This document shows, piece after piece, positions 1-64,000 of a DNA stretch of 64,000 nucleotides. The notes beneath the pieces are model-generated. The model ran no database searches and was not told the DNA's origin. It was given only the letters and a program-made list of their open reading frames with translations. Where the stretch lies: the sequence record PQ227241.1, one strand, 5' to 3'. The position numbers were made by a program, and so were the translations under genes. Each line of letters begins with the position of its first letter. Positions within the stretch are counted from its first letter, which is position 1.

Positions 1-1128
<1,128 letters not shown>

Positions 1129-1138
1129 AGAACATAAT

Positions 1139-1159
1139 GCCCTCCCACTATGGGAGGGC
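1139..1159. terminator. Bidirectional intrinsic terminator (GCCCTCCC/GGGAGGGC family)
   Basis: Perfect 8-bp GC stem between convergent genes, flanked by AACATAAT and TTATGCTGTT. Confidence 0.85.
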
Positions 1160-1167
1160 TTATGCTG

Positions 1168-2355
1168 TTAAATACCTTCATTCTCATAATGAGTAATGCA
1201 GTGACTAACAAATGTTAACCAGACTTTAAGAGTTACTGCTAACCAATGGGTGTAGTTACCAACAGGTTCTGCTAATTTTCGGGATATCTCAGCGAGCATA
1301 TTAATTGCCTCGCCATTTGCCCTTCCCAATAACTCACTACGTTCAGCTAGCTGTCGAATTGAATCATCTACAACTACCTTAACTGTTTTATATTCTACTT
1401 CGCCTTGTTTAGCACGTTCAGCGATCGTTAAAATATTAGCAATACCAGTTACAATATCACTTAGCGTAGTTACAGAAGGTACTTCTATATCTCGTTCAGT
1501 GCTATCAATTGCATTGATTTGTAACTCTGTAAATTCCATTGTAAATGTATTGCGAACCATTTCTAGTGCAGATTGTTTATTAGTAACTGATGTAGCTATA
1601 TGGTCAGCATCAGTATAAACAAATGCACGATTAGCTGGTAAAATATAACTTCTATGGGTACCAGTAGAAGTAGTCTCACCTTTCTTTAATGGCTCATCCC
1701 CTGGCGGCGCTTTAAAATCACGACGCACTATATCGGCAAAAGATTGTAATAACTCATCAATGATTTCTGTAGTGGTATCTTCGCCTTGATTATCTAAGAT
1801 ATTCAATGCTTGTCTACTAATATTTCGAGCAATATTAGAAGTCATTTTAGGATAAGTCATTAAAATATAATTAGTGACTTCTTTGATATCTAAAAGATTA
1901 TCTGGTCGATCACCAATGAATTCACCGTTAATAGATAATCGCTGTAAACCAGAAACAGTCAATCGAGTATTAGTCGTACGATTACCTAGTTTTGCAAGTC
2001 GCCTAGATAATTTTTGCTGTGTTTTACGCACATGTGAAATACTGCCAGTAAACTTGACGTAGAATGCCGTGAGTGTTTCGATTACCATCCGCACAATATC
2101 TCGTGCAGCCTTAGCAGCTCGAACTAATGCATCTTTTAAAGCACGTAGTGTAATTATACCGCCTTCTTTTATGGAGAAGGCGGGATCGATACTTTCTAAA
2201 GCAAATGACATCGCTTTAGACAGGTCTTCAGATGCTACGTCACGTCCATCTAGCAGATCTTGATAACGAGCTAATCGATGGCGATATGCTTCAACAGAAA
2301 CAATAGCCTCTTTGAGTTCATTATTGGTAATTAATAGTTCTGCATATGTGGACAT
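1168..2355 (-). CDS. gp163: Internal head / inner-body family protein
   Basis: 395 aa, helical, with N-terminal (S/A/G)-x-E head-protease sites (SVE, ALE). Paralogous to the neighbouring 522-aa gene (shared ..ALES.D motif). Matches phiKZ gp163 by synteny. Confidence 0.7.
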   Translation of the reverse strand: MSTYAELLITNNELKEAIVSVEAYRHRLARYQDLLDGRDVASEDLSKAMSFALESIDPAFSIKEGGIITLRALKDALVRAAKAARDIVRMVIETLTAFYVKFTGSISHVRKTQQKLSRRLAKLGNRTTNTRLTVSGLQRLSINGEFIGDRPDNLLDIKEVTNYILMTYPKMTSNIARNISRQALNILDNQGEDTTTEIIDELLQSFADIVRRDFKAPPGDEPLKKGETTSTGTHRSYILPANRAFVYTDADHIATSVTNKQSALEMVRNTFTMEFTELQINAIDSTERDIEVPSVTTLSDIVTGIANILTIAERAKQGEVEYKTVKVVVDDSIRQLAERSELLGRANGEAINMLAEISRKLAEPVGNYTHWLAVTLKVWLTFVSHCITHYENEGI

Positions 2356-2364
2356 TATGTTTAC

Positions 2365-3933
2365 CTATTCAGTTTCCTTGATTTCACTATCAACTAGTTT
2401 CTCAAGTACGGTGATCCAGATCATCACACATTTAAACAGATCATTACTAGCTTCAGTGGTGCCAGTTAGATAAGCCTTACCAACATTGGTTGCTTCTTTA
2501 TCAGTCATCTGTGCAATGATTTCAGCAGTTGACTCTTTAGAGATACCGCGAATATTATTTAGATGATTTAGGAGGTTATGAACTGCTTTTAGCTGAGCCA
2601 TAACAACATTCTTATCAACTAATAGTTCAACAGTAATTCCATAGTTGGGTTTACCCGGTGCATCAAGAATGGAGAAGTCTACCGCAGCTTTGTCTTTACC
2701 AAAGGTATAAACACGATTACCGGGCACAACCGGGCTAGCATATCGGACACCATTAGCATTAATTTTGGTAGCTGTTCCAAACATACCTTTAGCTAAAGCC
2801 AGTGCTTTATCATCAGTTGTTTTTCCAGCTAAGGCTGCTTTAAGAGCACGCAGTCCATTCTTTTCAATGCTGTCAAATAGATTACGGATTACAGTAACCC
2901 CCTGAACAGGGTCTACACCAACCCAACTCTCACCAGTGTCACCTAGAATCAGATCGCGTGGAATTGCGATAGTACGAACTTCATCGGGTAGTTCATTCTC
3001 TTTAACGCGTTTCATGATCTTATTAACGCGTTCTATTTGATTACTGACATTCTGGCGAATACGTTGATAAGTTTCTACAACAATGCGAATTAGCTTCTTA
3101 ATGAAATCTAATGCAACAGTAGATACTTCTTTTGCTTTAGCTTGTAGATTATCTAATACTTCAATAGAAGCTTTAGGCCGAGTTAGCGGTGATATAAAGG
3201 ATTCCATTGATGGCACAGTGTTATTAAAATATTTATAGTCAAATGACTCTAGCGCGATGCTAATAGCTTTAGCTAGATCATGATCGACATCATGCCCGCG
3301 ATGATGGCGGTTACTAACTAAACCAATATAGTTTTCTAATGCAGTTTGAACAGATTCTACTTTAGTCAGTTCATTTACAATTGTAAACATTTCAACTGAT
3401 AATGATTCTAGATGATCATCTAGTTCACCAGTGATGATATCTTCAGTAGTTTCCAGTAGTGCGGTGGCATCATAGCCATGGTCTAGCTGCTCAGTCTCAT
3501 TGGCTTCCATAATAGAAATGTCTTCATTCGATGGGACATCTGCAATTTGGTGTGGTTTTTTGGTACTAACATTAAGATCTTTAGTATCACTTACTTTAGT
3601 GATCATTTCATCAGCTGTTTCAGTGATTTCGTTTTCAACACGATCACCTTTAGCTACTTGGAATTCTTTTAGCCCTTGACTAACATGAATCTTCTTATCA
3701 TTGATCTTATCAGCAGTTCCATCAACATCTGGACCTTTGCATACGTCAATTGGGGTATTGGTAACGACATTGGTAACTTCATCACATGGATTTACTTTAC
3801 CATCTTCATCATCTTTTAATTGTTCTGGTAATTCTTTACCAACATCAAGATTGACATTCTTATCTTCAGCATCAGAAACGCGCTCAAGACTTGCAAAGAA
3901 ATCCATTGCGGGAACTGTTTTTTTCTTAGCCAT
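2365..3933 (-). CDS. gp162: Head protein with acidic propeptide (gp93/gp162 family)
   Basis: 522 aa with an acidic N-terminal propeptide and multiple S/A-x-E sites (SLE, SVE, ALE, SME). Size and position match phiKZ gp162. Confidence 0.75.
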   Translation of the reverse strand: MAKKKTVPAMDFFASLERVSDAEDKNVNLDVGKELPEQLKDDEDGKVNPCDEVTNVVTNTPIDVCKGPDVDGTADKINDKKIHVSQGLKEFQVAKGDRVENEITETADEMITKVSDTKDLNVSTKKPHQIADVPSNEDISIMEANETEQLDHGYDATALLETTEDIITGELDDHLESLSVEMFTIVNELTKVESVQTALENYIGLVSNRHHRGHDVDHDLAKAISIALESFDYKYFNNTVPSMESFISPLTRPKASIEVLDNLQAKAKEVSTVALDFIKKLIRIVVETYQRIRQNVSNQIERVNKIMKRVKENELPDEVRTIAIPRDLILGDTGESWVGVDPVQGVTVIRNLFDSIEKNGLRALKAALAGKTTDDKALALAKGMFGTATKINANGVRYASPVVPGNRVYTFGKDKAAVDFSILDAPGKPNYGITVELLVDKNVVMAQLKAVHNLLNHLNNIRGISKESTAEIIAQMTDKEATNVGKAYLTGTTEASNDLFKCVMIWITVLEKLVDSEIKETE

Positions 3934-3968
3934 TTTAAAACTCCGGAGTATTAAAGTTCATAAGGTTG

Positions 3969-4628
<660 letters not shown>

Positions 4629-4702
4629 TCATTCAATTGAGCACTATAGTTACTTTAAGACGAAATAATAGCGGATCCACTTTAAAGCAGATCCGCTTTA
4701 AA

Positions 4703-5176
4703 TTAAAATGCTTGACCAGGACAAACCCAAATATAATCACCAGTTGTTTGGCCATTAGGTCTGACTAATATAAATCGTTGTCCAACCGTACCGCGCACAG
4801 AAGCATCTTCAAATGGAAAACCTCTAGGTATAACTAATTTACCATCTTTGTCTTGTGCCCAAAAACTTAATGAGTCCCTAGTCTCTTTGCCATTAATAGG
4901 ATCTTTTTCATAGAAACTCAATACGAAAGTAAATCCATTTGGCAATGATGTATTATATTTAATAACAGTGCCAATAAATGTAGGTGTTGTTGGTGATGAT
5001 ACATATCCATCTTCTTCTTTAAAGATAATGTTAGTATCAAAATAATCTTTAACATCTAACAGATTATAAATAACATCATCTCCATAAAGAGGGTGTTTCA
5101 TTTTTAATGGATATTTATTTATTGTTGTGTAAAATGCACCAGGAATGAAATTATCACATTTTGATGTATCTGCCAT
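4703..5176 (-). CDS. Hypothetical beta-rich protein
   Basis: 157-aa ORF in an operon with flanking genes, with a GGAG SD upstream. Confidence 0.6.
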   Translation of the reverse strand: MADTSKCDNFIPGAFYTTINKYPLKMKHPLYGDDVIYNLLDVKDYFDTNIIFKEEDGYVSSPTTPTFIGTVIKYNTSLPNGFTFVLSFYEKDPINGKETRDSLSFWAQDKDGKLVIPRGFPFEDASVRGTVGQRFILVRPNGQTTGDYIWVCPGQAF

Positions 5177-5179
5177 GAT

Positions 5180-5599
5180 TTACTCCTGTACATCCGTCAT
5201 TACACGTCCTTCGATAGACCAGTATAATTCATTTTCTAATGAATCATAAACCGTTCTATATTCACATGCCTCACCTTTGTTTAATTGACAGTCAACTTTG
5301 AATACACGGTTACCAACTAAACAATTACCATAAGCACGAATCACCAATAATCCATTTGTCTTATTGGCAATAGTAAATACATATTTACCTTTTTTAGTAT
5401 CATAGGCAGTAGCTGGTAAATTTACTATAAATGGACTATCTGAATTATCATTATCAGTATAATTAGGATCTTCAACGATAATGTGCGCATTAAGATAAGT
5501 TGAGTCAATATCAAACTTACGTCCAGTTGCTTTAGACGTGTCAATTACTTTCATAGGTGGGTAGATATAACAGAATTCGCTCATGATTGCATCCACCAT
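5180..5599 (-). CDS. Hypothetical protein resembling fibre C-terminal domains (start possibly 5584)
   Basis: 139 aa. The NLP.......G.Y.F.I.N motif resembles the C-terminal domain of the upstream 314-aa gene. Confidence 0.55.
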   Translation of the reverse strand: MVDAIMSEFCYIYPPMKVIDTSKATGRKFDIDSTYLNAHIIVEDPNYTDNDNSDSPFIVNLPATAYDTKKGKYVFTIANKTNGLLVIRAYGNCLVGNRVFKVDCQLNKGEACEYRTVYDSLENELYWSIEGRVMTDVQE

Positions 5600-6525
5600 G
5601 ACAGACCAAGTGTATACATCGCTTTAGTTGTTTCATTATAACAGATAAATCGAGTATAGCCATTATTAGGTAAGAAACCAGTACTTGTATACATTGGCCT
5701 AATGATACTCTGTTGATAAGCAGTAGCTATATCGACATCTTCATTAGTTAAATTCAGTATTCGATATTCAGCACCAGCCTTAAGTTTCTCGCTATTGCCA
5801 GAAGGTAGTATAACACCTTTAGGTGACTCTTCTATTTGAGCATCATCTGGTTTAGGCATTAGTACCAATAGCCTACCTATAGCTTGATCATAAGGCGGAC
5901 AAATCCAATTACCAAATTTACCTGTTTCATTATCAACTGTAATTGTAAATGGTACAAGCAATTGCGGGAATATCTGATAGCCATCTGTTGGTTCTGGATC
6001 AGGATCTGGGTCCGGCGGATCAGGGTCAACATCACCACCTGAATGTAACCATAGATTTAACCATCCTCTCCACCATAGTGATGAATCAATAGCTTTAAAT
6101 AAAAAGTTTGGTTGTTTCTTACCACCGGTATACGTTATATTAGATATTTCTAACCATATGTCACTAGCAGTAAAATTTAATTTAGCTTTATTAGCAACAT
6201 ACGCAACTAAAGCTTCGCTATTTTTTAATCCTTGAACAACCGTTACTTCCGATGCTGTCCAATATGGATTTTTAATATAATCATTAACATTAAAACGATT
6301 ATAAAGAAAGTCGTAATAAACAGCACTATTAGTTGCATCTTTTTGAATACGAACAAATGCCCTATTAGGCTCATCGATAGTTGCACTATCCATTACCATT
6401 ACGATAATGGACTTATCTTCAGATAAACCTAAATCCGGATATGCTGTTGTAACTGCTTTGAAGAAACCTATTCGTGGATCTTGTCCACGCGGGTTATCCG
6501 CCAGATTAAGAGTGAATCTACGCAT
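5581..6525 (-). CDS. Probable virion structural protein: gp126/127/143-like N-domain, Asp-Pro linker, C-terminal beta domain
   Basis: RAFVRI...FLYNRFNV motif shared with three other genes in the window. DVDPDPPDPDPDPEP linker. Confidence 0.6.
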   Translation of the reverse strand: MRRFTLNLADNPRGQDPRIGFFKAVTTAYPDLGLSEDKSIIVMVMDSATIDEPNRAFVRIQKDATNSAVYYDFLYNRFNVNDYIKNPYWTASEVTVVQGLKNSEALVAYVANKAKLNFTASDIWLEISNITYTGGKKQPNFLFKAIDSSLWWRGWLNLWLHSGGDVDPDPPDPDPDPEPTDGYQIFPQLLVPFTITVDNETGKFGNWICPPYDQAIGRLLVLMPKPDDAQIEESPKGVILPSGNSEKLKAGAEYRILNLTNEDVDIATAYQQSIIRPMYTSTGFLPNNGYTRFICYNETTKAMYTLGLSWWMQS

Positions 6526-6548
6526 TGCGCCACCTTTAGATTAATATA

Positions 6549-6570
6549 AGAGAGGGCCTTTGCCCTCTCT
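6549..6570 (-). terminator. Intrinsic terminator
   Basis: AGAGAGGGC-CTTT-GCCCTCTCT stem 10 nt downstream of the 445-aa gene. Confidence 0.7.
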
Positions 6571-6580
6571 CATTTATGCA

Positions 6581-7921
<1,341 letters not shown>

Positions 7922-8096
7922 TTAATCCTCATAATTAGAGCGCGATGGGTTTCCATCTATAAAATCAGTCTGTTCTAGTTGTGTTAAAATAAAAAGTCTG
8001 GTATTATGAGCTTTACGTAATACCCTTGTAACAGTCTATTGATAGAAATGCCAATACTGGCTTTTATGGGTAGGCATAGTACTAACAGAGGTCATC

Positions 8097-8387
8097 ATGC
8101 TCGGTTTGACTATTAAAGCCTTGCTCTTCGTTTGGCCATTCCTTAAGAGGGCTATCTTTGGTGATAGAACAATTAAGGAAGTGTTGCTGGAAAACAAACA
8201 TGTCACGGCAATGTTAATCCTAGTTGTAATATTACTAGGTACCTTATTCATAGTGACTAGTGAGTTGAAGTCAGTTAAAGCAAGCAACTGGGCCGTTAAA
8301 GCCGAAATGGATCGACTCAAGAAAATGACGCCTGAGAAGGCTGAAATGCTTGAGCGCCGCCGTCGTTTAAATGACTTGCTAAAGTAA
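8097..8387 (+). CDS. Small inner-membrane protein with C-terminal coiled coil (i-spanin/holin-like candidate)
   Basis: Hydrophobic segments (LTIKALLFVWPFL; AMLILVVILLGTLFIV) followed by a charged helical tail. GAGG SD upstream. Confidence 0.65.
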   Translation: MLGLTIKALLFVWPFLKRAIFGDRTIKEVLLENKHVTAMLILVVILLGTLFIVTSELKSVKASNWAVKAEMDRLKKMTPEKAEMLERRRRLNDLLK

Positions 8388-8395
8388 GTACCAAA

Positions 8396-8809
8396 TTGGT
8401 GGATCACATGTCAAGAAAGTTCTTTCTAATACTCCTACCACTTATCAGTGGCTGTGTTTATACGCCACATGAGTACCACACGCACAACACGACTGTGGTC
8501 CAATATGAGCACTCCTCTTCTACAGATGATCATACATCTGTTGTTACAACTAAAGAAGAGGTAATACAAAAAGTTCTGCCTACACCTAAAAAATATAGTA
8601 AGGATACTAGTAAGAAGTGTATGGTTTTCGAACTACCAAGAAAGAAACCGGTACCGCCAACACCGATTATTACAGAGTTTATAGAAACTTCGGAACAAAT
8701 CGATATCTTGTTGACTGACTATATAAAAGAATTAAAGTCACATATTGTATCTGAGCGCGCTAAAATTGAGCAAGCATATGAAGAATGGCGTGCAAAGTGT
8801 GATGAGTAA
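8396..8809 (+). CDS. Lipoprotein (o-spanin-like candidate); likely start 8408
   Basis: MSRKFFLILLPLISG|C lipobox, Pro-rich segment (PRKKPVPPTP), C-terminal helix and extra Cys residues. Confidence 0.7.
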   Translation: MVDHMSRKFFLILLPLISGCVYTPHEYHTHNTTVVQYEHSSSTDDHTSVVTTKEEVIQKVLPTPKKYSKDTSKKCMVFELPRKKPVPPTPIITEFIETSEQIDILLTDYIKELKSHIVSERAKIEQAYEEWRAKCDE

Positions 8810-8864
8810 TTTACTTGCTAGAATTATTATCTAGTTTAGTAATCGATCACATGAGGAAACAATA

Positions 8865-10313
8865 ATGTCAGACGGTATGGTTTTATACACTGACGGATCA
8901 TTCCGACAGGGTAAAGCTGGTTGGGGTATTCATGGTTATACCTATGAAAATGTTGCAATGAAATCTAAAGCAGCCACCAAACAGCAACCAACAGCTAAGG
9001 GATACTTAGATGTAGGTGCAGATGAGACATGCACTGTTTTAAATTATATTGATGCATTTGGTAGTGTAACTAATAACCCTACTAATAATACAGGTGAGCT
9101 AACCGCTGCAATTGAGGCTTTCAAAATAGCCCATGAAGCAGATGCACCTAGACTAACGATGCTCATGGATAGTGAATACGTTAGAAAAGGTATGACCGCA
9201 TATTTACCCAAATGGATTAAGTCCAATTGGATTAAATCAGACGGTACACCGGTAGCAAACCAGGACCTATGGAAACAGATGGTCGAACTAAAAGCTAAAT
9301 GGGAAGAAACTAATAAACCATTAAGCATCCAATGGGTCCGCGGTCATAACGGAGACATTGGTAATGAAAAAGCTGATGCTAACGCTAAGCTTGGTTCGGG
9401 ACAGAATAATGATAAGCCAGTGATGGTTTCGGTTAAAGGCGAGGAAATTAACAAACTTAAAAAACAAGTTGTTAATCCACTTATCCTCGAAAGTAGGTTA
9501 CTCTTCGCCATTAACTCTGGAGAAGAACCAGATGGGTTCTATTACACCTATAACTTAGGTCGTATGCATAACTATGGTCATAAACCAAAAGACACTGCTA
9601 AAGATAAATTAGCTAAAGCTGATTTAATTTTAGGGCGTCGTATCTCTGAAGCAACCTTCAGTGTATATAAGGCAAATGAACCAGATGAGTATCTCCAGTT
9701 ACTAATTAATATGCATACAGAAGCACTGGGTACTGAAAATCCAGAACTGGGTATCATCAATTTGGCAAACGCATATCGTGCAACCATTCGACAGAAAATT
9801 GAATCCATGGGGCTACCTGCTCTAGTCGTATGGAAAGATATCAATGTTTTGTCGACGCCAACAGATGAACTCATTAGTCGGACTCTTAATCCACCACGTA
9901 TGGCAAATGATGCTGTAGCTACATTTAATGTTATGCGCAGTCGTCTTGAAGATTACTTGGCTGGTAAACTTGGAGAGTCGGTTGGTATTATTGATATTAC
10001 CGAGCACTTCTTCGAGGAAGTCGCAAAGGGTAAGAAAGTTGGCTATCAACTACTTAAGACGATTACATCTAATACAGGCTTTGTAGAAGTTCCGATCACA
10101 TTTAAAGATCGTAAGATAAAATTAAAGCTTGTATTAAATATCGATATTCCAAGTAGAAACCAATTAGCTCGTATTGGAGCTAATAAAGTTAAAATGGAAA
10201 TTCTTGTAGTAGCTGAAGGCCCATATTCTTATTCATATTCAATTGTGTTCGTGACGGATGATGGTTCAGCTATCTATCAATCACCCTATACACAATTTAT
10301 TCTCCCAAAATAG
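8865..10313 (+). CDS. gp155: Ribonuclease HI with long C-terminal extension
   Basis: RNase H motifs YTDGS, TNNTGEL, MDSEYV, NQDLW, WVRGH.G..GNEKAD. 482 aa. Confidence 0.92.
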   Translation: MSDGMVLYTDGSFRQGKAGWGIHGYTYENVAMKSKAATKQQPTAKGYLDVGADETCTVLNYIDAFGSVTNNPTNNTGELTAAIEAFKIAHEADAPRLTMLMDSEYVRKGMTAYLPKWIKSNWIKSDGTPVANQDLWKQMVELKAKWEETNKPLSIQWVRGHNGDIGNEKADANAKLGSGQNNDKPVMVSVKGEEINKLKKQVVNPLILESRLLFAINSGEEPDGFYYTYNLGRMHNYGHKPKDTAKDKLAKADLILGRRISEATFSVYKANEPDEYLQLLINMHTEALGTENPELGIINLANAYRATIRQKIESMGLPALVVWKDINVLSTPTDELISRTLNPPRMANDAVATFNVMRSRLEDYLAGKLGESVGIIDITEHFFEEVAKGKKVGYQLLKTITSNTGFVEVPITFKDRKIKLKLVLNIDIPSRNQLARIGANKVKMEILVVAEGPYSYSYSIVFVTDDGSAIYQSPYTQFILPK

Positions 10314-10323
10314 TGGGTATTCC

Positions 10324-10743
10324 ATGAACCTTATTAGCAGATTCAAAAAGTCGGTTAAGAATGGTTTCAGGGCAATTTGGATTAAGCTCTGGGACTATGC
10401 TGATCCCGAACTAAAGCGGATGTGCGTCATGGCGTCACTGTACTCCGTTATAGTACAGTGTAAGACAAATGAGTGTGAAAAGATCTCTCATTTGAATTCT
10501 AACATGAAACTAGTACGCGATGAAGCTGCCTTACGACTCCCAATTCATTATGGGCCGTACGTATGGAAAGGCGTGATAGCAATCGATAAGATTGATAAAG
10601 CAGATCTAACCACTGATCAATTTTTCATGAGGCTTATTCGTAAGACTCCGTGTTGGATGAAATATGCTGATGATGCAACTTTTTTAAAGGATTTGAAAAC
10701 TCTCTTTAAATTAAGTTTACATGAGAAGTGTATTCCAAATTGA
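10324..10743 (+). CDS. Hypothetical protein
   Basis: ATG at 10324 just after the RNase H stop (the ORF track start at 10258 is over-extended). Confidence 0.6.
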   Translation: MNLISRFKKSVKNGFRAIWIKLWDYADPELKRMCVMASLYSVIVQCKTNECEKISHLNSNMKLVRDEAALRLPIHYGPYVWKGVIAIDKIDKADLTTDQFFMRLIRKTPCWMKYADDATFLKDLKTLFKLSLHEKCIPN

Positions 10744-10758
10744 TTGGTACGACATAAT

Positions 10759-10781
10759 GCCCTCTCCTTTTGGGAGAGGGC
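10759..10781. terminator. Bidirectional intrinsic terminator
   Basis: GCCCTCTCC/GGAGAGGGC stem between convergent genes, with GACATAAT/TTATGCTGTT flanks. Confidence 0.85.
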
Positions 10782-10789
10782 TTATGCTG

Positions 10790-11704
10790 TTATCCAATGA
10801 TTTCACGAAGAATATCTTCAGTGGCTTTCATTGTGTTCGCAGTCTCAACAATCTTAGTAAAGAGTGTTGAATAACGTTCAACATGGTCTGCTGCCCATGT
10901 AACCCCTTCAATTAATGTCTGTAATAGCTCTGGAGAGGTGTCAGAGTTACTATCCTTAACATCCTCCATAAAGCTATCAATTAATTGACTAAGCGCTTCT
11001 GAAGCACGTTTTACATCATTTGGACGAACACGTGATAAAATGCTACGAATATCGTTCATTTTCTTTGTTGCATCAACAAATGAATTTAATGATGGGTAAA
11101 GCTTACCAAACTCAGCTGTACTTGACCGGTTGTCACTGTCATAGAAAGAAGCATCTTTAGCAAGATCATTGATCGATGCCATTGCAAATGAATTAGCAAA
11201 GCCACGCTTATCCATTCGATCAGCACGCTGTTGTAGATAATATCCAAGTTGTGCTTTAACCGGGTCTAATACCGCTGGAATAATAGTGGCCATTTCCTTA
11301 GCTTCTGTTAATAGATAATCAACATAGTCTGGAATCTCACCATTAAAACCAACTGGTTGTGGCACGATTGTATTTGCTACTTCTAAATAATCAATGTGTG
11401 AAACTAAATGGCGCATCTGCGCTGGATGGAACTCAGGAATAATTTGATTACTCCAGTTAGTCATCGACGTAAATGCATTACGAGCAGCGATAGCAAAATT
11501 AGCACCGCGTTTATTGATAATGTTAATAGCGTTTGTTGCGAAATTAGCTTCTTGAGAAATAGTCTCAGTAATATCTACAAGCTGTTGTTTTGGATCAACT
11601 TGTACTAAACTAATATCATCATTAACAATATTGTCAGATTCAATTAGATCCTGACAATCATTTTCTAGTGAAATACTTTTAGCGTATTTATGGATGTTAA
11701 ACAT
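10790..11704 (-). CDS. gp153: Head protein with short propeptide
   Basis: 304 aa with an N-terminal SISLE protease site. Synteny with phiKZ gp153. Confidence 0.65.
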   Translation of the reverse strand: MFNIHKYAKSISLENDCQDLIESDNIVNDDISLVQVDPKQQLVDITETISQEANFATNAINIINKRGANFAIAARNAFTSMTNWSNQIIPEFHPAQMRHLVSHIDYLEVANTIVPQPVGFNGEIPDYVDYLLTEAKEMATIIPAVLDPVKAQLGYYLQQRADRMDKRGFANSFAMASINDLAKDASFYDSDNRSSTAEFGKLYPSLNSFVDATKKMNDIRSILSRVRPNDVKRASEALSQLIDSFMEDVKDSNSDTSPELLQTLIEGVTWAADHVERYSTLFTKIVETANTMKATEDILREIIG

Positions 11705-11801
11705 GTCTTAATTTCCTTGCGCAAGGATTGTTGAATATGTAGACATAAAATTACTCTCCAAATCAATTAATTGACTGTTTAACTTAAAAAATGGAGTCAA
11801 C

Positions 11802-13241
11802 ATGTTTGGTAAACATTTCGAACGTCCAGCTTTCCGACCGGCTCTTAACATCGGATGCCTTATGGACATTTCAACTGGTAAGTATGAACAAGGTAAGCAT
11901 GGTGAAATGATTCTAAATGGTGGTATGGGATCACTAACTGGTATTGCTTCACGACCTAACAATTTTAAAACTGCATTAGGTATCTACCTCATGGCAATGA
12001 TGCGCCGTGCTTTCCCCGGTGCACATGCAATGACTTACGATACAGAAGGTACATTAAACCCAGGTGCTCGATTTACATCTTTAGCACAAGCTTATCCTGA
12101 GCTAGCTGCTATCGATTGGGAAAATGATGAGCAATACATGTTTACTGACTTATCTCGTTATACTGGGGATGAGTGGTTCAAAATCTTCCGCGATGCATTA
12201 TCTGAAAAAGAAAAGGCTGAAAAAGATTATCTACGTACTACCCCATTTCTTGATGTGAATGGTAATAATAAGAAAGCACTGTACCCAACTGGCGGGTTCA
12301 TTGATAGTTTCTCAAAGTTCATTGTCTCAGCTGTGTCTGAAATGTATGCTAAAAATGCTATCGGTGATTCTAAAGTAAACACTGATGCAATGACTAATGG
12401 TAAAGCTAAGAATCAGTTATTTAACCAGCTACCGCAGATCTGTGCTAAAACCAGTACATACATGATTCTCACTGCACACGTTGGAGATATCATTCAAATT
12501 GAGATGTACCCTACTGATAAACGTAATCTATCGCATATGAAGAAGGATACGGTTCTTAAAGGGGTGTCAGGTGGTTTCTACTCTCTACCGAATAATGTGT
12601 TTTCTATTGAATCTAATAAACCGTTAGTCAATAAAGAAAAAATGCCTTTATATCCAATTGACAATTCAACTGCTATTGAAGGCGATACAGATCTACGTAT
12701 TCTAGAAGTTATTAACTTACGTGGTAAAGGTGGAATTACTGGTCTACCATTCCATCTCATTGTTTCACAAACTGAAGGTATTCTTCCATCACTATCAGAA
12801 TTCCATTATTGCCGTGAAAATGATTGGGGGATTGGTGGTAATAACATTAACTACTTCGTTGAGCTATGTCCTGATATCAAACTAAGTCGGACCACTGTTC
12901 GTAAGAAATTGATGGATAACCCTGCTCTACAACGAGCTGTTGAAATCCAATCTGAAATGCTACAATTAATTCAATTCCAACGTTGGAATCTTGGAGATTA
13001 TGTAGTAACGCCAGCTGAGCTATATGCTGATCTTAAAGTAATGGGTTATGATTGGGATATTATTCTTAATAATACTCGTGGCTATTGGATGTTCGAAGAA
13101 GACGAACAGTTTAGTGATAAAAAATTCCTATCCACGTATGACCTACTACGTATGCGTAAAAGTGAATATAAACCATACTGGATGACTGACGAAGAAAAAG
13201 CTAAAATTGTACCTCTTGAACTAGCTAAAGCAAAAGCTTAA
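11802..13241 (+). CDS. uvsX: RecA/UvsX-like recombinase
   Basis: P-loop-like GIASRPNNFKT, YDTEG, FIDSFS (Walker B) and MILTAHVGD. 479 aa, matches phiKZ gp152. Confidence 0.85.
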   Translation: MFGKHFERPAFRPALNIGCLMDISTGKYEQGKHGEMILNGGMGSLTGIASRPNNFKTALGIYLMAMMRRAFPGAHAMTYDTEGTLNPGARFTSLAQAYPELAAIDWENDEQYMFTDLSRYTGDEWFKIFRDALSEKEKAEKDYLRTTPFLDVNGNNKKALYPTGGFIDSFSKFIVSAVSEMYAKNAIGDSKVNTDAMTNGKAKNQLFNQLPQICAKTSTYMILTAHVGDIIQIEMYPTDKRNLSHMKKDTVLKGVSGGFYSLPNNVFSIESNKPLVNKEKMPLYPIDNSTAIEGDTDLRILEVINLRGKGGITGLPFHLIVSQTEGILPSLSEFHYCRENDWGIGGNNINYFVELCPDIKLSRTTVRKKLMDNPALQRAVEIQSEMLQLIQFQRWNLGDYVVTPAELYADLKVMGYDWDIILNNTRGYWMFEEDEQFSDKKFLSTYDLLRMRKSEYKPYWMTDEEKAKIVPLELAKAKA

Positions 13242-13272
13242 TGTTAGTATAGATGTTATCGCCAGTTTCAAA

Positions 13273-13303
13273 ATAACTAGGGGTCAATAAGATCCCTAGT
13301 TAT
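13273..13303 (+). terminator. Intrinsic terminator
   Basis: ATAACTAGGG...CCCTAGTTAT stem after uvsX, running into TTATGTC. Confidence 0.6.
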
Positions 13304-13317
13304 GTCAGGTTTGGTAT

Positions 13318-13668
13318 ATGAATGTTTACACTTATCAGATAGCTAAATATAAGTTAGTTATAGAGAAAGGAATAAAACCTCTAGACATAACTGTTAAATC
13401 AGGTGCGTATCAACTCGCACCTACTTGGTTAATGGTTATGGGACATAAGAAAGGAATTATATCAGATGATGAATACACTGAAGCATATCTCAGTATGTTA
13501 GAGCAATCATTGATTGATAATCCAGAATTCTTTAAATGGTTCTTCCAATTAGAGGAAGTAGCATTAGGTTGTTATTGTCGCGCTGGTAATTTCTGTCACC
13601 GGCATTTATTAGTAGAATGGCTTGAAACAAAAACAGAGGTCATTTACTGTGGTGAGATATCAAAGTAA
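13318..13668 (+). CDS. DUF488-like protein
   Basis: LAPTW.MV...K.G......YT..Y...L and L.CYC.....CHR..L motifs characteristic of DUF488-type proteins. Confidence 0.65.
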   Translation: MNVYTYQIAKYKLVIEKGIKPLDITVKSGAYQLAPTWLMVMGHKKGIISDDEYTEAYLSMLEQSLIDNPEFFKWFFQLEEVALGCYCRAGNFCHRHLLVEWLETKTEVIYCGEISK

Positions 13669-13691
13669 AATAAAGACCCTAAGGAACTATA

Positions 13692-14012
13692 ATGAAAACT
13701 ACAGAAGATTATCGTTTAACACTTTGTCAACGTCTACGAATGTTTGATGTTGAACTATCAGAAGATCTATTACGTCGATTACCAGTGTGTACAGATGTAC
13801 CCACTTTATCAGCTTGCTTTCAACAACTATTAGCTCAATACCCTAGTCAGACGTTGACAGCTAGAACTACCATTGATGATTCAGTCACCTTTGAAGTATG
13901 GTATGCTAATTTTCTAGCCAACATATTACCAATTCTTAAGAGGCATAGGTTGCCTCCATGTACTGACCAGAATTCAATACCTGTCTATCAAGGGGTATCT
14001 CGCTCAAGCTAA
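13692..14012 (+). CDS. Hypothetical protein
   Basis: 106-aa ORF with an AAGGA SD. Confidence 0.6.
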   Translation: MKTTEDYRLTLCQRLRMFDVELSEDLLRRLPVCTDVPTLSACFQQLLAQYPSQTLTARTTIDDSVTFEVWYANFLANILPILKRHRLPPCTDQNSIPVYQGVSRSS

Positions 14013-14044
14013 TGGTATGTTAAACAACCTTAAAGGAAATTACC

Positions 14045-14719
14045 ATGACTAAACGAGAATTGGTAGAAAAAGAATGCCTATGGATTATTGACATGTTTCT
14101 ACCTGGTAGTAGTAATGTTGATATCTATAAAGAAATGTTTGCACGAATGAATGATGAGGAATTTGAGGAGTGGATTAATAAGTTAGATTCTGGTGAAGAG
14201 ATGTTGGCATTATATGCTCCTAACTTATGCACTAAGCCTAAATTAACTATTAAGCAAAATTATAAAGTTGCTAAAGCGATTGGTCATAATTTATTCCAAC
14301 ACATCATTTTAACTGATCCAGGTACTGGCCAGGTATATCGAACTGCTAATAAACATTTAGTTGGTTTAATACCAATCCGTCGTCAAGTACAAATGCTTGA
14401 GAAAAAGAAAAGTATTCCAGGTTCTAGTCACGTGATTGACCAGAGGTCAGGGCAGGTAACTGGTGATTCTAAAGGATCCCGTATGTCTGCACCAGAGATT
14501 CAAGTTAACGCTTCAAAAGGTCTCCGTTATTCCATGATCGAATTCATGAAACTGCGTGGTGGCGACCAGAAGGCGTATAATGCAATGAACCGCTCTATTA
14601 TCGAAACTGGTAGTGCTTCTGTTGATTCCATCATGTCCACTTATGATACTACTGTGCAATCTAATAAAACATTTGCATGTTATCTAAAAGGCATGATGCT
14701 ACAAAATAACTTGGTGTAA
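14045..14719 (+). CDS. gp149: Virion RNA polymerase beta-subunit C-terminal fragment
   Basis: D.RSGQVTG.SKG.R.S.PE motif homologous to the C-terminus of bacterial beta (RSTG..S...QQP..G.....GQR.GEME). 224 aa. Confidence 0.85.
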   Translation: MTKRELVEKECLWIIDMFLPGSSNVDIYKEMFARMNDEEFEEWINKLDSGEEMLALYAPNLCTKPKLTIKQNYKVAKAIGHNLFQHIILTDPGTGQVYRTANKHLVGLIPIRRQVQMLEKKKSIPGSSHVIDQRSGQVTGDSKGSRMSAPEIQVNASKGLRYSMIEFMKLRGGDQKAYNAMNRSIIETGSASVDSIMSTYDTTVQSNKTFACYLKGMMLQNNLV

Positions 14720-14721
14720 TT

Positions 14722-15228
14722 ATGAATAATCGCCAGATTTATGAAGATATGTGCGAAGCTTTAATTGTATCTAATACTGAGTTAGTAAATGGATACAGTG
14801 CTGAAATCATTGCGGATATTTTGGATTTACTAAATAACTGGAGTACCAATACTCATTGGTATCACATTGCTGATAAAACAGTTATTAGGGATATCTGGAA
14901 TTTATTCCGTAATAAAGGTAATCGTCTTCAACCTATCTTAAGTTTAGTTAGTCGATTTAAGATGGCTGTTAATGATTGGGATGGTGTGGTGAAATTACTA
15001 GCTGATTCTATTTATCCTTATCAGCCTAATTCAACTATTGTTGACCAAGAAATGTTAGCGCGATTAATTCCACGAAAAGAATTAACTGACATTTTATACC
15101 AAAATGATTGGTTAGTTTGGATTATTTGCCAATGTTTAAATATCCGTTATATTACTAATATGGTTGAATCTATCCCAGTTCAAGCTAAGCCATCTAAAAA
15201 GAAGGCGGTAAATAATAATGTTTCGTAA
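14722..15228 (+). CDS. Hypothetical conserved protein
   Basis: 168-aa ORF translationally coupled to gp149. Confidence 0.6.
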   Translation: MNNRQIYEDMCEALIVSNTELVNGYSAEIIADILDLLNNWSTNTHWYHIADKTVIRDIWNLFRNKGNRLQPILSLVSRFKMAVNDWDGVVKLLADSIYPYQPNSTIVDQEMLARLIPRKELTDILYQNDWLVWIICQCLNIRYITNMVESIPVQAKPSKKKAVNNNVS

Positions 15229-15934
15229 AATCTTAATTGATCTTGACTCACTATTAGATACACGGTTAGGAACCATTAGGTTACTAAATAAAGATGCAGC
15301 TAATAAGCTTGTTACCAATGGTCAAATTTACTGGCATAGGGAAATGGATGATTGGACTAAACTAACAGATGGTTTAGTAACTAATGAACAATTTGTCGAA
15401 GCTTATTCTAAACGTGGTGGTGAAAATACTGCTGACACTATCAATAGTTCTATATTCACTGGTATCATTCCATTTATTATTCAATTAATAGCCCAATCAG
15501 ATTTGAATAGATTAGATGGTATAGTTAATGCTAATTTTGAAACATGTCTTGAAGTCAATATCTGGCCATATGAATTGACACCAGATGCTCAAGATGAATT
15601 ACTATACTGCTTACATAAGTACATAGGTGATCATATTCAGATCACCCTGATTAATACTCAATTAACAGACCTTACTTGTTCTAGATTAAACTCTATCTAT
15701 TCGATGGCGATTATGTATAATTTTGGAGAATGGTGTAAAACCCATGTTCTTGAATTAGGACAAGTGTTGATGCCTGACTTTACCATTATTGGTCCAAAGC
15801 TATTTGAGAAAGACGTAAGTGAATTAGCTGTTGAAGATAAACAGTTTATTATCATGGATTTCCAGCTAAAGCATAAACTTAATATCGACTTTGATTTCAT
15901 CGATGCTGAATACTTTTCCATGTTTAAGCCATGA
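15218..15934 (+). CDS. HAD-like protein
   Basis: N-terminal ILIDLDSLLDT resembles HAD motif I (DxD). Confidence 0.5.
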   Translation: MFRKILIDLDSLLDTRLGTIRLLNKDAANKLVTNGQIYWHREMDDWTKLTDGLVTNEQFVEAYSKRGGENTADTINSSIFTGIIPFIIQLIAQSDLNRLDGIVNANFETCLEVNIWPYELTPDAQDELLYCLHKYIGDHIQITLINTQLTDLTCSRLNSIYSMAIMYNFGEWCKTHVLELGQVLMPDFTIIGPKLFEKDVSELAVEDKQFIIMDFQLKHKLNIDFDFIDAEYFSMFKP

Positions 15935-15940
15935 TACCCA

Positions 15941-15967
15941 ATAGAAAGCCCTAATAGGGCTTTCTAT
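15941..15967 (+). terminator. Intrinsic terminator
   Basis: ATAGAAAGCCCT-AAT-AGGGCTTTCTAT perfect 12-bp stem right after the stop, followed by GCTGTT. Confidence 0.85.
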
Positions 15968-16035
15968 GCTGTTTTAAGCTATAATTACTACATTGGTATA
16001 GATAATATAAAAAGTGTCTTAAACGACGAAATAAA

Positions 16036-16055
16036 GCCCTCCCCGAAGGGAGGGC
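16036..16055 (-). terminator. Intrinsic terminator with UUCG loop
   Basis: GCCCTCCC-TTCG-GGGAGGGC-TTTATTT on the minus strand after gp146. The 25-nt core is identical to 48201..48225. Confidence 0.9.
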
Positions 16056-16066
16056 AATATGTCGTT

Positions 16067-19000
16067 TTAAATAACAGCACCTTTGGAAACTACCCAATTA
16101 GTACCGTCCCATAGGAGAGTAAGAATTGTTTTAGTATCGCCTAGGTCATCTACTATTAATGGAGTACCATTGTTCCACTGTAGCACTGCACTAGATAGTG
16201 TTGGCATAGCTACCTTACCAAGTAGTACAAGAACAGCCGTTACCATACGATCAACAGGTCCATTCTCTAGTGTAATGGTTTGGTTAGCAGCAGTTTGAAC
16301 CCTATAGCACTGTTGGTTAGCTGGTGTTAGAGTTAAAGCTGTACCAGTGAATGTACTTGATTTCAGACTATATACATCGAATGATTTATCTAGCTTCTTC
16401 CAAGTAATATTAGTACCAGTACGGCTACGTACCCAATCACCATCAGCGGTTACATCATTATTCGGACCTTGGAATAGAGTCCATGATTTAGCCGCAGCGT
16501 TACGTAGGAATAGTTGTCCACTAGTAGCATCAGCTTGATCAACTATAATAGTTACAGGTGTCCATTTAGAACCACTAGCTGTTTTCTCACGTACATAGTT
16601 AGTGCCATTAGCACCTTCACTAGGTACTTCACCAATAACTGCGGCTGGTACAGCTACCCATTCACCATTTTGCATACCCATTAGAGTATCATCGGTTTGC
16701 AGAGGTGCTACATCAACCCAGTTACCAGCTACACGACCTTGAGGCTTAGTAGCTTGTGCAGTATCACGTACTACATCCGCAGGAATCTCAGGGAATGTAA
16801 TGGTAGCCCATTCAGTTTCACCCCCTGCAATACCTTTACGAACGTATTGTGCATTAACAACTGGACTAGGTACAGCATCAATGGCAGGTGTTGGTAATTC
16901 AATAGCAGTCCATTCAACAGCCCCGTCAGCGGTTGCTTTACGGCGACCATAGAAGACACCTACTTCAGCATCTACCACCTCATCAACAGGTAGTTCAGTC
17001 CAACCGAGTTTGTACCGAACCATTTTCTTATCGACATCTTCTGGATCGACTTCACTAACTGGAACGGACATTAGTTTGTAGAATACAACCCAGTTAGCAT
17101 CTTTATACCAGACAGTGCCAGTTTTGTCGATACACCAGTCACCACGATTACCATCGATAGATGTAGGTGCAGTTTGACCTTCAGGTAGAATTACCCAAGA
17201 GGATCCACGTTCACCTTTCTGACCGGTTTTACCAGGCATACCTGGAACACCTTGCTTGCCCTCAGGACCTTCAGGACCCTGCGGACCCATAGCTAGGACA
17301 CCTAGGCTTTCCCAAGTAAATGTACCTTCAGTATCGATACTTACAAATACTTCTACTTGTCCTTTAGTATTGGTGCGAATGGCAATACCTTTACCTACGT
17401 TATCAGCAGATGCTACTGGTTTACCAGCATCATCACCAACATAGATAATTAATAGACCACCACCTTGTTTACCTTCAGGACCTTGTGGGCCTTCGACACC
17501 CTGGATACCCTGCTCACCATTTAGATTAATTGGGCCGATATAGCCATCAATTTCCTGACCTTGGTAAGTATAGAGCATTGTACCTTCGTTAGTTTCAACC
17601 CAGTATGAATCACCAGTTACTAAGTCAGGATCAGTGTCTTTCTTTGGTAGTTGTGAAGCATCGGTTAAAACACCTTTAATGTTTAAACCTTCACCCGGTT
17701 TACCTTGCGGACCTGCCATAATACCAATGCTAGTCCAGCGACTACCGTCCATGTTAACAAATACTTCGCCCGTGGACTTAACAGTATATGCTTTCCATTG
17801 GTTATCGGCAAGTGCTTCTGGTGGGGTATCTTCAGGAGTGTCAATCGCTGCGATGATCTGGATAGGTTCACCAGCGGGACCTTGTGGGCCTTCTGGTCCC
17901 TCGGGTCCTTCTGGTCCCTGATCACCGTCTTTACCAGGTGCGCCATCTTCACCTTTAGGACCTCGATGTGTACCACTATTTACCCAATTACCATCTATCT
18001 TAACAAATAAGGTAGATGTGTCTTGTGTGAAGTACGCTGCCTGATCAGGAGCATCTGCCGGCAGGGCTGCCTCATTGGCAACAGCACCAGTAATAACTAC
18101 GTTCTTACCATGTAGACTGATTAACCATTCACCCTCAGTACCAGTGAAGCCATTGTCCAATGCTACTTGGAAAGCCGATTTACCTTGTGCCCCTGGTTCA
18201 CCAGGTAGACCTTGTTCGCCATCTTCACCTTGCGGACCTTCAGGGCCCTGCGGGCCACGGAATGAACCCATGGCTGTCCATGAGATATCAACAGTCGGAT
18301 CTTGGCCAGTCAGTACATAAACCGTATTGGTGGAACGTACTGAAACACCTTGGTATTGTTCTACACCAGTGGTGGTTAATAGATCATCAGCAGTTTCAAC
18401 TGCTTTAACTACTTCTAAGTTACGACCTTGTGGACCAGGTTCACCTTGTTTACCATCGGGACCCGGATCACCTGTATTACCTGGTTTACCTTGTGGGCCC
18501 TCAGGGCCTTGGAAAGTACCTAGGTCTGACCATGCCCCTTTTACAAAGATGAATAGATGTTCTGGTTTACCAGCTTCCATAGTAACTAAGTATGCTTCTG
18601 ATTCTTTAGCTACAGATGGATCAGGTAAATCAGCTGGTGATGGTAGTGAATCCTTAATGGTAAACGGCATTGCTGGTTCACCCTGAGGACCTTCAGGACC
18701 AATTTCACCATCTTTACCTTGCGGACCCTCAGGGCCCTCAGGTCCACGTTCACCCTGTGGTGTAACTGGGAACCAATCATAGTCATCAATAGTTGGATTC
18801 TCTGGCGGATTATTACCTGAGATAAGCATCCACGCCCAGAGTTGATTATTCCATGAATAAGCATCTCCAGGTTTATTACTTTCAGTCTTAGGTAATTCTA
18901 AGTTATTAGGCCAACGACCACGGATAACTAGACCAGTACCATCTGGACCACGAAGTGAACCTGTTTCAACCCAACGACCTTTTACAGGGGGGTCTTCATT

Positions 19001-19348
19001 ACCTAGCGGTGATTCCCACACCCATAGCCGATCTTCAACGAACCAAGCATCACCGACATTATGCGTATCTAATGGTTTAATATCTTGTTCGAATGTTGCT
19101 AGATCAACATTAGCGATAATGTTAATAGCCGGACCAACTGGGCCAGGAGGGCCTTGTTCGCCATCTTTACCCGGCTGACCATCTTCACCCTTTAATCCAG
19201 GTATAGTAACAGGATCAACGAAAGTAGTATTAAGACCCACCCCGGTAGAAACCGGGATGTGTCCATTAACTACAGAAGTGGGCTCATCAATTGATGATAC
19301 CCGTTTGGGGAGTTCCCCGTTTACATAATCTTCAAATGCAGAAGCCAT
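16067..19348 (-). CDS. gp146: Collagen-like fibre protein
   Basis: 1093 aa with many Gly-X-Y runs (GPEGPEGPQG) alternating with roughly 60-aa Trp-containing modules, and a C-terminal beta domain. Confidence 0.85.
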   Translation of the reverse strand: MASAFEDYVNGELPKRVSSIDEPTSVVNGHIPVSTGVGLNTTFVDPVTIPGLKGEDGQPGKDGEQGPPGPVGPAINIIANVDLATFEQDIKPLDTHNVGDAWFVEDRLWVWESPLGNEDPPVKGRWVETGSLRGPDGTGLVIRGRWPNNLELPKTESNKPGDAYSWNNQLWAWMLISGNNPPENPTIDDYDWFPVTPQGERGPEGPEGPQGKDGEIGPEGPQGEPAMPFTIKDSLPSPADLPDPSVAKESEAYLVTMEAGKPEHLFIFVKGAWSDLGTFQGPEGPQGKPGNTGDPGPDGKQGEPGPQGRNLEVVKAVETADDLLTTTGVEQYQGVSVRSTNTVYVLTGQDPTVDISWTAMGSFRGPQGPEGPQGEDGEQGLPGEPGAQGKSAFQVALDNGFTGTEGEWLISLHGKNVVITGAVANEAALPADAPDQAAYFTQDTSTLFVKIDGNWVNSGTHRGPKGEDGAPGKDGDQGPEGPEGPEGPQGPAGEPIQIIAAIDTPEDTPPEALADNQWKAYTVKSTGEVFVNMDGSRWTSIGIMAGPQGKPGEGLNIKGVLTDASQLPKKDTDPDLVTGDSYWVETNEGTMLYTYQGQEIDGYIGPINLNGEQGIQGVEGPQGPEGKQGGGLLIIYVGDDAGKPVASADNVGKGIAIRTNTKGQVEVFVSIDTEGTFTWESLGVLAMGPQGPEGPEGKQGVPGMPGKTGQKGERGSSWVILPEGQTAPTSIDGNRGDWCIDKTGTVWYKDANWVVFYKLMSVPVSEVDPEDVDKKMVRYKLGWTELPVDEVVDAEVGVFYGRRKATADGAVEWTAIELPTPAIDAVPSPVVNAQYVRKGIAGGETEWATITFPEIPADVVRDTAQATKPQGRVAGNWVDVAPLQTDDTLMGMQNGEWVAVPAAVIGEVPSEGANGTNYVREKTASGSKWTPVTIIVDQADATSGQLFLRNAAAKSWTLFQGPNNDVTADGDWVRSRTGTNITWKKLDKSFDVYSLKSSTFTGTALTLTPANQQCYRVQTAANQTITLENGPVDRMVTAVLVLLGKVAMPTLSSAVLQWNNGTPLIVDDLGDTKTILTLLWDGTNWVVSKGAVI

Positions 19349-21558
19349 TATACTACTTCCTCAAGTTCGATTTTCATCAGTCCAGTGGTGTTGGACACAG
19401 CGTTTGCTGAGTCACAGTTATACCACTTATTGCCATCCTTGATGGTGTAGGTGTCAACTTGATTTGCATCATCCGCCTTATAAGTGAAGTTTAAGCTACC
19501 AGTAGAACCTTTAGATAGGTTACTGCAACGTAGTTTACCAGTATTGGTTACTTCAGTACCAATATCAGTTTCACGGTTCGGCCAAGCAGCCACACTTAGA
19601 GTGCGGAATACAAATCCACCTAGTACATAAGTACCACCATTTACACTATTAGCTTCAACACCAGCTAAACCTTTTAGAACCACACTGTTAAAATCGTAGG
19701 TTCCTTTAGGATCATCGTCATGTACTAGTAATGCACGTGTCCATACCTTACCAGTGGCATCAGATTTCCAATCCTCAGTAGCCCACTTACCGCCAGGCGC
19801 ATTCATGGCCGGAGCTGCACTTAGTTTCTGAGTAGAGGTTAAAGTAATGACATGACTTTGTACTTGGGTTCCAAAGTTACCACCTGAACGAAGGCGAGCA
19901 GCAGGGTAGGTAACCGTCGCAGTAGGTGCCGCATTTGCAATAGCCACAACAGCAATAGCTGTAGCTACACTACCATTAGCTGCACGTTTAGCAGTAATTA
20001 ATAGGTTATTAGTGCTGTCGTTATAAGTACCTGACTTATAAGTAACTACCTTAGCAATTTCTGCTTCATTTGCACTGGTTATAGTAAGCTGATCATTTGG
20101 TGAGGAATAAACCACACTATCAGCATTAGATACCGTATTGGCTACAGTAGCAGTTTCACCTACTTTAATAGCACTTTGACCAGACGGATAAGTTACTTGA
20201 CCAATATTAACAACTGGGCGAAGATCGTTTAACTGCATAGTGTTAATTTTATCTTCGGAACCAGCATCACTGGAAGTAAACCATTCTGACCATGATCCAG
20301 TTGATTTCTGAACACGTACACGGAAACCATATGCCTTAGTAGTATTACCACGATCAGCTACATAAAGACCAGTAACCTCTAGTTCTTTAGTAGGTGCAAC
20401 AGTACCACTACTTTCTTTCAGTGCACCAAAGTCAGCAATTTCGTATGCTACTATATTTTCATCAGTAACAACTTTAATTGCAACAAGGTCATCTTCTTTA
20501 AGTTCTGTTTGACCTAACGGATAACCGCCAGTAAATACAGCACTAGTAATATTAGCGGGAGTATCGGCTAATACCTTAGTAGTGAATTTAGCCCCATCGG
20601 CGTGTTCTACAACAATATCAGCATAACCTTCAGTAGTGGGTGCACCAAGATCAATATCGGCAGTAGCAATCCACATAGGTGGATTAACGCCAGGAGTTAC
20701 AACTGCATCTATGTTATTGATTTTAACACTAGGTACATAACTAGAATGTCCAGTTATTGCATCAACGATAACTCGAACATTACTAGTAGTTGATAGGCAT
20801 GACTGTACGCTGTGCCCATCGGGGGTACGCACAATACTACCTACGTTCTGACTGGGGTCAGTTGCTTGTACATCTTTGACGAATACACCGCCACTAATAC
20901 CTTCATTTTTAGGAAGGTTCTTAAGATCAACGGTCGTTTCATCAACGCCTTCAACAATACGGATATTACCGTCATTCTTGAATGCAATGTAATCAGTTAA
21001 ACTACCAATCTGGAATTCACCATTGTCATAAATACGAATTTCAGACTCAGGTAATTCGGGTAATGCACCTTGCGTAGTGGGCGCAGAAGCGTTCTTTAGA
21101 TAAGAATAACCTTCTGCTTCCATACGACCTTGTTCCATCATACGCTGAGGTATTTTATCACCAGCAGTTAAGTCGTCTTGATTTAGACGCTTATCAAACA
21201 GGAAAGCAAAGTTATGGAAAGCAGCGTTGGATGATAATCCACCATTCTTGCCAGTTACACGCAGTACATCTTTAACTGTGTAACCTTGTTGATTTAAGAG
21301 CGACTGGAGTAGTTCAGCAGTCATGGTTGCATGCAGTGATGTTAACCATTCCTGTTCAGTACCTTGGAAACCATTTTTAACGGCAATCTCGTACGCACTA
21401 AGACCGGGTGCTCCAGTCTGTAGTTTTGACAGCAGAAACTTATAGTTATCGACTTGACCAGCTGCATCGGTATGAATTAATTCAATATACTCGCTATCGT
21501 TAAGAGTAGCTAGATCCGGCAGTTGACTGATCTTGCCTTTGTCTGTAACATTTGCCAT
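19348..21558 (-). CDS. gp145: Virion fibre-associated structural protein with Ig-like beta repeats
   Basis: 736 aa with an N-terminal KISQLP domain and a G.SAY.IA..NGF.GTE.EWL.SL module also found in gp146. Coupled to gp146 by a TAATG overlap. Confidence 0.75.
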   Translation of the reverse strand: MANVTDKGKISQLPDLATLNDSEYIELIHTDAAGQVDNYKFLLSKLQTGAPGLSAYEIAVKNGFQGTEQEWLTSLHATMTAELLQSLLNQQGYTVKDVLRVTGKNGGLSSNAAFHNFAFLFDKRLNQDDLTAGDKIPQRMMEQGRMEAEGYSYLKNASAPTTQGALPELPESEIRIYDNGEFQIGSLTDYIAFKNDGNIRIVEGVDETTVDLKNLPKNEGISGGVFVKDVQATDPSQNVGSIVRTPDGHSVQSCLSTTSNVRVIVDAITGHSSYVPSVKINNIDAVVTPGVNPPMWIATADIDLGAPTTEGYADIVVEHADGAKFTTKVLADTPANITSAVFTGGYPLGQTELKEDDLVAIKVVTDENIVAYEIADFGALKESSGTVAPTKELEVTGLYVADRGNTTKAYGFRVRVQKSTGSWSEWFTSSDAGSEDKINTMQLNDLRPVVNIGQVTYPSGQSAIKVGETATVANTVSNADSVVYSSPNDQLTITSANEAEIAKVVTYKSGTYNDSTNNLLITAKRAANGSVATAIAVVAIANAAPTATVTYPAARLRSGGNFGTQVQSHVITLTSTQKLSAAPAMNAPGGKWATEDWKSDATGKVWTRALLVHDDDPKGTYDFNSVVLKGLAGVEANSVNGGTYVLGGFVFRTLSVAAWPNRETDIGTEVTNTGKLRCSNLSKGSTGSLNFTYKADDANQVDTYTIKDGNKWYNCDSANAVSNTTGLMKIELEEVV

Positions 21559-21660
21559 TTTTATTTCCTTGCTGTATAAGAAACACTAACATGTTAGTCT
21601 TTCGAAGAAGACTCATACAGTAATGTACTATTGCTAATGAGTAATATTTTAACAACATAA

Positions 21661-21680
21661 GAGAGTCCCGAAGGACTCTC
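21661..21680 (-). terminator. Intrinsic terminator with UUCG loop
   Basis: GAGAGTCC-TTCG-GGACTCTC-TTATGTTGTT on the minus strand, downstream of the endolysin. Confidence 0.8.
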
Positions 21681-21763
21681 AAAAAGTTACATTGGCACAA
21701 GATGTGGTTTATCATGAGGGGAAGTTTCACATGATACCATAGACTCCATTCTATTGCTACATC

Positions 21764-22585
<822 letters not shown>

Positions 22586-22607
22586 TTAGGTTCATTGAGG
22601 GTATTAC

Positions 22608-23141
22608 TTAACTTTCTAGATAACGGATTTGACCATTTTCTAGATAACGTGCTGCACCATTCTCTAATAGTCGGATAGTATCTGACGTATCATCAATACG
22701 TTGAATTAGTATATTACATTCACCATAGTAAGCATAACTACTCGACATAGCTACTATCGTGTATGGAACAATATCCGTAGTTGCATTGATTGGTGTTGTA
22801 TCGAATGAAATATCATCTGGTCCAAGCTTCCAACCTCGTGAACGGTTAATTTCTTCAGCAATCGCTTTAGGTGTTAAAGTACCAACTATCTTAAGGATAG
22901 ATCCTTCACCAATAGCTCGTGGATCAGCAAAATCTAACCGACGGTAAGTTAACATGTACTTAATGTCAGTAGTAATGTCGATCATTTCAATAAATGTACG
23001 TCCAGGCTCAATCGTGGTTGGACTAAAAAACATATCTTCAAATGTAACTGTTTCTGGTTTGAAGTTTATTTTTAAATCATCCCGCGCAAGTTTTACTAGC
23101 GCATTCCTCGATGCCATGTCATACGGAAAGATATCCTGCAT
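22608..23141 (-). CDS. gp143: Virion structural protein with C-terminal RxLE(N)G triple repeat
   Basis: 177 aa with an RTFIEM...YRRLDF family motif. Ends IRLLENGAARYLENGQIRYLES. Confidence 0.7.
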   Translation of the reverse strand: MQDIFPYDMASRNALVKLARDDLKINFKPETVTFEDMFFSPTTIEPGRTFIEMIDITTDIKYMLTYRRLDFADPRAIGEGSILKIVGTLTPKAIAEEINRSRGWKLGPDDISFDTTPINATTDIVPYTIVAMSSSYAYYGECNILIQRIDDTSDTIRLLENGAARYLENGQIRYLES

Positions 23142-23188
23142 GTCAAACCTCTATAGTGGTAAAATGTTTAATCCACATAGCATTATAA

Positions 23189-23213
23189 AGCCTTCCTCTT
23201 GAAGAGGAAGGCT
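23189..23213 (-). terminator. Intrinsic terminator
   Basis: AGCCTTCCTCTT/AAGAGGAAGGCT perfect inverted repeat 10 nt downstream of the membrane-protein gene. Confidence 0.8.
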
Positions 23214-23223
23214 ATTATAGTTT

Positions 23224-23619
23224 TTATTGCATAAGCATCTTTATTAATTCAAAGGTACCTTGCACAATAGTCTTTAACACATTGGCACTTTCTTCTGACA
23301 TAGGTGCACCAGATAAAACTACCATAGTAGATACTGATGCCCCAATAAGAGTAACGCCACCAGCTAATACCAATACCGCATTACGGTAAGAATCTTTAGC
23401 CTTCACTTCAGCAATTTCCCGGCTGAGAATTTTATATTGAAGATCTGAATCGGTAATAGCATAAATTAGACTAAGTACTTCCTCACCAGTTATACTTAGA
23501 TTTATACGTTGTTCCTTTTCCAATACACTATTCAAATAGGTACGTATCTTCTTTCCATAGTCTTTAGAAGAAGATAAAGGATTACCATCGATCTCAATCA
23601 GAACGTCCTCTAGGGTCAT
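23224..23619 (-). CDS. Membrane protein with C-terminal hydrophobic helices (holin candidate)
   Basis: GGAG SD before the ATG at 23619. Hydrophobic segment AVLVLAGGVTLIGASVSTMVVLSG. Lies between the spanins and the endolysin. Confidence 0.6.
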   Translation of the reverse strand: MTLEDVLIEIDGNPLSSSKDYGKKIRTYLNSVLEKEQRINLSITGEEVLSLIYAITDSDLQYKILSREIAEVKAKDSYRNAVLVLAGGVTLIGASVSTMVVLSGAPMSEESANVLKTIVQGTFELIKMLMQ

Positions 23620-23956
23620 GACTATTCTCCAAATTACGTTGACGTTCGTTCCATTCACGCAATTTGTCTACTTGGATATTACATAGTCCAAGTGCATCAG
23701 TTTGTAAAAGCCAATGTTCGGTCATAAGTAAGAAACGTGCTTCATTCTCATCAGTAACCCCAACAGCTTTATATCTATCTAATGCATTGATGATCTCATT
23801 AGCTGTAGGTGGGGCTTCCACATCGCAAGGGAGAAGTAAACTACTTGGGATTGCAACTGGTATTTTCACGGGAGGCGGCACAGTAGTGCTCGTACATCCG
23901 TTTAGCAATAGCATTAATAGACTTATTAATGTTATCTTTTTTTGTGTCAGTTTCAT
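23594..23956 (-). CDS. o-spanin (Rz1-like lipoprotein)
   Basis: From the ATG at 23956: MKLTQKKITLISLLMLLLNG|C lipobox, Pro-rich PPPVKIPVAIP.SLL.PC, C-terminal helix. Overlaps the 3' end of the i-spanin gene. Confidence 0.85.
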   Translation of the reverse strand: MKLTQKKITLISLLMLLLNGCTSTTVPPPVKIPVAIPSSLLLPCDVEAPPTANEIINALDRYKAVGVTDENEARFLLMTEHWLLQTDALGLCNIQVDKLREWNERQRNLENSHDPRGRSD

Positions 23957-24347
23957 GTTTAATCTCAGTAGTGGTGCTTTCCCCATTAGTTGTTTTAGCT
24001 TTAACTTCAGGCCATACAGGTGGAGTATATCCACGACCTGATAAACTAATGTACTCATCAATCACCTCAGTGCGTGATTGCGCCTGCTCTTTTTGTATCT
24101 CTTTCTTTTTAGTAATTAGTTCAGCTTGAATTTTATCGGAGATACGATCTGATTCAATCCTAACCTTTTCTGCCGCTTCATAAGATTTAATTTTTCCAAT
24201 TAAATCTGTAGAGCGAACAAGTTCCGTCTCATAACTATTTTTGTAATATATGATACCAATTAAGGCACCTATCAGAATAACTAATAGTAACCATATATGC
24301 AATGGCACGCTACCAATTATTTTTCGTATACCTGCTAATAGGAACAT
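23841..24347 (-). CDS. i-spanin (Rz-like)
   Basis: Single N-terminal TM helix, long coiled coil and C-terminal cysteines. Overlapped arrangement with a lipoprotein gene. Confidence 0.85.
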   Translation of the reverse strand: MFLLAGIRKIIGSVPLHIWLLLVILIGALIGIIYYKNSYETELVRSTDLIGKIKSYEAAEKVRIESDRISDKIQAELITKKKEIQKEQAQSRTEVIDEYISLSGRGYTPPVWPEVKAKTTNGESTTTEIKHETDTKKDNINKSINAIAKRMYEHYCAASRENTSCNPK

Positions 24348-24362
24348 TGTTACCTCGAATTG

Positions 24363-24926
24363 TTAAACAATCCTAGTAAGGTAGTAGTAAGCTATCGCAC
24401 AAGCATCCATAGAGTGGTCATCTAGACTATCTATATCGATGTTCCATGTGATGTCAGTACGAGAACGCATTGCTTCTTTAACATCATCTTTAGTAGTACC
24501 CTTTACTTTTTTCATACCCGCATTGATTTTAACTGTAGTAGGATCAATCATGTATAAAGGTATAAATCTATCATACTCGTATAATGCTCTATGTACATAG
24601 GTCACACATTCTACAAGTACAGCGAAGCTTTGGGCAAACTTACCAAGATAGTTAGACTCTACAATAACTGCATGTGGTTTTTCAGTATGTAGTATATTTA
24701 GTACCACATCACTCATTTGCTGCATTCTAGTAAATCTACTACCATGAACCTCGGAGATGGCAGCATATGCCGGATTTGTATCTTTAAGGTGGCAGGTAAA
24801 TGCATTACGTACCACCTTATTACTTCCATCCAACTTATCTTCCAGAATAGCTATGCCGAGGTTTTGTGAACCAGGGTCTAATGCTAGTACCCGAAATGGC
24901 TCATCACTCGCTGGAAGCTTAAGCAT
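24363..24926 (-). CDS. ruvC: RuvC-like Holliday junction resolvase
   Basis: VLALDPGS..LG, VIVES, K.....K.DV, DDHSMDACAIA catalytic acidic motifs. Confidence 0.88.
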   Translation of the reverse strand: MLKLPASDEPFRVLALDPGSQNLGIAILEDKLDGSNKVVRNAFTCHLKDTNPAYAAISEVHGSRFTRMQQMSDVVLNILHTEKPHAVIVESNYLGKFAQSFAVLVECVTYVHRALYEYDRFIPLYMIDPTTVKINAGMKKVKGTTKDDVKEAMRSRTDITWNIDIDSLDDHSMDACAIAYYYLTRIV

Positions 24927-24928
24927 AT

Positions 24929-25855
<927 letters not shown>

Positions 25856-25891
25856 TTAGTACACTGTACTATTGAGTAAATTTGTAAGAGT

Positions 25892-25911
25892 TCCCCTCCA
25901 CATGGAGGGGA
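25892..25911 (-). terminator. Intrinsic terminator
   Basis: TCCCCTCCA/TGGAGGGGA stem at the end of the fibre operon, with a TTTATGCTGTT flank on the plus strand. Confidence 0.75.
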
Positions 25912-25920
25912 TTTATGCTG

Positions 25921-26409
25921 TTAAGCAAATTTTTCAGGAGCACCACGTACCATTACACAGATCCATGATTGTCCATTATGGGAGCGTTTTACTTCATGTA
26001 ATTGGGATAGATGGAATACTAATCCTTCACCTTTTCCAATTAATAGTTCCTCACCATCTAAAATGAACTTAGCATCAGGTCCAATATTCCAAGCAAGAAT
26101 AGTACCGGACTCGGGTTTATCTACCCAATAATTCATCTCATCTAGAAATCCATCTATTTTGGGGAAATCTAAAAACCATACTTGCAGTGCTTTGTTAAAT
26201 AGCTCTTCGCCTAAAATTGGTTTAATTTCTTTACGCTGTTTAGCAGTCCAATTAAACCATTTTGAAGTATTATAAACACTACATGCTTTAAGGCCATTAG
26301 TGCCAACTCGCATACGGTGGCCATATGAGTCTCTAAATGAAACTTCGCCTTTAAGCTTTGTTAATGTTTTTAGTTCTGTCTTAGATAGAGTCTTAAGTTT
26401 AATTGCCAT
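25921..26409 (-). CDS. Degenerate 2OG-Fe(II) oxygenase / cupin (DSBH) fold protein
   Basis: G..L.F....LHEV pattern like its neighbour, but no clear HxD motif. Confidence 0.5.
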   Translation of the reverse strand: MAIKLKTLSKTELKTLTKLKGEVSFRDSYGHRMRVGTNGLKACSVYNTSKWFNWTAKQRKEIKPILGEELFNKALQVWFLDFPKIDGFLDEMNYWVDKPESGTILAWNIGPDAKFILDGEELLIGKGEGLVFHLSQLHEVKRSHNGQSWICVMVRGAPEKFA

Positions 26410-26417
26410 GTTGTACC

Positions 26418-26978
26418 CTACTCGTAGAGATATATAAGAACGTATCTTTTATTTTTAACTGGAGGGACTTCATGTGGCTCTGAACGGATTGGAAAAATAG
26501 TAGCCCTACCTGGTACATCCTGATAAAACTTACCATTGATCGTTATACCATCGCCATTGTCATTTAATGCAATAACCATGTTGTAACGATAAACAGCTTG
26601 GTCGATGTGTTCAGGCATACCTGTACCAATTTCATATCGGTTGATTAGAACTTCGCCTAACCAAGCACCTTCTACCTTAGGTGCAATATGAAATAGTAAT
26701 TCCCGTAATTCCATTGGCATTTGGTTATGCCCTAAAAACCAATAATCACACTCAGTGATACCTTTGGTTGGGATACTATTAATTTTTTTCCGATTAAACC
26801 ACCAGGAATCTCCTAGTGTATCCAGATAAGATACAAGGTCAGCTGCAAATTCAGCTGAAAACACGTCCTTGGTCGATCTTTCGTGGGCCGATAAGCTCAT
26901 GCAGGCCACCTGCATATCGATGTGCTTTCTCAGCGTCGAGATCTTCCCTGGATTTATAGATAACGTCTGGGCTCTCAA
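26418..26978 (-). CDS. 2OG-Fe(II) dioxygenase (true start probably near 26900-26915)
   Basis: LINRY..G.GMPEHID, PHEV and KRYVL give the HxD...H...R signature. Confidence 0.8.
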   Translation of the reverse strand: MRAQTLSINPGKISTLRKHIDMQVACMSLSAHERSTKDVFSAEFAADLVSYLDTLGDSWWFNRKKINSIPTKGITECDYWFLGHNQMPMELRELLFHIAPKVEGAWLGEVLINRYEIGTGMPEHIDQAVYRYNMVIALNDNGDGITINGKFYQDVPGRATIFPIRSEPHEVPPVKNKRYVLIYLYE

Positions 26979-27453
26979 TTAGGGCCTCCTTATGCGCGCG
27001 ATTAGTTCGTTTAACAAGATCAATATAATCAAGCATTTCTTCTAGTTCATCTAACTCTTGACCATATTTTTCAGCTAGCTGTTTAATTGCACGTGCAAGG
27101 ATATTAATTTGCTCAGTCACTGGATAGCGTTCAGTAATTTTGTAGGCCACTTTACTATTTAAGTGATCTTCAGTAATTACTTGTGGCGCTTCTTCTTTAG
27201 GAACAATCTTCCAATCGGAAAGTGTAGGTTGTTTACCAGGTGTATTACTTACGACTACATCATAAGTACCCATTTCGGCTTCAACAAAAATGGTGTGCTC
27301 ACGTGACTTAGCATCGAATGCATCTAAAGGTAGATAGCCTACGCTTTGTAGGAATACCTCAGAAGTACGGTTAAACATTAATAGTACTTTTACTTTATCT
27401 TCAGTAGGCGCAGTAGCTAAAGATAGTTCTTGGAGTGATAACGGATTATTCAT
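26851..27453 (-). CDS. Tail fibre assembly/chaperone-like protein
   Basis: Starts by TAATG coupling to gp135. Helical C-terminal domain (..KITERYP..EQ.NIL) resembles fibre chaperones. Confidence 0.55.
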   Translation of the reverse strand: MNNPLSLQELSLATAPTEDKVKVLLMFNRTSEVFLQSVGYLPLDAFDAKSREHTIFVEAEMGTYDVVVSNTPGKQPTLSDWKIVPKEEAPQVITEDHLNSKVAYKITERYPVTEQINILARAIKQLAEKYGQELDELEEMLDYIDLVKRTNRAHKEALIESPDVIYKSREDLDAEKAHRYAGGLHELIGPRKIDQGRVFS

Positions 27454-28844
27454 TATACAAGTGCTCCAGCTCGAATCATCCAACGCCATGTACCATTATT
27501 TCTAACTGCTACATATTGCTGGTAATAATAGGCTTCAAAGGGGGTATTAGTTCTAACACCTACAACAGCGTAAGTGCCTTCAGGATATTTGGTATTATCT
27601 GTAAACATCGTATTTAACGTGTTTAATGCTTCTGCTTCACTATTTACCTGACCTAAGGTAATGGCTTTAATCTTATCTTTGTTCCACTCTTTAAAAGCTT
27701 CAACCCAGTCTTGCCAAGTACCATCGCTCGCTAGATAATATCTCTCAGGGTCATTTAATATTGATGCATTACCTTTACCTAATGCATTCCATTTAAATAC
27801 GCCACTAGTTACTTCTTCAGCTGGAATATCTTTTCGAACATCATTCCAGAAATTCTGATATACCTTACCTGTTCCAGTAACTGGATAACCCTGACTATTA
27901 GTAGTAGCACCAATAGTGGTCGCATTAGCAGCTTGTTCATTAATACCTAATAATGGAGTTATTTTAGAATCCATCACTGGTTTGGTATATGATCCAACTT
28001 GGTCAGCTGTGATAGCATGTGGGTTATTAAAGTTTTTAATATGTGCTGCAAGTTTAGCCAACGTATCAATATTAAGAATACGATAAATACCACCAATTGG
28101 CATGTATTTATTATTTACGTTTCTATTAACTGACTCAGCTTCAGTAGCAAAACCCCAGTTGGATATCTTATCAAGCGGTGGAATTAACTTGAATCGATCA
28201 TCAGCATGCGGATTATTATAATCAGTTAAGTGTGCTGTAACTCGATCTCTATAATCGTCCACAGCGGTTTTTGCATCAGTGAGATAAACTTTATAATAAT
28301 CATCGGCAGCATTATCCATGGCACTTCTACCGACCCGATAAGCATGTGCTATTCGGTTTAATTCAGTTACCATTGTATCTGTGCCATAAATCTGCCAATA
28401 TTCATGGCCGTGAGGTGCAGGCGGATATGCATCGGGTTTACCAATAATATCATCCCAAGTGAAACTTAATTCATCTAATTCAAGTTTATCAAAAACAGCT
28501 TTAAGTTCTAATGCTGAAATACTAAAGAAACCACCAACTGCTCTATATGTAACTTGGACATTAGGACTAACATTAGGATCAGTTACTACAACAATACCCA
28601 TTACTTCTAAGCCAGTCATTTCAGATAACTGTGAATAAAGATAGGTTGTTTTATATTGATCTTTGTTTAAAGATAAACCAGTCTTCTTATCACGTAGATT
28701 AAAGTCCTTAGTATAAAAACCACCATGTGTACACATAAGTACGCGATGTGTTTTATTATTGACTTGAATAAGTGTGTGATCCTCATCTACAATGTAATTA
28801 GATGCTAATTTAGCTTTTAGATCTAATGGTAAAAAAGTAATCAT
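27453..28844 (-). CDS. gp135: Tail fibre family protein
   Basis: 463 aa with the shared LP.D N-domain and two H-x5-NPH repeats. Confidence 0.75.
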   Translation of the reverse strand: MITFLPLDLKAKLASNYIVDEDHTLIQVNNKTHRVLMCTHGGFYTKDFNLRDKKTGLSLNKDQYKTTYLYSQLSEMTGLEVMGIVVVTDPNVSPNVQVTYRAVGGFFSISALELKAVFDKLELDELSFTWDDIIGKPDAYPPAPHGHEYWQIYGTDTMVTELNRIAHAYRVGRSAMDNAADDYYKVYLTDAKTAVDDYRDRVTAHLTDYNNPHADDRFKLIPPLDKISNWGFATEAESVNRNVNNKYMPIGGIYRILNIDTLAKLAAHIKNFNNPHAITADQVGSYTKPVMDSKITPLLGINEQAANATTIGATTNSQGYPVTGTGKVYQNFWNDVRKDIPAEEVTSGVFKWNALGKGNASILNDPERYYLASDGTWQDWVEAFKEWNKDKIKAITLGQVNSEAEALNTLNTMFTDNTKYPEGTYAVVGVRTNTPFEAYYYQQYVAVRNNGTWRWMIRAGALV

Positions 28845-30217
28845 TATGCCGGTTCCCCTATATTAGTCCACGTTGATCCAACTTTACGTAGGAATAGAGT
28901 ATTCCTATAGGAAGTAGCTGTTGTACCATTGCCATGTCCAATAACGAATTCTTGATCGTAATGGCAAATAGCTAACGAACCAGGCCACCATTGTTCAGGA
29001 TCTGAGAAGTATGTGTTATGGAAAGCAATTGCTTCTTGAATAGACTTAAAGTTGGTGTTATTCCAGTGGACCATCGTTCCTGTTTTTTGGAAGCGATTAA
29101 ATATAAAACCGAAATGAGTCCATTGACCATTAGGCATCAATGTCCAATCACGGCCTGGCCAGGTAGCTGAATTACCAATCCTACCAGGTGCTAGTCGACC
29201 AGTCGTCAATACACTTAAAGGCATTTTAGCACGTACTGTTTCACCCATGCTATAAACATCTTGACCAAATAAAAGTTTAGACGTATTGGCTGTTTTACCT
29301 TTATCTAATTTTTGATTTAGTAAAATATTAGCTTGAGTAACAGTATACGTATTTAATTGTTCAGCCGTTACCCTGTGTGGGTTAGTGGTGACATCATTAA
29401 CGTGTGCCAGATATTGAACTGTATAATTGGTATCAACTGATAACTTCATTGACCATGGCGTAGCATAGACATTCATGATAGCGCCATTTGGCTGTTTGGC
29501 TTGTGTTTCAGTTGCAATGCCAGCATTATAAACATTACCTAATGCCACTTGCCCTTTACGTGTCTGGTGTGGGTTAGTGGTGGTATCATTGATGTGTGTA
29601 GTAAGTCGTGCTTCAATTGTATTAAGATCAGCTTCTATTAGACTTAACTGATATTTAAACTCATCTAAAATGGAGTCATATGAGTCTGATGAGCTTTTCT
29701 TTAATAAGTCAGTTATTTCTTTTAACTTAACAACTCTAGGCGTAAAACCATAAAGTTCCCAATAGGCATGCATATGTCCATTAGGTTTAAATTGGTCAGG
29801 AATATCTAAAATATTAGACCAATGTGGTTTACGGGTATTATTTAAAAGAGCGTTAGCATGCTCAGATATGGAAGGGGCAAGGTTACAGTATATACCACCG
29901 CACATCTGAGCATCAATGTAAATATCCTCGTGGACATCTTGTTTTGTAATAACAATTACTGAACACGCTTCAAGTCCAGTCTTCTCGATTACTTCTGGAT
30001 TAATACCAGTACACTGATAATCCATTTCTGGATTTAACTCATTCTGCCTACCATCTCTGATAACCATTCCTTTAGTGTAAAAGTAACCCTTATCCATCAC
30101 GATGATGCGATAGGGGAATCCTTTCTGTTTTGCTAGTGAATGGTATTCACCCTTTGTTCGGTTACTATAACTCTCTCCAGTTTCATCAAATGGAAGAGGT
30201 AAAAGTAATGGATTCAT
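28844..30217 (-). CDS. gp134: Tail fibre family protein
   Basis: 457 aa with the shared N-domain and two H..NPH repeats. Confidence 0.75.
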   Translation of the reverse strand: MNPLLLPLPFDETGESYSNRTKGEYHSLAKQKGFPYRIIVMDKGYFYTKGMVIRDGRQNELNPEMDYQCTGINPEVIEKTGLEACSVIVITKQDVHEDIYIDAQMCGGIYCNLAPSISEHANALLNNTRKPHWSNILDIPDQFKPNGHMHAYWELYGFTPRVVKLKEITDLLKKSSSDSYDSILDEFKYQLSLIEADLNTIEARLTTHINDTTTNPHQTRKGQVALGNVYNAGIATETQAKQPNGAIMNVYATPWSMKLSVDTNYTVQYLAHVNDVTTNPHRVTAEQLNTYTVTQANILLNQKLDKGKTANTSKLLFGQDVYSMGETVRAKMPLSVLTTGRLAPGRIGNSATWPGRDWTLMPNGQWTHFGFIFNRFQKTGTMVHWNNTNFKSIQEAIAFHNTYFSDPEQWWPGSLAICHYDQEFVIGHGNGTTATSYRNTLFLRKVGSTWTNIGEPA

Positions 30218-30228
30218 CTAAACTATCC

Positions 30229-31617
30229 TTATGGAATTACCCAGCCACCTTGTGAACGGAAACACACGTAGTTAGGAGTATAATCAACGAAAATCAATCC
30301 GTTACCAGCTGCCTGGATTTTCTGTTCTTTAATAGTGAAGAATACAGTAGATCCAATAGGCCATGCATCTGGATTAGTGAAGTTAGTTCTACAGAAATCT
30401 AATGCTGCTTGCACGGATGGTTGTAATCCTAGTGCATAAAACTTTAACTTAACCGGATATGAATACTCTGTGGCTAATTGATCAAAGTGTGTAAAAATAC
30501 CATTCCCACGGAGTGGTGCTTTCCATTGTCCCATTGCCCCGGAACCAATCCGATTTATATTGATGACATTACTCTGGCCATCGCCAGCTGTAAAGTTCAC
30601 GTCTGTGTCAAAGTTCTTACGCATCCACCAAATAAGATCGCTATAACCCATTAAAGTAGCAGTTGGTTGCCCTTTAGGTTTATAATAAACCATATTAGTA
30701 TTAGCTACTGTATCAGTCTTTAAATATTTACCAGTAATTCGTGAATCAAAATCACTTTTCAAATACGACTGTACATGCGTATTTTTGACTTTATGTGGAT
30801 TATCACGGCGAGCTATGTGGGCATTAAGTGGTTTTATAGCTATTTCATCTAATACGCCATATGCTAACTGCGGTGTTAGATAATGTGCATTAGATTGACC
30901 TAGTTGAGCAATGGCTGGAGTAGCCAATGGAAAGTTATTAACTAAACCTAGTTCAACATTAGTTGGGGTAATCTTGTGTGGATTAGCTTTATCTTGAATA
31001 TGTTTTTCTAGGCGATCATTAAATTTCTTTAAGAACTCATCATAAATCTCTTTAACTTTACTACGGTATTCATCTTCACCGCTTGTATCACCAGCCATGA
31101 GTGCCTGTGTTATCCACTCCATCTCGTTATTATAAGGCTGATACGTATCAAGATGCCATCGTTCGCCAACTAACTCACCGTCTTTCCAATATGGTTCGTT
31201 ACCAGTGTAGTCGAGATCTTTTGGCTTTGGCTTACCATTTGTTTTCCACCAGTTAATATAATCGTCGATAACTGTGAAACTAAACGCTAGATCACCGCCT
31301 ACCATGTGAGCTGAAGTATACACTATTGGTGTACTAGGTGTTTTTAAGAAAACAATTGCTGAACATATTTCTTGACCGACATACGCACTAGCATCTTTGT
31401 GATAATAAGTAACAATATAATCAATATCTTTAACTAAACGATTATATTTACCATCATAAACTTCTAACCCTTTTGTATAGAATCCACCATGATATAACTT
31501 GATGATTCTATAGTCGAATCCCTGATACTGAACTAGAGTATGAGGCTCGCTACCAATGAAACAATCTGGATTTGTACCTAATGAATCAAATGGTAATTGT
31601 AAAATAGGATTATACAT
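30229..31617 (-). CDS. gp133: Tail fibre family protein
   Basis: 462 aa with the shared N-domain and two H-x5-NPH repeats. Confidence 0.75.
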   Translation of the reverse strand: MYNPILQLPFDSLGTNPDCFIGSEPHTLVQYQGFDYRIIKLYHGGFYTKGLEVYDGKYNRLVKDIDYIVTYYHKDASAYVGQEICSAIVFLKTPSTPIVYTSAHMVGGDLAFSFTVIDDYINWWKTNGKPKPKDLDYTGNEPYWKDGELVGERWHLDTYQPYNNEMEWITQALMAGDTSGEDEYRSKVKEIYDEFLKKFNDRLEKHIQDKANPHKITPTNVELGLVNNFPLATPAIAQLGQSNAHYLTPQLAYGVLDEIAIKPLNAHIARRDNPHKVKNTHVQSYLKSDFDSRITGKYLKTDTVANTNMVYYKPKGQPTATLMGYSDLIWWMRKNFDTDVNFTAGDGQSNVININRIGSGAMGQWKAPLRGNGIFTHFDQLATEYSYPVKLKFYALGLQPSVQAALDFCRTNFTNPDAWPIGSTVFFTIKEQKIQAAGNGLIFVDYTPNYVCFRSQGGWVIP

Positions 31618-31646
31618 AAGAAATACCTTTTAACTGAAACAGCAAA

Positions 31647-31675
31647 AAGAGACACAGCTTTTGGCTGTGTCTCTT
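31647..31675 (-). terminator. Intrinsic terminator/attenuator inside the fibre cluster
   Basis: AAGAGACACAGC/GCTGTGTCTCTT 12-bp stem followed by TTT on the minus strand. Confidence 0.75.
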
Positions 31676-31691
31676 ATGCCGGGTCAGATGT

Positions 31692-32024
31692 TTATAGACG
31701 GTCTGCTGCGTCATTAAATAATTTCGCAAGTGGACCGTATATGTGCACTCGATTATAATCATCTGTCCGTTTAGGAGTCATGTACGTAGTGTTATTGAAA
31801 CCTTCTTGTGCACGCTTCTTAGTAGCTGGACGATAGTTAGCCACATTACCAAGACCAATATCCGATGGTTGCAGATTATGTGGGTTACCTCTAGCTGCAA
31901 TATGCCCATTGATCCTATTAATAACGGCTATGAATTTATTAAGGACTGCCTTAGTAAATAAGCCTTGATTACTAATAGAAGCATTTATTTGAGCATCCAT
32001 CTCTTGACGTGTAACTTCTGCCAT
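31692..32024 (-). CDS. gp132: Short tail fibre family protein (single repeat)
   Basis: 110 aa containing one HIAARGNPH...GL.NV.NY..AT repeat. Confidence 0.75.
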   Translation of the reverse strand: MAEVTRQEMDAQINASISNQGLFTKAVLNKFIAVINRINGHIAARGNPHNLQPSDIGLGNVANYRPATKKRAQEGFNNTTYMTPKRTDDYNRVHIYGPLAKLFNDAADRL

Positions 32025-32036
32025 TTTTAAATCCTC

Positions 32037-34352
32037 TTATGGACCAGTGGGTGGAGTTGGTTCAATATGTTTCACACGTGTACCCCTGCCATTCCATAAT
32101 AAGGAGTTATCAGGTGAATCTCCCCAGAACATGACTTGATTCAAAGTATTTACTGTCACAGTGAAATTATGCCCTGCTGCCAATTGAATATATGGTCCAG
32201 CATAGTCATCTACGTCACATTGTCCATTATCGTTATTTCCGAAGAAAGCGATTTGGCCATCACCATACATCACTGTGTAATGTGTGTACAATCCTGATAC
32301 ACCACCAATTGGGTTACTATTTACATTAGCAGTTACATCGTTACCACGTCCATCAAACCATAATGGCGAGATAACCATAAAGGATGTATCATTACCATTG
32401 CGGATGATTTCCATGACATGTACTTTACTAGATTCAGATGTATAATCTTCAGGAGCAACTAATGGATCTATTGAATGCATGATGATGTGGGTGCAACCAA
32501 TTGACATTGAATCAATAACATGATTCAATGGTTTAATTGTGTTGTTAACAAAATCATTAAAAGCACTAATGAAGCTTGGGATACCATAAGCTGTATATAC
32601 ATAGTCAGCACTGCTAGCTGGACCTATGTTTACAACAACTGTCATTTCACCAGGATAGGTGTCTTCAGTATTGGTAAATATAGCCCATGGTTTATTAGCA
32701 GCAGGTACTAATAGTTCAGATGTACCACCTTTAACACAACGATAAAGATCTTGGTGCTCAAAGATTGCTGATTCACCTGTTGAACTAAAGATGAACTTAC
32801 CTGTTAACATATACAGAGATGTTTTATTCGCCCAGATACTTGAAGGAATATTTCCATCTATAGGTGCAGTCCATTCTACTGGAATTGGTATCATCTCATC
32901 GACTTTAGTTTCATCGATACATGCTGACTTGGCTACACCATTCTCTACCCAATACTGACCATATCGGTGAGATACCCAGGATTCCTGAGCATATCCTAAA
33001 CGCTCTGGTATAACAGCATAAGGGTTAGCTGGCGATTTAGGATGAACTACACAGTCATCTCTGACAATTGTACAATCCCACCAACTATTAAATCCAGCAT
33101 AAGCATGGAAACCTGCCGTGACACCTTGAATTAATTCCATTCGGTCATATTCACTAGTATCATCCACAATAACTGGTAATGTATCTATCTTTAATTGTAC
33201 ATCATCCCAGTTAGCGTTATAGCCGGCTGCCATCCTTTCAATATCACCGAATGATGGGAATTCATCTTTCCATTGCTCAGGTGTTAATCCACCAAAGGTA
33301 GAAGCATCACCACCACCTAGTCCTGCCAGTAGTTGATCAACTTGTGTTTTAGTATATGCATTAACCTGGTCGGCAGTTACAACGTGTGGGTTATTTTCAT
33401 TACTAATATGTTGATTAAGTTTCTCTTCTAGTTCATTAATTCTAGAAGCATCACCAATCTGACTATAGAGAATAGATGCAGTATAAGGTGTTAATAATAC
33501 CGAATCATTAGTTACGTCTACCGCAGTAGTTGGTGTTGCAGCTGGGTAGTTAGGAACATTACCTAAATTAATATCAGCTGCTGTTAGACCGTGTACGTTA
33601 CCCCTAGCCGCTATGTGGGCATTAAGCGGATTTACGGCAAACTTATTAACTAATGCTAATGTACCACGTGGGTTCGTAAATAGATCATTACGATTAGCAT
33701 CTAAATGCTGTTGATCACTTGCCATTGCGTAGTTTGGAACTAGTGACAAGCCAACTTGTGCTTTAGTTACCCTGTGTGGGTTATTATAATCACGAATATG
33801 TTGGTCAGTTGTACCGTCCGCCGCAGCACGGATAACTTCTATAATCCCTTCGATACCTTCAAGAATCTCTTTACTACCTACTAATGAATCAATAGGTTGA
33901 TTGTGTTCTAAAGGTGGGAAAGAAGCAGGTAATGGACCAATTGCACCCCATGACCGAATCAAGGGGTTATACTGTTTGCGTGCAAGCTCAGCCAGGATCT
34001 GCTGATTACTAAATCCCCATTGCCCACCTATTGTACGATAATCCATACCAATCATAGCGTTTATCGAACGCTTCATGATACGTATAGATCCAGCGATAGG
34101 TCTACCTATCGATTCCATAGCTTCAATAAACCAATGCCCAATAAGGTAATCAACACCTTCTACATAAGTCTGATTGGTCAGTGGGTTAAATAGTCGTAAT
34201 GAATCTACAAAGAAAGGTGCAGCAAATGGTATAATGAAATAATAATCATCACCATCTGGTACCTGGAGAGTTTGGCGCTCACCTTTAATAAAGTTCTGGG
34301 GATTTGTTCCATTGGGGTCGAATGGATATAACCCAGTTTCACCGTGGGCCAT
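32037..34352 (-). CDS. gp131: Tail fibre / baseplate-periphery protein with C-terminal beta-propeller
   Basis: 771 aa with three H..N(P/V)H repeats and RCC1-like C-terminal GxNxxGQ and LAAG.NFT blades. Size matches phiKZ gp131. Confidence 0.85.
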   Translation of the reverse strand: MAHGETGLYPFDPNGTNPQNFIKGERQTLQVPDGDDYYFIIPFAAPFFVDSLRLFNPLTNQTYVEGVDYLIGHWFIEAMESIGRPIAGSIRIMKRSINAMIGMDYRTIGGQWGFSNQQILAELARKQYNPLIRSWGAIGPLPASFPPLEHNQPIDSLVGSKEILEGIEGIIEVIRAAADGTTDQHIRDYNNPHRVTKAQVGLSLVPNYAMASDQQHLDANRNDLFTNPRGTLALVNKFAVNPLNAHIAARGNVHGLTAADINLGNVPNYPAATPTTAVDVTNDSVLLTPYTASILYSQIGDASRINELEEKLNQHISNENNPHVVTADQVNAYTKTQVDQLLAGLGGGDASTFGGLTPEQWKDEFPSFGDIERMAAGYNANWDDVQLKIDTLPVIVDDTSEYDRMELIQGVTAGFHAYAGFNSWWDCTIVRDDCVVHPKSPANPYAVIPERLGYAQESWVSHRYGQYWVENGVAKSACIDETKVDEMIPIPVEWTAPIDGNIPSSIWANKTSLYMLTGKFIFSSTGESAIFEHQDLYRCVKGGTSELLVPAANKPWAIFTNTEDTYPGEMTVVVNIGPASSADYVYTAYGIPSFISAFNDFVNNTIKPLNHVIDSMSIGCTHIIMHSIDPLVAPEDYTSESSKVHVMEIIRNGNDTSFMVISPLWFDGRGNDVTANVNSNPIGGVSGLYTHYTVMYGDGQIAFFGNNDNGQCDVDDYAGPYIQLAAGHNFTVTVNTLNQVMFWGDSPDNSLLWNGRGTRVKHIEPTPPTGP

Positions 34353-34449
34353 GGTTGCCCTCCTTTAATAAAACGCTATTGCGCAATTTGTTAGCGTAAT
34401 GATGTGAAATTCACATAGGATTGTCCAATCATTCCATGGAGACTAATAG

Positions 34450-35733
<1,284 letters not shown>

Positions 35734-35741
35734 CGTCATAA

Positions 35742-35762
35742 GCCCTCCCGTAATGGGAGGGC
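35742..35762. terminator. Bidirectional intrinsic terminator
   Basis: GCCCTCCC/GGGAGGGC stem between convergent genes, with CATAA and ATTATGTTGTT flanks. Confidence 0.88.
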
Positions 35763-35782
35763 ATTATGTTGTTTAGAAATTA

Positions 35783-38473
<2,691 letters not shown>

Positions 38474-38493
38474 CTAAATTTTAAAGTGAGTAA

Positions 38494-40674
<2,181 letters not shown>

Positions 40675-40681
40675 GGAGCGA

Positions 40682-41557
<876 letters not shown>

Positions 41558-41565
41558 GGTGTGTA

Positions 41566-42009
41566 ATGGCTGATACAAGAGCTGAATTAGTAGCTGCTTG
41601 GAATGTGGCTAATAAACCTAAAGATAATAATGGTAAGCCTAGGGATTTAACTGTTGATGATGTTGAATTTATAGGGACTGATACATTCTTAGCAACTGGT
41701 ACAAATGCCAAAACAACAATGAGAGCGAAGACCAGTTCACTTTATTTTAAAGGTGAGACAGTTATTTACTTTAATAGACGCTCTTTACCAGAGTACTGTC
41801 TTGGTATAAAAGTACCGGGTAAACCAACTGACTATACTGATAATTTAGAAGTAGCTGAAAAATTAAGAGATGTTTACGGTATTCCATTTATTATAGATGA
41901 GATACAACCGCAACCTATTACTGGGAATACGGTTACGATACATCCATACTTTAATAACTTGTCATGGATACCAACAATACCAGTAACTCTTGAATTTGAA
42001 AGCAGTTAA
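41566..42009 (+). CDS. gp126: Virion structural protein (gp126/127/143 family)
   Basis: 147 aa with IYFNRRSL motif and a GAGGTG SD. Confidence 0.65.
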   Translation: MADTRAELVAAWNVANKPKDNNGKPRDLTVDDVEFIGTDTFLATGTNAKTTMRAKTSSLYFKGETVIYFNRRSLPEYCLGIKVPGKPTDYTDNLEVAEKLRDVYGIPFIIDEIQPQPITGNTVTIHPYFNNLSWIPTIPVTLEFESS

Positions 42010-42029
42010 ATAAAAAAAATAAAGACATA

Positions 42030-42053
42030 GCCCCTCTCCATACGGAGAGGGGT
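42030..42053. terminator. Bidirectional intrinsic terminator
   Basis: GCCCCTCTCC/GGAGAGGGGT stem between convergent genes, with GACATA/TTATGCC flanks and an upstream A-tract. Confidence 0.88.
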
Positions 42054-42072
42054 TTATGCCATTACTTAATTA

Positions 42073-42705
42073 TTACCATTCAACCTTAAATTCACCGCAT
42101 TTAAATGACAGTTTATTAGATCGATGATCTCGCCCAAACCAACATCCTTCCTTGGTGACTGCATCTGCAATTTGTGGTTTAACCATATTATTTTTGTATG
42201 ATTCACGAAGTGCAGTATATAGGGCTTTATGACATGTTTCGAAGAATACCTTATTAATAGGATTCTTATCGTTAACTCTTGCTAGTGAATGTTTATCAAG
42301 AAGAGTGTGCATTCCAATTGAATACTTCTGGATAGTTTCTAGATCTTTCTTAAGTGCCCAGATACCATAAGTTACTTTTAGAGAGGTATTAGCTTTGGTT
42401 GATGGAATAAATGCTGATGGGTCGTCAATCATTGGTGCTAATTGCTCGGTAGAATATGGATTATAAGAAAGATACTGTTGTCCATCCCAAATATACATAT
42501 CCATTGTATCTTGAACGACATATAGAACTAGGACTTTACCATTTGCCGGTAGATCACATTTTGTATTTACTTCTACAGTGTCATTGAAATCTGGTTTATA
42601 GTTATTATAACTATTCATCAATACCACATCATCGAATAGTCCTGCCATATTCACCGTATTTTTGTTTAGTAGTTCTTTGAAGAATTTATTCATTTTAGCT
42701 AGCAT
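42073..42705 (-). CDS. Hypothetical protein
   Basis: 210 aa with an AGGAG SD, stand-alone between two terminators. Confidence 0.7.
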   Translation of the reverse strand: MLAKMNKFFKELLNKNTVNMAGLFDDVVLMNSYNNYKPDFNDTVEVNTKCDLPANGKVLVLYVVQDTMDMYIWDGQQYLSYNPYSTEQLAPMIDDPSAFIPSTKANTSLKVTYGIWALKKDLETIQKYSIGMHTLLDKHSLARVNDKNPINKVFFETCHKALYTALRESYKNNMVKPQIADAVTKEGCWFGRDHRSNKLSFKCGEFKVEW

Positions 42706-42757
42706 TGTATTACTCCTTTTTTACAATATTTGATTAAATGATACACTATTCATAAAT

Positions 42758-42779
42758 AAGCCCCTCCGAAGAGGGGCTT
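42758..42779 (-). terminator. Intrinsic terminator with UUCG loop
   Basis: AAGCCCCTC-TTCG-GAGGGGCTT-ATTT on the minus strand after gp124. Confidence 0.88.
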
Positions 42780-42785
42780 TTATTC

Positions 42786-44951
42786 TTATTTAACAAGCTT
42801 AAGTAGAACAGCATTATCAACAAGAGCGCCACGAATAACTTGTAGATAAGATCCATCAGCAGTGATAATGTACATTTTGTGTGTACGTGCATCATCTGAA
42901 TCTTTAGAGCTATTTAGACGTTTTGCCATTCCCATGATTACTTGAGTAATCTTAGGTTCGGTAAGTTTACTGATAAGTACTGCTTTCTCAGTGTAAATAT
43001 TTAGGCAGGATAGTTCCTCAAGGCGCCAGCCAGTTTGGAAACGCACTGATAGATCTAGAATAGAATTACCTTCTTCTGGATCAATATTAACACACATACT
43101 CCGTCCAACAATAAACGGAATACTAGCGGTAAATTTATCAGCTACTGACTTACCCTTCTTACCGATCAGATATGCGATAAGGTCACCGATATCTTCACAG
43201 AAGTCATCAATGGTTACCTTCTGACTCATTGAATCAGCCAGGAACTCATTAACTGCACTGGTGAGCCTTTCAACTAGGAACCGATAGTAGCGTTGAGCCA
43301 GCTTACCATCTAGCATTAGTTGCTTAAGGCGCTTTGCAATTAGATGCGGATCGGGTTCTTTTCGAATATCCTCGATCTCATACATGACTTCAGTTGAAGC
43401 ATCAAATGGATGGGATGATGCTGCGCGATACTCATGTGCTGGAACTACATCATCTTCGCTTAGCTCAAGTGCTTCACGAACTGCATTGAGTGCACCAGCT
43501 TCTGCTTCAAGATTATTTGCACAAGCAATATAACCTTCTAGGATAACTGGATCATGTTCACGATTATCAGTTAACCCAGCATCATTTGGTGAAAACTCTT
43601 CGGCTACTTCTTTAACCGGTTTGGCATCACCCATAATGGTAGATAGCTTATAACTGGTTGCAGTACGCGCACCACCACCACGATGTGCTTGACGACGGAG
43701 ATCATCTTGAAGCTCATGCTTTAGATAATCCATTTCCATGTGATTCTCCCACTTACGATATACTTCATGTACAGTGTTATCAGGCCATTTAGCAAGGAAG
43801 CGACAATATACTGCCGGATCCATTAGGATGCTGTATGGATTAGCTGAACTAGCAGTACGTACCCAATCAGGTTTATCTGCAACTAGATGAGCAGGTCGGA
43901 TTTCAATGCCACCTGGATTATAGATAACATCCATCGGACGATCTTTATTAATTACAAATCCATTGGGTACATAATAGTTCGGATCGAATACGAGTTCTTT
44001 CACATCTTGAGGGATGGGTAGATCCGTATTATCATTAGTTACAGTATTTGCATTTTGTTGTAGTTCAGGTAGAATCATTACATCACCTCCACCAGGGATT
44101 GTATCATAACTACTATTTGGAGATACTTCAACAGTGGCACCCCAAGAGTCTTTAGGTTGCATGACTGGTTTGTTTTCCAGGAAAGGAGAAGAACCAGGTA
44201 CGTCATATGCAGCATTTGCAATTGATGGACCAGTGTCATGATTAGTTGTTGGTGTATATGCCCCTGGAATGTTCAGCTGCGGATTAGCCATGGTAGCCGG
44301 TTGACCATAGGTCTGTTGGATACCTGCGTTAATTGGAGGTAGTTGTGAACTCATGCCAGGACGACCCATTGCTGCACCCATCCCAGGGAAACTTCCAGGC
44401 TGTACACCAGGTTGTTGATATCCACCCTGCATCATGGTGTTACCACCCATACGCATCTTTTGGATATCTGATTCAATCTGCCCGATTACACCAAGTGCCT
44501 GTTGGATATTCGGCATTAGATGTTGAACTAGACTTTGTAGCTGCGGGAAGGTTTGAGCACATTTACCAACAAAACCAGACCATACTAGAGATGCAGCTTG
44601 CTGCATTGCCTGCTGTGGGTTATTCACCATTTGACGATGAATAAATAGAAACTCTAGAAAGTCAATAACTTTCTGAGCCCACTGCTGATAATAGTTATTC
44701 TGAAAACCATTACTAGATAGCAGATTATACGCAAATGCATGAAGCTGGGTGGTAGTAGCAGCATTTTGAGCATTCAGCCGGAACAGCCCAATTACACCAT
44801 TGAAATATGGTTGTAGTTGAGGATGTTGTTGATGTGGTGATAACTGTAGTGGTAGGCTAAACAGATAATTCCCATTAGGTAGGTTAGGATCGAAAGTACT
44901 GGTATCTACACTCTCAAAATCGACAGGTAGATTGTACTGTGCATAGTTCAT
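42786..44951 (-). CDS. gp124: Conserved protein with Q/G/M/P-rich low-complexity region
   Basis: 721 aa, directly downstream of nvRNAP gp123. Confidence 0.7.
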   Translation of the reverse strand: MNYAQYNLPVDFESVDTSTFDPNLPNGNYLFSLPLQLSPHQQHPQLQPYFNGVIGLFRLNAQNAATTTQLHAFAYNLLSSNGFQNNYYQQWAQKVIDFLEFLFIHRQMVNNPQQAMQQAASLVWSGFVGKCAQTFPQLQSLVQHLMPNIQQALGVIGQIESDIQKMRMGGNTMMQGGYQQPGVQPGSFPGMGAAMGRPGMSSQLPPINAGIQQTYGQPATMANPQLNIPGAYTPTTNHDTGPSIANAAYDVPGSSPFLENKPVMQPKDSWGATVEVSPNSSYDTIPGGGDVMILPELQQNANTVTNDNTDLPIPQDVKELVFDPNYYVPNGFVINKDRPMDVIYNPGGIEIRPAHLVADKPDWVRTASSANPYSILMDPAVYCRFLAKWPDNTVHEVYRKWENHMEMDYLKHELQDDLRRQAHRGGGARTATSYKLSTIMGDAKPVKEVAEEFSPNDAGLTDNREHDPVILEGYIACANNLEAEAGALNAVREALELSEDDVVPAHEYRAASSHPFDASTEVMYEIEDIRKEPDPHLIAKRLKQLMLDGKLAQRYYRFLVERLTSAVNEFLADSMSQKVTIDDFCEDIGDLIAYLIGKKGKSVADKFTASIPFIVGRSMCVNIDPEEGNSILDLSVRFQTGWRLEELSCLNIYTEKAVLISKLTEPKITQVIMGMAKRLNSSKDSDDARTHKMYIITADGSYLQVIRGALVDNAVLLKLVK

Positions 44952-44986
44952 GTGAATAATACCTATTAAGTAGTTAAAGATTTAAT

Positions 44987-46618
44987 TTATTTTGCACGGA
45001 ACATTAATTGAGCGTTGTCAATTATTTCACGCACTTCTTCACGACGTTCAACTAGTCCAGTTGGACCCACTTTGGTATACATATTAAGCCTACCTCGACC
45101 ATCCGGGTTGTTCTTAGGTTGGTTTTTATATTGACCTACCTCAGCAATAGATGCGTGAATAATCCTAGATGAGTCATTGATTAGAGACTTATTATGAGCC
45201 TTAGCTGTTTTAGCGCGATCCTGTGTAACTAGGATAGATGTCCCTTTAATCAACATACTGGAGTTTGGATTACTCATTGTATCGAGTTCACCATGGTCCA
45301 CTGTTAATCGTTTAATAGCTGTCTGTAGTTTAAAAGAACGTTTTAAACCTTCGTTTAGCTCTTGTACAGTCCATTCACGATCACGCCTAGACTGGAACAT
45401 ATAACCAAACATACTTACAGCATAGTTAAACTCTGACATCAAGTAATGCAGTACTGTTAACCTTTTACCATACATACTAGTTTCATCAATATCAGTAGCA
45501 TAAAGATGATGAGCCAAACTAGTCATGATCTCGTAAAGAAGTTCCCAAATAGTACTTACATTGACACCAACTGTTTTAAGTTCTTCAATAGTCATTTCGT
45601 CTAGTGAATTACAGAAACTGTGTAGGTGTGAATCAATGTTTTCCTCTACTTTACCTTGGTGCTCAAAATCACCAAACACCATGTGACCTAGGATAACACG
45701 CCATAAGTTGGTACTATCTACATATTCAGGTCGAGTAAACCGCATTGGAAATGCATCGACCACATACCAGAAACCAGCGATAAGTCGTGTGGCAAAAATA
45801 GATTCTTGATGACGAGGTATAACAAGAACCATTTCACCGGTGGGATGTTTGCCTTTTAATGTTGCACTGGAATAAATATTCCACTTTTCACGTGGATATT
45901 CTTCTTCAGGAAAATCAGACAGCAGTCCACACTTAACATCTACATTAGCCCATTGTTTGAAAGTTTGAGTTACTCCAAACTGACAGAAGAAATAATGAGC
46001 TAAACATGACTCAATATGTGGTCGATTATCCAGATCTCGTTTAGTACGCTTAGCCATTTCATTGTGAATCTGTGACCAGATCACATACATGATTTTACGC
46101 TGACCATTGCACATGTAATGGTGGTCAGTTTGTTTAAAGGTTAGCTTAGTACGACGAAACGGGATGAAGATGCTATCATTAAGTACAGAGAACCCAACAT
46201 CAGTTAATACTGGTGAACCGATATATTTCGCACCATTGATAGTTACCATATTGCCTCTCTTAAAAGCTGGTAACAACATTGGACGAGGATAAAGCATTTC
46301 CCCTTTATAACTAAACATTAGGTCAATCATGTACATGTCAGTTGGAGCAATATTGGCAATACGCTTAGCATTATATTCCCGAGTAATCTCTTCAAAATGC
46401 TTAAGCGGTGTACATGCACGATTGCCTTCATATTTGAAGCCATCGGGAAATAGAACTGAACTGATATCAAATAAAGAATCAATATAACGCCTGGTCATAT
46501 TAACACCAGTATTTGGATCACGAGTCATGGTGTGTTCGACTGTGATACCATTTGCTAGTGTTGGATTCATGCAAGGCGTATTTTCACGAATCTTTTCAAT
46601 TAGAAATGGATCCGGCAT
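44987..46618 (-). CDS. gp123: Non-virion RNA polymerase beta-subunit fragment
   Basis: 543 aa. LP.FKRGN.V.INGAKY and NPDGRGRLN..T motifs homologous to RNAP beta. Recognised as phiKZ gp123. Confidence 0.88.
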   Translation of the reverse strand: MPDPFLIEKIRENTPCMNPTLANGITVEHTMTRDPNTGVNMTRRYIDSLFDISSVLFPDGFKYEGNRACTPLKHFEEITREYNAKRIANIAPTDMYMIDLMFSYKGEMLYPRPMLLPAFKRGNMVTINGAKYIGSPVLTDVGFSVLNDSIFIPFRRTKLTFKQTDHHYMCNGQRKIMYVIWSQIHNEMAKRTKRDLDNRPHIESCLAHYFFCQFGVTQTFKQWANVDVKCGLLSDFPEEEYPREKWNIYSSATLKGKHPTGEMVLVIPRHQESIFATRLIAGFWYVVDAFPMRFTRPEYVDSTNLWRVILGHMVFGDFEHQGKVEENIDSHLHSFCNSLDEMTIEELKTVGVNVSTIWELLYEIMTSLAHHLYATDIDETSMYGKRLTVLHYLMSEFNYAVSMFGYMFQSRRDREWTVQELNEGLKRSFKLQTAIKRLTVDHGELDTMSNPNSSMLIKGTSILVTQDRAKTAKAHNKSLINDSSRIIHASIAEVGQYKNQPKNNPDGRGRLNMYTKVGPTGLVERREEVREIIDNAQLMFRAK

Positions 46619-46627
46619 TATAAACTC

Positions 46628-47710
46628 CTAAACTTTTGGCAAAATTAAATCCATCAGTGAACCTACAATTTTAATGGATGATACTAGATCAGAGGCAATG
46701 GAGTTTAGATCACCCCATTTTAGACCATGAATCAATACAACATCTTTTGGTTTGAATTCTTTATCAAACGTACCAGCTGCTTTTTCCTGGGCTTCCCTTT
46801 CCTTAATATCAGCCGCTGTTAAGAGTGCAGTCTTAAGACGTTCAATAACTTTCTTATCTTTAATTCCAACCATTGCAGCAGCTTCTTCATGTGTTCTAAA
46901 GAAACCATTTTCATGGAACTGTTCAGGAGGTATTACATATCTCTTTTCGCCATTATGACTAATACATCCATGCTTACCACGGATATTAACAATAAGACCA
47001 GGATCTAATGATGGATTGTAGATTGACTCAATGGCCATAATTCTGCCAGCCATTACATAAAACAATTTATCTGGTTTATTGATGTCAGTATTATACGTTA
47101 AAGAATATGTTTCATTCCATACTTGATTAGAAAGTGCTTCTTCTTCTGGACTAAGTCCGCTGTAACCAGGAGGACTAATATTTCTATTTGGATAAAATTC
47201 AAAATACTGACTATACTCAGTTTTAAATACTTGGATACCTAAACTCTGAATCCAACCACCATGATACTGATCTACTAGTTTTGATAAGTCAATTGAATAC
47301 CAAATAGTAATCTCAGATAACTGGTTATTAAACTGATCGAATGTCTGTCGACTAAATGACTGAATATATTCTAACATTTCCTCAGGTGTAAAACCTGGAA
47401 TAGATTTAGCCATAACTTCATAGTTAAAACTATCATCACCACTCCATCGGTAAATGACCTTAACTACCAGTCTATTAGACATTACATACTTACGGGATGT
47501 CCCAATATTGATAGCGTGACCAGACGAATCAACTACAGTAATACGATGAAATGATTCATTCCGATACTCAACAAAACGTGAGACAGGGAGATTCCAATTA
47601 GCGTATGGATCACCCTTAGTGTATGCAGTTCCCGATTTCTTATCATACGGGTGATCGATAGTAGGCTTAACTGATACTTGAGTAAGCCCCGCAATTTTTA
47701 GTGTTACCAT
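46628..47710 (-). CDS. Hypothetical conserved protein
   Basis: 360-aa ORF upstream of gp123. Confidence 0.7.
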   Translation of the reverse strand: MVTLKIAGLTQVSVKPTIDHPYDKKSGTAYTKGDPYANWNLPVSRFVEYRNESFHRITVVDSSGHAINIGTSRKYVMSNRLVVKVIYRWSGDDSFNYEVMAKSIPGFTPEEMLEYIQSFSRQTFDQFNNQLSEITIWYSIDLSKLVDQYHGGWIQSLGIQVFKTEYSQYFEFYPNRNISPPGYSGLSPEEEALSNQVWNETYSLTYNTDINKPDKLFYVMAGRIMAIESIYNPSLDPGLIVNIRGKHGCISHNGEKRYVIPPEQFHENGFFRTHEEAAAMVGIKDKKVIERLKTALLTAADIKEREAQEKAAGTFDKEFKPKDVVLIHGLKWGDLNSIASDLVSSIKIVGSLMDLILPKV

Positions 47711-48119
47711 TGAAATCTACCTTAATCACAACGGCCTCCAAATCTACAATGTTGGGGAGCCTCTTTTTAGTTTGATGTACGGACCTTCCCTTAAAGGATT
47801 CACTCTTTTCCTTATTACTTGACTTCTGCCATTTATGCGGGTCACTCGAACAATATAACTTTTCGGTGGCCCGCTTAAACTGTTTTTCTTGAGGGATCTC
47901 CTCAATGTTTTTCTTGGCATAATCTGTAATAAAGTCCTCTAGCCCTTTGGGCATAAAGGCATCCTGAACAGGATGGAATTCTTCAAAGAAAGTATTAATG
48001 TATTTATCATCATCTACGGTAGACATCTTATTATCTACCATGGTATTTTTTTCTATAAGAGATACCCTCAGGGCATCCTGCCATCTTTCGATGACTTCTG
48101 GAAATAATTGAACGTTCAT
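47667..48119 (-). CDS. Hypothetical protein, first gene after an early promoter
   Basis: 150 aa with an AATAGGTT leader motif. Confidence 0.65.
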   Translation of the reverse strand: MNVQLFPEVIERWQDALRVSLIEKNTMVDNKMSTVDDDKYINTFFEEFHPVQDAFMPKGLEDFITDYAKKNIEEIPQEKQFKRATEKLYCSSDPHKWQKSSNKEKSESFKGRSVHQTKKRLPNIVDLEAVVIKVDFNGNTKNCGAYSSIS

Positions 48120-48162
48120 TTGGATTAACCTATTTTTAAATTAGAAGATCATGATCATTACT

Positions 48163-48179
48163 GTAATATAGATCTTAAA
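48163..48179 (-). promoter_or_regulatory. phiKZ early promoter (TTTAA-N4-TATATTAC)
   Basis: Minus strand reads TTTAAGATCTATATTAC, matching the TATATTAC early motif and the copies at 60756 and 61944. Confidence 0.75.
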
Positions 48180-48205
48180 CTTTTTTTAATGTAATACAAC
48201 ATAAA

Positions 48206-48225
48206 GCCCTCCCCGAAGGGAGGGC
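48206..48225 (-). terminator. Major capsid gene terminator with UUCG loop
   Basis: GCCCTCCC-TTCG-GGGAGGGC-TTTATGTTG. It lies 9 nt after the second in-frame stop (48235), about 90 nt after the annotated UGA. Confidence 0.9.
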
Positions 48226-48234
48226 CTATGTCTG

Positions 48235-48315
48235 TTACTCTTCTAACTTCCGGGCATTACCGTCTTCCAAATAACGGATAGTCCCATTTTCTAGATAACG
48301 GTAACCCTTTCCAGC
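48235..48315 (-). other. In-frame 26-codon extension of the major capsid ORF beyond UGA (putative readthrough domain)
   Basis: After CCG-TGA the same frame reads AGKGYRYLENGTIRYLEDGNARKLEE-TAA, which matches the gp143 C-terminus. Confidence 0.75.
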
Positions 48316-50559
48316 TCACGGCTTAAGATCAGCAAGCTTACCGTTGAACTGAGTTTCGCCCATGACTTTCTGGAAGCCAGTGATCTTGAACTCTAGTGCG
48401 AACGGAATGTTGTTGACGTGTAGGTTGAACGGAATGGCCGCGATTTCGCGAGTAACCTGGTGACCACCACGGGTGATCGGTAGGTCAGCGATAACAGTAG
48501 ATACGTAGAAGAACTGACCCCAGGAGAGGATGTCGTTTTCTTGTTGTACTGCGCGGGTCGGAATTACAACTAGCTTACCATCGAATAGCTGGTTGTTGGT
48601 GGAAACGATATCGTACTTGAGATAAGCACCTAGAGTACGGTCGTCACCTTTAGTCATTAGATAGTTAGCAATCTCTTTGTCGGAGCAGAAGAGATACATC
48701 GGAGTTTCATCCTGGTTACCGGAGATAACACGGAAGGCAGCTTCAATGTTGGAATCACGGTGAGCCGGGAATAGCTCAGCTTTAACACAGTTTAGGATCG
48801 CAGCGCAAACGTCGTCCCAACGATCTTTAGACTTGATGGTGTCGATGACTTTCTCAAGATCTAGTTCTTTGTAACGATAGGTCGGACGCATTACAGCGGA
48901 TAGTGCACCTTCGATGATACCAAACTTCGGACGGTTGTAACCATTGTGTACAACTTCACGTAGTTGAGCAAGGTAGTTAAGCATGCGCTTAACAGCGTTG
49001 TTGCTGTTACGGATGTTGGTGTTAACGGTTAGAGCTTTAACAACCTCACCCGGACCTTCATCGGTCATGGTGTCCATCGGTAGAGTTACAGGAGCGTGCA
49101 TCGGGATCGGATGACGGAACTGTAGTGCACGGGTCTGTAGTAGGTGACCACGCTGACGACGGTTGGTGTTGGTGAAGCGAGTATCTAGTTCGAAACCGAT
49201 AACAGCTAGGTCAATTAGCTGATCTAGAATAGCTTTAACAGCCGGGTCAGCATTATCCATTACTTGACCATCTTCGTTTAGAACTTTATCGACGTAAGTG
49301 TCGGTAGCACCAAACTTAGAATCGCCTTTGGATAGGCTGATAGTACCGCCGAAACCAACGCTTAGACGTAGGCTTAGTTTAGCAGTCTTAAGGTCGTTAA
49401 TAACGCCATCAGCTGAACCGTCGATGAAAGTGGTATCGCCACTAACAACAAGGTCATCGCTATCGAAACGGATAACTGCGTTCCGGGTATCACCAACTAG
49501 ATCGGGCTGGAACACAGCGCGAGGTAGACGGTCAACCTTGAACTTAACAACTTTACCGCCGAGTAGAACGAATAGGTTCTTTAGACGACCAGCCGGATCA
49601 ATGGTGTCAGAAACTTCAAGCATGCCACGCTGAATGAGTAGGTTAGCATTGGAGTTACCCATTAGATCAAGACGTACGTTCGCTTTTAGCGGAGCAGTAG
49701 TGATAGTTAGGTTCTGCTCGTTCTTGATGGTGTACGGAGGAACAAGAGCCGGGTCTACGAAGAAGTCAGCATTGGAACCAGCCGGATCTAGGGCAGGAAT
49801 TAGTGCAATGCTTTCGTCGTCGAGGATGGAAGGATCACGATAGGCTTCTACCATGTTCACTTCTTCGTTATCCATCTTAACGCCGGATACTTCGTGGTAA
49901 ACGTCTTTCATTACAGCGATGTAAGGAAGAACCTGAACAACACCACCTTCAATCGGGTTGATAACGGTGGTCGGATAGATACGCTCAGCGAATTCATCCT
50001 GACGGCTAGCAGCTAGGTTATAACCAATAGTTACAACACGGAAATCACGCTGTGACTTCTCGTTATAGTTCTCTAGGCCAACACCATTTTCGAATACTTG
50101 AATGCCACCAGCAGGGCCATTGAACTGATGCTGTACAACCTTAACATGATCTTCATTAGAAGCTTTAGCTTTGGTAATACCACGTAGTGCACGGATATAT
50201 TTAGTTTCATCAGCACAGGCGATAGCAGCCATGGTAGCAGCAGTGATTTGGTTCTCACGGACACGTTCTTCACGAGCACGTACTTGAGGATCACTGGAAC
50301 TTACTCGTTCGAAACCATAGTCGTTAACGAGCATTTGCATTTTGTTATAAATTGCAGCGGCATCTTGAATGTCGGTAGCTTGCACGGTACCGAAGTTTTC
50401 ATGTGAAATGCTGCTAATAAGGGAACGACCTTGACTAACAACGCTGTCATTTAGACCAATTTCACTTTCTAGGCGGCCAATGAAATCTTCCATTGAGAAG
50501 ACTTCGTAATTCTTTTCGCCTTTGTGTTTAAACAGTTCTCTTAGGGCATGTACGCTCAT
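48316..50559 (-). CDS. gp120: Major capsid protein
   Basis: 747 aa, with propeptide cleavage site GLE163 and GC-richer, highly-expressed-type codon usage. Recognised as phiKZ gp120. Confidence 0.95.
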   Translation of the reverse strand: MSVHALRELFKHKGEKNYEVFSMEDFIGRLESEIGLNDSVVSQGRSLISSISHENFGTVQATDIQDAAAIYNKMQMLVNDYGFERVSSSDPQVRAREERVRENQITAATMAAIACADETKYIRALRGITKAKASNEDHVKVVQHQFNGPAGGIQVFENGVGLENYNEKSQRDFRVVTIGYNLAASRQDEFAERIYPTTVINPIEGGVVQVLPYIAVMKDVYHEVSGVKMDNEEVNMVEAYRDPSILDDESIALIPALDPAGSNADFFVDPALVPPYTIKNEQNLTITTAPLKANVRLDLMGNSNANLLIQRGMLEVSDTIDPAGRLKNLFVLLGGKVVKFKVDRLPRAVFQPDLVGDTRNAVIRFDSDDLVVSGDTTFIDGSADGVINDLKTAKLSLRLSVGFGGTISLSKGDSKFGATDTYVDKVLNEDGQVMDNADPAVKAILDQLIDLAVIGFELDTRFTNTNRRQRGHLLQTRALQFRHPIPMHAPVTLPMDTMTDEGPGEVVKALTVNTNIRNSNNAVKRMLNYLAQLREVVHNGYNRPKFGIIEGALSAVMRPTYRYKELDLEKVIDTIKSKDRWDDVCAAILNCVKAELFPAHRDSNIEAAFRVISGNQDETPMYLFCSDKEIANYLMTKGDDRTLGAYLKYDIVSTNNQLFDGKLVVIPTRAVQQENDILSWGQFFYVSTVIADLPITRGGHQVTREIAAIPFNLHVNNIPFALEFKITGFQKVMGETQFNGKLADLKP

Positions 50560-50631
50560 TTTTTATTCCTACGTAGGATGAGTTTTTGGTTTAAAAATTT
50601 GGGTCTACTAAGCATCTTTTCCGGAATCAAC

Positions 50632-51165
50632 CTAGCAGCTCTCCAAATAATAGGTAAAAATTTGTGTTGACGCCACGGATTCACGTGGGCGGGTGTTCAA
50701 CATTTCATTTATCATACTATCAAAGAAAGTATGGTTAAGTTGAATTGAGACACGTCTAGGATCGCTACTTGCAATGTGCGCACTCTGCTGCACCGCAACC
50801 CACAGATTCTCATCTACAGGATATAGGTAATAATCGTACACTAAATTACGGTTACCTGCATCCCTAAGTTCATTAGTCGCTAGGCGGCTCTCTAAACGAT
50901 TGTGTAAATCCTTCATCTTAAATTGTTCAGGACCGTCTATTTCACCTAACTCAGCAACTTTGATTATCGGGCTTACTGCTAACTTAATATCTAGTTTTTC
51001 TGGTAATAGAAAGGGGAAAGCAGTTAAAGCCTGATGTATCTCCGCAAGATCATTTACGGAGGTTTCGGAAACTATATAGTTGGTGTCTAACAATTTGTTA
51101 AATTGTACACCTGCTGTTTTATATGATTCAAAAACAGCTTTTGGCATAACCAGAACTTGGGTCAT
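50632..51165 (-). CDS. gp119: Minor head protein
   Basis: 177 aa upstream of the capsid gene. Synteny with phiKZ. Confidence 0.7.
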   Translation of the reverse strand: MTQVLVMPKAVFESYKTAGVQFNKLLDTNYIVSETSVNDLAEIHQALTAFPFLLPEKLDIKLAVSPIIKVAELGEIDGPEQFKMKDLHNRLESRLATNELRDAGNRNLVYDYYLYPVDENLWVAVQQSAHIASSDPRRVSIQLNHTFFDSMINEMLNTRPRESVASTQIFTYYLESC

Positions 51166-51304
51166 TGTGAAAGTACCTATATTGTAACTTTAGGCTTTTG
51201 GGAACTGTCTACATAGCAATATAGCAAATACATTCACTAAAATTACTAGCTATCTAAATGATACACTGTACATCTCTTAATTTCACAATTGGAAATCTAT
51301 AAAA

Positions 51305-52852
51305 ATGTCAAGTCCAAAACAATTACTCGTTTCATGTATCACTCTATTATGTTTAGAAAATCGAGAAGATTCTCCAGTGGAACCATCCAATGAATTGGTT
51401 ACTGAGATTCTTGATACTCTAAATGATAAGGGTGGTACATTAGATGTAGATCATGGTCGACAAACATTTTTAGATCTTCGTAATCTACTAGTGGATCTAA
51501 ATAAGAAACAGAAAGCATATTTCCCAGCTACCCAACAGGTATTACAATCACTACAAGTATGTTGTCGTGAAGAAAGTTATCTATACGATGCTGTTAAAAA
51601 TGCAGTAGAAGAAGAATTTCCAAATGGCATGGCATTAGCCATGCGTGTAACTTCATATCGTCGTGATCTAAATAGCTACTTAGCTGATGAGAAGGTAAAA
51701 GCTATTGTAAAAGAATGTTCATCAAAAATTCTTTTCAATAGAGGCTCTGCTGATATTCCGGCAATCATTAATGAAATGGCAACCAGAGCTGACCCATATA
51801 TTCGCGCGCGTGCTGAAGAGAAACACCCAGCTGAAATGGGTGCACTTGATTTTGGTAATTTAGATTCTATTGAAGGCTTCTTTGAGGAAGCTAAAACTAT
51901 TCTTTCCCCAAATGGTGCTTTCCGTACTGGATGGAAAGGTTTTAACAGGATGCTTGGTGATCTGGGTGCATTAAAACGTGGTGAATTTATTATCGGTGGT
52001 GGCCTACAACATCAATATAAATCTGGCGTTTCTATGAGTCTATTTTGCCATGTGTGTCTATTTAATAAACCATACATGCGTGATATCAATAAGAAACCAT
52101 TAGTAATGTTTATTACTCTTGAGAATGAGATTCCGGATAACCTTATTTTCATTTATGAGTATATTTACGAAAATGAAACAGGTATCAAGGTAGATCGTAG
52201 TTCTATTAGTAAAGCTGAAGCAGCTGAATATGTATCAGCTCGTCTCCGTGAAAATGGTTTTGAACCAGTAATGTATCGTTTTGACCCAACTGAATTTACG
52301 ATTGCTGGTTTAGTTAACTACCTAGATACATATCAAGCACGTGGTTATGAACTACAATATCTCTGCGTAGATTATCTAAACATGTTGCCTAAAACTGGAT
52401 TAGTGACCAGTGTAGCAGGTGATGACGTTCGTCTCCTATTTAGGCGAATGCGTAACTATACTGCACCACGTGGTATCACATTCTTTAGTCCGCATCAGTT
52501 AAGTTCTCAGGCATTAGAACTAATCAGGGATAATATCCCACCAGAAGACTTTGTTAAACAAGTTGCTAACAAAGGTTACTATGACGGTTGTCGCCGACTT
52601 GGACAAGAACCTGATCTGGAATTCTTCTTCCACATTGTTAAAGTAAGTGGTAAGTATTATCTAACCGTACAACGTGGTAAACACCGTAACGTTGTAAGTG
52701 ATAGTAAGCATCACTATTTTGTTATGCCGTTTGATCCAGACCGTATTGGTGGTATTAGATGGGATATCGATAAAGAAGAAAACAATTACATGGACTTTGT
52801 ACCAAGTCTTAGCAATATGCAAGCCACTGGTGGAGATGACTGGGGATATTAA
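51305..52852 (+). CDS. dnaB: DnaB-like replicative helicase
   Basis: FRTGW.GFN.MLG..G.L.RGE, variant Walker A GGLQHQYKS, ITLEN, CVDYL, PHQLS, QRGKHR motifs. Matches phiKZ gp118. Confidence 0.9.
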   Translation: MSSPKQLLVSCITLLCLENREDSPVEPSNELVTEILDTLNDKGGTLDVDHGRQTFLDLRNLLVDLNKKQKAYFPATQQVLQSLQVCCREESYLYDAVKNAVEEEFPNGMALAMRVTSYRRDLNSYLADEKVKAIVKECSSKILFNRGSADIPAIINEMATRADPYIRARAEEKHPAEMGALDFGNLDSIEGFFEEAKTILSPNGAFRTGWKGFNRMLGDLGALKRGEFIIGGGLQHQYKSGVSMSLFCHVCLFNKPYMRDINKKPLVMFITLENEIPDNLIFIYEYIYENETGIKVDRSSISKAEAAEYVSARLRENGFEPVMYRFDPTEFTIAGLVNYLDTYQARGYELQYLCVDYLNMLPKTGLVTSVAGDDVRLLFRRMRNYTAPRGITFFSPHQLSSQALELIRDNIPPEDFVKQVANKGYYDGCRRLGQEPDLEFFFHIVKVSGKYYLTVQRGKHRNVVSDSKHHYFVMPFDPDRIGGIRWDIDKEENNYMDFVPSLSNMQATGGDDWGY

Positions 52853-52861
52853 CAACATAAA

Positions 52862-52881
52862 GCTCTCCCTTCGGGGAGAGC
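52862..52881. terminator. Intrinsic terminator with UUCG loop
   Basis: GCTCTCCC-TTCG-GGGAGAGC, preceded by AACAACATAAA. Confidence 0.8.
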
Positions 52882-52906
52882 ACTATAATTTTAATAGGTA
52901 ATCTAA

Positions 52907-53275
52907 ATGAGTGCAATTGATAATTTAGTAAATACTTTAAGAAAAAATATTAGTGAATGTAGAAAGTTTAATCGCCCTCTATTTGCACGTGTATATGCCG
53001 CATCACAAAATTACGATAAAATCCGTTATGCTGTAGCAGAAGAAGCCCATTATTTTAAATATGGGAAATATGCAGAGGGTAATAATTTAAACATTGATGA
53101 ACTCATCAGTGATCTTTATTTATATTACACTATTTACGTTGATATTATCCGTAAACCATTACCCGATCCTAATGGGGATTTTATCAGTATCGTAAACCAA
53201 GATCACTATACACACATCTACTGGGATTTAGATCGGTGTGAATCTATTCCAGATGATGTAAAGGAGTTAATGTAA
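52907..53275 (+). CDS. Hypothetical protein
   Basis: 122 aa with an AATAGGT leader. Confidence 0.65.
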   Translation: MSAIDNLVNTLRKNISECRKFNRPLFARVYAASQNYDKIRYAVAEEAHYFKYGKYAEGNNLNIDELISDLYLYYTIYVDIIRKPLPDPNGDFISIVNQDHYTHIYWDLDRCESIPDDVKELM

Positions 53276-53276
53276 T

Positions 53277-53513
53277 ATGTACTATGGTAATGTTTATATT
53301 ATCTTTATTGGTGGTTTATTAATATTTATCCTAGGATTGGTATTTGGAGGAATACTGGGAGAAGAGAACAATAACGTATATAAACTCAAATCCCAACAAT
53401 TTGAATACTGCGTTAAAAATAAACAATCAAAAAATAATGACAGTGAAAATATCCAAGTTATTAAAGTATGCGCAGAGTCTATTGTACTCCTATATCCGAC
53501 TAATGAAAAATAA
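53277..53513 (+). CDS. Small membrane-anchored protein
   Basis: N-terminal TM segment (YIIFIGGLLIFILGLVFGGIL) and an AAGGAG SD. Confidence 0.65.
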   Translation: MYYGNVYIIFIGGLLIFILGLVFGGILGEENNNVYKLKSQQFEYCVKNKQSKNNDSENIQVIKVCAESIVLLYPTNEK

Positions 53514-53520
53514 AGCATTT

Positions 53521-53540
53521 AAGCCCTCATAGGAGGGCTT
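53521..53540 (+). terminator. Intrinsic terminator
   Basis: AAGCCCTC-ATAG-GAGGGCTT-TTATGTCGT. Confidence 0.85.
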
Positions 53541-54128
53541 TTATGTCGTATGGCTAATATGCTAGTGAATAACGAATAAAATCGATTATAGAGCAAATTA
53601 GAAGGTATTAAAGGCATAAAGAAAGTCTATCTCTAGACTTATTATTTTTAATTAAAAAAAATATAATCTATACTGTGTCTCCTTTTAGGGAGACAGTATG
53701 TATTAGCTAACGCTATTAGAATAATGCTAATATTGTTTATTATTAGAATAAGGATATACCTTCGGTATAGTTTATTATGAAATAAAAGCCCCTACGGGGC
53801 GATCCGATTCCTCAGTTCCACATTAGGTAAGATTCATGAGTAATATTTGATTACCAGTATTACTCAATGATACTGGTAATAATATACTAGATTATTAACA
53901 ATATGTATTGATCATTCTGATTAAGTCAAATTAGTTAATAAACAAATCAATTATCAACGAGTGATAACGGGTATTGATTACTAGCTAAAGAGATTAATTA
54001 GGATATCTACATGAGGAGTCGCTACCCCATGTATTCTGGAGTTTCTCTTTAGCGGGAGACTTAACTCCACTTGGGAGCCGCTTTAGCGGGCGGCTCTCAC
54101 TTAAACAAAAAAAAGAATTCAGATAAGT
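53541..54128. other. ORF-free, AT-rich, hairpin-dense intergenic region (origin or structured ncRNA candidate)
   Basis: About 590 bp with no ORF of 60 aa or more and at least seven inverted repeats, at a convergence of transcription units. Confidence 0.55.
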
Positions 54129-54148
54129 CCCTCTCCTAAAGGAGAGGG
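54129..54148 (-). terminator. Intrinsic terminator
   Basis: CCCTCTCC/GGAGAGGG stem just downstream of the 101-aa gene, with a T-rich tail on the minus strand. Confidence 0.8.
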
Positions 54149-54156
54149 GTTGTTTA

Positions 54157-54462
54157 TCATAGGCTTCTCCTTTCGGTTACATAGAACTTCTTCTGATCCA
54201 TGTCAGTGTATGTTACTATGAAATTGTCGAAGGGGTTGATGGATACGGCTAAACCTGCGTTGTTGACGTATCCTATTGTAGGGCCAGCCCAATAACCAAT
54301 GAAGTTACCTCTACGATCTCGACATTGGATAACATTATCGGCTTGCGTTTTCGCAACCGACATGCTATGGGTTGATCCATCGGGTCTCTTGAAAAAGAAA
54401 CCTACTTCCTGCATTCTGTGCAGGTCAGGGCTAACATTGTTAGCGGTAACTGGAATTAACAT
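54157..54462 (-). CDS. Hypothetical protein
   Basis: 101 aa with a GAGGAA SD, bracketed by hairpins. Confidence 0.7.
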   Translation of the reverse strand: MLIPVTANNVSPDLHRMQEVGFFFKRPDGSTHSMSVAKTQADNVIQCRDRRGNFIGYWAGPTIGYVNNAGLAVSINPFDNFIVTYTDMDQKKFYVTERRSL

Positions 54463-54530
54463 GATTGTTCCTCTTGTTAATCCAAGCCCACTTGGGCGAA
54501 AATGTTGAGTATTTTTTACTCAACGGCATA

Positions 54531-54558
54531 TAGCCCTACTGCTGTAACAGTAGGGCTA
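54531..54558 (-). terminator. Stem-loop (terminator or RNA-stability element)
   Basis: TAGCCCTACTG/CAGTAGGGCTA perfect 11-bp stem. Confidence 0.6.
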
Positions 54559-54593
54559 ATTCTTTTATTCTTAAAAGTTTAACTGAATAAATG

Positions 54594-54613
54594 CCCTCTC
54601 CCGAAGGAGAGGG
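54594..54613 (-). terminator. Intrinsic terminator with UUCG loop
   Basis: CCCTCTCC-TTCG-GGAGAGGG-CATTTATT on the minus strand, with an ATTATGTCGTT flank on the plus strand. Confidence 0.85.
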
Positions 54614-54627
54614 ATTATGTCGTTAAT

Positions 54628-54903
54628 TTATTTAACCAGCGATGTTTCCCTAACACGAGAGATGCATAAATAATTACTGTAATCGCTGGGGTCGTACTCA
54701 TCATACCCTAGACAACTTGTATGAATATATTCAGTACTGATATTAATCATATCAAGAGTAATACCATCACCCCATTTCTTAGTTGCCATCTCGATAATAT
54801 CGGCGATAGTATTGGCTACATAACAATCACCCAAGATATAAAAGGTATCTTCGGTATCATCCGGACGAAAATGACGAATACCATTCTGTGTATATTCACC
54901 CAT
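54628..54903 (-). CDS. Hypothetical protein
   Basis: 91 aa with a GAGGA SD. Confidence 0.7.
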   Translation of the reverse strand: MGEYTQNGIRHFRPDDTEDTFYILGDCYVANTIADIIEMATKKWGDGITLDMINISTEYIHTSCLGYDEYDPSDYSNYLCISRVRETSLVK

Positions 54904-54904
54904 G

Positions 54905-55048
54905 TTAATTATCCTCTTTTCCTTCTTGAGTATGATGAGTGGGCTCTACCCAGTAAAAATCAATAAACAGATCAACTGGTTTACAGCCAACCATCTCGCT
55001 GTCATCGGCCCATTTACTTTCATCTACGATAATTTCTTCATTAGTCAT
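54905..55048 (-). CDS. Unannotated 47-aa acidic protein (MTNEEIIVDESKWADDSEMVGCKPVDLFIDFYWVEPTHHTQEGKEDN)
   Basis: AAGGAG SD. Fills the gap between co-oriented genes and stops 1 nt before the next ATG. Confidence 0.65.
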   Translation of the reverse strand: MTNEEIIVDESKWADDSEMVGCKPVDLFIDFYWVEPTHHTQEGKEDN

Positions 55049-55087
55049 TTGTATTTCTCCTTATTTACTATAGTAAATATTGTTTAG

Positions 55088-55300
55088 TTACATAGTCCAA
55101 TTAGTGGCTTCATCAACCATATCAGCTGCTTCTTTATCAGAAGCATTCCAGAGTTTATCAGCCCATTCTTTATCCATTTCATTTTGGATATTTTCAAGAC
55201 GCATGTAATTATGCCATGCCTGACCCAGTCGAAGATTCTTATTATTTTTGTAATAAATTCCAAACTCACCACGAACTGATGCAGGAATTGAAATAGTCAC
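55088..55300 (-). CDS. Hypothetical protein
   Basis: 70 aa, GTG start with an AAGGAG SD, and an LRLGQAW.N motif. Confidence 0.7.
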   Translation of the reverse strand: MTISIPASVRGEFGIYYKNNKNLRLGQAWHNYMRLENIQNEMDKEWADKLWNASDKEAADMVDEATNWTM

Positions 55301-55458
55301 TTTATAATCTCCTTAGTTACTATCTGACGTGCTTCTTTATAAGAAATATTCGGATTATCATTGATGTATTTAAGAACTTTCTGATGTATAATATTCTCTC
55401 GCTCAGTTAGTTCTTTTACTACTCTTTTAAAATAACCTGGTGATCGTTTCATAGTCAT
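55297..55458 (-). CDS. Unannotated 53-aa basic protein (MTMKRSPGYFKRVVKELTERENIIHQKVLKYINDNPNISYKEARQIVTKEIIK)
   Basis: 4-nt ATGA overlap with the upstream gene and GTGA overlap with the downstream gene, indicating translational coupling. Confidence 0.7.
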   Translation of the reverse strand: MTMKRSPGYFKRVVKELTERENIIHQKVLKYINDNPNISYKEARQIVTKEIIK

Positions 55459-55742
55459 GGTTCTTCGATTAACAAGTTATTTGCCTCGAAAAAGAATGGG
55501 GCTGACCAGCTATAATCTGGTTCATTTACCAGTTTTACACTGTTCTTGGTTTTGATAATCTTGCGATCATACCGCCAGTTTTGTGGTCCATGTTTAGGAA
55601 TAGTGTAGTATTCACCATCGGGTAGATTAGTGGCTTTTTCCCATCCGAGTTCTTTAATGCTAAACTTTTTATCAGTTGTCATTTTCTTTATTTCCTTGCT
55701 GTCATGAAACCACCCGGTGGCCGTATCAAGCTGCGTCCCCAT
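55455..55742 (-). CDS. Hypothetical protein, paralogue of 56038..56301
   Basis: NLPDGEYYTIPKHGP...YDRK motif. Confidence 0.65.
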   Translation of the reverse strand: MGTQLDTATGWFHDSKEIKKMTTDKKFSIKELGWEKATNLPDGEYYTIPKHGPQNWRYDRKIIKTKNSVKLVNEPDYSWSAPFFFEANNLLIEEP

Positions 55743-55745
55743 GGT

Positions 55746-56030
55746 TTATACTGCACGTGGGATCACTGATATCTCAAGAGTCAGATCAGCAGCGTCCAGT
55801 AGGTTTACCAGGGCGTCCAGAGAGAACTTGTCAATCTTGCCTTTGAGAAGATCATTCAATCTCGGTTGCGTAACATGTAGGCGAGCAGCAGCGTCTTTTT
55901 GCGGAAGATCCCAGCCCTTTATAGTACGGGTGAGAGCCCGCATGAGTTGGGAACGGATACGTAGGTTTTCAGTTTCTTTTGTCGAGTCAACTAGTGTATC
56001 CCAGACACCGGGAGTGCATTCGTTTGCCAT
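55746..56030 (-). CDS. XRE-family helix-turn-helix protein (HigA/HTH_37 antitoxin-like)
   Basis: R.QLM..L...I......Q..AA..L.VTQPRLNDLL.GK...FSLD.L..L is a typical XRE/HTH_37 signature. Visibly GC-richer than its neighbours. Confidence 0.85.
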   Translation of the reverse strand: MANECTPGVWDTLVDSTKETENLRIRSQLMRALTRTIKGWDLPQKDAAARLHVTQPRLNDLLKGKIDKFSLDALVNLLDAADLTLEISVIPRAV

Positions 56031-56037
56031 TTATTTA

Positions 56038-56301
56038 TTACCTCTTGAGGTAAATGCTCGGATAATAAACTACATTATATTTAAAGAAATCACTTACCTT
56101 GAATTTTATGTTCGGTGCAGTGATTAGATAACAATAATCACCATCAACCATAACGCGTCGATCATGGCTATATACCCTAGGACCATGTAACGGAGAAGTT
56201 ACATAAATCCCATTGGGAAGATTCCGTAAATCGTCTTTATTCAGAAACTTACCATTAGGATTTATAGTTAATGGATAACAACCAGGATTAAGTTTATGCA
56301 T
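56038..56301 (-). CDS. Hypothetical protein, paralogue of 55455..55742
   Basis: NLPNGIYVTSPLHGP...HDRR motif and a GAGGTG SD. Confidence 0.7.
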   Translation of the reverse strand: MHKLNPGCYPLTINPNGKFLNKDDLRNLPNGIYVTSPLHGPRVYSHDRRVMVDGDYCYLITAPNIKFKVSDFFKYNVVYYPSIYLKR

Positions 56302-56317
56302 ATTTCACCTCTTTTAT

Positions 56318-56341
56318 AAACCACCCTATATAGGGTGGTTT
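56318..56341 (-). terminator. Intrinsic terminator
   Basis: AAACCACCCTA/TAGGGTGGTTT perfect inverted repeat with A/T tracts on both sides. Confidence 0.8.
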
Positions 56342-56345
56342 TTTT

Positions 56346-56723
56346 CTATTGACCAATATACGTGCTGGTGTATAATTCAATGGTTGGTTTATGAATGGTC
56401 AGATTATATTTCTTAGCTAAATCATCAATATCCCTGGAACAATCAATGAATTTTCCAGTCTCTCGGTAGCGCATCACCCATGAACCCCGAAATGGTGCAT
56501 CATCTAATGGATTAATACCATATTCACGACATACCACAATTGCTTCATGTCGTGGAGTAGCACCAGTAGTGACAAAGTGATTTTCATAAACTGGGATCAT
56601 TGATACATCTTTATTGCTCATAATAACCTCTCTAAAATTACCTGAAGGGATATGCATGATATTTATTTTTGTTTTTGACTGATCATGGAGGCATTGGTGA
56701 AGTAATATAACGCATGTTTCCAA
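56346..56723 (-). CDS. Hypothetical protein, paralogue of 57615..57866 (true start probably internal, MSNKDV)
   Basis: REYGINP....PFRGSWV.R...TGKFID motif. Confidence 0.65.
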   Translation of the reverse strand: METCVILLHQCLHDQSKTKINIMHIPSGNFREVIMSNKDVSMIPVYENHFVTTGATPRHEAIVVCREYGINPLDDAPFRGSWVMRYRETGKFIDCSRDIDDLAKKYNLTIHKPTIELYTSTYIGQ

Positions 56724-57202
56724 TCTTGAGGGTCATATGTGCACTTATGAGCAACCACATAATCACCATCAATTTTTTTGAACAAGTTTACCATGATCAC
56801 CTCACCCATATCAGTCCCGTTATGCACAGTTTGATAATTCAGTCTCACCAACATGTCATCTACATTGGTTTTCAACTGGAGACCATCTTTGAAGAAATCA
56901 CGAACACCATCCATGATTTGTTCATTGCGAGACAGGATGTTTTCAGAGATCTGTTCGAACATACCCCTTGCACCGATCAAACGTAATTGATCGTAATTGG
57001 GTTCACCCATGCAGATGGCCTCATCATCACGATTACACATCTTCTCCAGCAGAACGATAGGGTTATAATCCCAAGCAACCCCACCAGTTACAACAGAGGT
57101 CAAATAGCCATAGAGACTGAGTTCACTGTCACGCTCATTTGCAGGAATCATGCGGTTCATAATTAACGATCCTCGTATTGGTGTTGCAGCATAGCTCAGC
57201 AA
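56663..57202 (-). CDS. Hypothetical protein
   Basis: 179-aa ORF (likely start MNRMIP) in the early gene block. Confidence 0.65.
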   Translation of the reverse strand: MLSYAATPIRGSLIMNRMIPANERDSELSLYGYLTSVVTGGVAWDYNPIVLLEKMCNRDDEAICMGEPNYDQLRLIGARGMFEQISENILSRNEQIMDGVRDFFKDGLQLKTNVDDMLVRLNYQTVHNGTDMGEVIMVNLFKKIDGDYVVAHKCTYDPQDWKHALYYFTNASMISQKQK

Positions 57203-57579
57203 GTCTCTTGAGCTTTCTCAAAACTAGCCATCGAGCGGGTGCGCGCACGCTGTAGAATAGACAAGCCGTATTTTTTGAACTTCTTCTTGTGGATGAAACC
57301 AAGGCGTTCGTAGATGAAGTCTTTACGGTCGGCGCGAGGTTTACCATCAGCTACGATACCACGGTCGAAAAGAGCCCAGAACAGAGCGCTTTCATCATGC
57401 AGGTAGTTGGCCATTTCCTGAGGCCACTGAACTGCGCATAGAGCAACGATTTGTTCAAGTAAACCACTATCTGAGATGGCATAGTACTCACGACCCTGAA
57501 CATAGTTCATTTTGTCGAAGTTGCACATAGCCAGTCTGCCAGTACCCTGGTTGATTTTCTTTTGAATGTGTTCGTTCAT
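57196..57579 (-). CDS. Hypothetical protein
   Basis: 127 aa with an AATAGGT leader. Confidence 0.7.
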   Translation of the reverse strand: MNEHIQKKINQGTGRLAMCNFDKMNYVQGREYYAISDSGLLEQIVALCAVQWPQEMANYLHDESALFWALFDRGIVADGKPRADRKDFIYERLGFIHKKKFKKYGLSILQRARTRSMASFEKAQETC

Positions 57580-57614
57580 GGTTTGACCTATTTTCAGATT
57601 TGGATTAATTATAG

Positions 57615-57866
57615 CTAGACGAAGGTATTGCGTTCGAATTGGATGGAATTACGTTCAACAATATCGTTGAGGTATTTATCATTGTCGATAAATTCCCCAG
57701 TGAGCATGTTACGCAGAACCCAGTTCCCCCGAAGTGGTATACCGCTGTTAGGGTTGATCCCGTATTCACGCATCAAAATCCGACGATTGTGGTCAACACC
57801 TGGCTCCATGTAAGATTCACTGATAAAACATTCCACCATGTTGATAACTTCTTTAGATTCGCTCAT
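57615..57866 (-). CDS. Hypothetical protein, paralogue of 56346..56723
   Basis: REYGINP....PLRGNWV.R...TGEFID motif and an AAGGA SD. Confidence 0.7.
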   Translation of the reverse strand: MSESKEVINMVECFISESYMEPGVDHNRRILMREYGINPNSGIPLRGNWVLRNMLTGEFIDNDKYLNDIVERNSIQFERNTFV

Positions 57867-57937
57867 TGACTTATTCCTTCTTTTGCAGGTATTATGTAAT
57901 ACGATAATGGATTATGGCTTTAACCATCAGATCCTTT

Positions 57938-58360
57938 TCACGCAGTTGGTTTGAATGGATTTGCACTACGACTACGTTTTTGATATGAAATTAGTGCACC
58001 CCATACATTATCGGCTGATACATATTCAGGCATAGCTTTTTCATCATTGTAACTGACACGGTATGCCTTAGCCACACCTGTGCTACCTACAATGTGAACT
58101 TTTTCAATGACAAATGCTTTTCCAGAAGGCCCAGGGATATGTAATCCTCTTTTAAAAAGTTCTTCAAGAATGCGTTCTAATGCAATTTTAGCATTAGGGT
58201 AATCATTATCAAGTGACTTAATACCACCTTTAATTTTATTATCTAGGTCACTGAGTGCCTTTTTAAAAACACTAACATCATGATCAAAACATTCGAGAGT
58301 GTGATCGAAGTTTTGCATGAGCGCTATTAGTAGACCATTAGGAAATACTACTTTTGACAT
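57938..58360 (-). CDS. Hypothetical protein
   Basis: 140 aa with an AATAGGTG leader. Confidence 0.7.
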   Translation of the reverse strand: MSKVVFPNGLLIALMQNFDHTLECFDHDVSVFKKALSDLDNKIKGGIKSLDNDYPNAKIALERILEELFKRGLHIPGPSGKAFVIEKVHIVGSTGVAKAYRVSYNDEKAMPEYVSADNVWGALISYQKRSRSANPFKPTA

Positions 58361-58370
58361 ATATCACCTA

Positions 58371-58727
58371 TTAGTAAACAGTTGGGAACGTTTGTAGGAA
58401 CCAATCATTAATACGTGTATTAACACTAGCCCCGTGTTCAGGCGCTACTTTAAAACCAGCGACGATGTCCTGTAACTCTTCAGTGAGTTTGTTGTGTACT
58501 TTACCTTCACAATCGGTAAAGTCTTCTGCGGTTGGCATAACCTCAGCGCGAATAACAGAGGCACGCTTAGAAAGCATTGTAAGAATTTCATTAGACACTG
58601 AAGCAGCATTACGCAACTTATTGATTTTTACATCAATAACAGTTTTATGATAGATTTTACCAACTGCACACATTGTAACTGAACCAACAAAAATACCAAG
58701 ACAGAGTGATACTTTATCAATATTCAT
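58371..58727 (-). CDS. N-terminally membrane-anchored protein
   Basis: VSLCLGIFVGSVTMCAVG hydrophobic segment followed by a basic helix. Confidence 0.7.
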   Translation of the reverse strand: MNIDKVSLCLGIFVGSVTMCAVGKIYHKTVIDVKINKLRNAASVSNEILTMLSKRASVIRAEVMPTAEDFTDCEGKVHNKLTEELQDIVAGFKVAPEHGASVNTRINDWFLQTFPTVY

Positions 58728-58788
58728 TTTGTATACCTATTTACGTTTATTGAAGTGATTAAAAAATAATACGATGTAGAAAATAAAA

Positions 58789-58806
58789 GGGAGTCCGAAG
58801 ACTCCC
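58789..58806 (-). terminator. Intrinsic terminator with UUCG loop
   Basis: GGGAGTC-TTCG-GACTCCC-TTTTATTTT on the minus strand. Confidence 0.88.
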
Positions 58807-58814
58807 ATTATCAG

Positions 58815-59255
58815 TTACACATCTGACACATCATCGAACAGATCAAGTTGTTTCCGATTACGTCGTTCTTCTTCTTCGATACGACGATTCTCTTCTTCAA
58901 TCTCTTTCTGCCGTTTGACAAGCCTCCTGTGCAGACTCATTTGCCATGCAGTATCATAACGGCATCGCACTGATTCAATATATTTAAGCCCTACTTCATT
59001 AATGCTCTCAAGAAGATCCAGTGACACAAGTGTCTCCTTGGATGCATTAATGCTAGCCTTAAGATAATGGGCCATTGCTGTTGCTGGATGGAACGGTAGT
59101 TTATCGACATCCATGGTCTTTTGATAAGCTTTCAGTTTATGGATAATAATTCGTCCATAATAGAATTCATAGAGTTTTTCTCTAGAATCCCAAGCAAGCT
59201 TACCGAGTACGGCTCCACTTACCATCCCTAATGTAAGAGATAGCTTAGAGTTCAT
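58815..59255 (-). CDS. N-terminally anchored protein with charged C-terminal coiled coil
   Basis: Start MNSKLSLTLGMVSGAVLGKLAW; tail RQKEIEEENRRIEEEERR. Confidence 0.65.
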   Translation of the reverse strand: MNSKLSLTLGMVSGAVLGKLAWDSREKLYEFYYGRIIIHKLKAYQKTMDVDKLPFHPATAMAHYLKASINASKETLVSLDLLESINEVGLKYIESVRCRYDTAWQMSLHRRLVKRQKEIEEENRRIEEEERRNRKQLDLFDDVSDV

Positions 59256-59562
59256 TGTTAATTGCATCCTTAATCCAGTTACGGATTTTTGATTTAATTC
59301 GATGTTTATCACTGATGGTGTTAAACATATCCAATCCATCATTAATAACGTATATAAGCTCTACTTCAATAAAGTCCGTCATTACTTCCACGGTGGTATT
59401 ATCTGAATTAGATTTGATATAATCGGAATAGTCCTTTACTTTTTCACGGATATTCTTTTCTAATTTAATCTCATTATAAACAGTCACACTGACTTCGAAC
59501 ACATAGATGGTACCAGCCAGCATGAGACCAGTTTTTACAACATTACCGATAATGGAAAGCAT
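59245..59562 (-). CDS. N-terminally membrane-anchored protein
   Basis: GLMLAGTIYVFEVSVTVY segment and an AATAGGA leader. Confidence 0.7.
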   Translation of the reverse strand: MLSIIGNVVKTGLMLAGTIYVFEVSVTVYNEIKLEKNIREKVKDYSDYIKSNSDNTTVEVMTDFIEVELIYVINDGLDMFNTISDKHRIKSKIRNWIKDAINNEL

Positions 59563-59607
59563 GATAATATCCTATTAGTTAATGAATGTAGATTTATTTT
59601 GATTATA

Positions 59608-59769
59608 TTAAAACTTGATATTTAGAACACGTTTAGCTATTATAATACCAACATATACTCCTAGTGCTATCTCCGCATATTTGGTGATGACGTTTTTAAT
59701 CTTCTTATGTTTAGGTGCCTCGGGCACATCCGCGATAAGTTTTTGAAGTTTAACTTTATCAATATTCAT
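59608..59769 (-). CDS. Small membrane protein (53 aa)
   Basis: Start MNIDKV with an AAGGA SD. C-terminal hydrophobic IALGVYVGIII. Confidence 0.6.
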   Translation of the reverse strand: MNIDKVKLQKLIADVPEAPKHKKIKNVITKYAEIALGVYVGIIIAKRVLNIKF

Positions 59770-59877
59770 TTGTATTTTCCTTTTTACGATTAATTGAAGG
59801 TTTAACAAACTCATTCAAATATAATTTTATTATCGTAATTATATTTGAATGGGGCCTCAGTGAGGCCCTATCCATTT

Positions 59878-60216
59878 TTACATCTTACGAACTGTATCGA
59901 ATACTTGATTCGTATAGTCATCGCCATAAATGATCGACAGCTTATTACGAATTACATCCAGTCGATGTTTTTCAATATTGCTCTCAGCAACAGCACTATC
60001 CATTGTCTCAGTCATTGCAGCATTGACGAACATCATGAACTCATCTGATTCACCATACTCTTTTGAAATACTTTTAAACTGATCCCTGAAACCCATGAGT
60101 TTGTCAAAGTTGGCTTTAGTCTCTTTAGCCTTCTTGTAGATAACATACCCAGTTCCAGCCAGTGATGCAGTGGCCAGAAGAAAAGATACACCTTTTGCAA
60201 TCGTATTGAATTTCAT
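59878..60216 (-). CDS. N-terminally membrane-anchored protein
   Basis: GVSFLLATASLAGTGYVIYKK segment and an AATAGGA leader. Confidence 0.7.
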   Translation of the reverse strand: MKFNTIAKGVSFLLATASLAGTGYVIYKKAKETKANFDKLMGFRDQFKSISKEYGESDEFMMFVNAAMTETMDSAVAESNIEKHRLDVIRNKLSIIYGDDYTNQVFDTVRKM

Positions 60217-60250
60217 AATAAATATTCCTATTTACTAATATTAAAACTAT

Positions 60251-60697
60251 TTAATAGTTTCTGAAATGTTCACAAGTCGTTACTTCTTTCAGTCGTTTGA
60301 TGATGTAATCTCGACTTTTATTGAATTGAAGTTTCTTTGCGTCATCCAGTTCATCCCATTGTGTAATTCTGGCCAGTTCAGGAACATTGTCATATTTTGC
60401 TTTGTTAAGTTTTTTAATCATGTCCCATACATAGCAACCTTCGATAAACCACAAAAGACTCGTGTATGTATCCTTGTCAATTAAATTTACTCCATAAAGA
60501 CTAAGGTCAACCTTGGCTTCTTCTGCCATTTTAATGGTTTTCTTATAATTATCAAATACATTGTGGAGGTTATGCTCTTCGCCACTGCTATCACAGTTTT
60601 CAATAGCTTTCATCAACTCCGGAAATGTATCACTATAGAACTTGATCAATTTACGAGTAATCGCCTCTTGCACTTTCTGCTTTTTAGTCTTTGCCAT
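60251..60697 (-). CDS. Hypothetical early protein
   Basis: 148 aa, first gene after the early promoter at 60756, with an AATAGGTGG leader. Confidence 0.75.
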   Translation of the reverse strand: MAKTKKQKVQEAITRKLIKFYSDTFPELMKAIENCDSSGEEHNLHNVFDNYKKTIKMAEEAKVDLSLYGVNLIDKDTYTSLLWFIEGCYVWDMIKKLNKAKYDNVPELARITQWDELDDAKKLQFNKSRDYIIKRLKEVTTCEHFRNY

Positions 60698-60755
60698 TTT
60701 ATTTCCACCTATTTACATTAAGTTGTATGATAATGTTTACAGTATTGTCACAAAT

Positions 60756-60772
60756 GTAATATACTGTTTAAA
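60756..60772 (-). promoter_or_regulatory. phiKZ early promoter
   Basis: Minus strand reads TTTAAACAGTATATTAC. Confidence 0.8.
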
Positions 60773-60795
60773 ATGGTTTGAATATACGACATAAA

Positions 60796-60815
60796 GCCTT
60801 CCCCTGAGGGAAGGC
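60796..60815 (-). terminator. Intrinsic terminator
   Basis: GCCTTCCC/GGGAAGGC stem followed by TTTATGTCGT on the minus strand. Confidence 0.85.
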
Positions 60816-60820
60816 CAATG

Positions 60821-61309
60821 TTAAACCGATGAATCTATCCACGGTGGATAAACAACCACAATCTGGTTAGGCATGTGATTAGACCAATCTTCAATGATAG
60901 TTCTAACATCAGAGAAATCTAATCCACCATTAGCACACCCTAGAGGTGGTATGATAATTTTCCAATCTGGATGAATACAGTCTTCTTCATTTTCCGCAGA
61001 ATCCGATACGTTCTCCATCATCCACTCTAGACCACGTTCAATGAAACTAATTTGAGATGGGTTCCGCCAGTTATCCTTAGTAGGAAACATCATGAAACGT
61101 TTACCATCGGATGCTTTGTAAATAACCGGATTACCAATAGTAATAATTCTCTTTTTGCAATCGTGTTTGTATCTTTCAAAAAGTTCAGGATACTTTTCTT
61201 TAAACGATTTGGCTAAACCAGCGCCCATGACGCCAACAACATTAACAGTGATTAGATAAAGATCACCAGGTACATTGAATATATCTTTACCTATAATAAA
61301 TTCAGCCAT
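60821..61309 (-). CDS. Macrodomain protein, DarG-like ADP-ribosyl glycohydrolase
   Basis: TVN.VGVMGAGLA..FK.KYP, FPTK..WR..S....I..GL and IPPLGC.NGGL....V...I motifs. Probably phiKZ gp104. Confidence 0.88.
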   Translation of the reverse strand: MAEFIIGKDIFNVPGDLYLITVNVVGVMGAGLAKSFKEKYPELFERYKHDCKKRIITIGNPVIYKASDGKRFMMFPTKDNWRNPSQISFIERGLEWMMENVSDSAENEEDCIHPDWKIIIPPLGCANGGLDFSDVRTIIEDWSNHMPNQIVVVYPPWIDSSV

Positions 61310-61389
61310 GATAATGGCTCCTTCTACAAGAGTACTAATGAGAAGATCAAAACATAGACCTTCTCATTAGATTGGGTGCATTTCCAGGC

Positions 61390-61782
61390 TTATTGGATTT
61401 CTGGATTAGCGTTGTAGAAGCCAATATAAGCCTTATTAAATTTCAAGTAATAATTATACTCTGAAGGCTCACCAGTTATTTCCCTAAATACCTTAGCAGT
61501 TATAACTTCGAACTTAGAACGCCGTAGCATTGGGAATAATTTCTTACTGCGCGATAGCTCACACAATCTAATCGAGATAGCTTGATCTTTAAATAAACCT
61601 GATTTAGTAAAGAAAGCACCTTCATGAAGCCATTGAATTACTTCATTGAAGTCTGCGCGCCATTTCTTATGCTCATTTAAAGTTTTACCATTTATAAGAT
61701 ACCATAAAGCTCTAACTTTAGATCCAATAGTAAAAATACCTATTACCATTACTGCTAGACATATAGCAATTATAAATGACAT
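61390..61782 (-). CDS. Membrane-anchored hypothetical protein
   Basis: GGAGG SD before MSFIIAICLAVMVIGIF (the ORF track start at 61866 is over-extended). Confidence 0.7.
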   Translation of the reverse strand: MSFIIAICLAVMVIGIFTIGSKVRALWYLINGKTLNEHKKWRADFNEVIQWLHEGAFFTKSGLFKDQAISIRLCELSRSKKLFPMLRRSKFEVITAKVFREITGEPSEYNYYLKFNKAYIGFYNANPEIQ

Positions 61783-61790
61783 ATGTCCTC

Positions 61791-61916
61791 CTAAATACCA
61801 TTGAAGATTAAAGTTCCTATTAGTGAGAGAATGAATAACACGACCACATGATGAAGTTTTATCCATGTTTCAGGTACTACCGGTTGTTTAGGTTTATTTA
61901 AAGGGATGTTTTCCAT
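61791..61916 (-). CDS. Unannotated 41-aa membrane peptide (MENIPLNKPKQPVVPETWIKLHHVVVLFILSLIGTLIFNGI)
   Basis: GGAG SD, first ORF after an early promoter, C-terminal TM helix. Its stop abuts the SD of the next gene. Confidence 0.7.
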   Translation of the reverse strand: MENIPLNKPKQPVVPETWIKLHHVVVLFILSLIGTLIFNGI

Positions 61917-61943
61917 GTATATACTCCACATTAGTTCATATGT

Positions 61944-61960
61944 GTAATATACTGTTTAAG
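61944..61960 (-). promoter_or_regulatory. phiKZ early promoter
   Basis: Minus strand reads TTAAACAGTATATTAC, near-identical to the copy at 60756. Confidence 0.8.
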
Positions 61961-62402
61961 ATCTTTCAAATACACCTTTCCAATTAGTAGGTCTTGGATA
62001 GGACCTAGGTAGTGATTCAGAATGTATAATGAATCCCTCGATATCCCCTTCTTTTGTTTTAACAGCAACTATATCTTTGATAATACCTTTTATTTGTAAT
62101 AAGCTATTCATAATCTCACGATAGAGTTGATCAAATCTATTTGCAATGATATTAGGATTTATTGGATAACCACAAATTGATTTATAGAAACTACACATTA
62201 CATCATTGTATCTATCTGGAACACATGTCCAAAAGAAATTATGTCGTTCTTTAATATAAAGAATGATCAAGTAGTTAAGATCATCTTCATCTTTTGCGGT
62301 ATAATTAAAGTATTGTTTTAATTCAGAAAAGAATTGTTGTGACCACCTCACATCAACTCGTATAAATAGTTGTTCCATAATACACCTAAATAAACCCTCC
62401 AC
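61956..62402 (-). CDS. Hypothetical protein (likely start MEQLFI)
   Basis: ORF downstream of gp101 with a TAGGTG SD before an internal ATG. Confidence 0.65.
   Translation of the reverse strand: MEGLFRCIMEQLFIRVDVRWSQQFFSELKQYFNYTAKDEDDLNYLIILYIKERHNFFWTCVPDRYNDVMCSFYKSICGYPINPNIIANRFDQLYREIMNSLLQIKGIIKDIVAVKTKEGDIEGFIIHSESLPRSYPRPTNWKGVFERS

Positions 62403-64000
<1,598 letters not shown>

Follow-up and report, generated by a model that had tools for sequence, protein, structure and literature searches.

Why should the short peptide repeat that ends one phage protein, gp143, be encoded again in frame behind the stop codon of the major capsid gene? The question arises from a window of 64,000 nt (the whole stretch of DNA analysed) in sequence record PQ227241.1. 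The window is from a phiKZ-type Pseudomonas jumbo phage: both loci are 99-100% identical to Pseudomonas phages PA7, KTN4 and phiKZ and have their genes on the minus strand, so that phiKZ gene names apply. The answer that we favour, at a probability of roughly 0.5, is that the repeat serves as a portable socket for the KISxLP plug of gp145-type fibres, and that this socket is carried by gp143 and by a few readthrough copies of the major capsid protein (MCP).

The repeat unit is R-x-L-E-x-G-x-x, found three times in tandem over 20 residues with a period of eight. The gp143 gene (22608..23141, minus strand; 177 aa, from the ORF and its translation) encodes a DUF7941-type globular core followed by the C-terminal tag RLLENGAA-RYLENGQI-RYLES (residues 157-177, 22611..22673, minus strand), so that the chain reads RLLENGAARYLENGQIRYLES and then stops. 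The MCP, gp120 (48316..50559, minus strand; 747 aa), ends ...LADLKP at a TGA. Its frame beyond the TGA reads AGKGYRYLENGTIRYLEDGNARKLEE and then TAA, with codons at 48238..48315. This extension, AGKGY-RYLENGTI-RYLEDGNA-RKLEE, has 26 codons plus its own TAA stop (48235..48315, minus strand), and its triple repeat, RYLENGTIRYLEDGNARKLE, was placed at 48241..48300 (minus strand) by motif scan and comparison with the gp143 tail. The initial annotation had noticed the triple repeat in both places and had seen the motif nowhere else in the translated ORFs. Both observations are confirmed. The translations agree, the repeat is conserved at each locus, and when all six frames of the window are scanned, R.LE[ND]G appears only at the gp143 end and in frame after the MCP stop (four matches, against 0.06 expected from shuffles; the tandem eight-residue form likewise gives four against 0.07). 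The 17-nt block CCATTTTCTAGATAACG reported as common to the two loci is also real (22633..22649 and 48284..48300, no strand assigned). It is weak evidence alone, because it merely encodes RYLENG in identical codons and the window holds ten direct exact repeats of at least 17 nt.

In gp143 the tag is an old and constant feature. R157, E160, R165, E168 and R173 are invariant in 44 members of the family, at identities down to 31%, and every C-terminus among the orthologues of eight genera and 40 database relatives is the triple repeat. The protein matches phrog_2935 (E 3e-46). The phiKZ-type gp143 matches PF25613 (DUF7941) weakly, at 18.7 bits against a gathering cut-off of 27, and related family members reach 32-36 bits or have a precomputed PF25613 assignment. 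An AlphaFold2 (AF2) model gives pLDDT 89 for the core and 67-81 for the tail, which as a single chain shows isolated beta-bridges, one per eight residues. The sole significant Foldseek match of gp143 in the PDB is 9xqd_0 (E 1.7e-6, TM 0.59/0.69), a chain of the phiKZ outer peripheral baseplate in which the N-terminal globular fold of gp143 is found. This match agrees with a preprint that places gp143, gp126 and gp127 among the DUF7941 proteins, and by the model the gp143 core is a DUF7941 fold. That fold allows another account of the tag, as a DUF7941 head-to-tail linker that docks on the N-terminal domain of gp126, gp127 or gp143, with the capsid extension seeding or binding the proposed DUF7941 filament cloud. 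Inspection of the gp126 and gp127 sequences shows no such repeat, however, and the tag is common in phages whose carriers lack a DUF7941 match, while the DUF7941 family is reported to be confined to chimalliviruses. We consider the linker account improbable.

A second account starts from what has been published on gp143. The protein lies inside the lysis cassette and is a cytoplasmic regulator of the holin gp142 that shifts holin triggering time (PMC12894885). It is non-essential: transposon data show that it is dispensable for plaques (PMC12894885; bioRxiv 10.1101/2025.11.23.690004). The tag could then serve lysis regulation: the holin, a chaperone or a protease, for instance, might grip gp143 by it, and tagged capsid protein would be a competitor for that factor, linking lysis timing to head production. 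The effect on triggering time, the position in the cassette and the dispensability for plaque formation all suit this account. Against it, the published AF3 model puts the holin contact on gp143's first globular domain and leaves the tail uninvolved (PMC12894885), and in other phages the tag's carriers are proteins of the baseplate, tail and fibres that lie apart from lysis cassettes (see below). It seems to us very improbable. Against the socket model, the reported holin-regulator role has no obvious tie to fibre docking. The gp143 orthologue of 201phi2-1 is annotated as a virion protein identified by mass spectrometry. The main text of the phiKZ virion atlas is silent on both gp143 and gp145, as would be expected for flexible or sparse parts.

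The capsid copy of the repeat raises the question whether it is translated at all. MCP loci were compared from 12 lineages (phiKZ, PS119XW, Phabio, 201phi2-1, Psa21, RVTF4, PhiPA3 and five IMG/VR contigs; at least seven genera), which are kin within one Pseudomonas-phage clade, and counts over them are not counts of independent events. Since a locus search with a single MCP sequence reached close relatives only, distant MCP loci were gathered one by one; the Noxifer MCP fell outside the region examined, and that genus is left out of the MCP post-stop count. The MCP stop is TGA in 12 of 12 lineages; in the window TGA is a minority stop, used by 9 of 55 ORFs (16%). Past the TGA, each of the 12 lineages keeps the frame open for 24-30 codons, which spell out the repeat, and then has a second stop, a terminator hairpin and TTTATG. 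The other two frames after the MCP stop are closed by stops. Length differences between extensions are of whole codons only.

Selection on the extension is specific to the MCP frame. Pooled over lineages, pN/pS is 0.54 in that frame (dN/dS about 0.32), against 0.87 and 1.02 when the same nucleotides are read in the shifted frames; for the last 30 MCP codons it is 0.36. The conserved Arg, Glu and Gly columns are each encoded by two to four synonymous codons, with switches between CGN and AGR for Arg and with all four codons in use for Gly.

Two other routes to the peptide were considered and rejected. An independent start is contradicted by the lack of any in-frame ATG, GTG or TTG and of a start codon behind the purine-rich GGAAAGGG, and a suppressor tRNA encoded in the window by the lack of any tRNA gene there. 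This leaves readthrough as the only simple route to the extension peptide. The motif lies in the zero frame and not in the -1 or +1 frame of a frameshift-type extension, and the mechanism would therefore have to be stop-codon readthrough rather than frameshifting. As at the Q-beta A1 locus, a conserved TGA is followed by an in-frame ORF under protein-level selection.

The tag is absent after the MCP stop in the distant chimalliviruses examined (Goslar, RAY, RP12, FLC9, RTH11, JHP1101 and SA002). The MCP genes of Goslar (L111), FLC9 (L109) and RP12 (L113) do end in TGA and continue for 15-28 open in-frame codons without RxLExG, by chance or as some other extension. Most of the tagged lineages have an extra in-frame stop two to three codons past the extension stop (in the window at 48220..48237; also at L004, L005, L043, L103 and L106), and these look like back-up stops.

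The RNA behind the stop is structured as well. A hairpin overlaps the extension (48250..48314, minus strand; MFE -29.6 kcal/mol, z -3.98), with a conserved core (48252..48307, minus strand) that begins 8 nt past the UGA and in which GGG..CCG pairs with CGG..CCC. It is long and imperfect, and its mean folding z over 11 lineages is about -2.4. Regions coding for the gp143 tail, which encode the same repeat, served as a control and gave a mean z of about -0.06, which ties the hairpin to the capsid locus and not to the peptide code. In the alignment 92% of cells are paired, against 38-60% with the partners slid, and eight double changes are seen where shuffles give 2.5. Several wobble positions in the extension are fixed although the encoded residues vary. 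An Rfam search at E <=10 returned no family for the hairpin beyond weak terminator-like matches. A stable, conserved structure thus stands a few nucleotides past the stop, as in readthrough driven by 3' structures, and by analogy the hairpin may stimulate readthrough.

These RNA features could instead mean that the post-stop region is conserved as RNA or DNA only, its likeness to gp143 being coincidental. The conserved hairpin and the terminator that overlap or follow the region, together with the fixed wobble positions, would agree with that. It leaves unexplained, however, why purifying selection should be specific to the MCP frame, with CGN/AGR switches, four Gly codons and whole-codon indels, and why the peptide period should equal that of an independently conserved protein tail. 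In a variant of this explanation the UGA and the hairpin direct the insertion of selenocysteine; bacterial selenocysteine insertion uses a UGA followed by a hairpin within the ORF, which is the layout seen here. The Rfam search matched no family and hence no selenocysteine insertion element, which may weigh against the variant. Of the explanations weighed here we give this one, in either form, the least credence. The open frame, its frame-specific purifying selection, the invariant UGA and the hairpin together make, at the level of sequence, a strong signature of programmed readthrough. The initial annotation had proposed capsomers tagged by readthrough, and what stands of this is that the invariant UGA, the selection and the downstream hairpin are, on the capsid copy, the hallmarks expected of a translated extension; that readthrough takes place, and at what rate, we infer from these same features.

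Beyond the extension lies an intrinsic terminator hairpin (48201..48225, minus strand), of which eight of nine pairs covary over 11 lineages, with TTTATG next. The 25-nt terminator block, hairpin and T-run, recurs identically after gp146 (16031..16055) and after the MCP extension (48201..48225). TTTATG (in the window within 48186..48205, as is the block named next) stands directly 3' of the MCP terminator in every lineage, and slightly beyond it is an AT-rich block like TATATTAC. The two look like promoter elements for gp121. Such promoter-like elements after the MCP explain why a 601-nt query matched three to six places per phiKZ genome.

Whether a tail added to the MCP could reach a partner depends on where the C-terminus lies. 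The C-terminal arm has been modelled to its last residue, 747; in hexamers the six arms form a central helix bundle, and at pentons the arm touches the external protein gp244 (PMC11297242). The ordered arm, the bundle at the hexamer centre and the contact with gp244 make an outward-facing tail plausible, and the extension would then be exposed on the outside of the head.

The tag is not confined to phiKZ and its kin. A degenerate DNA pattern for it hit 88 IMG/VR stretches before low-complexity matches were removed; among those retained were many non-jumbo contigs as well as gp143 orthologues and another kind of case behind an MCP stop (L043). On the non-jumbo contigs, from uncultured phages, the tag lies at the very end, C- or N-terminal, of virion proteins that are unrelated to each other. 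The carriers include a P2 gpI-like baseplate protein (PF09684), a gpJ-like tail protein (PF13550), a glycoside-hydrolase protein, a protein encoded directly after the tape measure, and ORFs of 45-53 residues. Seven carriers have the tag at the N-terminus and one has it internally, and these N-terminal and internal tags are followed by Gly/Ala-rich linkers. Among 50,697 isolated phage genomes, a tblastn search with the tag of an uncultured phage found Pseudomonas chimalliviruses only, and the wider distribution therefore rests on the IMG/VR contigs. A scan of genome contigs gave at least three real matches (Blastomonas, Roseomonas and one internal case) among mostly low-complexity repeats of the RGLERGLE type. 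No Pfam family covers the tag, and sequence searches of the PDB with the extension peptide, gp143, a 32-sequence tag profile and the gp145 N-terminus returned nothing meaningful. By its distribution the tag is a widespread, uncurated terminal module of phages rather than a phiKZ-specific one.

Most carriers with a C-terminal tag share the type of gene that follows. Of 13 such loci, 10 have a KISxLP-type start on the next gene; among 87 control loci (678 kb) there are 3 matches, weak at best and none of them beside a tag. These counts use a pattern that replaced a stricter two-part KIS regular expression, which proved too narrow. The KISxLP gene lies directly next, within tens of nucleotides, and its product begins M..K-I-S-(E/Q)-L.., then ..E-x-(I/V)-V-Q. 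Two of the three remaining C-terminal-tag loci show variants of this start. No Pfam family matched the KISxLP N-termini at E up to 10. In the literature accessible to search we found no account of the tag or of the KISxLP module, a query with the motif letters yielding only noise.

In the window the one ORF with such a start is gp145 (19348..21558, minus strand), a fibre-like protein and the proposed partner, with N-terminus MANVTDKGKISQLP... and its KISxLP-type module, KISQLPDLATLNDSEYIELI, at 21475..21534 (minus strand). The gene order that had been described, with gp143 upstream of gp144, gp145 and the collagen-like gp146, is confirmed by the coordinates. Between gp143 and gp145 is gp144 (21764..22546, minus strand), a transglycosylase/endolysin with PF01471 (PG_binding_1) and PF01464 (SLT), which has been located at the neck whisker ring (PMC13250141). 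In chimalliviruses gp144 thus separates the tag gene from the plug gene, and the adjacency is looser than in the small phages. The module is present in the gp145 orthologues of six other genera (Phabio, PS119XW, 201phi2-1, PhiPA3, Noxifer and Viktualia), with a degenerate form in that of Psa21. After the endolysin gene PS119XW, Psa21 and PhiPA3 have two tandem KIS-type genes (positions 4484/5674 in L007, 4383/5611 in L008 and 4365/5200 in L010) and phiKZ has one. The next protein, gp146 (16067..19348, minus strand), is a collagen-like fibre protein with G-X-Y runs, a neighbour for which no specific link was found. At window position 19348 the start codon of gp146 overlaps with the stop codon of gp145, a hint that translation of these two fibre-like proteins is coupled.

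Fibre docking had been suggested in the initial annotation with several possible partners. The neighbourhood counts (10 of 13 against 3 of 87) favour one of them, the KISQLP N-terminus of gp145; gp146 and gp131-135 found no support. Comparative genomics thus gives independent support to the idea of a docking code, in so far as gene neighbourhood pairs the tag with the N-terminus of gp145.

Two loci from bacterial genome contigs show other arrangements of the same parts. A Roseomonas indoligenes contig (L188, near nt 5491, minus strand) has a pair of successive ORFs that both finish in RLLE-type repeats, and after them a gene whose start, MSDSLIRNLPAAT, is a variant plug; the cluster is probably prophage or tailocin-like. 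In Blastomonas natatoria DSM 3183 (L055/L179) the order is reversed: a gene of the plug type, starting MVDQKITDLDPAT.., precedes the tag gene, which encodes a 439-residue protein with the triple repeat at its start.

Carriers with N-terminal or internal tags have a KIS-type gene nearby in only three of ten cases, which leaves room for other partners of the tag or for a role that it fills by itself. The latter could be self-association: the tags of several chains would co-assemble into a small beta structure, gp143 and the extended MCP would bind each other, and gp143, tethered to heads, would be found in virions with no need of a fibre plug. The exact eight-residue period and the three copies suit in-register stacking, and the lone chain in the AF2 model forms isolated beta-bridges only. 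Tags joined by Gly/Ala-rich linkers resemble an autonomous unit, and the 201phi2-1 gp143 orthologue was identified in the virion by mass spectrometry, yet gp143 is absent from the main text of the atlas. What self-association does not explain is the regular KISxLP start of the gene after C-terminal carriers; moreover, a single copy per site is what one expects of some carriers, such as wedge proteins of the P2 gpI type and rare readthrough MCPs. It is the strongest rival, since a KISxLP neighbour is often missing where the tag is N-terminal or internal, and we hold it to be unlikely.

The docking mechanism that we favour would work as follows. The socket, (R-x-L-E-x-G-x-x)x3, would offer three tandem eight-residue units on one chain, and the plug, the N-terminal KISxLP...E-x-(I/V) module of a fibre-type protein (gp145 in phiKZ-like phages), would dock on it. 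Binding between the tag and the KISxLP module is suggested by their co-occurrence, and one tag may receive three chains. Display would be constitutive on gp143, a DUF7941-fold protein with paralogues at the outer baseplate, every copy bearing the socket at its C-terminus. On the head it would be sub-stoichiometric: the ribosome would occasionally read through the conserved UGA of the MCP, helped by the hairpin 8 nt downstream, and add the 26-residue tail. Out of 1620 MCP copies, a few capsomers per head would thereby have the same docking site as gp143.

Were this so, the few capsid sockets would hold sparse gp145 head fibres for a first contact with the cell or flagellum, and the lysis regulator gp143, bearing this socket too, would vie with tagged capsids for a single partner, coupling lysis timing to head assembly. 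The whole chain, from a phage-wide tag/KISxLP fibre code through hairpin-aided UGA readthrough and sparse gp145 head fibres to a competition with gp143 that couples lysis to head assembly, we regard as quite unlikely to be right in full.

The capsid locus would be the first conserved readthrough signal in a capsid gene of a tailed dsDNA phage, with a stop-spacer-hairpin layout otherwise known from eukaryotic viruses. No published report of an extended MCP or of readthrough in phiKZ-like capsid genes was found in the literature accessible to search. Readthrough peptides are absent from every protein database used in phiKZ proteomics, and existing data could therefore settle whether readthrough occurs. 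If the docking code holds, two short uncurated modules predict which virion proteins hold which fibres, and they would aid the annotation of "hypothetical" tail and baseplate genes in metagenomes. The model also proposes positions for gp143 and gp145 in the virion and offers a checkable cause of sparse, symmetry-breaking density on phiKZ heads.

Parts of this scheme have counterparts in known systems. The DUF7941 proteins (phiKZ gp126/gp127, Goslar gp22/gp23) share their fold with the gp143 core, as judged by Foldseek and the weak Pfam match. For the docking, the nearest parallels are adenovirus fibre with its penton base and P2 gpI/gpH, where a trimeric fibre docks by a short N-terminal motif on a capsid or baseplate protein and a symmetry mismatch is solved. 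One of the tag carriers found here is itself a P2 gpI-like protein. Neither system is related in sequence to ours, and the anchor proposed here would consist of three tandem eight-residue units on one chain.

Recoding at the 3' end of a capsid gene is likewise known in tailed dsDNA phages, from T7 10A/10B and from Listeria phage capsid and tail proteins, whose minor forms have a surface-exposed C-terminal extension. Those cases use ribosomal frameshifting (+1 in Listeria), whereas the phiKZ extension is in frame. The layout of stop, spacer of about 8 nt and stable conserved RNA structure is shared with eukaryotic viral readthrough, such as gammaretrovirus gag-pol. The eukaryotic signals act on eukaryotic ribosomes and release factors, and a stimulatory role of the phiKZ hairpin is suggested by the shared layout. 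We know of no bacterial precedent for a stop-spacer-structure readthrough signal.

The closest likeness in expression is to the A1 protein of Q-beta (Leviviricetes), whose coat gene ends in a leaky UGA and in this way yields, as proposed here, a C-terminally extended minor capsid protein. A1 is present in few copies per particle; the extended phiKZ MCP is deduced from its gene. The two differ in scale, Q-beta being a small ssRNA phage with a folded extension of about 200 residues and phiKZ a 280-kb dsDNA jumbo phage with a 26-residue tag, and the phiKZ-type capsid locus, unlike Q-beta, has a conserved hairpin 8 nt after the stop. Since the frameshift layout is not what we find, the expression logic of the phiKZ-type capsid gene is, by this analogy, that of Q-beta A1 and not that of T7 10B.

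Follow-up and report, generated by a model that had tools for sequence, protein, structure and literature searches.

A conserved in-frame extension behind the major capsid gene UGA of phiKZ-like phages suggests putative stop-codon readthrough

The window analyzed here, a 64,000-nucleotide stretch of sequence record PQ227241.1, carries on its minus strand the gene for the major capsid protein gp120 (48316..50559), which in the ORF list comprises 747 codons and a TGA stop; genes annotated as major head protein in phiKZ, KTN4, and further isolates match this region at 99-100% identity. Near the 3' end of gp120, phage KTN4 and other isolates match the window at 100%, phiKZ matches it at 99.3% across 601 nt, and the 141 nt surrounding the extension described below show no difference from phiKZ. 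The gene ends GAT CTT AAG CCG TGA (...LKP-TGA), with the stop, which is the proposed recoding (readthrough) site, at 48316..48318 and a G as the next base. The same frame then continues for 26 sense codons (48238..48315, minus strand), encoding AGKGYRYLENGTIRYLEDGNARKLEE, up to a TAA at 48235..48237, an arrangement that was found on the minus strand just as the original prediction had described it. Within the extension, a module of the form (R-x-L-E-D/N-G-x-x)x2-R-x-L-E occupies 48300-48238 (minus strand), and the claimed 8-residue spacing of its three R-x-L-E units is correct, as they begin at residues 6, 14, and 22 of the extension. Positions 48204..48227 of the same strand hold an intrinsic-terminator-like hairpin, AGGCCCTCCC-UUCG-GGGAGGGCUU, with a T-rich tail after it; the hairpin is GC-rich, with 10 bp and a UUCG loop, and is located 7-9 nt 3' of the extension's TAA. 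The terminator was thus rightly placed after the second stop rather than after the UGA, and the hairpin holds this position in all relatives. The phiKZ extension region itself folds as a long hairpin, with a hairpin-prone stretch beginning ~9 nt past the UGA. Multiple BLAST matches per genome, considered as extra copies of the extension, were rejected, being a repeated terminator plus a promoter-like motif.

Among the 62 ORFs of the window with at least 100 aa, 44 end in TAA, 10 in TGA, and 8 in TAG, so that TGA (16%) is a minority stop, as had been asserted. An extension product of gp120 is unannotated in the ~70 genome records examined. In all six frames of the 280-kb phiKZ genome, the pattern R..E.G..R..E occurs only twice, namely at the C-terminus of gp143 and in the extension.

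To place these 26 codons in an evolutionary context, we compared the 3' ends of related capsid genes and found a TGA followed by a 24-30-codon in-frame RxLE ORF in 22 distinct relatives, with capsid identity down to ~60%. These relatives represent seven ICTV genera (phiKZ, PS119XW, Phabio, 201phi2-1, Psa21, PhiPA3, and Noxifer) and 15 further distinct IMG/VR and metagenome contigs, and they share the motif (R-x-L-E-D/N-G-x-x)x2-R-x-L-E. Frame-breaking indels, stops, or nonsynonymous drift in relatives had been named as findings that would refute readthrough; the result instead favors it, since the ORF is open and the TGA kept in 22/22, with indels in multiples of three only. The R, E, and G columns are invariant or almost so (20/20, 20/20, 20/20, 19/20, 19/20, and 20/20), and the conserved Arg and Gly columns are written with up to five synonymous codons (CGT, CGA, CGC, CGG, and AGG for Arg; all four GGN codons for Gly). 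Moreover, pN/pS in the extension is 0.63 in frame 0, versus 0.83 and 1.03 for the shifted frames of that alignment. The corresponding value for the capsid body is 0.30, which indicates a weaker constraint in the extension, where synonymous sites are near saturation (pS 0.63) and constraint outside the motif positions is weak. While the first stop is invariably TGA, the second varies among TAA, TGA, and TAG. No in-frame start codon is conserved in the extension across the aligned relatives; an internal ATG is present in the extensions of 201phi2-1 and PhiPA3. Judged by these sequence comparisons, the extension is under protein-level purifying selection and, given its conservation in relatives, is far beyond what chance would produce. 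One supporting argument of the original prediction, that a C-terminal proline slows peptide release, fails as a general one, because the last sense codon before the UGA is variable and encodes Pro in only 8 of the 22 relatives, the rest having Ala, Gly, or Val.

The identity of the first stop is linked to the presence of downstream coding sequence. TGA is the stop in all 25 capsid genes that are followed by a conserved in-frame ORF, whereas 20 of the 21 genes without one stop with TAA (Fisher p = 4e-12, uncorrected for phylogeny), and on the capsid tree the joint state of TGA plus extension changes at least 4-5 times. The extension has been lost in some lineages, namely L048 and L050. In L048, which is nested in the RxLE clade, a clean ~57-nt deletion has left a frameshifted remnant, GTARFLE*, and the TGA has become TAA; this change is recent, falling on a very short branch of the capsid tree. 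In the genomes compared, TGA and extension thus strictly co-occur and are lost together. The base following the stop (+4) at the 25 TGA sites is A in 16, G in 6, and C in 3, and U occurs in none of them, versus 9 of 20 TAA sites (p = 2e-4, no phylogenetic correction). U at +4 is the strongest termination context in E. coli. We found no conserved hexanucleotide context 3' of the UGA, and none of the relatives compared has a sense codon in place of the junction TGA.

The second occurrence of the motif in the phiKZ genome, in gp143 (CDS at 23141..22608, minus strand), is part of an ordinary ORF and, unlike the extension, involves no recoding. gp143 ends in IRLLENGAARYLENGQIRYLES, and its last 21 residues, RLLENGAARYLENGQIRYLES (22611..22673, minus strand; ORF translation), carry the same (RxLEDGxx)x2-RxLE module at the extreme C-terminus as the extension does, with R, E, and G invariant at the same positions. 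The predicted match between the two proteins therefore stands, although the resemblance is not specific to gp143, both holding one widespread and unnamed 21-residue module. The gp143 tail is conserved over 19 gp143 homologues, with R157, E160, R165, E168, and R173 invariant, and the module forms the C-terminal end of gp143 and of its 18 aligned homologues. Aligned to these tails, the extension matches column for column without internal gaps, and R6, E9, G11, R14, G19, and R22 are invariant. Each 8-residue unit begins with R and has E as its fourth and G as its sixth residue, and three such units stand at the protein terminus. A profile search with the module recovered 70 further proteins at E <= 1e-3, metagenomic proteins that end in the module, whereas Pfam and PDB sequence searches returned no family or entry, and a full-text literature search for RLLEDG returned unrelated words only. 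One small module-bearing protein (P0062, on contig L069) has its own ATG and two stops upstream, with uninformative neighbors. An AlphaFold2 model of the 30-residue module alone gave a weak beta hairpin at pLDDT 64, which is not interpretable, and the module as a tail within the gp143 model reached pLDDT ~70. gp143 itself is labeled a lysis regulator or virion protein (phrog_2935, weak DUF7941), and the remainder of the protein resembles the baseplate protein gp127 (9xqd, TM 0.60-0.69) and not the capsid protein. On the alignment and profile evidence, the module is a real element of proteins.

Different cargo stands in frame behind the TGA in two other capsid lineages. In contig L026, the capsid TGA is followed by a 203-codon ORF with a Big_2 Ig-like domain (PF02368, E = 4e-9); an ATG lies three codons past the TGA, and no usable ribosome-binding site was found for this ORF. 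In PCH45 and SPLA10, a conserved ORF of 49 and 56 codons, respectively, follows the capsid TGA, in which 10 of 25 identical residues are encoded by different codons, while the two other frames are closed. Further PCH45-type relatives sought in IMG/VR amounted to a near-identical copy only. Ig-like cargo was seen in the sister contig L026 alone, and the 26-residue phiKZ extension gave no Pfam match, Ig-like or other.

Synthesis of the 26 codons as a separate small peptide, through reinitiation or a non-canonical start after the UGA and without fusion to the capsid protein, is an alternative that we regard as very improbable. Termination-reinitiation is known in bacteria and viruses, and both the L026 ATG and the internal ATGs of 201phi2-1 and PhiPA3 would be compatible with it. 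However, the relatives share no in-frame ATG, GTG, or TTG close to where the ORF begins, and the phiKZ extension, in agreement with the claim that it has neither an ATG nor a Shine-Dalgarno sequence of its own, contains no ATG or GTG, has its sole TTG at codon 17, and lacks a Shine-Dalgarno sequence at a workable distance. Starts overlapping the stop (GTGA and TTGA) would open a different frame. Further, a separate peptide would leave unexplained why TGA and not TAA is required and why U is avoided at +4, and the three unrelated cargos all lie in frame 0 directly past the stop.

Decoding of the UGA by a dedicated mechanism, such as selenocysteine insertion, a phage-altered release factor 2, or ribosome hopping, by which the long form could even be abundant, is in our estimate very improbable. 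The host has selenocysteine machinery, RF2 alone reads UGA, and the region ~9 nt past the UGA is hairpin-prone. Set against this, an Rfam scan of the extension region at a permissive threshold yielded weak terminator-driven matches only and no SECIS, no conserved structure was evident, and matched take-off and landing codons are absent. A suppressor tRNA is likewise absent from the phiKZ genome, whose seven tRNAs are Thr-TGT, Asn-GTT (two copies), Asp-GTC, Met-CAT, Pro-TGG, and Leu-TAA, and the window contains none. The cryo-EM chains, moreover, are ordered to residue 747 in a tight six-helix bundle (PMC11297242), and the absence of any relative in which the TGA has become a sense codon points to a need to keep the long form in the minority.

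An untranslated nucleic-acid element, for example a protein-binding site or a 3' UTR element acting in stability or termination, would account for the long hairpin in phiKZ, for a weak shared stem in the RNAalifold consensus of 18 sequences (-5.2 kcal/mol), and for the C that precedes the first Arg codon in 18 of 20 sequences, yet we find it hardly credible. In the weak stem, the first Arg codon region pairs with the second GAC-GG, because Arg (CGN) can pair with Asp-Gly (GAC GGN), and folding was no stronger than in sequences that encode this peptide with resampled synonymous codons (mean z = -0.34), so the RNA-element reading was dropped. It is also opposed by residue columns that are kept through multiple synonymous codons, including CGN/AGR switches, by indels that are all multiples of three, by the occurrence of the same peptide motif at the ends of bona fide proteins without nucleotide similarity, and by the lack of an Rfam match for such an element. 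The least credible explanation is that the extension is a relic, i.e., an ancestral capsid tail cut off by a nonsense mutation and now decaying as dead sequence, since, despite its weaker constraint relative to the capsid body and its loss in L048 and L050, 22 lineages with near-saturated synonymous sites retain an open ORF and an intact motif, the truly dead L048 copy was partly deleted, frameshifted, and given a TAA along a very short branch, and a tolerated, uninterrupted ancestral tail would lead one to expect sense codons at the junction, which no relative has.

We favor, with a probability of roughly 80% and without evidence beyond sequence, the reading that the gp120 UGA is a selectively maintained leaky stop that would give a minority of capsid subunits a 27-residue tail. 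Most ribosomes would stop at the UGA to give the 747-residue gp120, and a minority would insert an amino acid there, most simply Trp through a near-cognate host tRNA, and read 26 more codons. The long product would be a 774-residue precursor, with a tail of three 8-residue R-x-L-E-D/N-G-x-x units. This readthrough interpretation, as originally proposed, is supported by the conservation of the extension, by the joint gain and loss of TGA and extension, and by the other in-frame cargo in two lineages. Readthrough as a decoding event, its efficiency, the inserted residue, and the incorporation of the long form into virions remain inferred. As no conserved stimulatory structure or hexanucleotide was found, readthrough would depend on basal UGA leakiness, which is unmeasured in Pseudomonas during phiKZ infection.

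The published gp120 model ends at residue 747, with a C-terminal arm at the capsomer center; in hexamers these arms make up a six-helix bundle, and in pentamers they extend to gp244, the outer decoration protein (PMC11297242). Given this location of the arm, a few tens of the 1620 subunits would display the tail at capsomer centers, probably facing outward. Our best guess is that it would serve as a surface-exposed binding or docking peptide, a function inferred from the module ending other virion-type proteins and from the sister lineage having an Ig-like domain at the same place. Direct protein evidence for a translated extension was not found in the literature, whether in proteomics or in ribosome profiling; published phiKZ virion proteomics and cryo-EM models are based on the annotated 747-residue gp120, with extra density unreported, and published transposon-sequencing data provide per-gene counts only, without resolution within 78 nt. 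The original prediction knew of no description of such an event for phiKZ-like phages, and our literature search also found no prior account of translational readthrough in phiKZ or jumbo phages, the matches being to transcriptional readthrough or to RNA viruses.

Among the closest parallels is the A1 protein of Q-beta (Fiersviridae), where, as proposed for phiKZ, the first stop at the end of the coat gene is a leaky UGA; it is read through at a few percent to give a C-terminally extended coat protein present in few copies per virion, whereas the phiKZ case has no experimental demonstration. Among tailed dsDNA phages, recoding at the capsid gene's 3' end gives T7 (gp10A/10B) and T3 (gene 10) a minor, C-terminally extended major capsid protein, and the T3 extension is Ig-like (PMC5009743), which parallels the Big_2 cargo of L026. 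Unlike the phiKZ proposal, T7 and T3 use a -1 frameshift into another frame and not in-frame stop readthrough, and the extension sequences are unrelated. The Listeria phages PSA, A118, and A500 (cps/tsh) and Lactobacillus phage A2 similarly add a C-terminal segment to a fraction of the copies of their structural proteins by recoding near the stop, several such phage sites having a slow-to-decode CCC_UGA (PMC5009743). The Ig-like domains that programmed frameshifts append (Fraser et al. 2006, cited in PMC5009743) belong to this group as well, and the cargo is modular, as here. All of these are +1 or -1 frameshifts, in contrast to phiKZ, where frame 0 would be kept and the UGA itself decoded. 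The coat readthrough domain of luteoviruses and poleroviruses is, like the putative phiKZ tail, a minor surface-exposed extension made by stop readthrough, and it mediates partner interactions; these are, however, eukaryotic plant RNA viruses that use UAG, long-range RNA stimulators, and a large domain.

More tentatively, and with considerable doubt, nucleus-forming jumbo phages may in general use UGA readthrough after the capsid gene as a modular system for displaying lineage-specific cargo, namely (RxLEDG)3, Big_2, or the PCH45/SPLA10 peptide, in which (RxLEDG)3 would be a new and widespread virion docking or adhesion module. As the module is common to the lysis regulator gp143, it could possibly link the state of the capsid to the timing of lysis or to a shared binding partner.

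phiKZ is a model nucleus-forming jumbo phage whose capsid is known at near-atomic detail and whose virion proteome has been published several times, and the extension has still remained unannotated. To our knowledge, the known recoded major capsid genes of tailed dsDNA phages use frameshifting, and the phiKZ case, if confirmed, would be the first known stop-codon readthrough of a major capsid gene in such a phage. Confirmation would also (i) add a low-copy surface component to the phiKZ capsid, (ii) establish a new short peptide module that many phage structural proteins carry, (iii) point to the capsid C-terminus as a site where insertions occur naturally and are tolerated, usable for peptide display on jumbo phage heads, and (iv) make conserved TGA-plus-ORF signatures a feature that could be mined systematically in phage genomes.

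The major capsid gene, gp120 (50559-48316, minus strand; 747 codons), ends in GAT CTT AAG CCG TGA, after which frame 0 stays open for 26 sense codons (AGKGYRYLENGTIRYLEDGNARKLEE) up to a TAA at 48237-48235 (minus strand), with Arg-x-Leu-Glu (RxLE) units starting at extension residues 6, 14, and 22. Downstream of this TAA lies a strong hairpin (48227-48204, minus strand) that has UUCG as its loop and is followed by T-rich sequence, and because this terminator is 3' of the second stop, the transcript is expected to contain the extension. The original prediction had described this arrangement, the 8-residue spacing of the three units, their likeness to the C terminus of gp143 (23141-22608, minus strand; ending in IRLLENGAARYLENGQIRYLES), and TGA as a minority stop (10 of the 62 window ORFs of ≥100 aa, versus 44 with TAA), and all of these factual elements are correct. 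The window belongs to a genome of the phiKZ type: over 601 nt, KTN4 and several other isolates are 100% identical to it, and phiKZ is 99.3% identical. A TGA followed by a long open in-frame stretch (59 codons) occurs at only one other window ORF (15218-15934, plus strand). Immediately 3' of the hairpin (48150-48205, minus strand) is a motif, TTTATG...(A/T-rich)...ATCTATATTAC, which recurs at ~13 places per phiKZ genome, is kept across genera, and is probably a phage promoter sited just downstream of terminators.

Capsid 3' ends from annotated genomes of seven genera (Phikzvirus, Pawinskivirus, Phabiovirus, Serwervirus, Tepukevirus, Miltoncavirus, and Noxifervirus), together with IMG/VR and metagenome contigs, gave 22 distinct extension-bearing sequences, with capsid identities down to ~60%. 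All 22 have (i) a TGA capsid stop, (ii) a 24-30-codon in-frame ORF directly 3' of it, with the pattern x3-5-R-x-[LYM]-E-[DN]-G-x-x-R-x-x-E-[DE]-[GS]-x2-3-R-x-L-E (for example, TGKGTFRKLENGTTRYLEDGVARRLER in PS119XW, SQPGNVRRLEDGSIRYSEDGTTQRYLE in Psa21, and LPAAPSSRKFEDGSLRSTEGGVPRTLES in Noxifer), and (iii) a terminator hairpin 3' of the second stop. The extension is not annotated in any of the genome records examined.

The stop codon and the extension vary together. Among 37 distinct capsid genes of the clade and outgroups, TGA is found in 23/23 with a conserved downstream ORF and TAA in 14/14 without one; after this set was enlarged by eight distant chimalliviruses and SPLA10, TGA occurred in 25/25 with a conserved ORF versus 1/21 without (uncorrected Fisher p = 4e-12). 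A maximum-likelihood capsid tree requires at least 4-5 changes of the joint state. The clearest is in the metagenome contig L048 (RCUK01000188.1), which the tree places inside the RxLE-bearing group with 100/100 support and in which a clean ~57-nt deletion (L048:4388-4450) takes out the first two units, the stop is now TAA, and the remnant GTARFLE-stop is shifted out of frame; L048 is a natural loss-of-extension variant. A second loss, also with TAA, is seen in L050. Conversely, the contig L026 has TGA and a new cargo although the sequences around it in the tree have TAA. In L032, ASRLRLEP lies 3' of a TAA, a possible extension remnant. In Ralstonia phage RP12 (L063:1319-1369), a capsid TGA-A precedes a 15-codon in-frame ORF, RIGNTSPDGFNEFGA, which may be due to chance. 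The base after the capsid TGA is A in 16, G in 6, C in 3, and U in none, whereas U follows 9/20 TAA stops (versus 0/25 TGA; p = 2e-4); in E. coli, termination is most efficient with U at +4. In no relative is the capsid/extension junction occupied by a sense codon, which suggests that a fully extended capsid would not be tolerated; such intolerance would fit the packing of the C-terminal arms into a tight six-helix bundle within every hexamer (PMC11297242).

The extension bears marks of protein-level constraint. When the first 20 of the 22 sequences are aligned by codon, both Gly columns are 20/20 Gly with all four GGN codons in use, Arg fills the first two of its columns in 20/20 and 19/20 sequences (CGT, CGA, CGC, CGG, AGA, and AGG), and Glu fills its columns in 20/20 and 19/20. 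The relatives, in line with the original prediction, keep the reading frame, with synonymous turnover in conserved columns and length differences that are multiples of three without exception. Uncorrected pN/pS was 0.63 in frame 0, versus 0.83 and 1.03 in the other two frames of the same alignment; it was 0.30 in the last 60 capsid codons, indicating that constraint on the extension is centred on the motif residues.

Independent initiation, which would give a separate small peptide, is disfavoured: neither an in-frame start codon nor a ribosome-binding site for it is conserved. Start codons overlapping the stop (GTGA/TTGA) were rejected since they open a different frame, as was ribosome hopping, for which matched take-off and landing codons are absent. 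As for dedicated decoding, none of the seven phiKZ tRNAs reads UGA, and Rfam, RNAalifold, and resampled-codon folding of the extension region found no SECIS. One of two tRNA-Asn(GTT) genes (L044:19558-19644 in the phiKZ segment; phiKZ 269558-269644), 87-89 nt, is unusually long for class I. The simplest mechanism, which we infer, would be decoding of the UGA at a low percentage by the near-cognate host tRNA-Trp, as for the Q-beta A1 protein; readthrough of 1-3% among the 1620 subunits per capsid would yield roughly 15-50 tailed subunits. An RNA-only element is argued against by the Rfam scan of the extension region (nothing relevant), by RNAalifold (one stem, -5.2 kcal/mol, explained by the complementarity of CGN, for Arg, to GAC GGN, for Asp-Gly), and by folding against same-peptide synonymous-codon resamples, where native sequences did no better (mean z = -0.34, 22 sequences).

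Other cargos stand behind a capsid TGA. In L026 (4918-5532; IMG/VR contig 3300043122_000192), a Gly/Asp/Thr-rich linker at the capsid C terminus and TGA precede a 203-codon in-frame ORF, the first part of which is an Ig-like domain of the Big_2 family (PF02368, E = 4e-9, exceeding the gathering score). Its ATG at codon 3 has AAGGG merely 1 nt upstream, whereas the following gene has a canonical AAGGAG-N6-ATG; L026's four closest relatives have TAA and nothing 3' of it. Sister-clade capsids lacking an extension (L027-L029, L037, L053, and L057) have Thr/Gly/Asp-rich low-complexity ends (for example, ...TTADSGGTTTTP), possibly linkers that no longer have a cargo. A conserved post-TGA capsid ORF is also found in a second lineage of nucleus-forming jumbo phages, unrelated to the first: Serratia phage PCH45 (L068:1337-1489; 49 codons, LSEIFKDEVLDGFALPA...TVDTEQGNPIELER) and Salmonella phage SPLA10 (L070:594-767; 56 codons, LHEIFKGEVLGGFALPA...TVDTEAGRPIQLEK), whose capsid genes end in TGA-C and whose capsid C-terminal regions are 86% identical, share the pattern LxEIFKxEVLxGFALPA...TVDTExGxPIxLE. 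Over 48 aligned codons, 25 residues are identical, with different codons at 10/25, and numerous stops interrupt both remaining frames. From these cargos, recoding of the capsid UGA appears to be a recurrent, modular feature of the capsid family, paralleling the programmed frameshifts by which phages are known to add domains, Ig-like ones among them, to their structural proteins (PMC5009743).

The extension (module at 48238-48300, minus strand) and gp143-family tails (22611-22673 in the window, minus strand) align without internal gaps, save a variable one-residue spacer before the third Arg, to the consensus R-x-L-E-D-G-x-x-R-x-L-E-D-G-x-x-R-x-L-E, with R, E, and G invariant; the core pattern occurs nowhere else in the phiKZ genome. 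A 27-position profile matched 70 proteins (P0048-P0117) at E ≤ 1e-3 among 1.84 billion representatives, namely, large fibre- or tail-like proteins and a ~50-residue family starting MxLGxGxGV. Units, with the variant (R-x-L-E-D/N/S-G-x-x)x3 widespread in metagenomic phage-like proteins, come almost always in threes, at extreme C or N termini or in tandem sets separated by Pro/Gly linkers. Searches of Pfam and PDB found no counterpart, and structure prediction gave at most a weak beta-hairpin or beta-bridge pattern; this looks like an unnamed structural-protein module. gp143 is reported to regulate lysis by binding the holin (PMC12894885) and has a virion-protein annotation as well; in predicted fold, its globular part resembles gp127, an outer-periphery protein of the phiKZ baseplate (9xqd, TM 0.60-0.69, E = 8e-7), so that the lysis regulator seems to be paralogous to a structural protein of the baseplate. 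Since the capsid C-terminal arm touches the outer decoration protein gp244 in pentamers (PMC11297242) and the corresponding position in a sister lineage holds an Ig-like domain, we infer that the tail would lie exposed on the capsid exterior and serve in binding or docking, its partner unidentified.

We put at roughly 80% the probability that readthrough of the gp120 UGA yields a minor, 774-residue capsid protein with a 27-residue tail, as originally predicted; the comparative evidence is strong, but direct protein evidence is absent, and the remainder is shared by dedicated non-basal decoding, a relic, an element that acts only as RNA, and a small peptide translated independently. Searches of 8.4 million papers and preprints turned up no account of translational readthrough for phiKZ-like phages, nor for the major capsid gene of any tailed phage. 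Minor C-terminally extended coat proteins made by recoding are known in Q-beta (A1), T7 (10B), T3, and Listeria phages, a kinship that gp120 would share. What would be new is in-frame UGA readthrough in an HK97-fold capsid gene of dsDNA jumbo phages, along with interchangeable cargo behind the capsid UGA and a new peptide module.

Follow-up and report, generated by a model that had tools for sequence, protein, structure and literature searches.

An RNA hairpin just downstream of the UGA stop of the phiKZ-like major capsid gene lies in a very probable readthrough extension and may stimulate readthrough

phiKZ is the model nucleus-forming jumbo phage, and a near-atomic structure of its capsid is available. 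The stretch of DNA analysed here, 64,000 nt of sequence record PQ227241.1 and referred to below as the window, is on sequence grounds DNA of a phiKZ-like Pseudomonas jumbo phage; the 601 nt spanning the hairpin described below show 99-100% identity to 47 phiKZ-type genomes. The minus-strand ORF at 48316-50559 shares 99-100% identity with phiKZ-like genomes in which it is annotated as the major head protein, and its product matches gp120 of PDB entry 8Y6V (747 residues). It terminates in TGA, which closes only 11 of the 64 long ORFs inside the 64-kb window. An in-frame extension, a hairpin within it and the terminator of the transcript lie downstream of this stop codon:

48316..50559, minus strand: major capsid (head) protein gene gp120, 747 codons, ending in TGA (from the ORF list)
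48316..48318, minus strand: UGA stop, the proposed readthrough site; +4 base G; preceding codon CCG (Pro)
48308..48315, minus strand: 8-nt spacer GCUGGAAA from the stop codon to the hairpin (sequence read and fold)
48238..48315, minus strand: 26-codon in-frame extension AGKGYRYLENGTIRYLEDGNARKLEE with eight-residue RxLE(D/N)Gxx repeats (translation)
48252..48307, minus strand: 56-nt RNA hairpin (RNAfold)
48305..48307, minus strand: GGG, the 5' strand of the closing helix, beginning with the third base of Lys AAG
48252..48254, minus strand: CCC, the 3' side of the closing helix (bases 2-3 of GCC and the first base of CGG)
48235..48237, minus strand: TAA closing the extension (sequence read)
48204..48227, minus strand: intrinsic terminator of the capsid transcript, 3' of the extension (terminator scan)

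On the minus strand, the capsid TGA (48318-48316) is followed by the spacer GCTGGAAA (48315-48308) and then by the 56-nt element (48307-48252), confirming the 8-nt gap between UGA and stem-loop that a preliminary description of this DNA had reported. The hairpin predicted there is returned by RNAfold as both the minimum-energy and the centroid structure, with 22 pairs and -24.7 kcal/mol. Specifically, none of 200 dinucleotide shuffles of the hairpin is as stable, their energies being -11.1 +/- 2.5 kcal/mol (z -5.39). It is the same hairpin for which 23 pairs and a 4-nt loop had been claimed, yet RNAfold leaves the terminal G-U pair open and therefore gives 22 pairs and a 6-nt loop. The hairpin is retained, beside a separate terminator hairpin, when its 171-nt context is folded, and it is also retained when only the RNA outside a stop-paused ribosome is folded. 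Searching 48100-48450 against Rfam at permissive E-values gave chance-level matches only, all far under the gathering scores.

The distance from the hairpin to the strong intrinsic terminator is 25 nt. A terminator lies 3' of the second stop in every related sequence, with stem letters that differ but stay complementary; this recurrence rests on single-sequence folds, which were used because the RNAalifold alignment of the terminator, meant as a positive control, was too poor. The hairpin itself was considered as an intrinsic terminator and rejected, as the bases that follow it, GGAAGUUAG, contain no U-tract and the real terminator is the one at 48227-48204.

Capsid gene ends were gathered from GenBank phages, IMG/VR and metagenomes, the metagenomes giving few new sequences. 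TGA is the capsid stop in each of the 25 distinct related sequences carrying the extension, a set that includes phiKZ, phiPA3, PS119XW, Phabio, 201phi2-1, Viktualia, Psa21, D6, RVTF4 and Noxifer, and TAA is the stop in each of the 12 distinct related sequences without it. In every extension-bearing sequence the frame is open for 24-30 codons past the TGA, and the 25 peptides follow the pattern RxxE(D/N)G-xx-RxxE(D/S)G-xxx-RxLE. Indels in their alignment are whole codons without exception; Arg codons swap between CGN and AGR, and the Arg, Glu and Gly columns hold although the third base of these codons has changed 3-11 times on the tree. DNA similarity to PS119XW, Phabio, 201phi2-1 and Psa21 runs past the capsid stop and across the extension. 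Variation at the three codon positions is 0.41/0.38/0.52 in the extension versus 0.17/0.09/0.37 in the capsid gene.

On the capsid tree, extension and TGA appear ancestral, with at least four independent losses, each leaving TAA. In particular, one sequence nested within the extension-bearing clade (L035, metagenome contig RCUK01000188.1, about 995-1040) has lost 59 nt, most of the extension, in a recent deletion and has TGA replaced by TAA, and the 3' end of the extension left behind is out of frame.

None of the annotated records of phiKZ-like genomes marks the extension, and we found no report of capsid readthrough or extension peptides in the literature on phiKZ-like phages. The readthrough extension thus appears to be unreported, and it is a stronger discovery than the role of the hairpin. 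Pfam and PDB sequence searches with the 26-30-residue extensions returned no match, and a PHROGs search gave a weak match only (E 0.083), pointing to gp143. AlphaFold models the extension alone at pLDDT 55.6 with no secondary structure, and a fold as a small beta-meander is not supported by that result. In Viktualia, GenBank annotates a 32-aa hypothetical protein over the capsid stop in another frame (L070, 977-1075), which the conserved sequence probably misled the gene caller into predicting.

The gp143 gene and its C-terminal module are located elsewhere in the window:

22608..23141, minus strand: gp143-family virion protein gene, 177 aa (six-frame motif scan)
about 22611-22676, minus strand: C-terminal repeat module of gp143, IRLLENGAARYLENGQIRYLES (peptide-matched control)

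We named this gene gp143 because it is located just upstream of an adjoining gene which, from its N-terminal sequence, we take to be the phiKZ gp144 transglycosylase. The protein falls in phrog_2935 ('virion structural protein', E 3e-46). In 17 diverse homologues, the family C-terminus reads R-LLEDG-xx-R-LLE-x-G-xx-R-x-LE with invariant Arg and Glu positions, and a profile of 23 capsid extensions matches the last 28 residues of the family with 96% probability in hhalign (E 4.5e-9). Module and extension have the same eight-residue RxLE(D/N)Gxx repeat, in about 2.6 to 3 copies at the protein end, and in phiKZ the two have an exact 17-nt string in common. The gp143 module differs in lying inside an ordinary ORF with no preceding stop, and its RNA is much less structured than that of the extension. 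In many gp143-family genes (L079-L084, L090, L094, L095), a TGA directly follows the module (...ELEH-x TGA).

In the AlphaFold model of gp143, pLDDT is 84.7 overall and only 62-68 in the repeat motif. The modelled N-terminal domain resembles a chain from the outer region of the phiKZ baseplate (9XQD, E 1e-6, TM 0.59-0.69); gp143 was not found in the PDB or in the text of a published structural atlas. From the likeness to the baseplate chain comes the speculation that the tail common to the capsid protein and gp143 might be a docking or assembly tag. Such a common tag points to a joint binding partner or assembly step.

Taken together, the tie between extension and TGA and the match to a real protein module make it very likely that the extension is translated through UGA readthrough, and the readthrough claim of the preliminary description is upheld to that degree. 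Its further claim that the hairpin element is dual-coding is supported as well. A minor share of the capsid proteins probably carries the extra C-terminal tail.

How much of the hairpin is a consequence of the peptide was assessed with two null models. In the usage null, the peptide is fixed and codons are drawn from each phage's own capsid usage; in the permutation null, synonymous codons are shuffled among equivalent positions. Random synonymous recodings of the extension peptide fold to about -19 to -29 kcal/mol. Against the usage null, the real extensions are slightly more stable, with a mean z of -0.53 over the whole stretch and -0.72 when only the RNA outside a stop-paused ribosome is folded, and z is below zero in 16/25. 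The RNA of the phiKZ gp143 motif (-14.8 kcal/mol) forms the same upper 11 pairs alone. The upper half of the hairpin is automatic: Arg CGU pairs with Asp/Asn-Gly, and the Leu-Glu codons, YUNGAA, are self-complementary. We read about three quarters of the hairpin stability as inherent in the codons of the repeat peptide.

Synonymous identity is lower overall in the extension than in the capsid gene (0.54 versus 0.70 in the last 190 capsid codons, whose lowest window is 0.64). A low value is the opposite of the usual outcome for an overlapping structure, and it fits a stretch that few ribosomes translate.

Selection beyond the peptide is seen in the lower stem. Three third-position bases there are nearly fixed: G before the Gly codon in 24/25 sequences (codon usage predicts 9.4), C ahead of the first Arg codon in 23/25 (11.3 expected) and the C of an NCC codon on the 3' side of the hairpin, again in 23/25 (8.5 expected). 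On the capsid tree these positions change 1, 2 and 1 times, against 6-11 times for a typical third position of the extension, and positions 1 and 2 of the same three codons (pre-Gly, pre-Arg and NCC) account for 6, 13 and 10 changes. Codon-pair context does not explain the frozen bases, because in these capsid genes G precedes GGN in only 14% of cases and C precedes CGN in 51%. The gp143 motif serves as a peptide-matched comparison: the base before the motif Arg is C in 23/25 extensions (first Arg, 92%) versus 24/48 in gp143. In the 11 genomes with both copies, the extension folds to -27.6 and the gp143 motif to -21.3 kcal/mol (Wilcoxon p 0.005), with synonymous-permutation z of -1.54 and -0.17, respectively. 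Over all extensions, permutation z averages -1.53 and is below zero in 24/25; for the phiKZ hairpin against synonymous recodings, p is 0.012 under the permutation null and 0.036 under the usage null.

The placement of the structure relative to the stop is also kept. The spacer consists of three codons whose sequence is free to vary and whose number is kept in 23/25 sequences, and in folds that allow for a ribosome at the stop codon, 24/25 have their first structured domain begin 5-9 nt past it. The spacing of the hairpin is therefore conserved. In our reading of these sequence patterns, the lower half of the hairpin (GGG/CCC plus C-CGU/ACG-G) and its stop-adjacent placement appear to be under nucleotide-level selection. 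The pairing is thus a signal independent of the peptide only in part: the lower stem is constrained beyond the peptide, but the repeat codons by themselves give most of the pairing.

Across relatives, the long hairpin of 22-23 pairs is not conserved as such. The RNAalifold consensus from a MAFFT alignment contains only 5 pairs, between the first Arg codon and the Asp-Gly of the second repeat, and one clade folds otherwise. Mapping of the phiKZ structure on the alignment shows that over half of the sequences cannot form many of its middle pairs; 70.9% of alignment cells are paired, versus 37-50% when the structure is slid along the alignment. Double changes occur at 10 pairs of the phiKZ hairpin, and the slid control gives 11. 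The GGG/CCC helix is best conserved (paired in 87.5% of alignment cells) and shows no covariation; because it never covaries, its conservation could serve something other than pairing.

In the folds with a ribosome at the stop, the first domain is a long hairpin of 56-64 nt with a 7-8-nt spacer and -18 to -26 kcal/mol in 16/25 sequences. Part of the Psa21-like clade has an alternative hairpin of 39-41 nt with a 5-6-nt spacer, in which CGG, otherwise rare, encodes the second Arg; G at the third position of this codon (CGG or AGG) is present in 18/25 sequences versus 1.5 expected. Psa21-like relatives (L005, L014-L022, L036, L071, L072) are predicted to have two mutually exclusive hairpins of similar energies; GGG/CCC closes the long one, CCGGG pairs with UCCGG in the short one, and unusual codons (ACC and the rare CGG) back both. 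These alternative folds may be a conformational switch or simply drift. Because this clade pairs two mutually exclusive hairpins with unusual codons, the readthrough rate might be switchable.

As for the immediate stop context, the base after the capsid TGA is A or G in 24 of the 25 extension-bearing sequences, C in one and U in none, and the codon before it encodes Pro, Ala, Gly or Val in 25/25. With a single reporter, basal UGA readthrough was measured at 0.04% for P. aeruginosa PAO1 and at 0.08% for P. putida, compared with 12% for E. coli MG1655 (PMC9481147). Given this very low Pseudomonas background, the conservation of the extension implies some stimulation of readthrough. The phiKZ virion presumably contains about 1,600 copies of the capsid protein, of which readthrough at 0.04% would extend fewer than one per capsid.

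The following mechanism would account for these features. The UGA would be read as sense, most likely by the host near-cognate tRNA-Trp, which is the expected decoder because a scan of the 64-kb window found no tRNA gene and hence no suppressor tRNA in it. While the UGA is in the A site, the hairpin would sit at the mRNA entrance of the ribosome, where it could favour tRNA-Trp over release factor 2 and lift readthrough to a set level. The cis features present are the UGA stop, the +4 purine found in 24/25 sequences and a hairpin at the usual site of frameshift and readthrough stimulators. The product would be a minor capsid species with a C-terminal repeat module, as at the normal C-terminus of gp143.

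In the capsid, the C-terminal arms of gp120 (residues 728-747) from six subunits form a helix bundle at the hexamer centre, and in pentamers they touch gp244 (PMC11297242). Because the arms meet there, the added tail would emerge at capsomer centres. The cryo-EM models of gp120 (8Y6V) end at residue 747, and no extended form is described with them.

That the hairpin stimulates readthrough is plausible from this analysis. For the explanation as a whole, a real hairpin in a UGA-readthrough extension that probably raises readthrough to a set level, we see roughly an even chance of being right. We know of no hairpin besides SECIS that stimulates readthrough on bacterial ribosomes. The fuller proposal, that this hairpin is the first non-SECIS cis RNA to stimulate bacterial readthrough and that it fixes a low count of subunits with a gp143-type tag, is tentative and may well prove wrong. 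If it is true, an unseen minor capsid species with a tag at hexamer centres would be common to nucleus-forming Pseudomonas jumbo phages from six genera or more.

An alternative that we take seriously, though we consider it rather unlikely, is that the hairpin is a passive by-product and that the rate is set by the UGA, the +4 purine, the Pro/Ala/Gly pre-stop codon or an infection factor. It would explain why recodings of the same peptide reach -19 to -29 kcal/mol and real extensions depart from them by a mean z of only -0.5 to -0.7, why the gp143 motif alone forms the upper 11 pairs, and why the consensus stops at 5 pairs with no overall excess of synonymous conservation; the stop context, with a +4 base that is never U and a pre-stop Pro, Ala, Gly or Val in 25/25, also speaks for it. 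However, a by-product would leave unexplained that lower-stem third positions are frozen against both codon usage and codon-pair context, that C precedes the first Arg in 92% of extensions versus 50% in the gp143 motif, and that spacer length is kept while spacer sequence varies. Additionally, the extension is about 6 kcal/mol stabler than the matched gp143 motif, its synonymous codons being arranged towards folding. Selection at the nucleotide level is silent on which RNA function is selected, and the hairpin could instead serve the mRNA, as a 3' stabiliser against exonucleases, an RNase III-type processing site or a terminator helper on the most abundant late transcript; its long, nearly unbroken 22-pair duplex and its location, only 25 nt short of the strong terminator that ends the capsid transcript, would suit such a role. 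We regard this as improbable, as relatives without the extension have the terminator alone, directly after TAA, so that the capsid mRNA needs no second hairpin. Moreover, the hairpin is never seen without TGA and an open frame, no U-tract follows it, and a conserved distance of 5-9 nt from the stop would be meaningless for 3'-end stability.

Two further explanations dispense with ordinary readthrough. It is very improbable that the extension is untranslated, being conserved as an RNA or DNA element behind a TGA that is an ordinary stop. The gp120 structures, modelled only to residue 747, and the weak three-position pattern of variation (0.41/0.38/0.52 versus 0.17/0.09/0.37 in the capsid gene) agree with it, but a non-coding element would not be expected to keep an open frame in 25/25 sequences with whole-codon indels only, to hold Arg, Glu and Gly columns through 3-11 third-position changes and moves of Arg between CGN and AGR, to match in profile the C-terminus of a real protein family (gp143), or to have TGA and TAA track its presence and loss. 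P. aeruginosa has selenocysteine machinery, and an apical loop about 33 nt past the UGA is within the range of bacterial SECIS elements; the hairpin could then be a SECIS, with the UGA decoded as selenocysteine via SelB. This we think next to negligible: the apical part is the least conserved, with a 3-nt insertion and AGR Arg codons in one clade, another clade folds differently, no Rfam family comes near threshold, the element far exceeds known SECIS elements in length, and its position in a C-terminal linker gives no hint of a redox role. Stimulation of UGA readthrough by the hairpin thus stays the reading that we prefer, at the strength given above.

Several known systems resemble the phiKZ case in part. 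The murine leukaemia virus gag-pol pseudoknot and the extended stem-loops of alphaviruses and plant viruses likewise combine a leaky UGA with a conserved in-frame extension, and the RNA-virus and retrovirus stimulators have a stable structure about 8 nt past the stop within coding sequence. In contrast to them, the phiKZ element belongs to a double-stranded DNA phage and would act on bacterial 70S ribosomes, where release factor 2 is the competitor; it is a simple hairpin, and nothing points to a pseudoknot. Its pairing is mostly a side effect of the peptide repeat, and neither its architecture across clades nor its synonymous sites overall are conserved. Bacterial SECIS elements are alike in that a hairpin shortly past an in-frame UGA leads to decoding, but the phiKZ hairpin has no conserved apical loop and no Rfam match, is longer and is conserved mainly in the lower stem.

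In its outcome the phiKZ case resembles A1 of Q-beta (Allolevivirus), in which a phage capsid UGA is followed by an in-frame extension, a minor capsid species results and decoding by tRNA-Trp is expected. Q-beta, a small RNA phage, infects E. coli, in which UGA is naturally leaky (12% in MG1655, PMC9481147), and its extension has about 200 residues, whereas phiKZ has a host background about 300 times lower, a 26-residue extension and a hairpin after the stop. The T7 10A/10B proteins and the Ig-like domains added by frameshifting are alike in that recoding at the end of a structural gene adds a C-terminal module to some subunits; in phiKZ it would be stop-codon readthrough instead of frameshifting.

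If made, the conserved readthrough product would be a new virion component, and it would explain the weakest stop codon on the most highly expressed late gene. To our knowledge, programmed stop-codon readthrough would be new to tailed double-stranded DNA phages. Should the hairpin drive it, the element would be a bacterial counterpart of the RNA-virus signals, in a host with 0.04% background, and structure-dependent control of bacterial termination would become directly testable. Additionally, the extension may be a natural site for low-copy display on the capsid of phiKZ.

Some capsid genes outside the extension-bearing set also end in TGA, among them those of two distant relatives. In Escherichia phage Goslar (L075, 979-1066), the TGA is followed by A and by 28 in-frame codons to the next stop, and in Ralstonia phage RP12 (L077) by A and 15 in-frame codons; neither stretch contains the repeat motif or folds significantly. 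One IMG/VR sequence (L026, 2128-2742, 3300043122_000192; also L059) has a capsid TGA though it lies within a TAA-ending clade, and continues in frame into a 203-codon ORF with a Big_2 Ig-like domain (E 4e-9). This ORF could be a second readthrough decoration; we downgraded it as independent proof of readthrough because an ATG two codons past the TGA allows separate initiation.

Downstream of the extension, the terminator has the conserved form CAUA-stem-GGCUUUAUG (48204-48227, minus strand), with a stem that differs in every phage. Beyond it, a conserved TATATTAC box with an upstream A-run is located at 48163-48170 on the minus strand; it resembles what we take to be the phiKZ early promoter, here presumably for the next gene, gp121.
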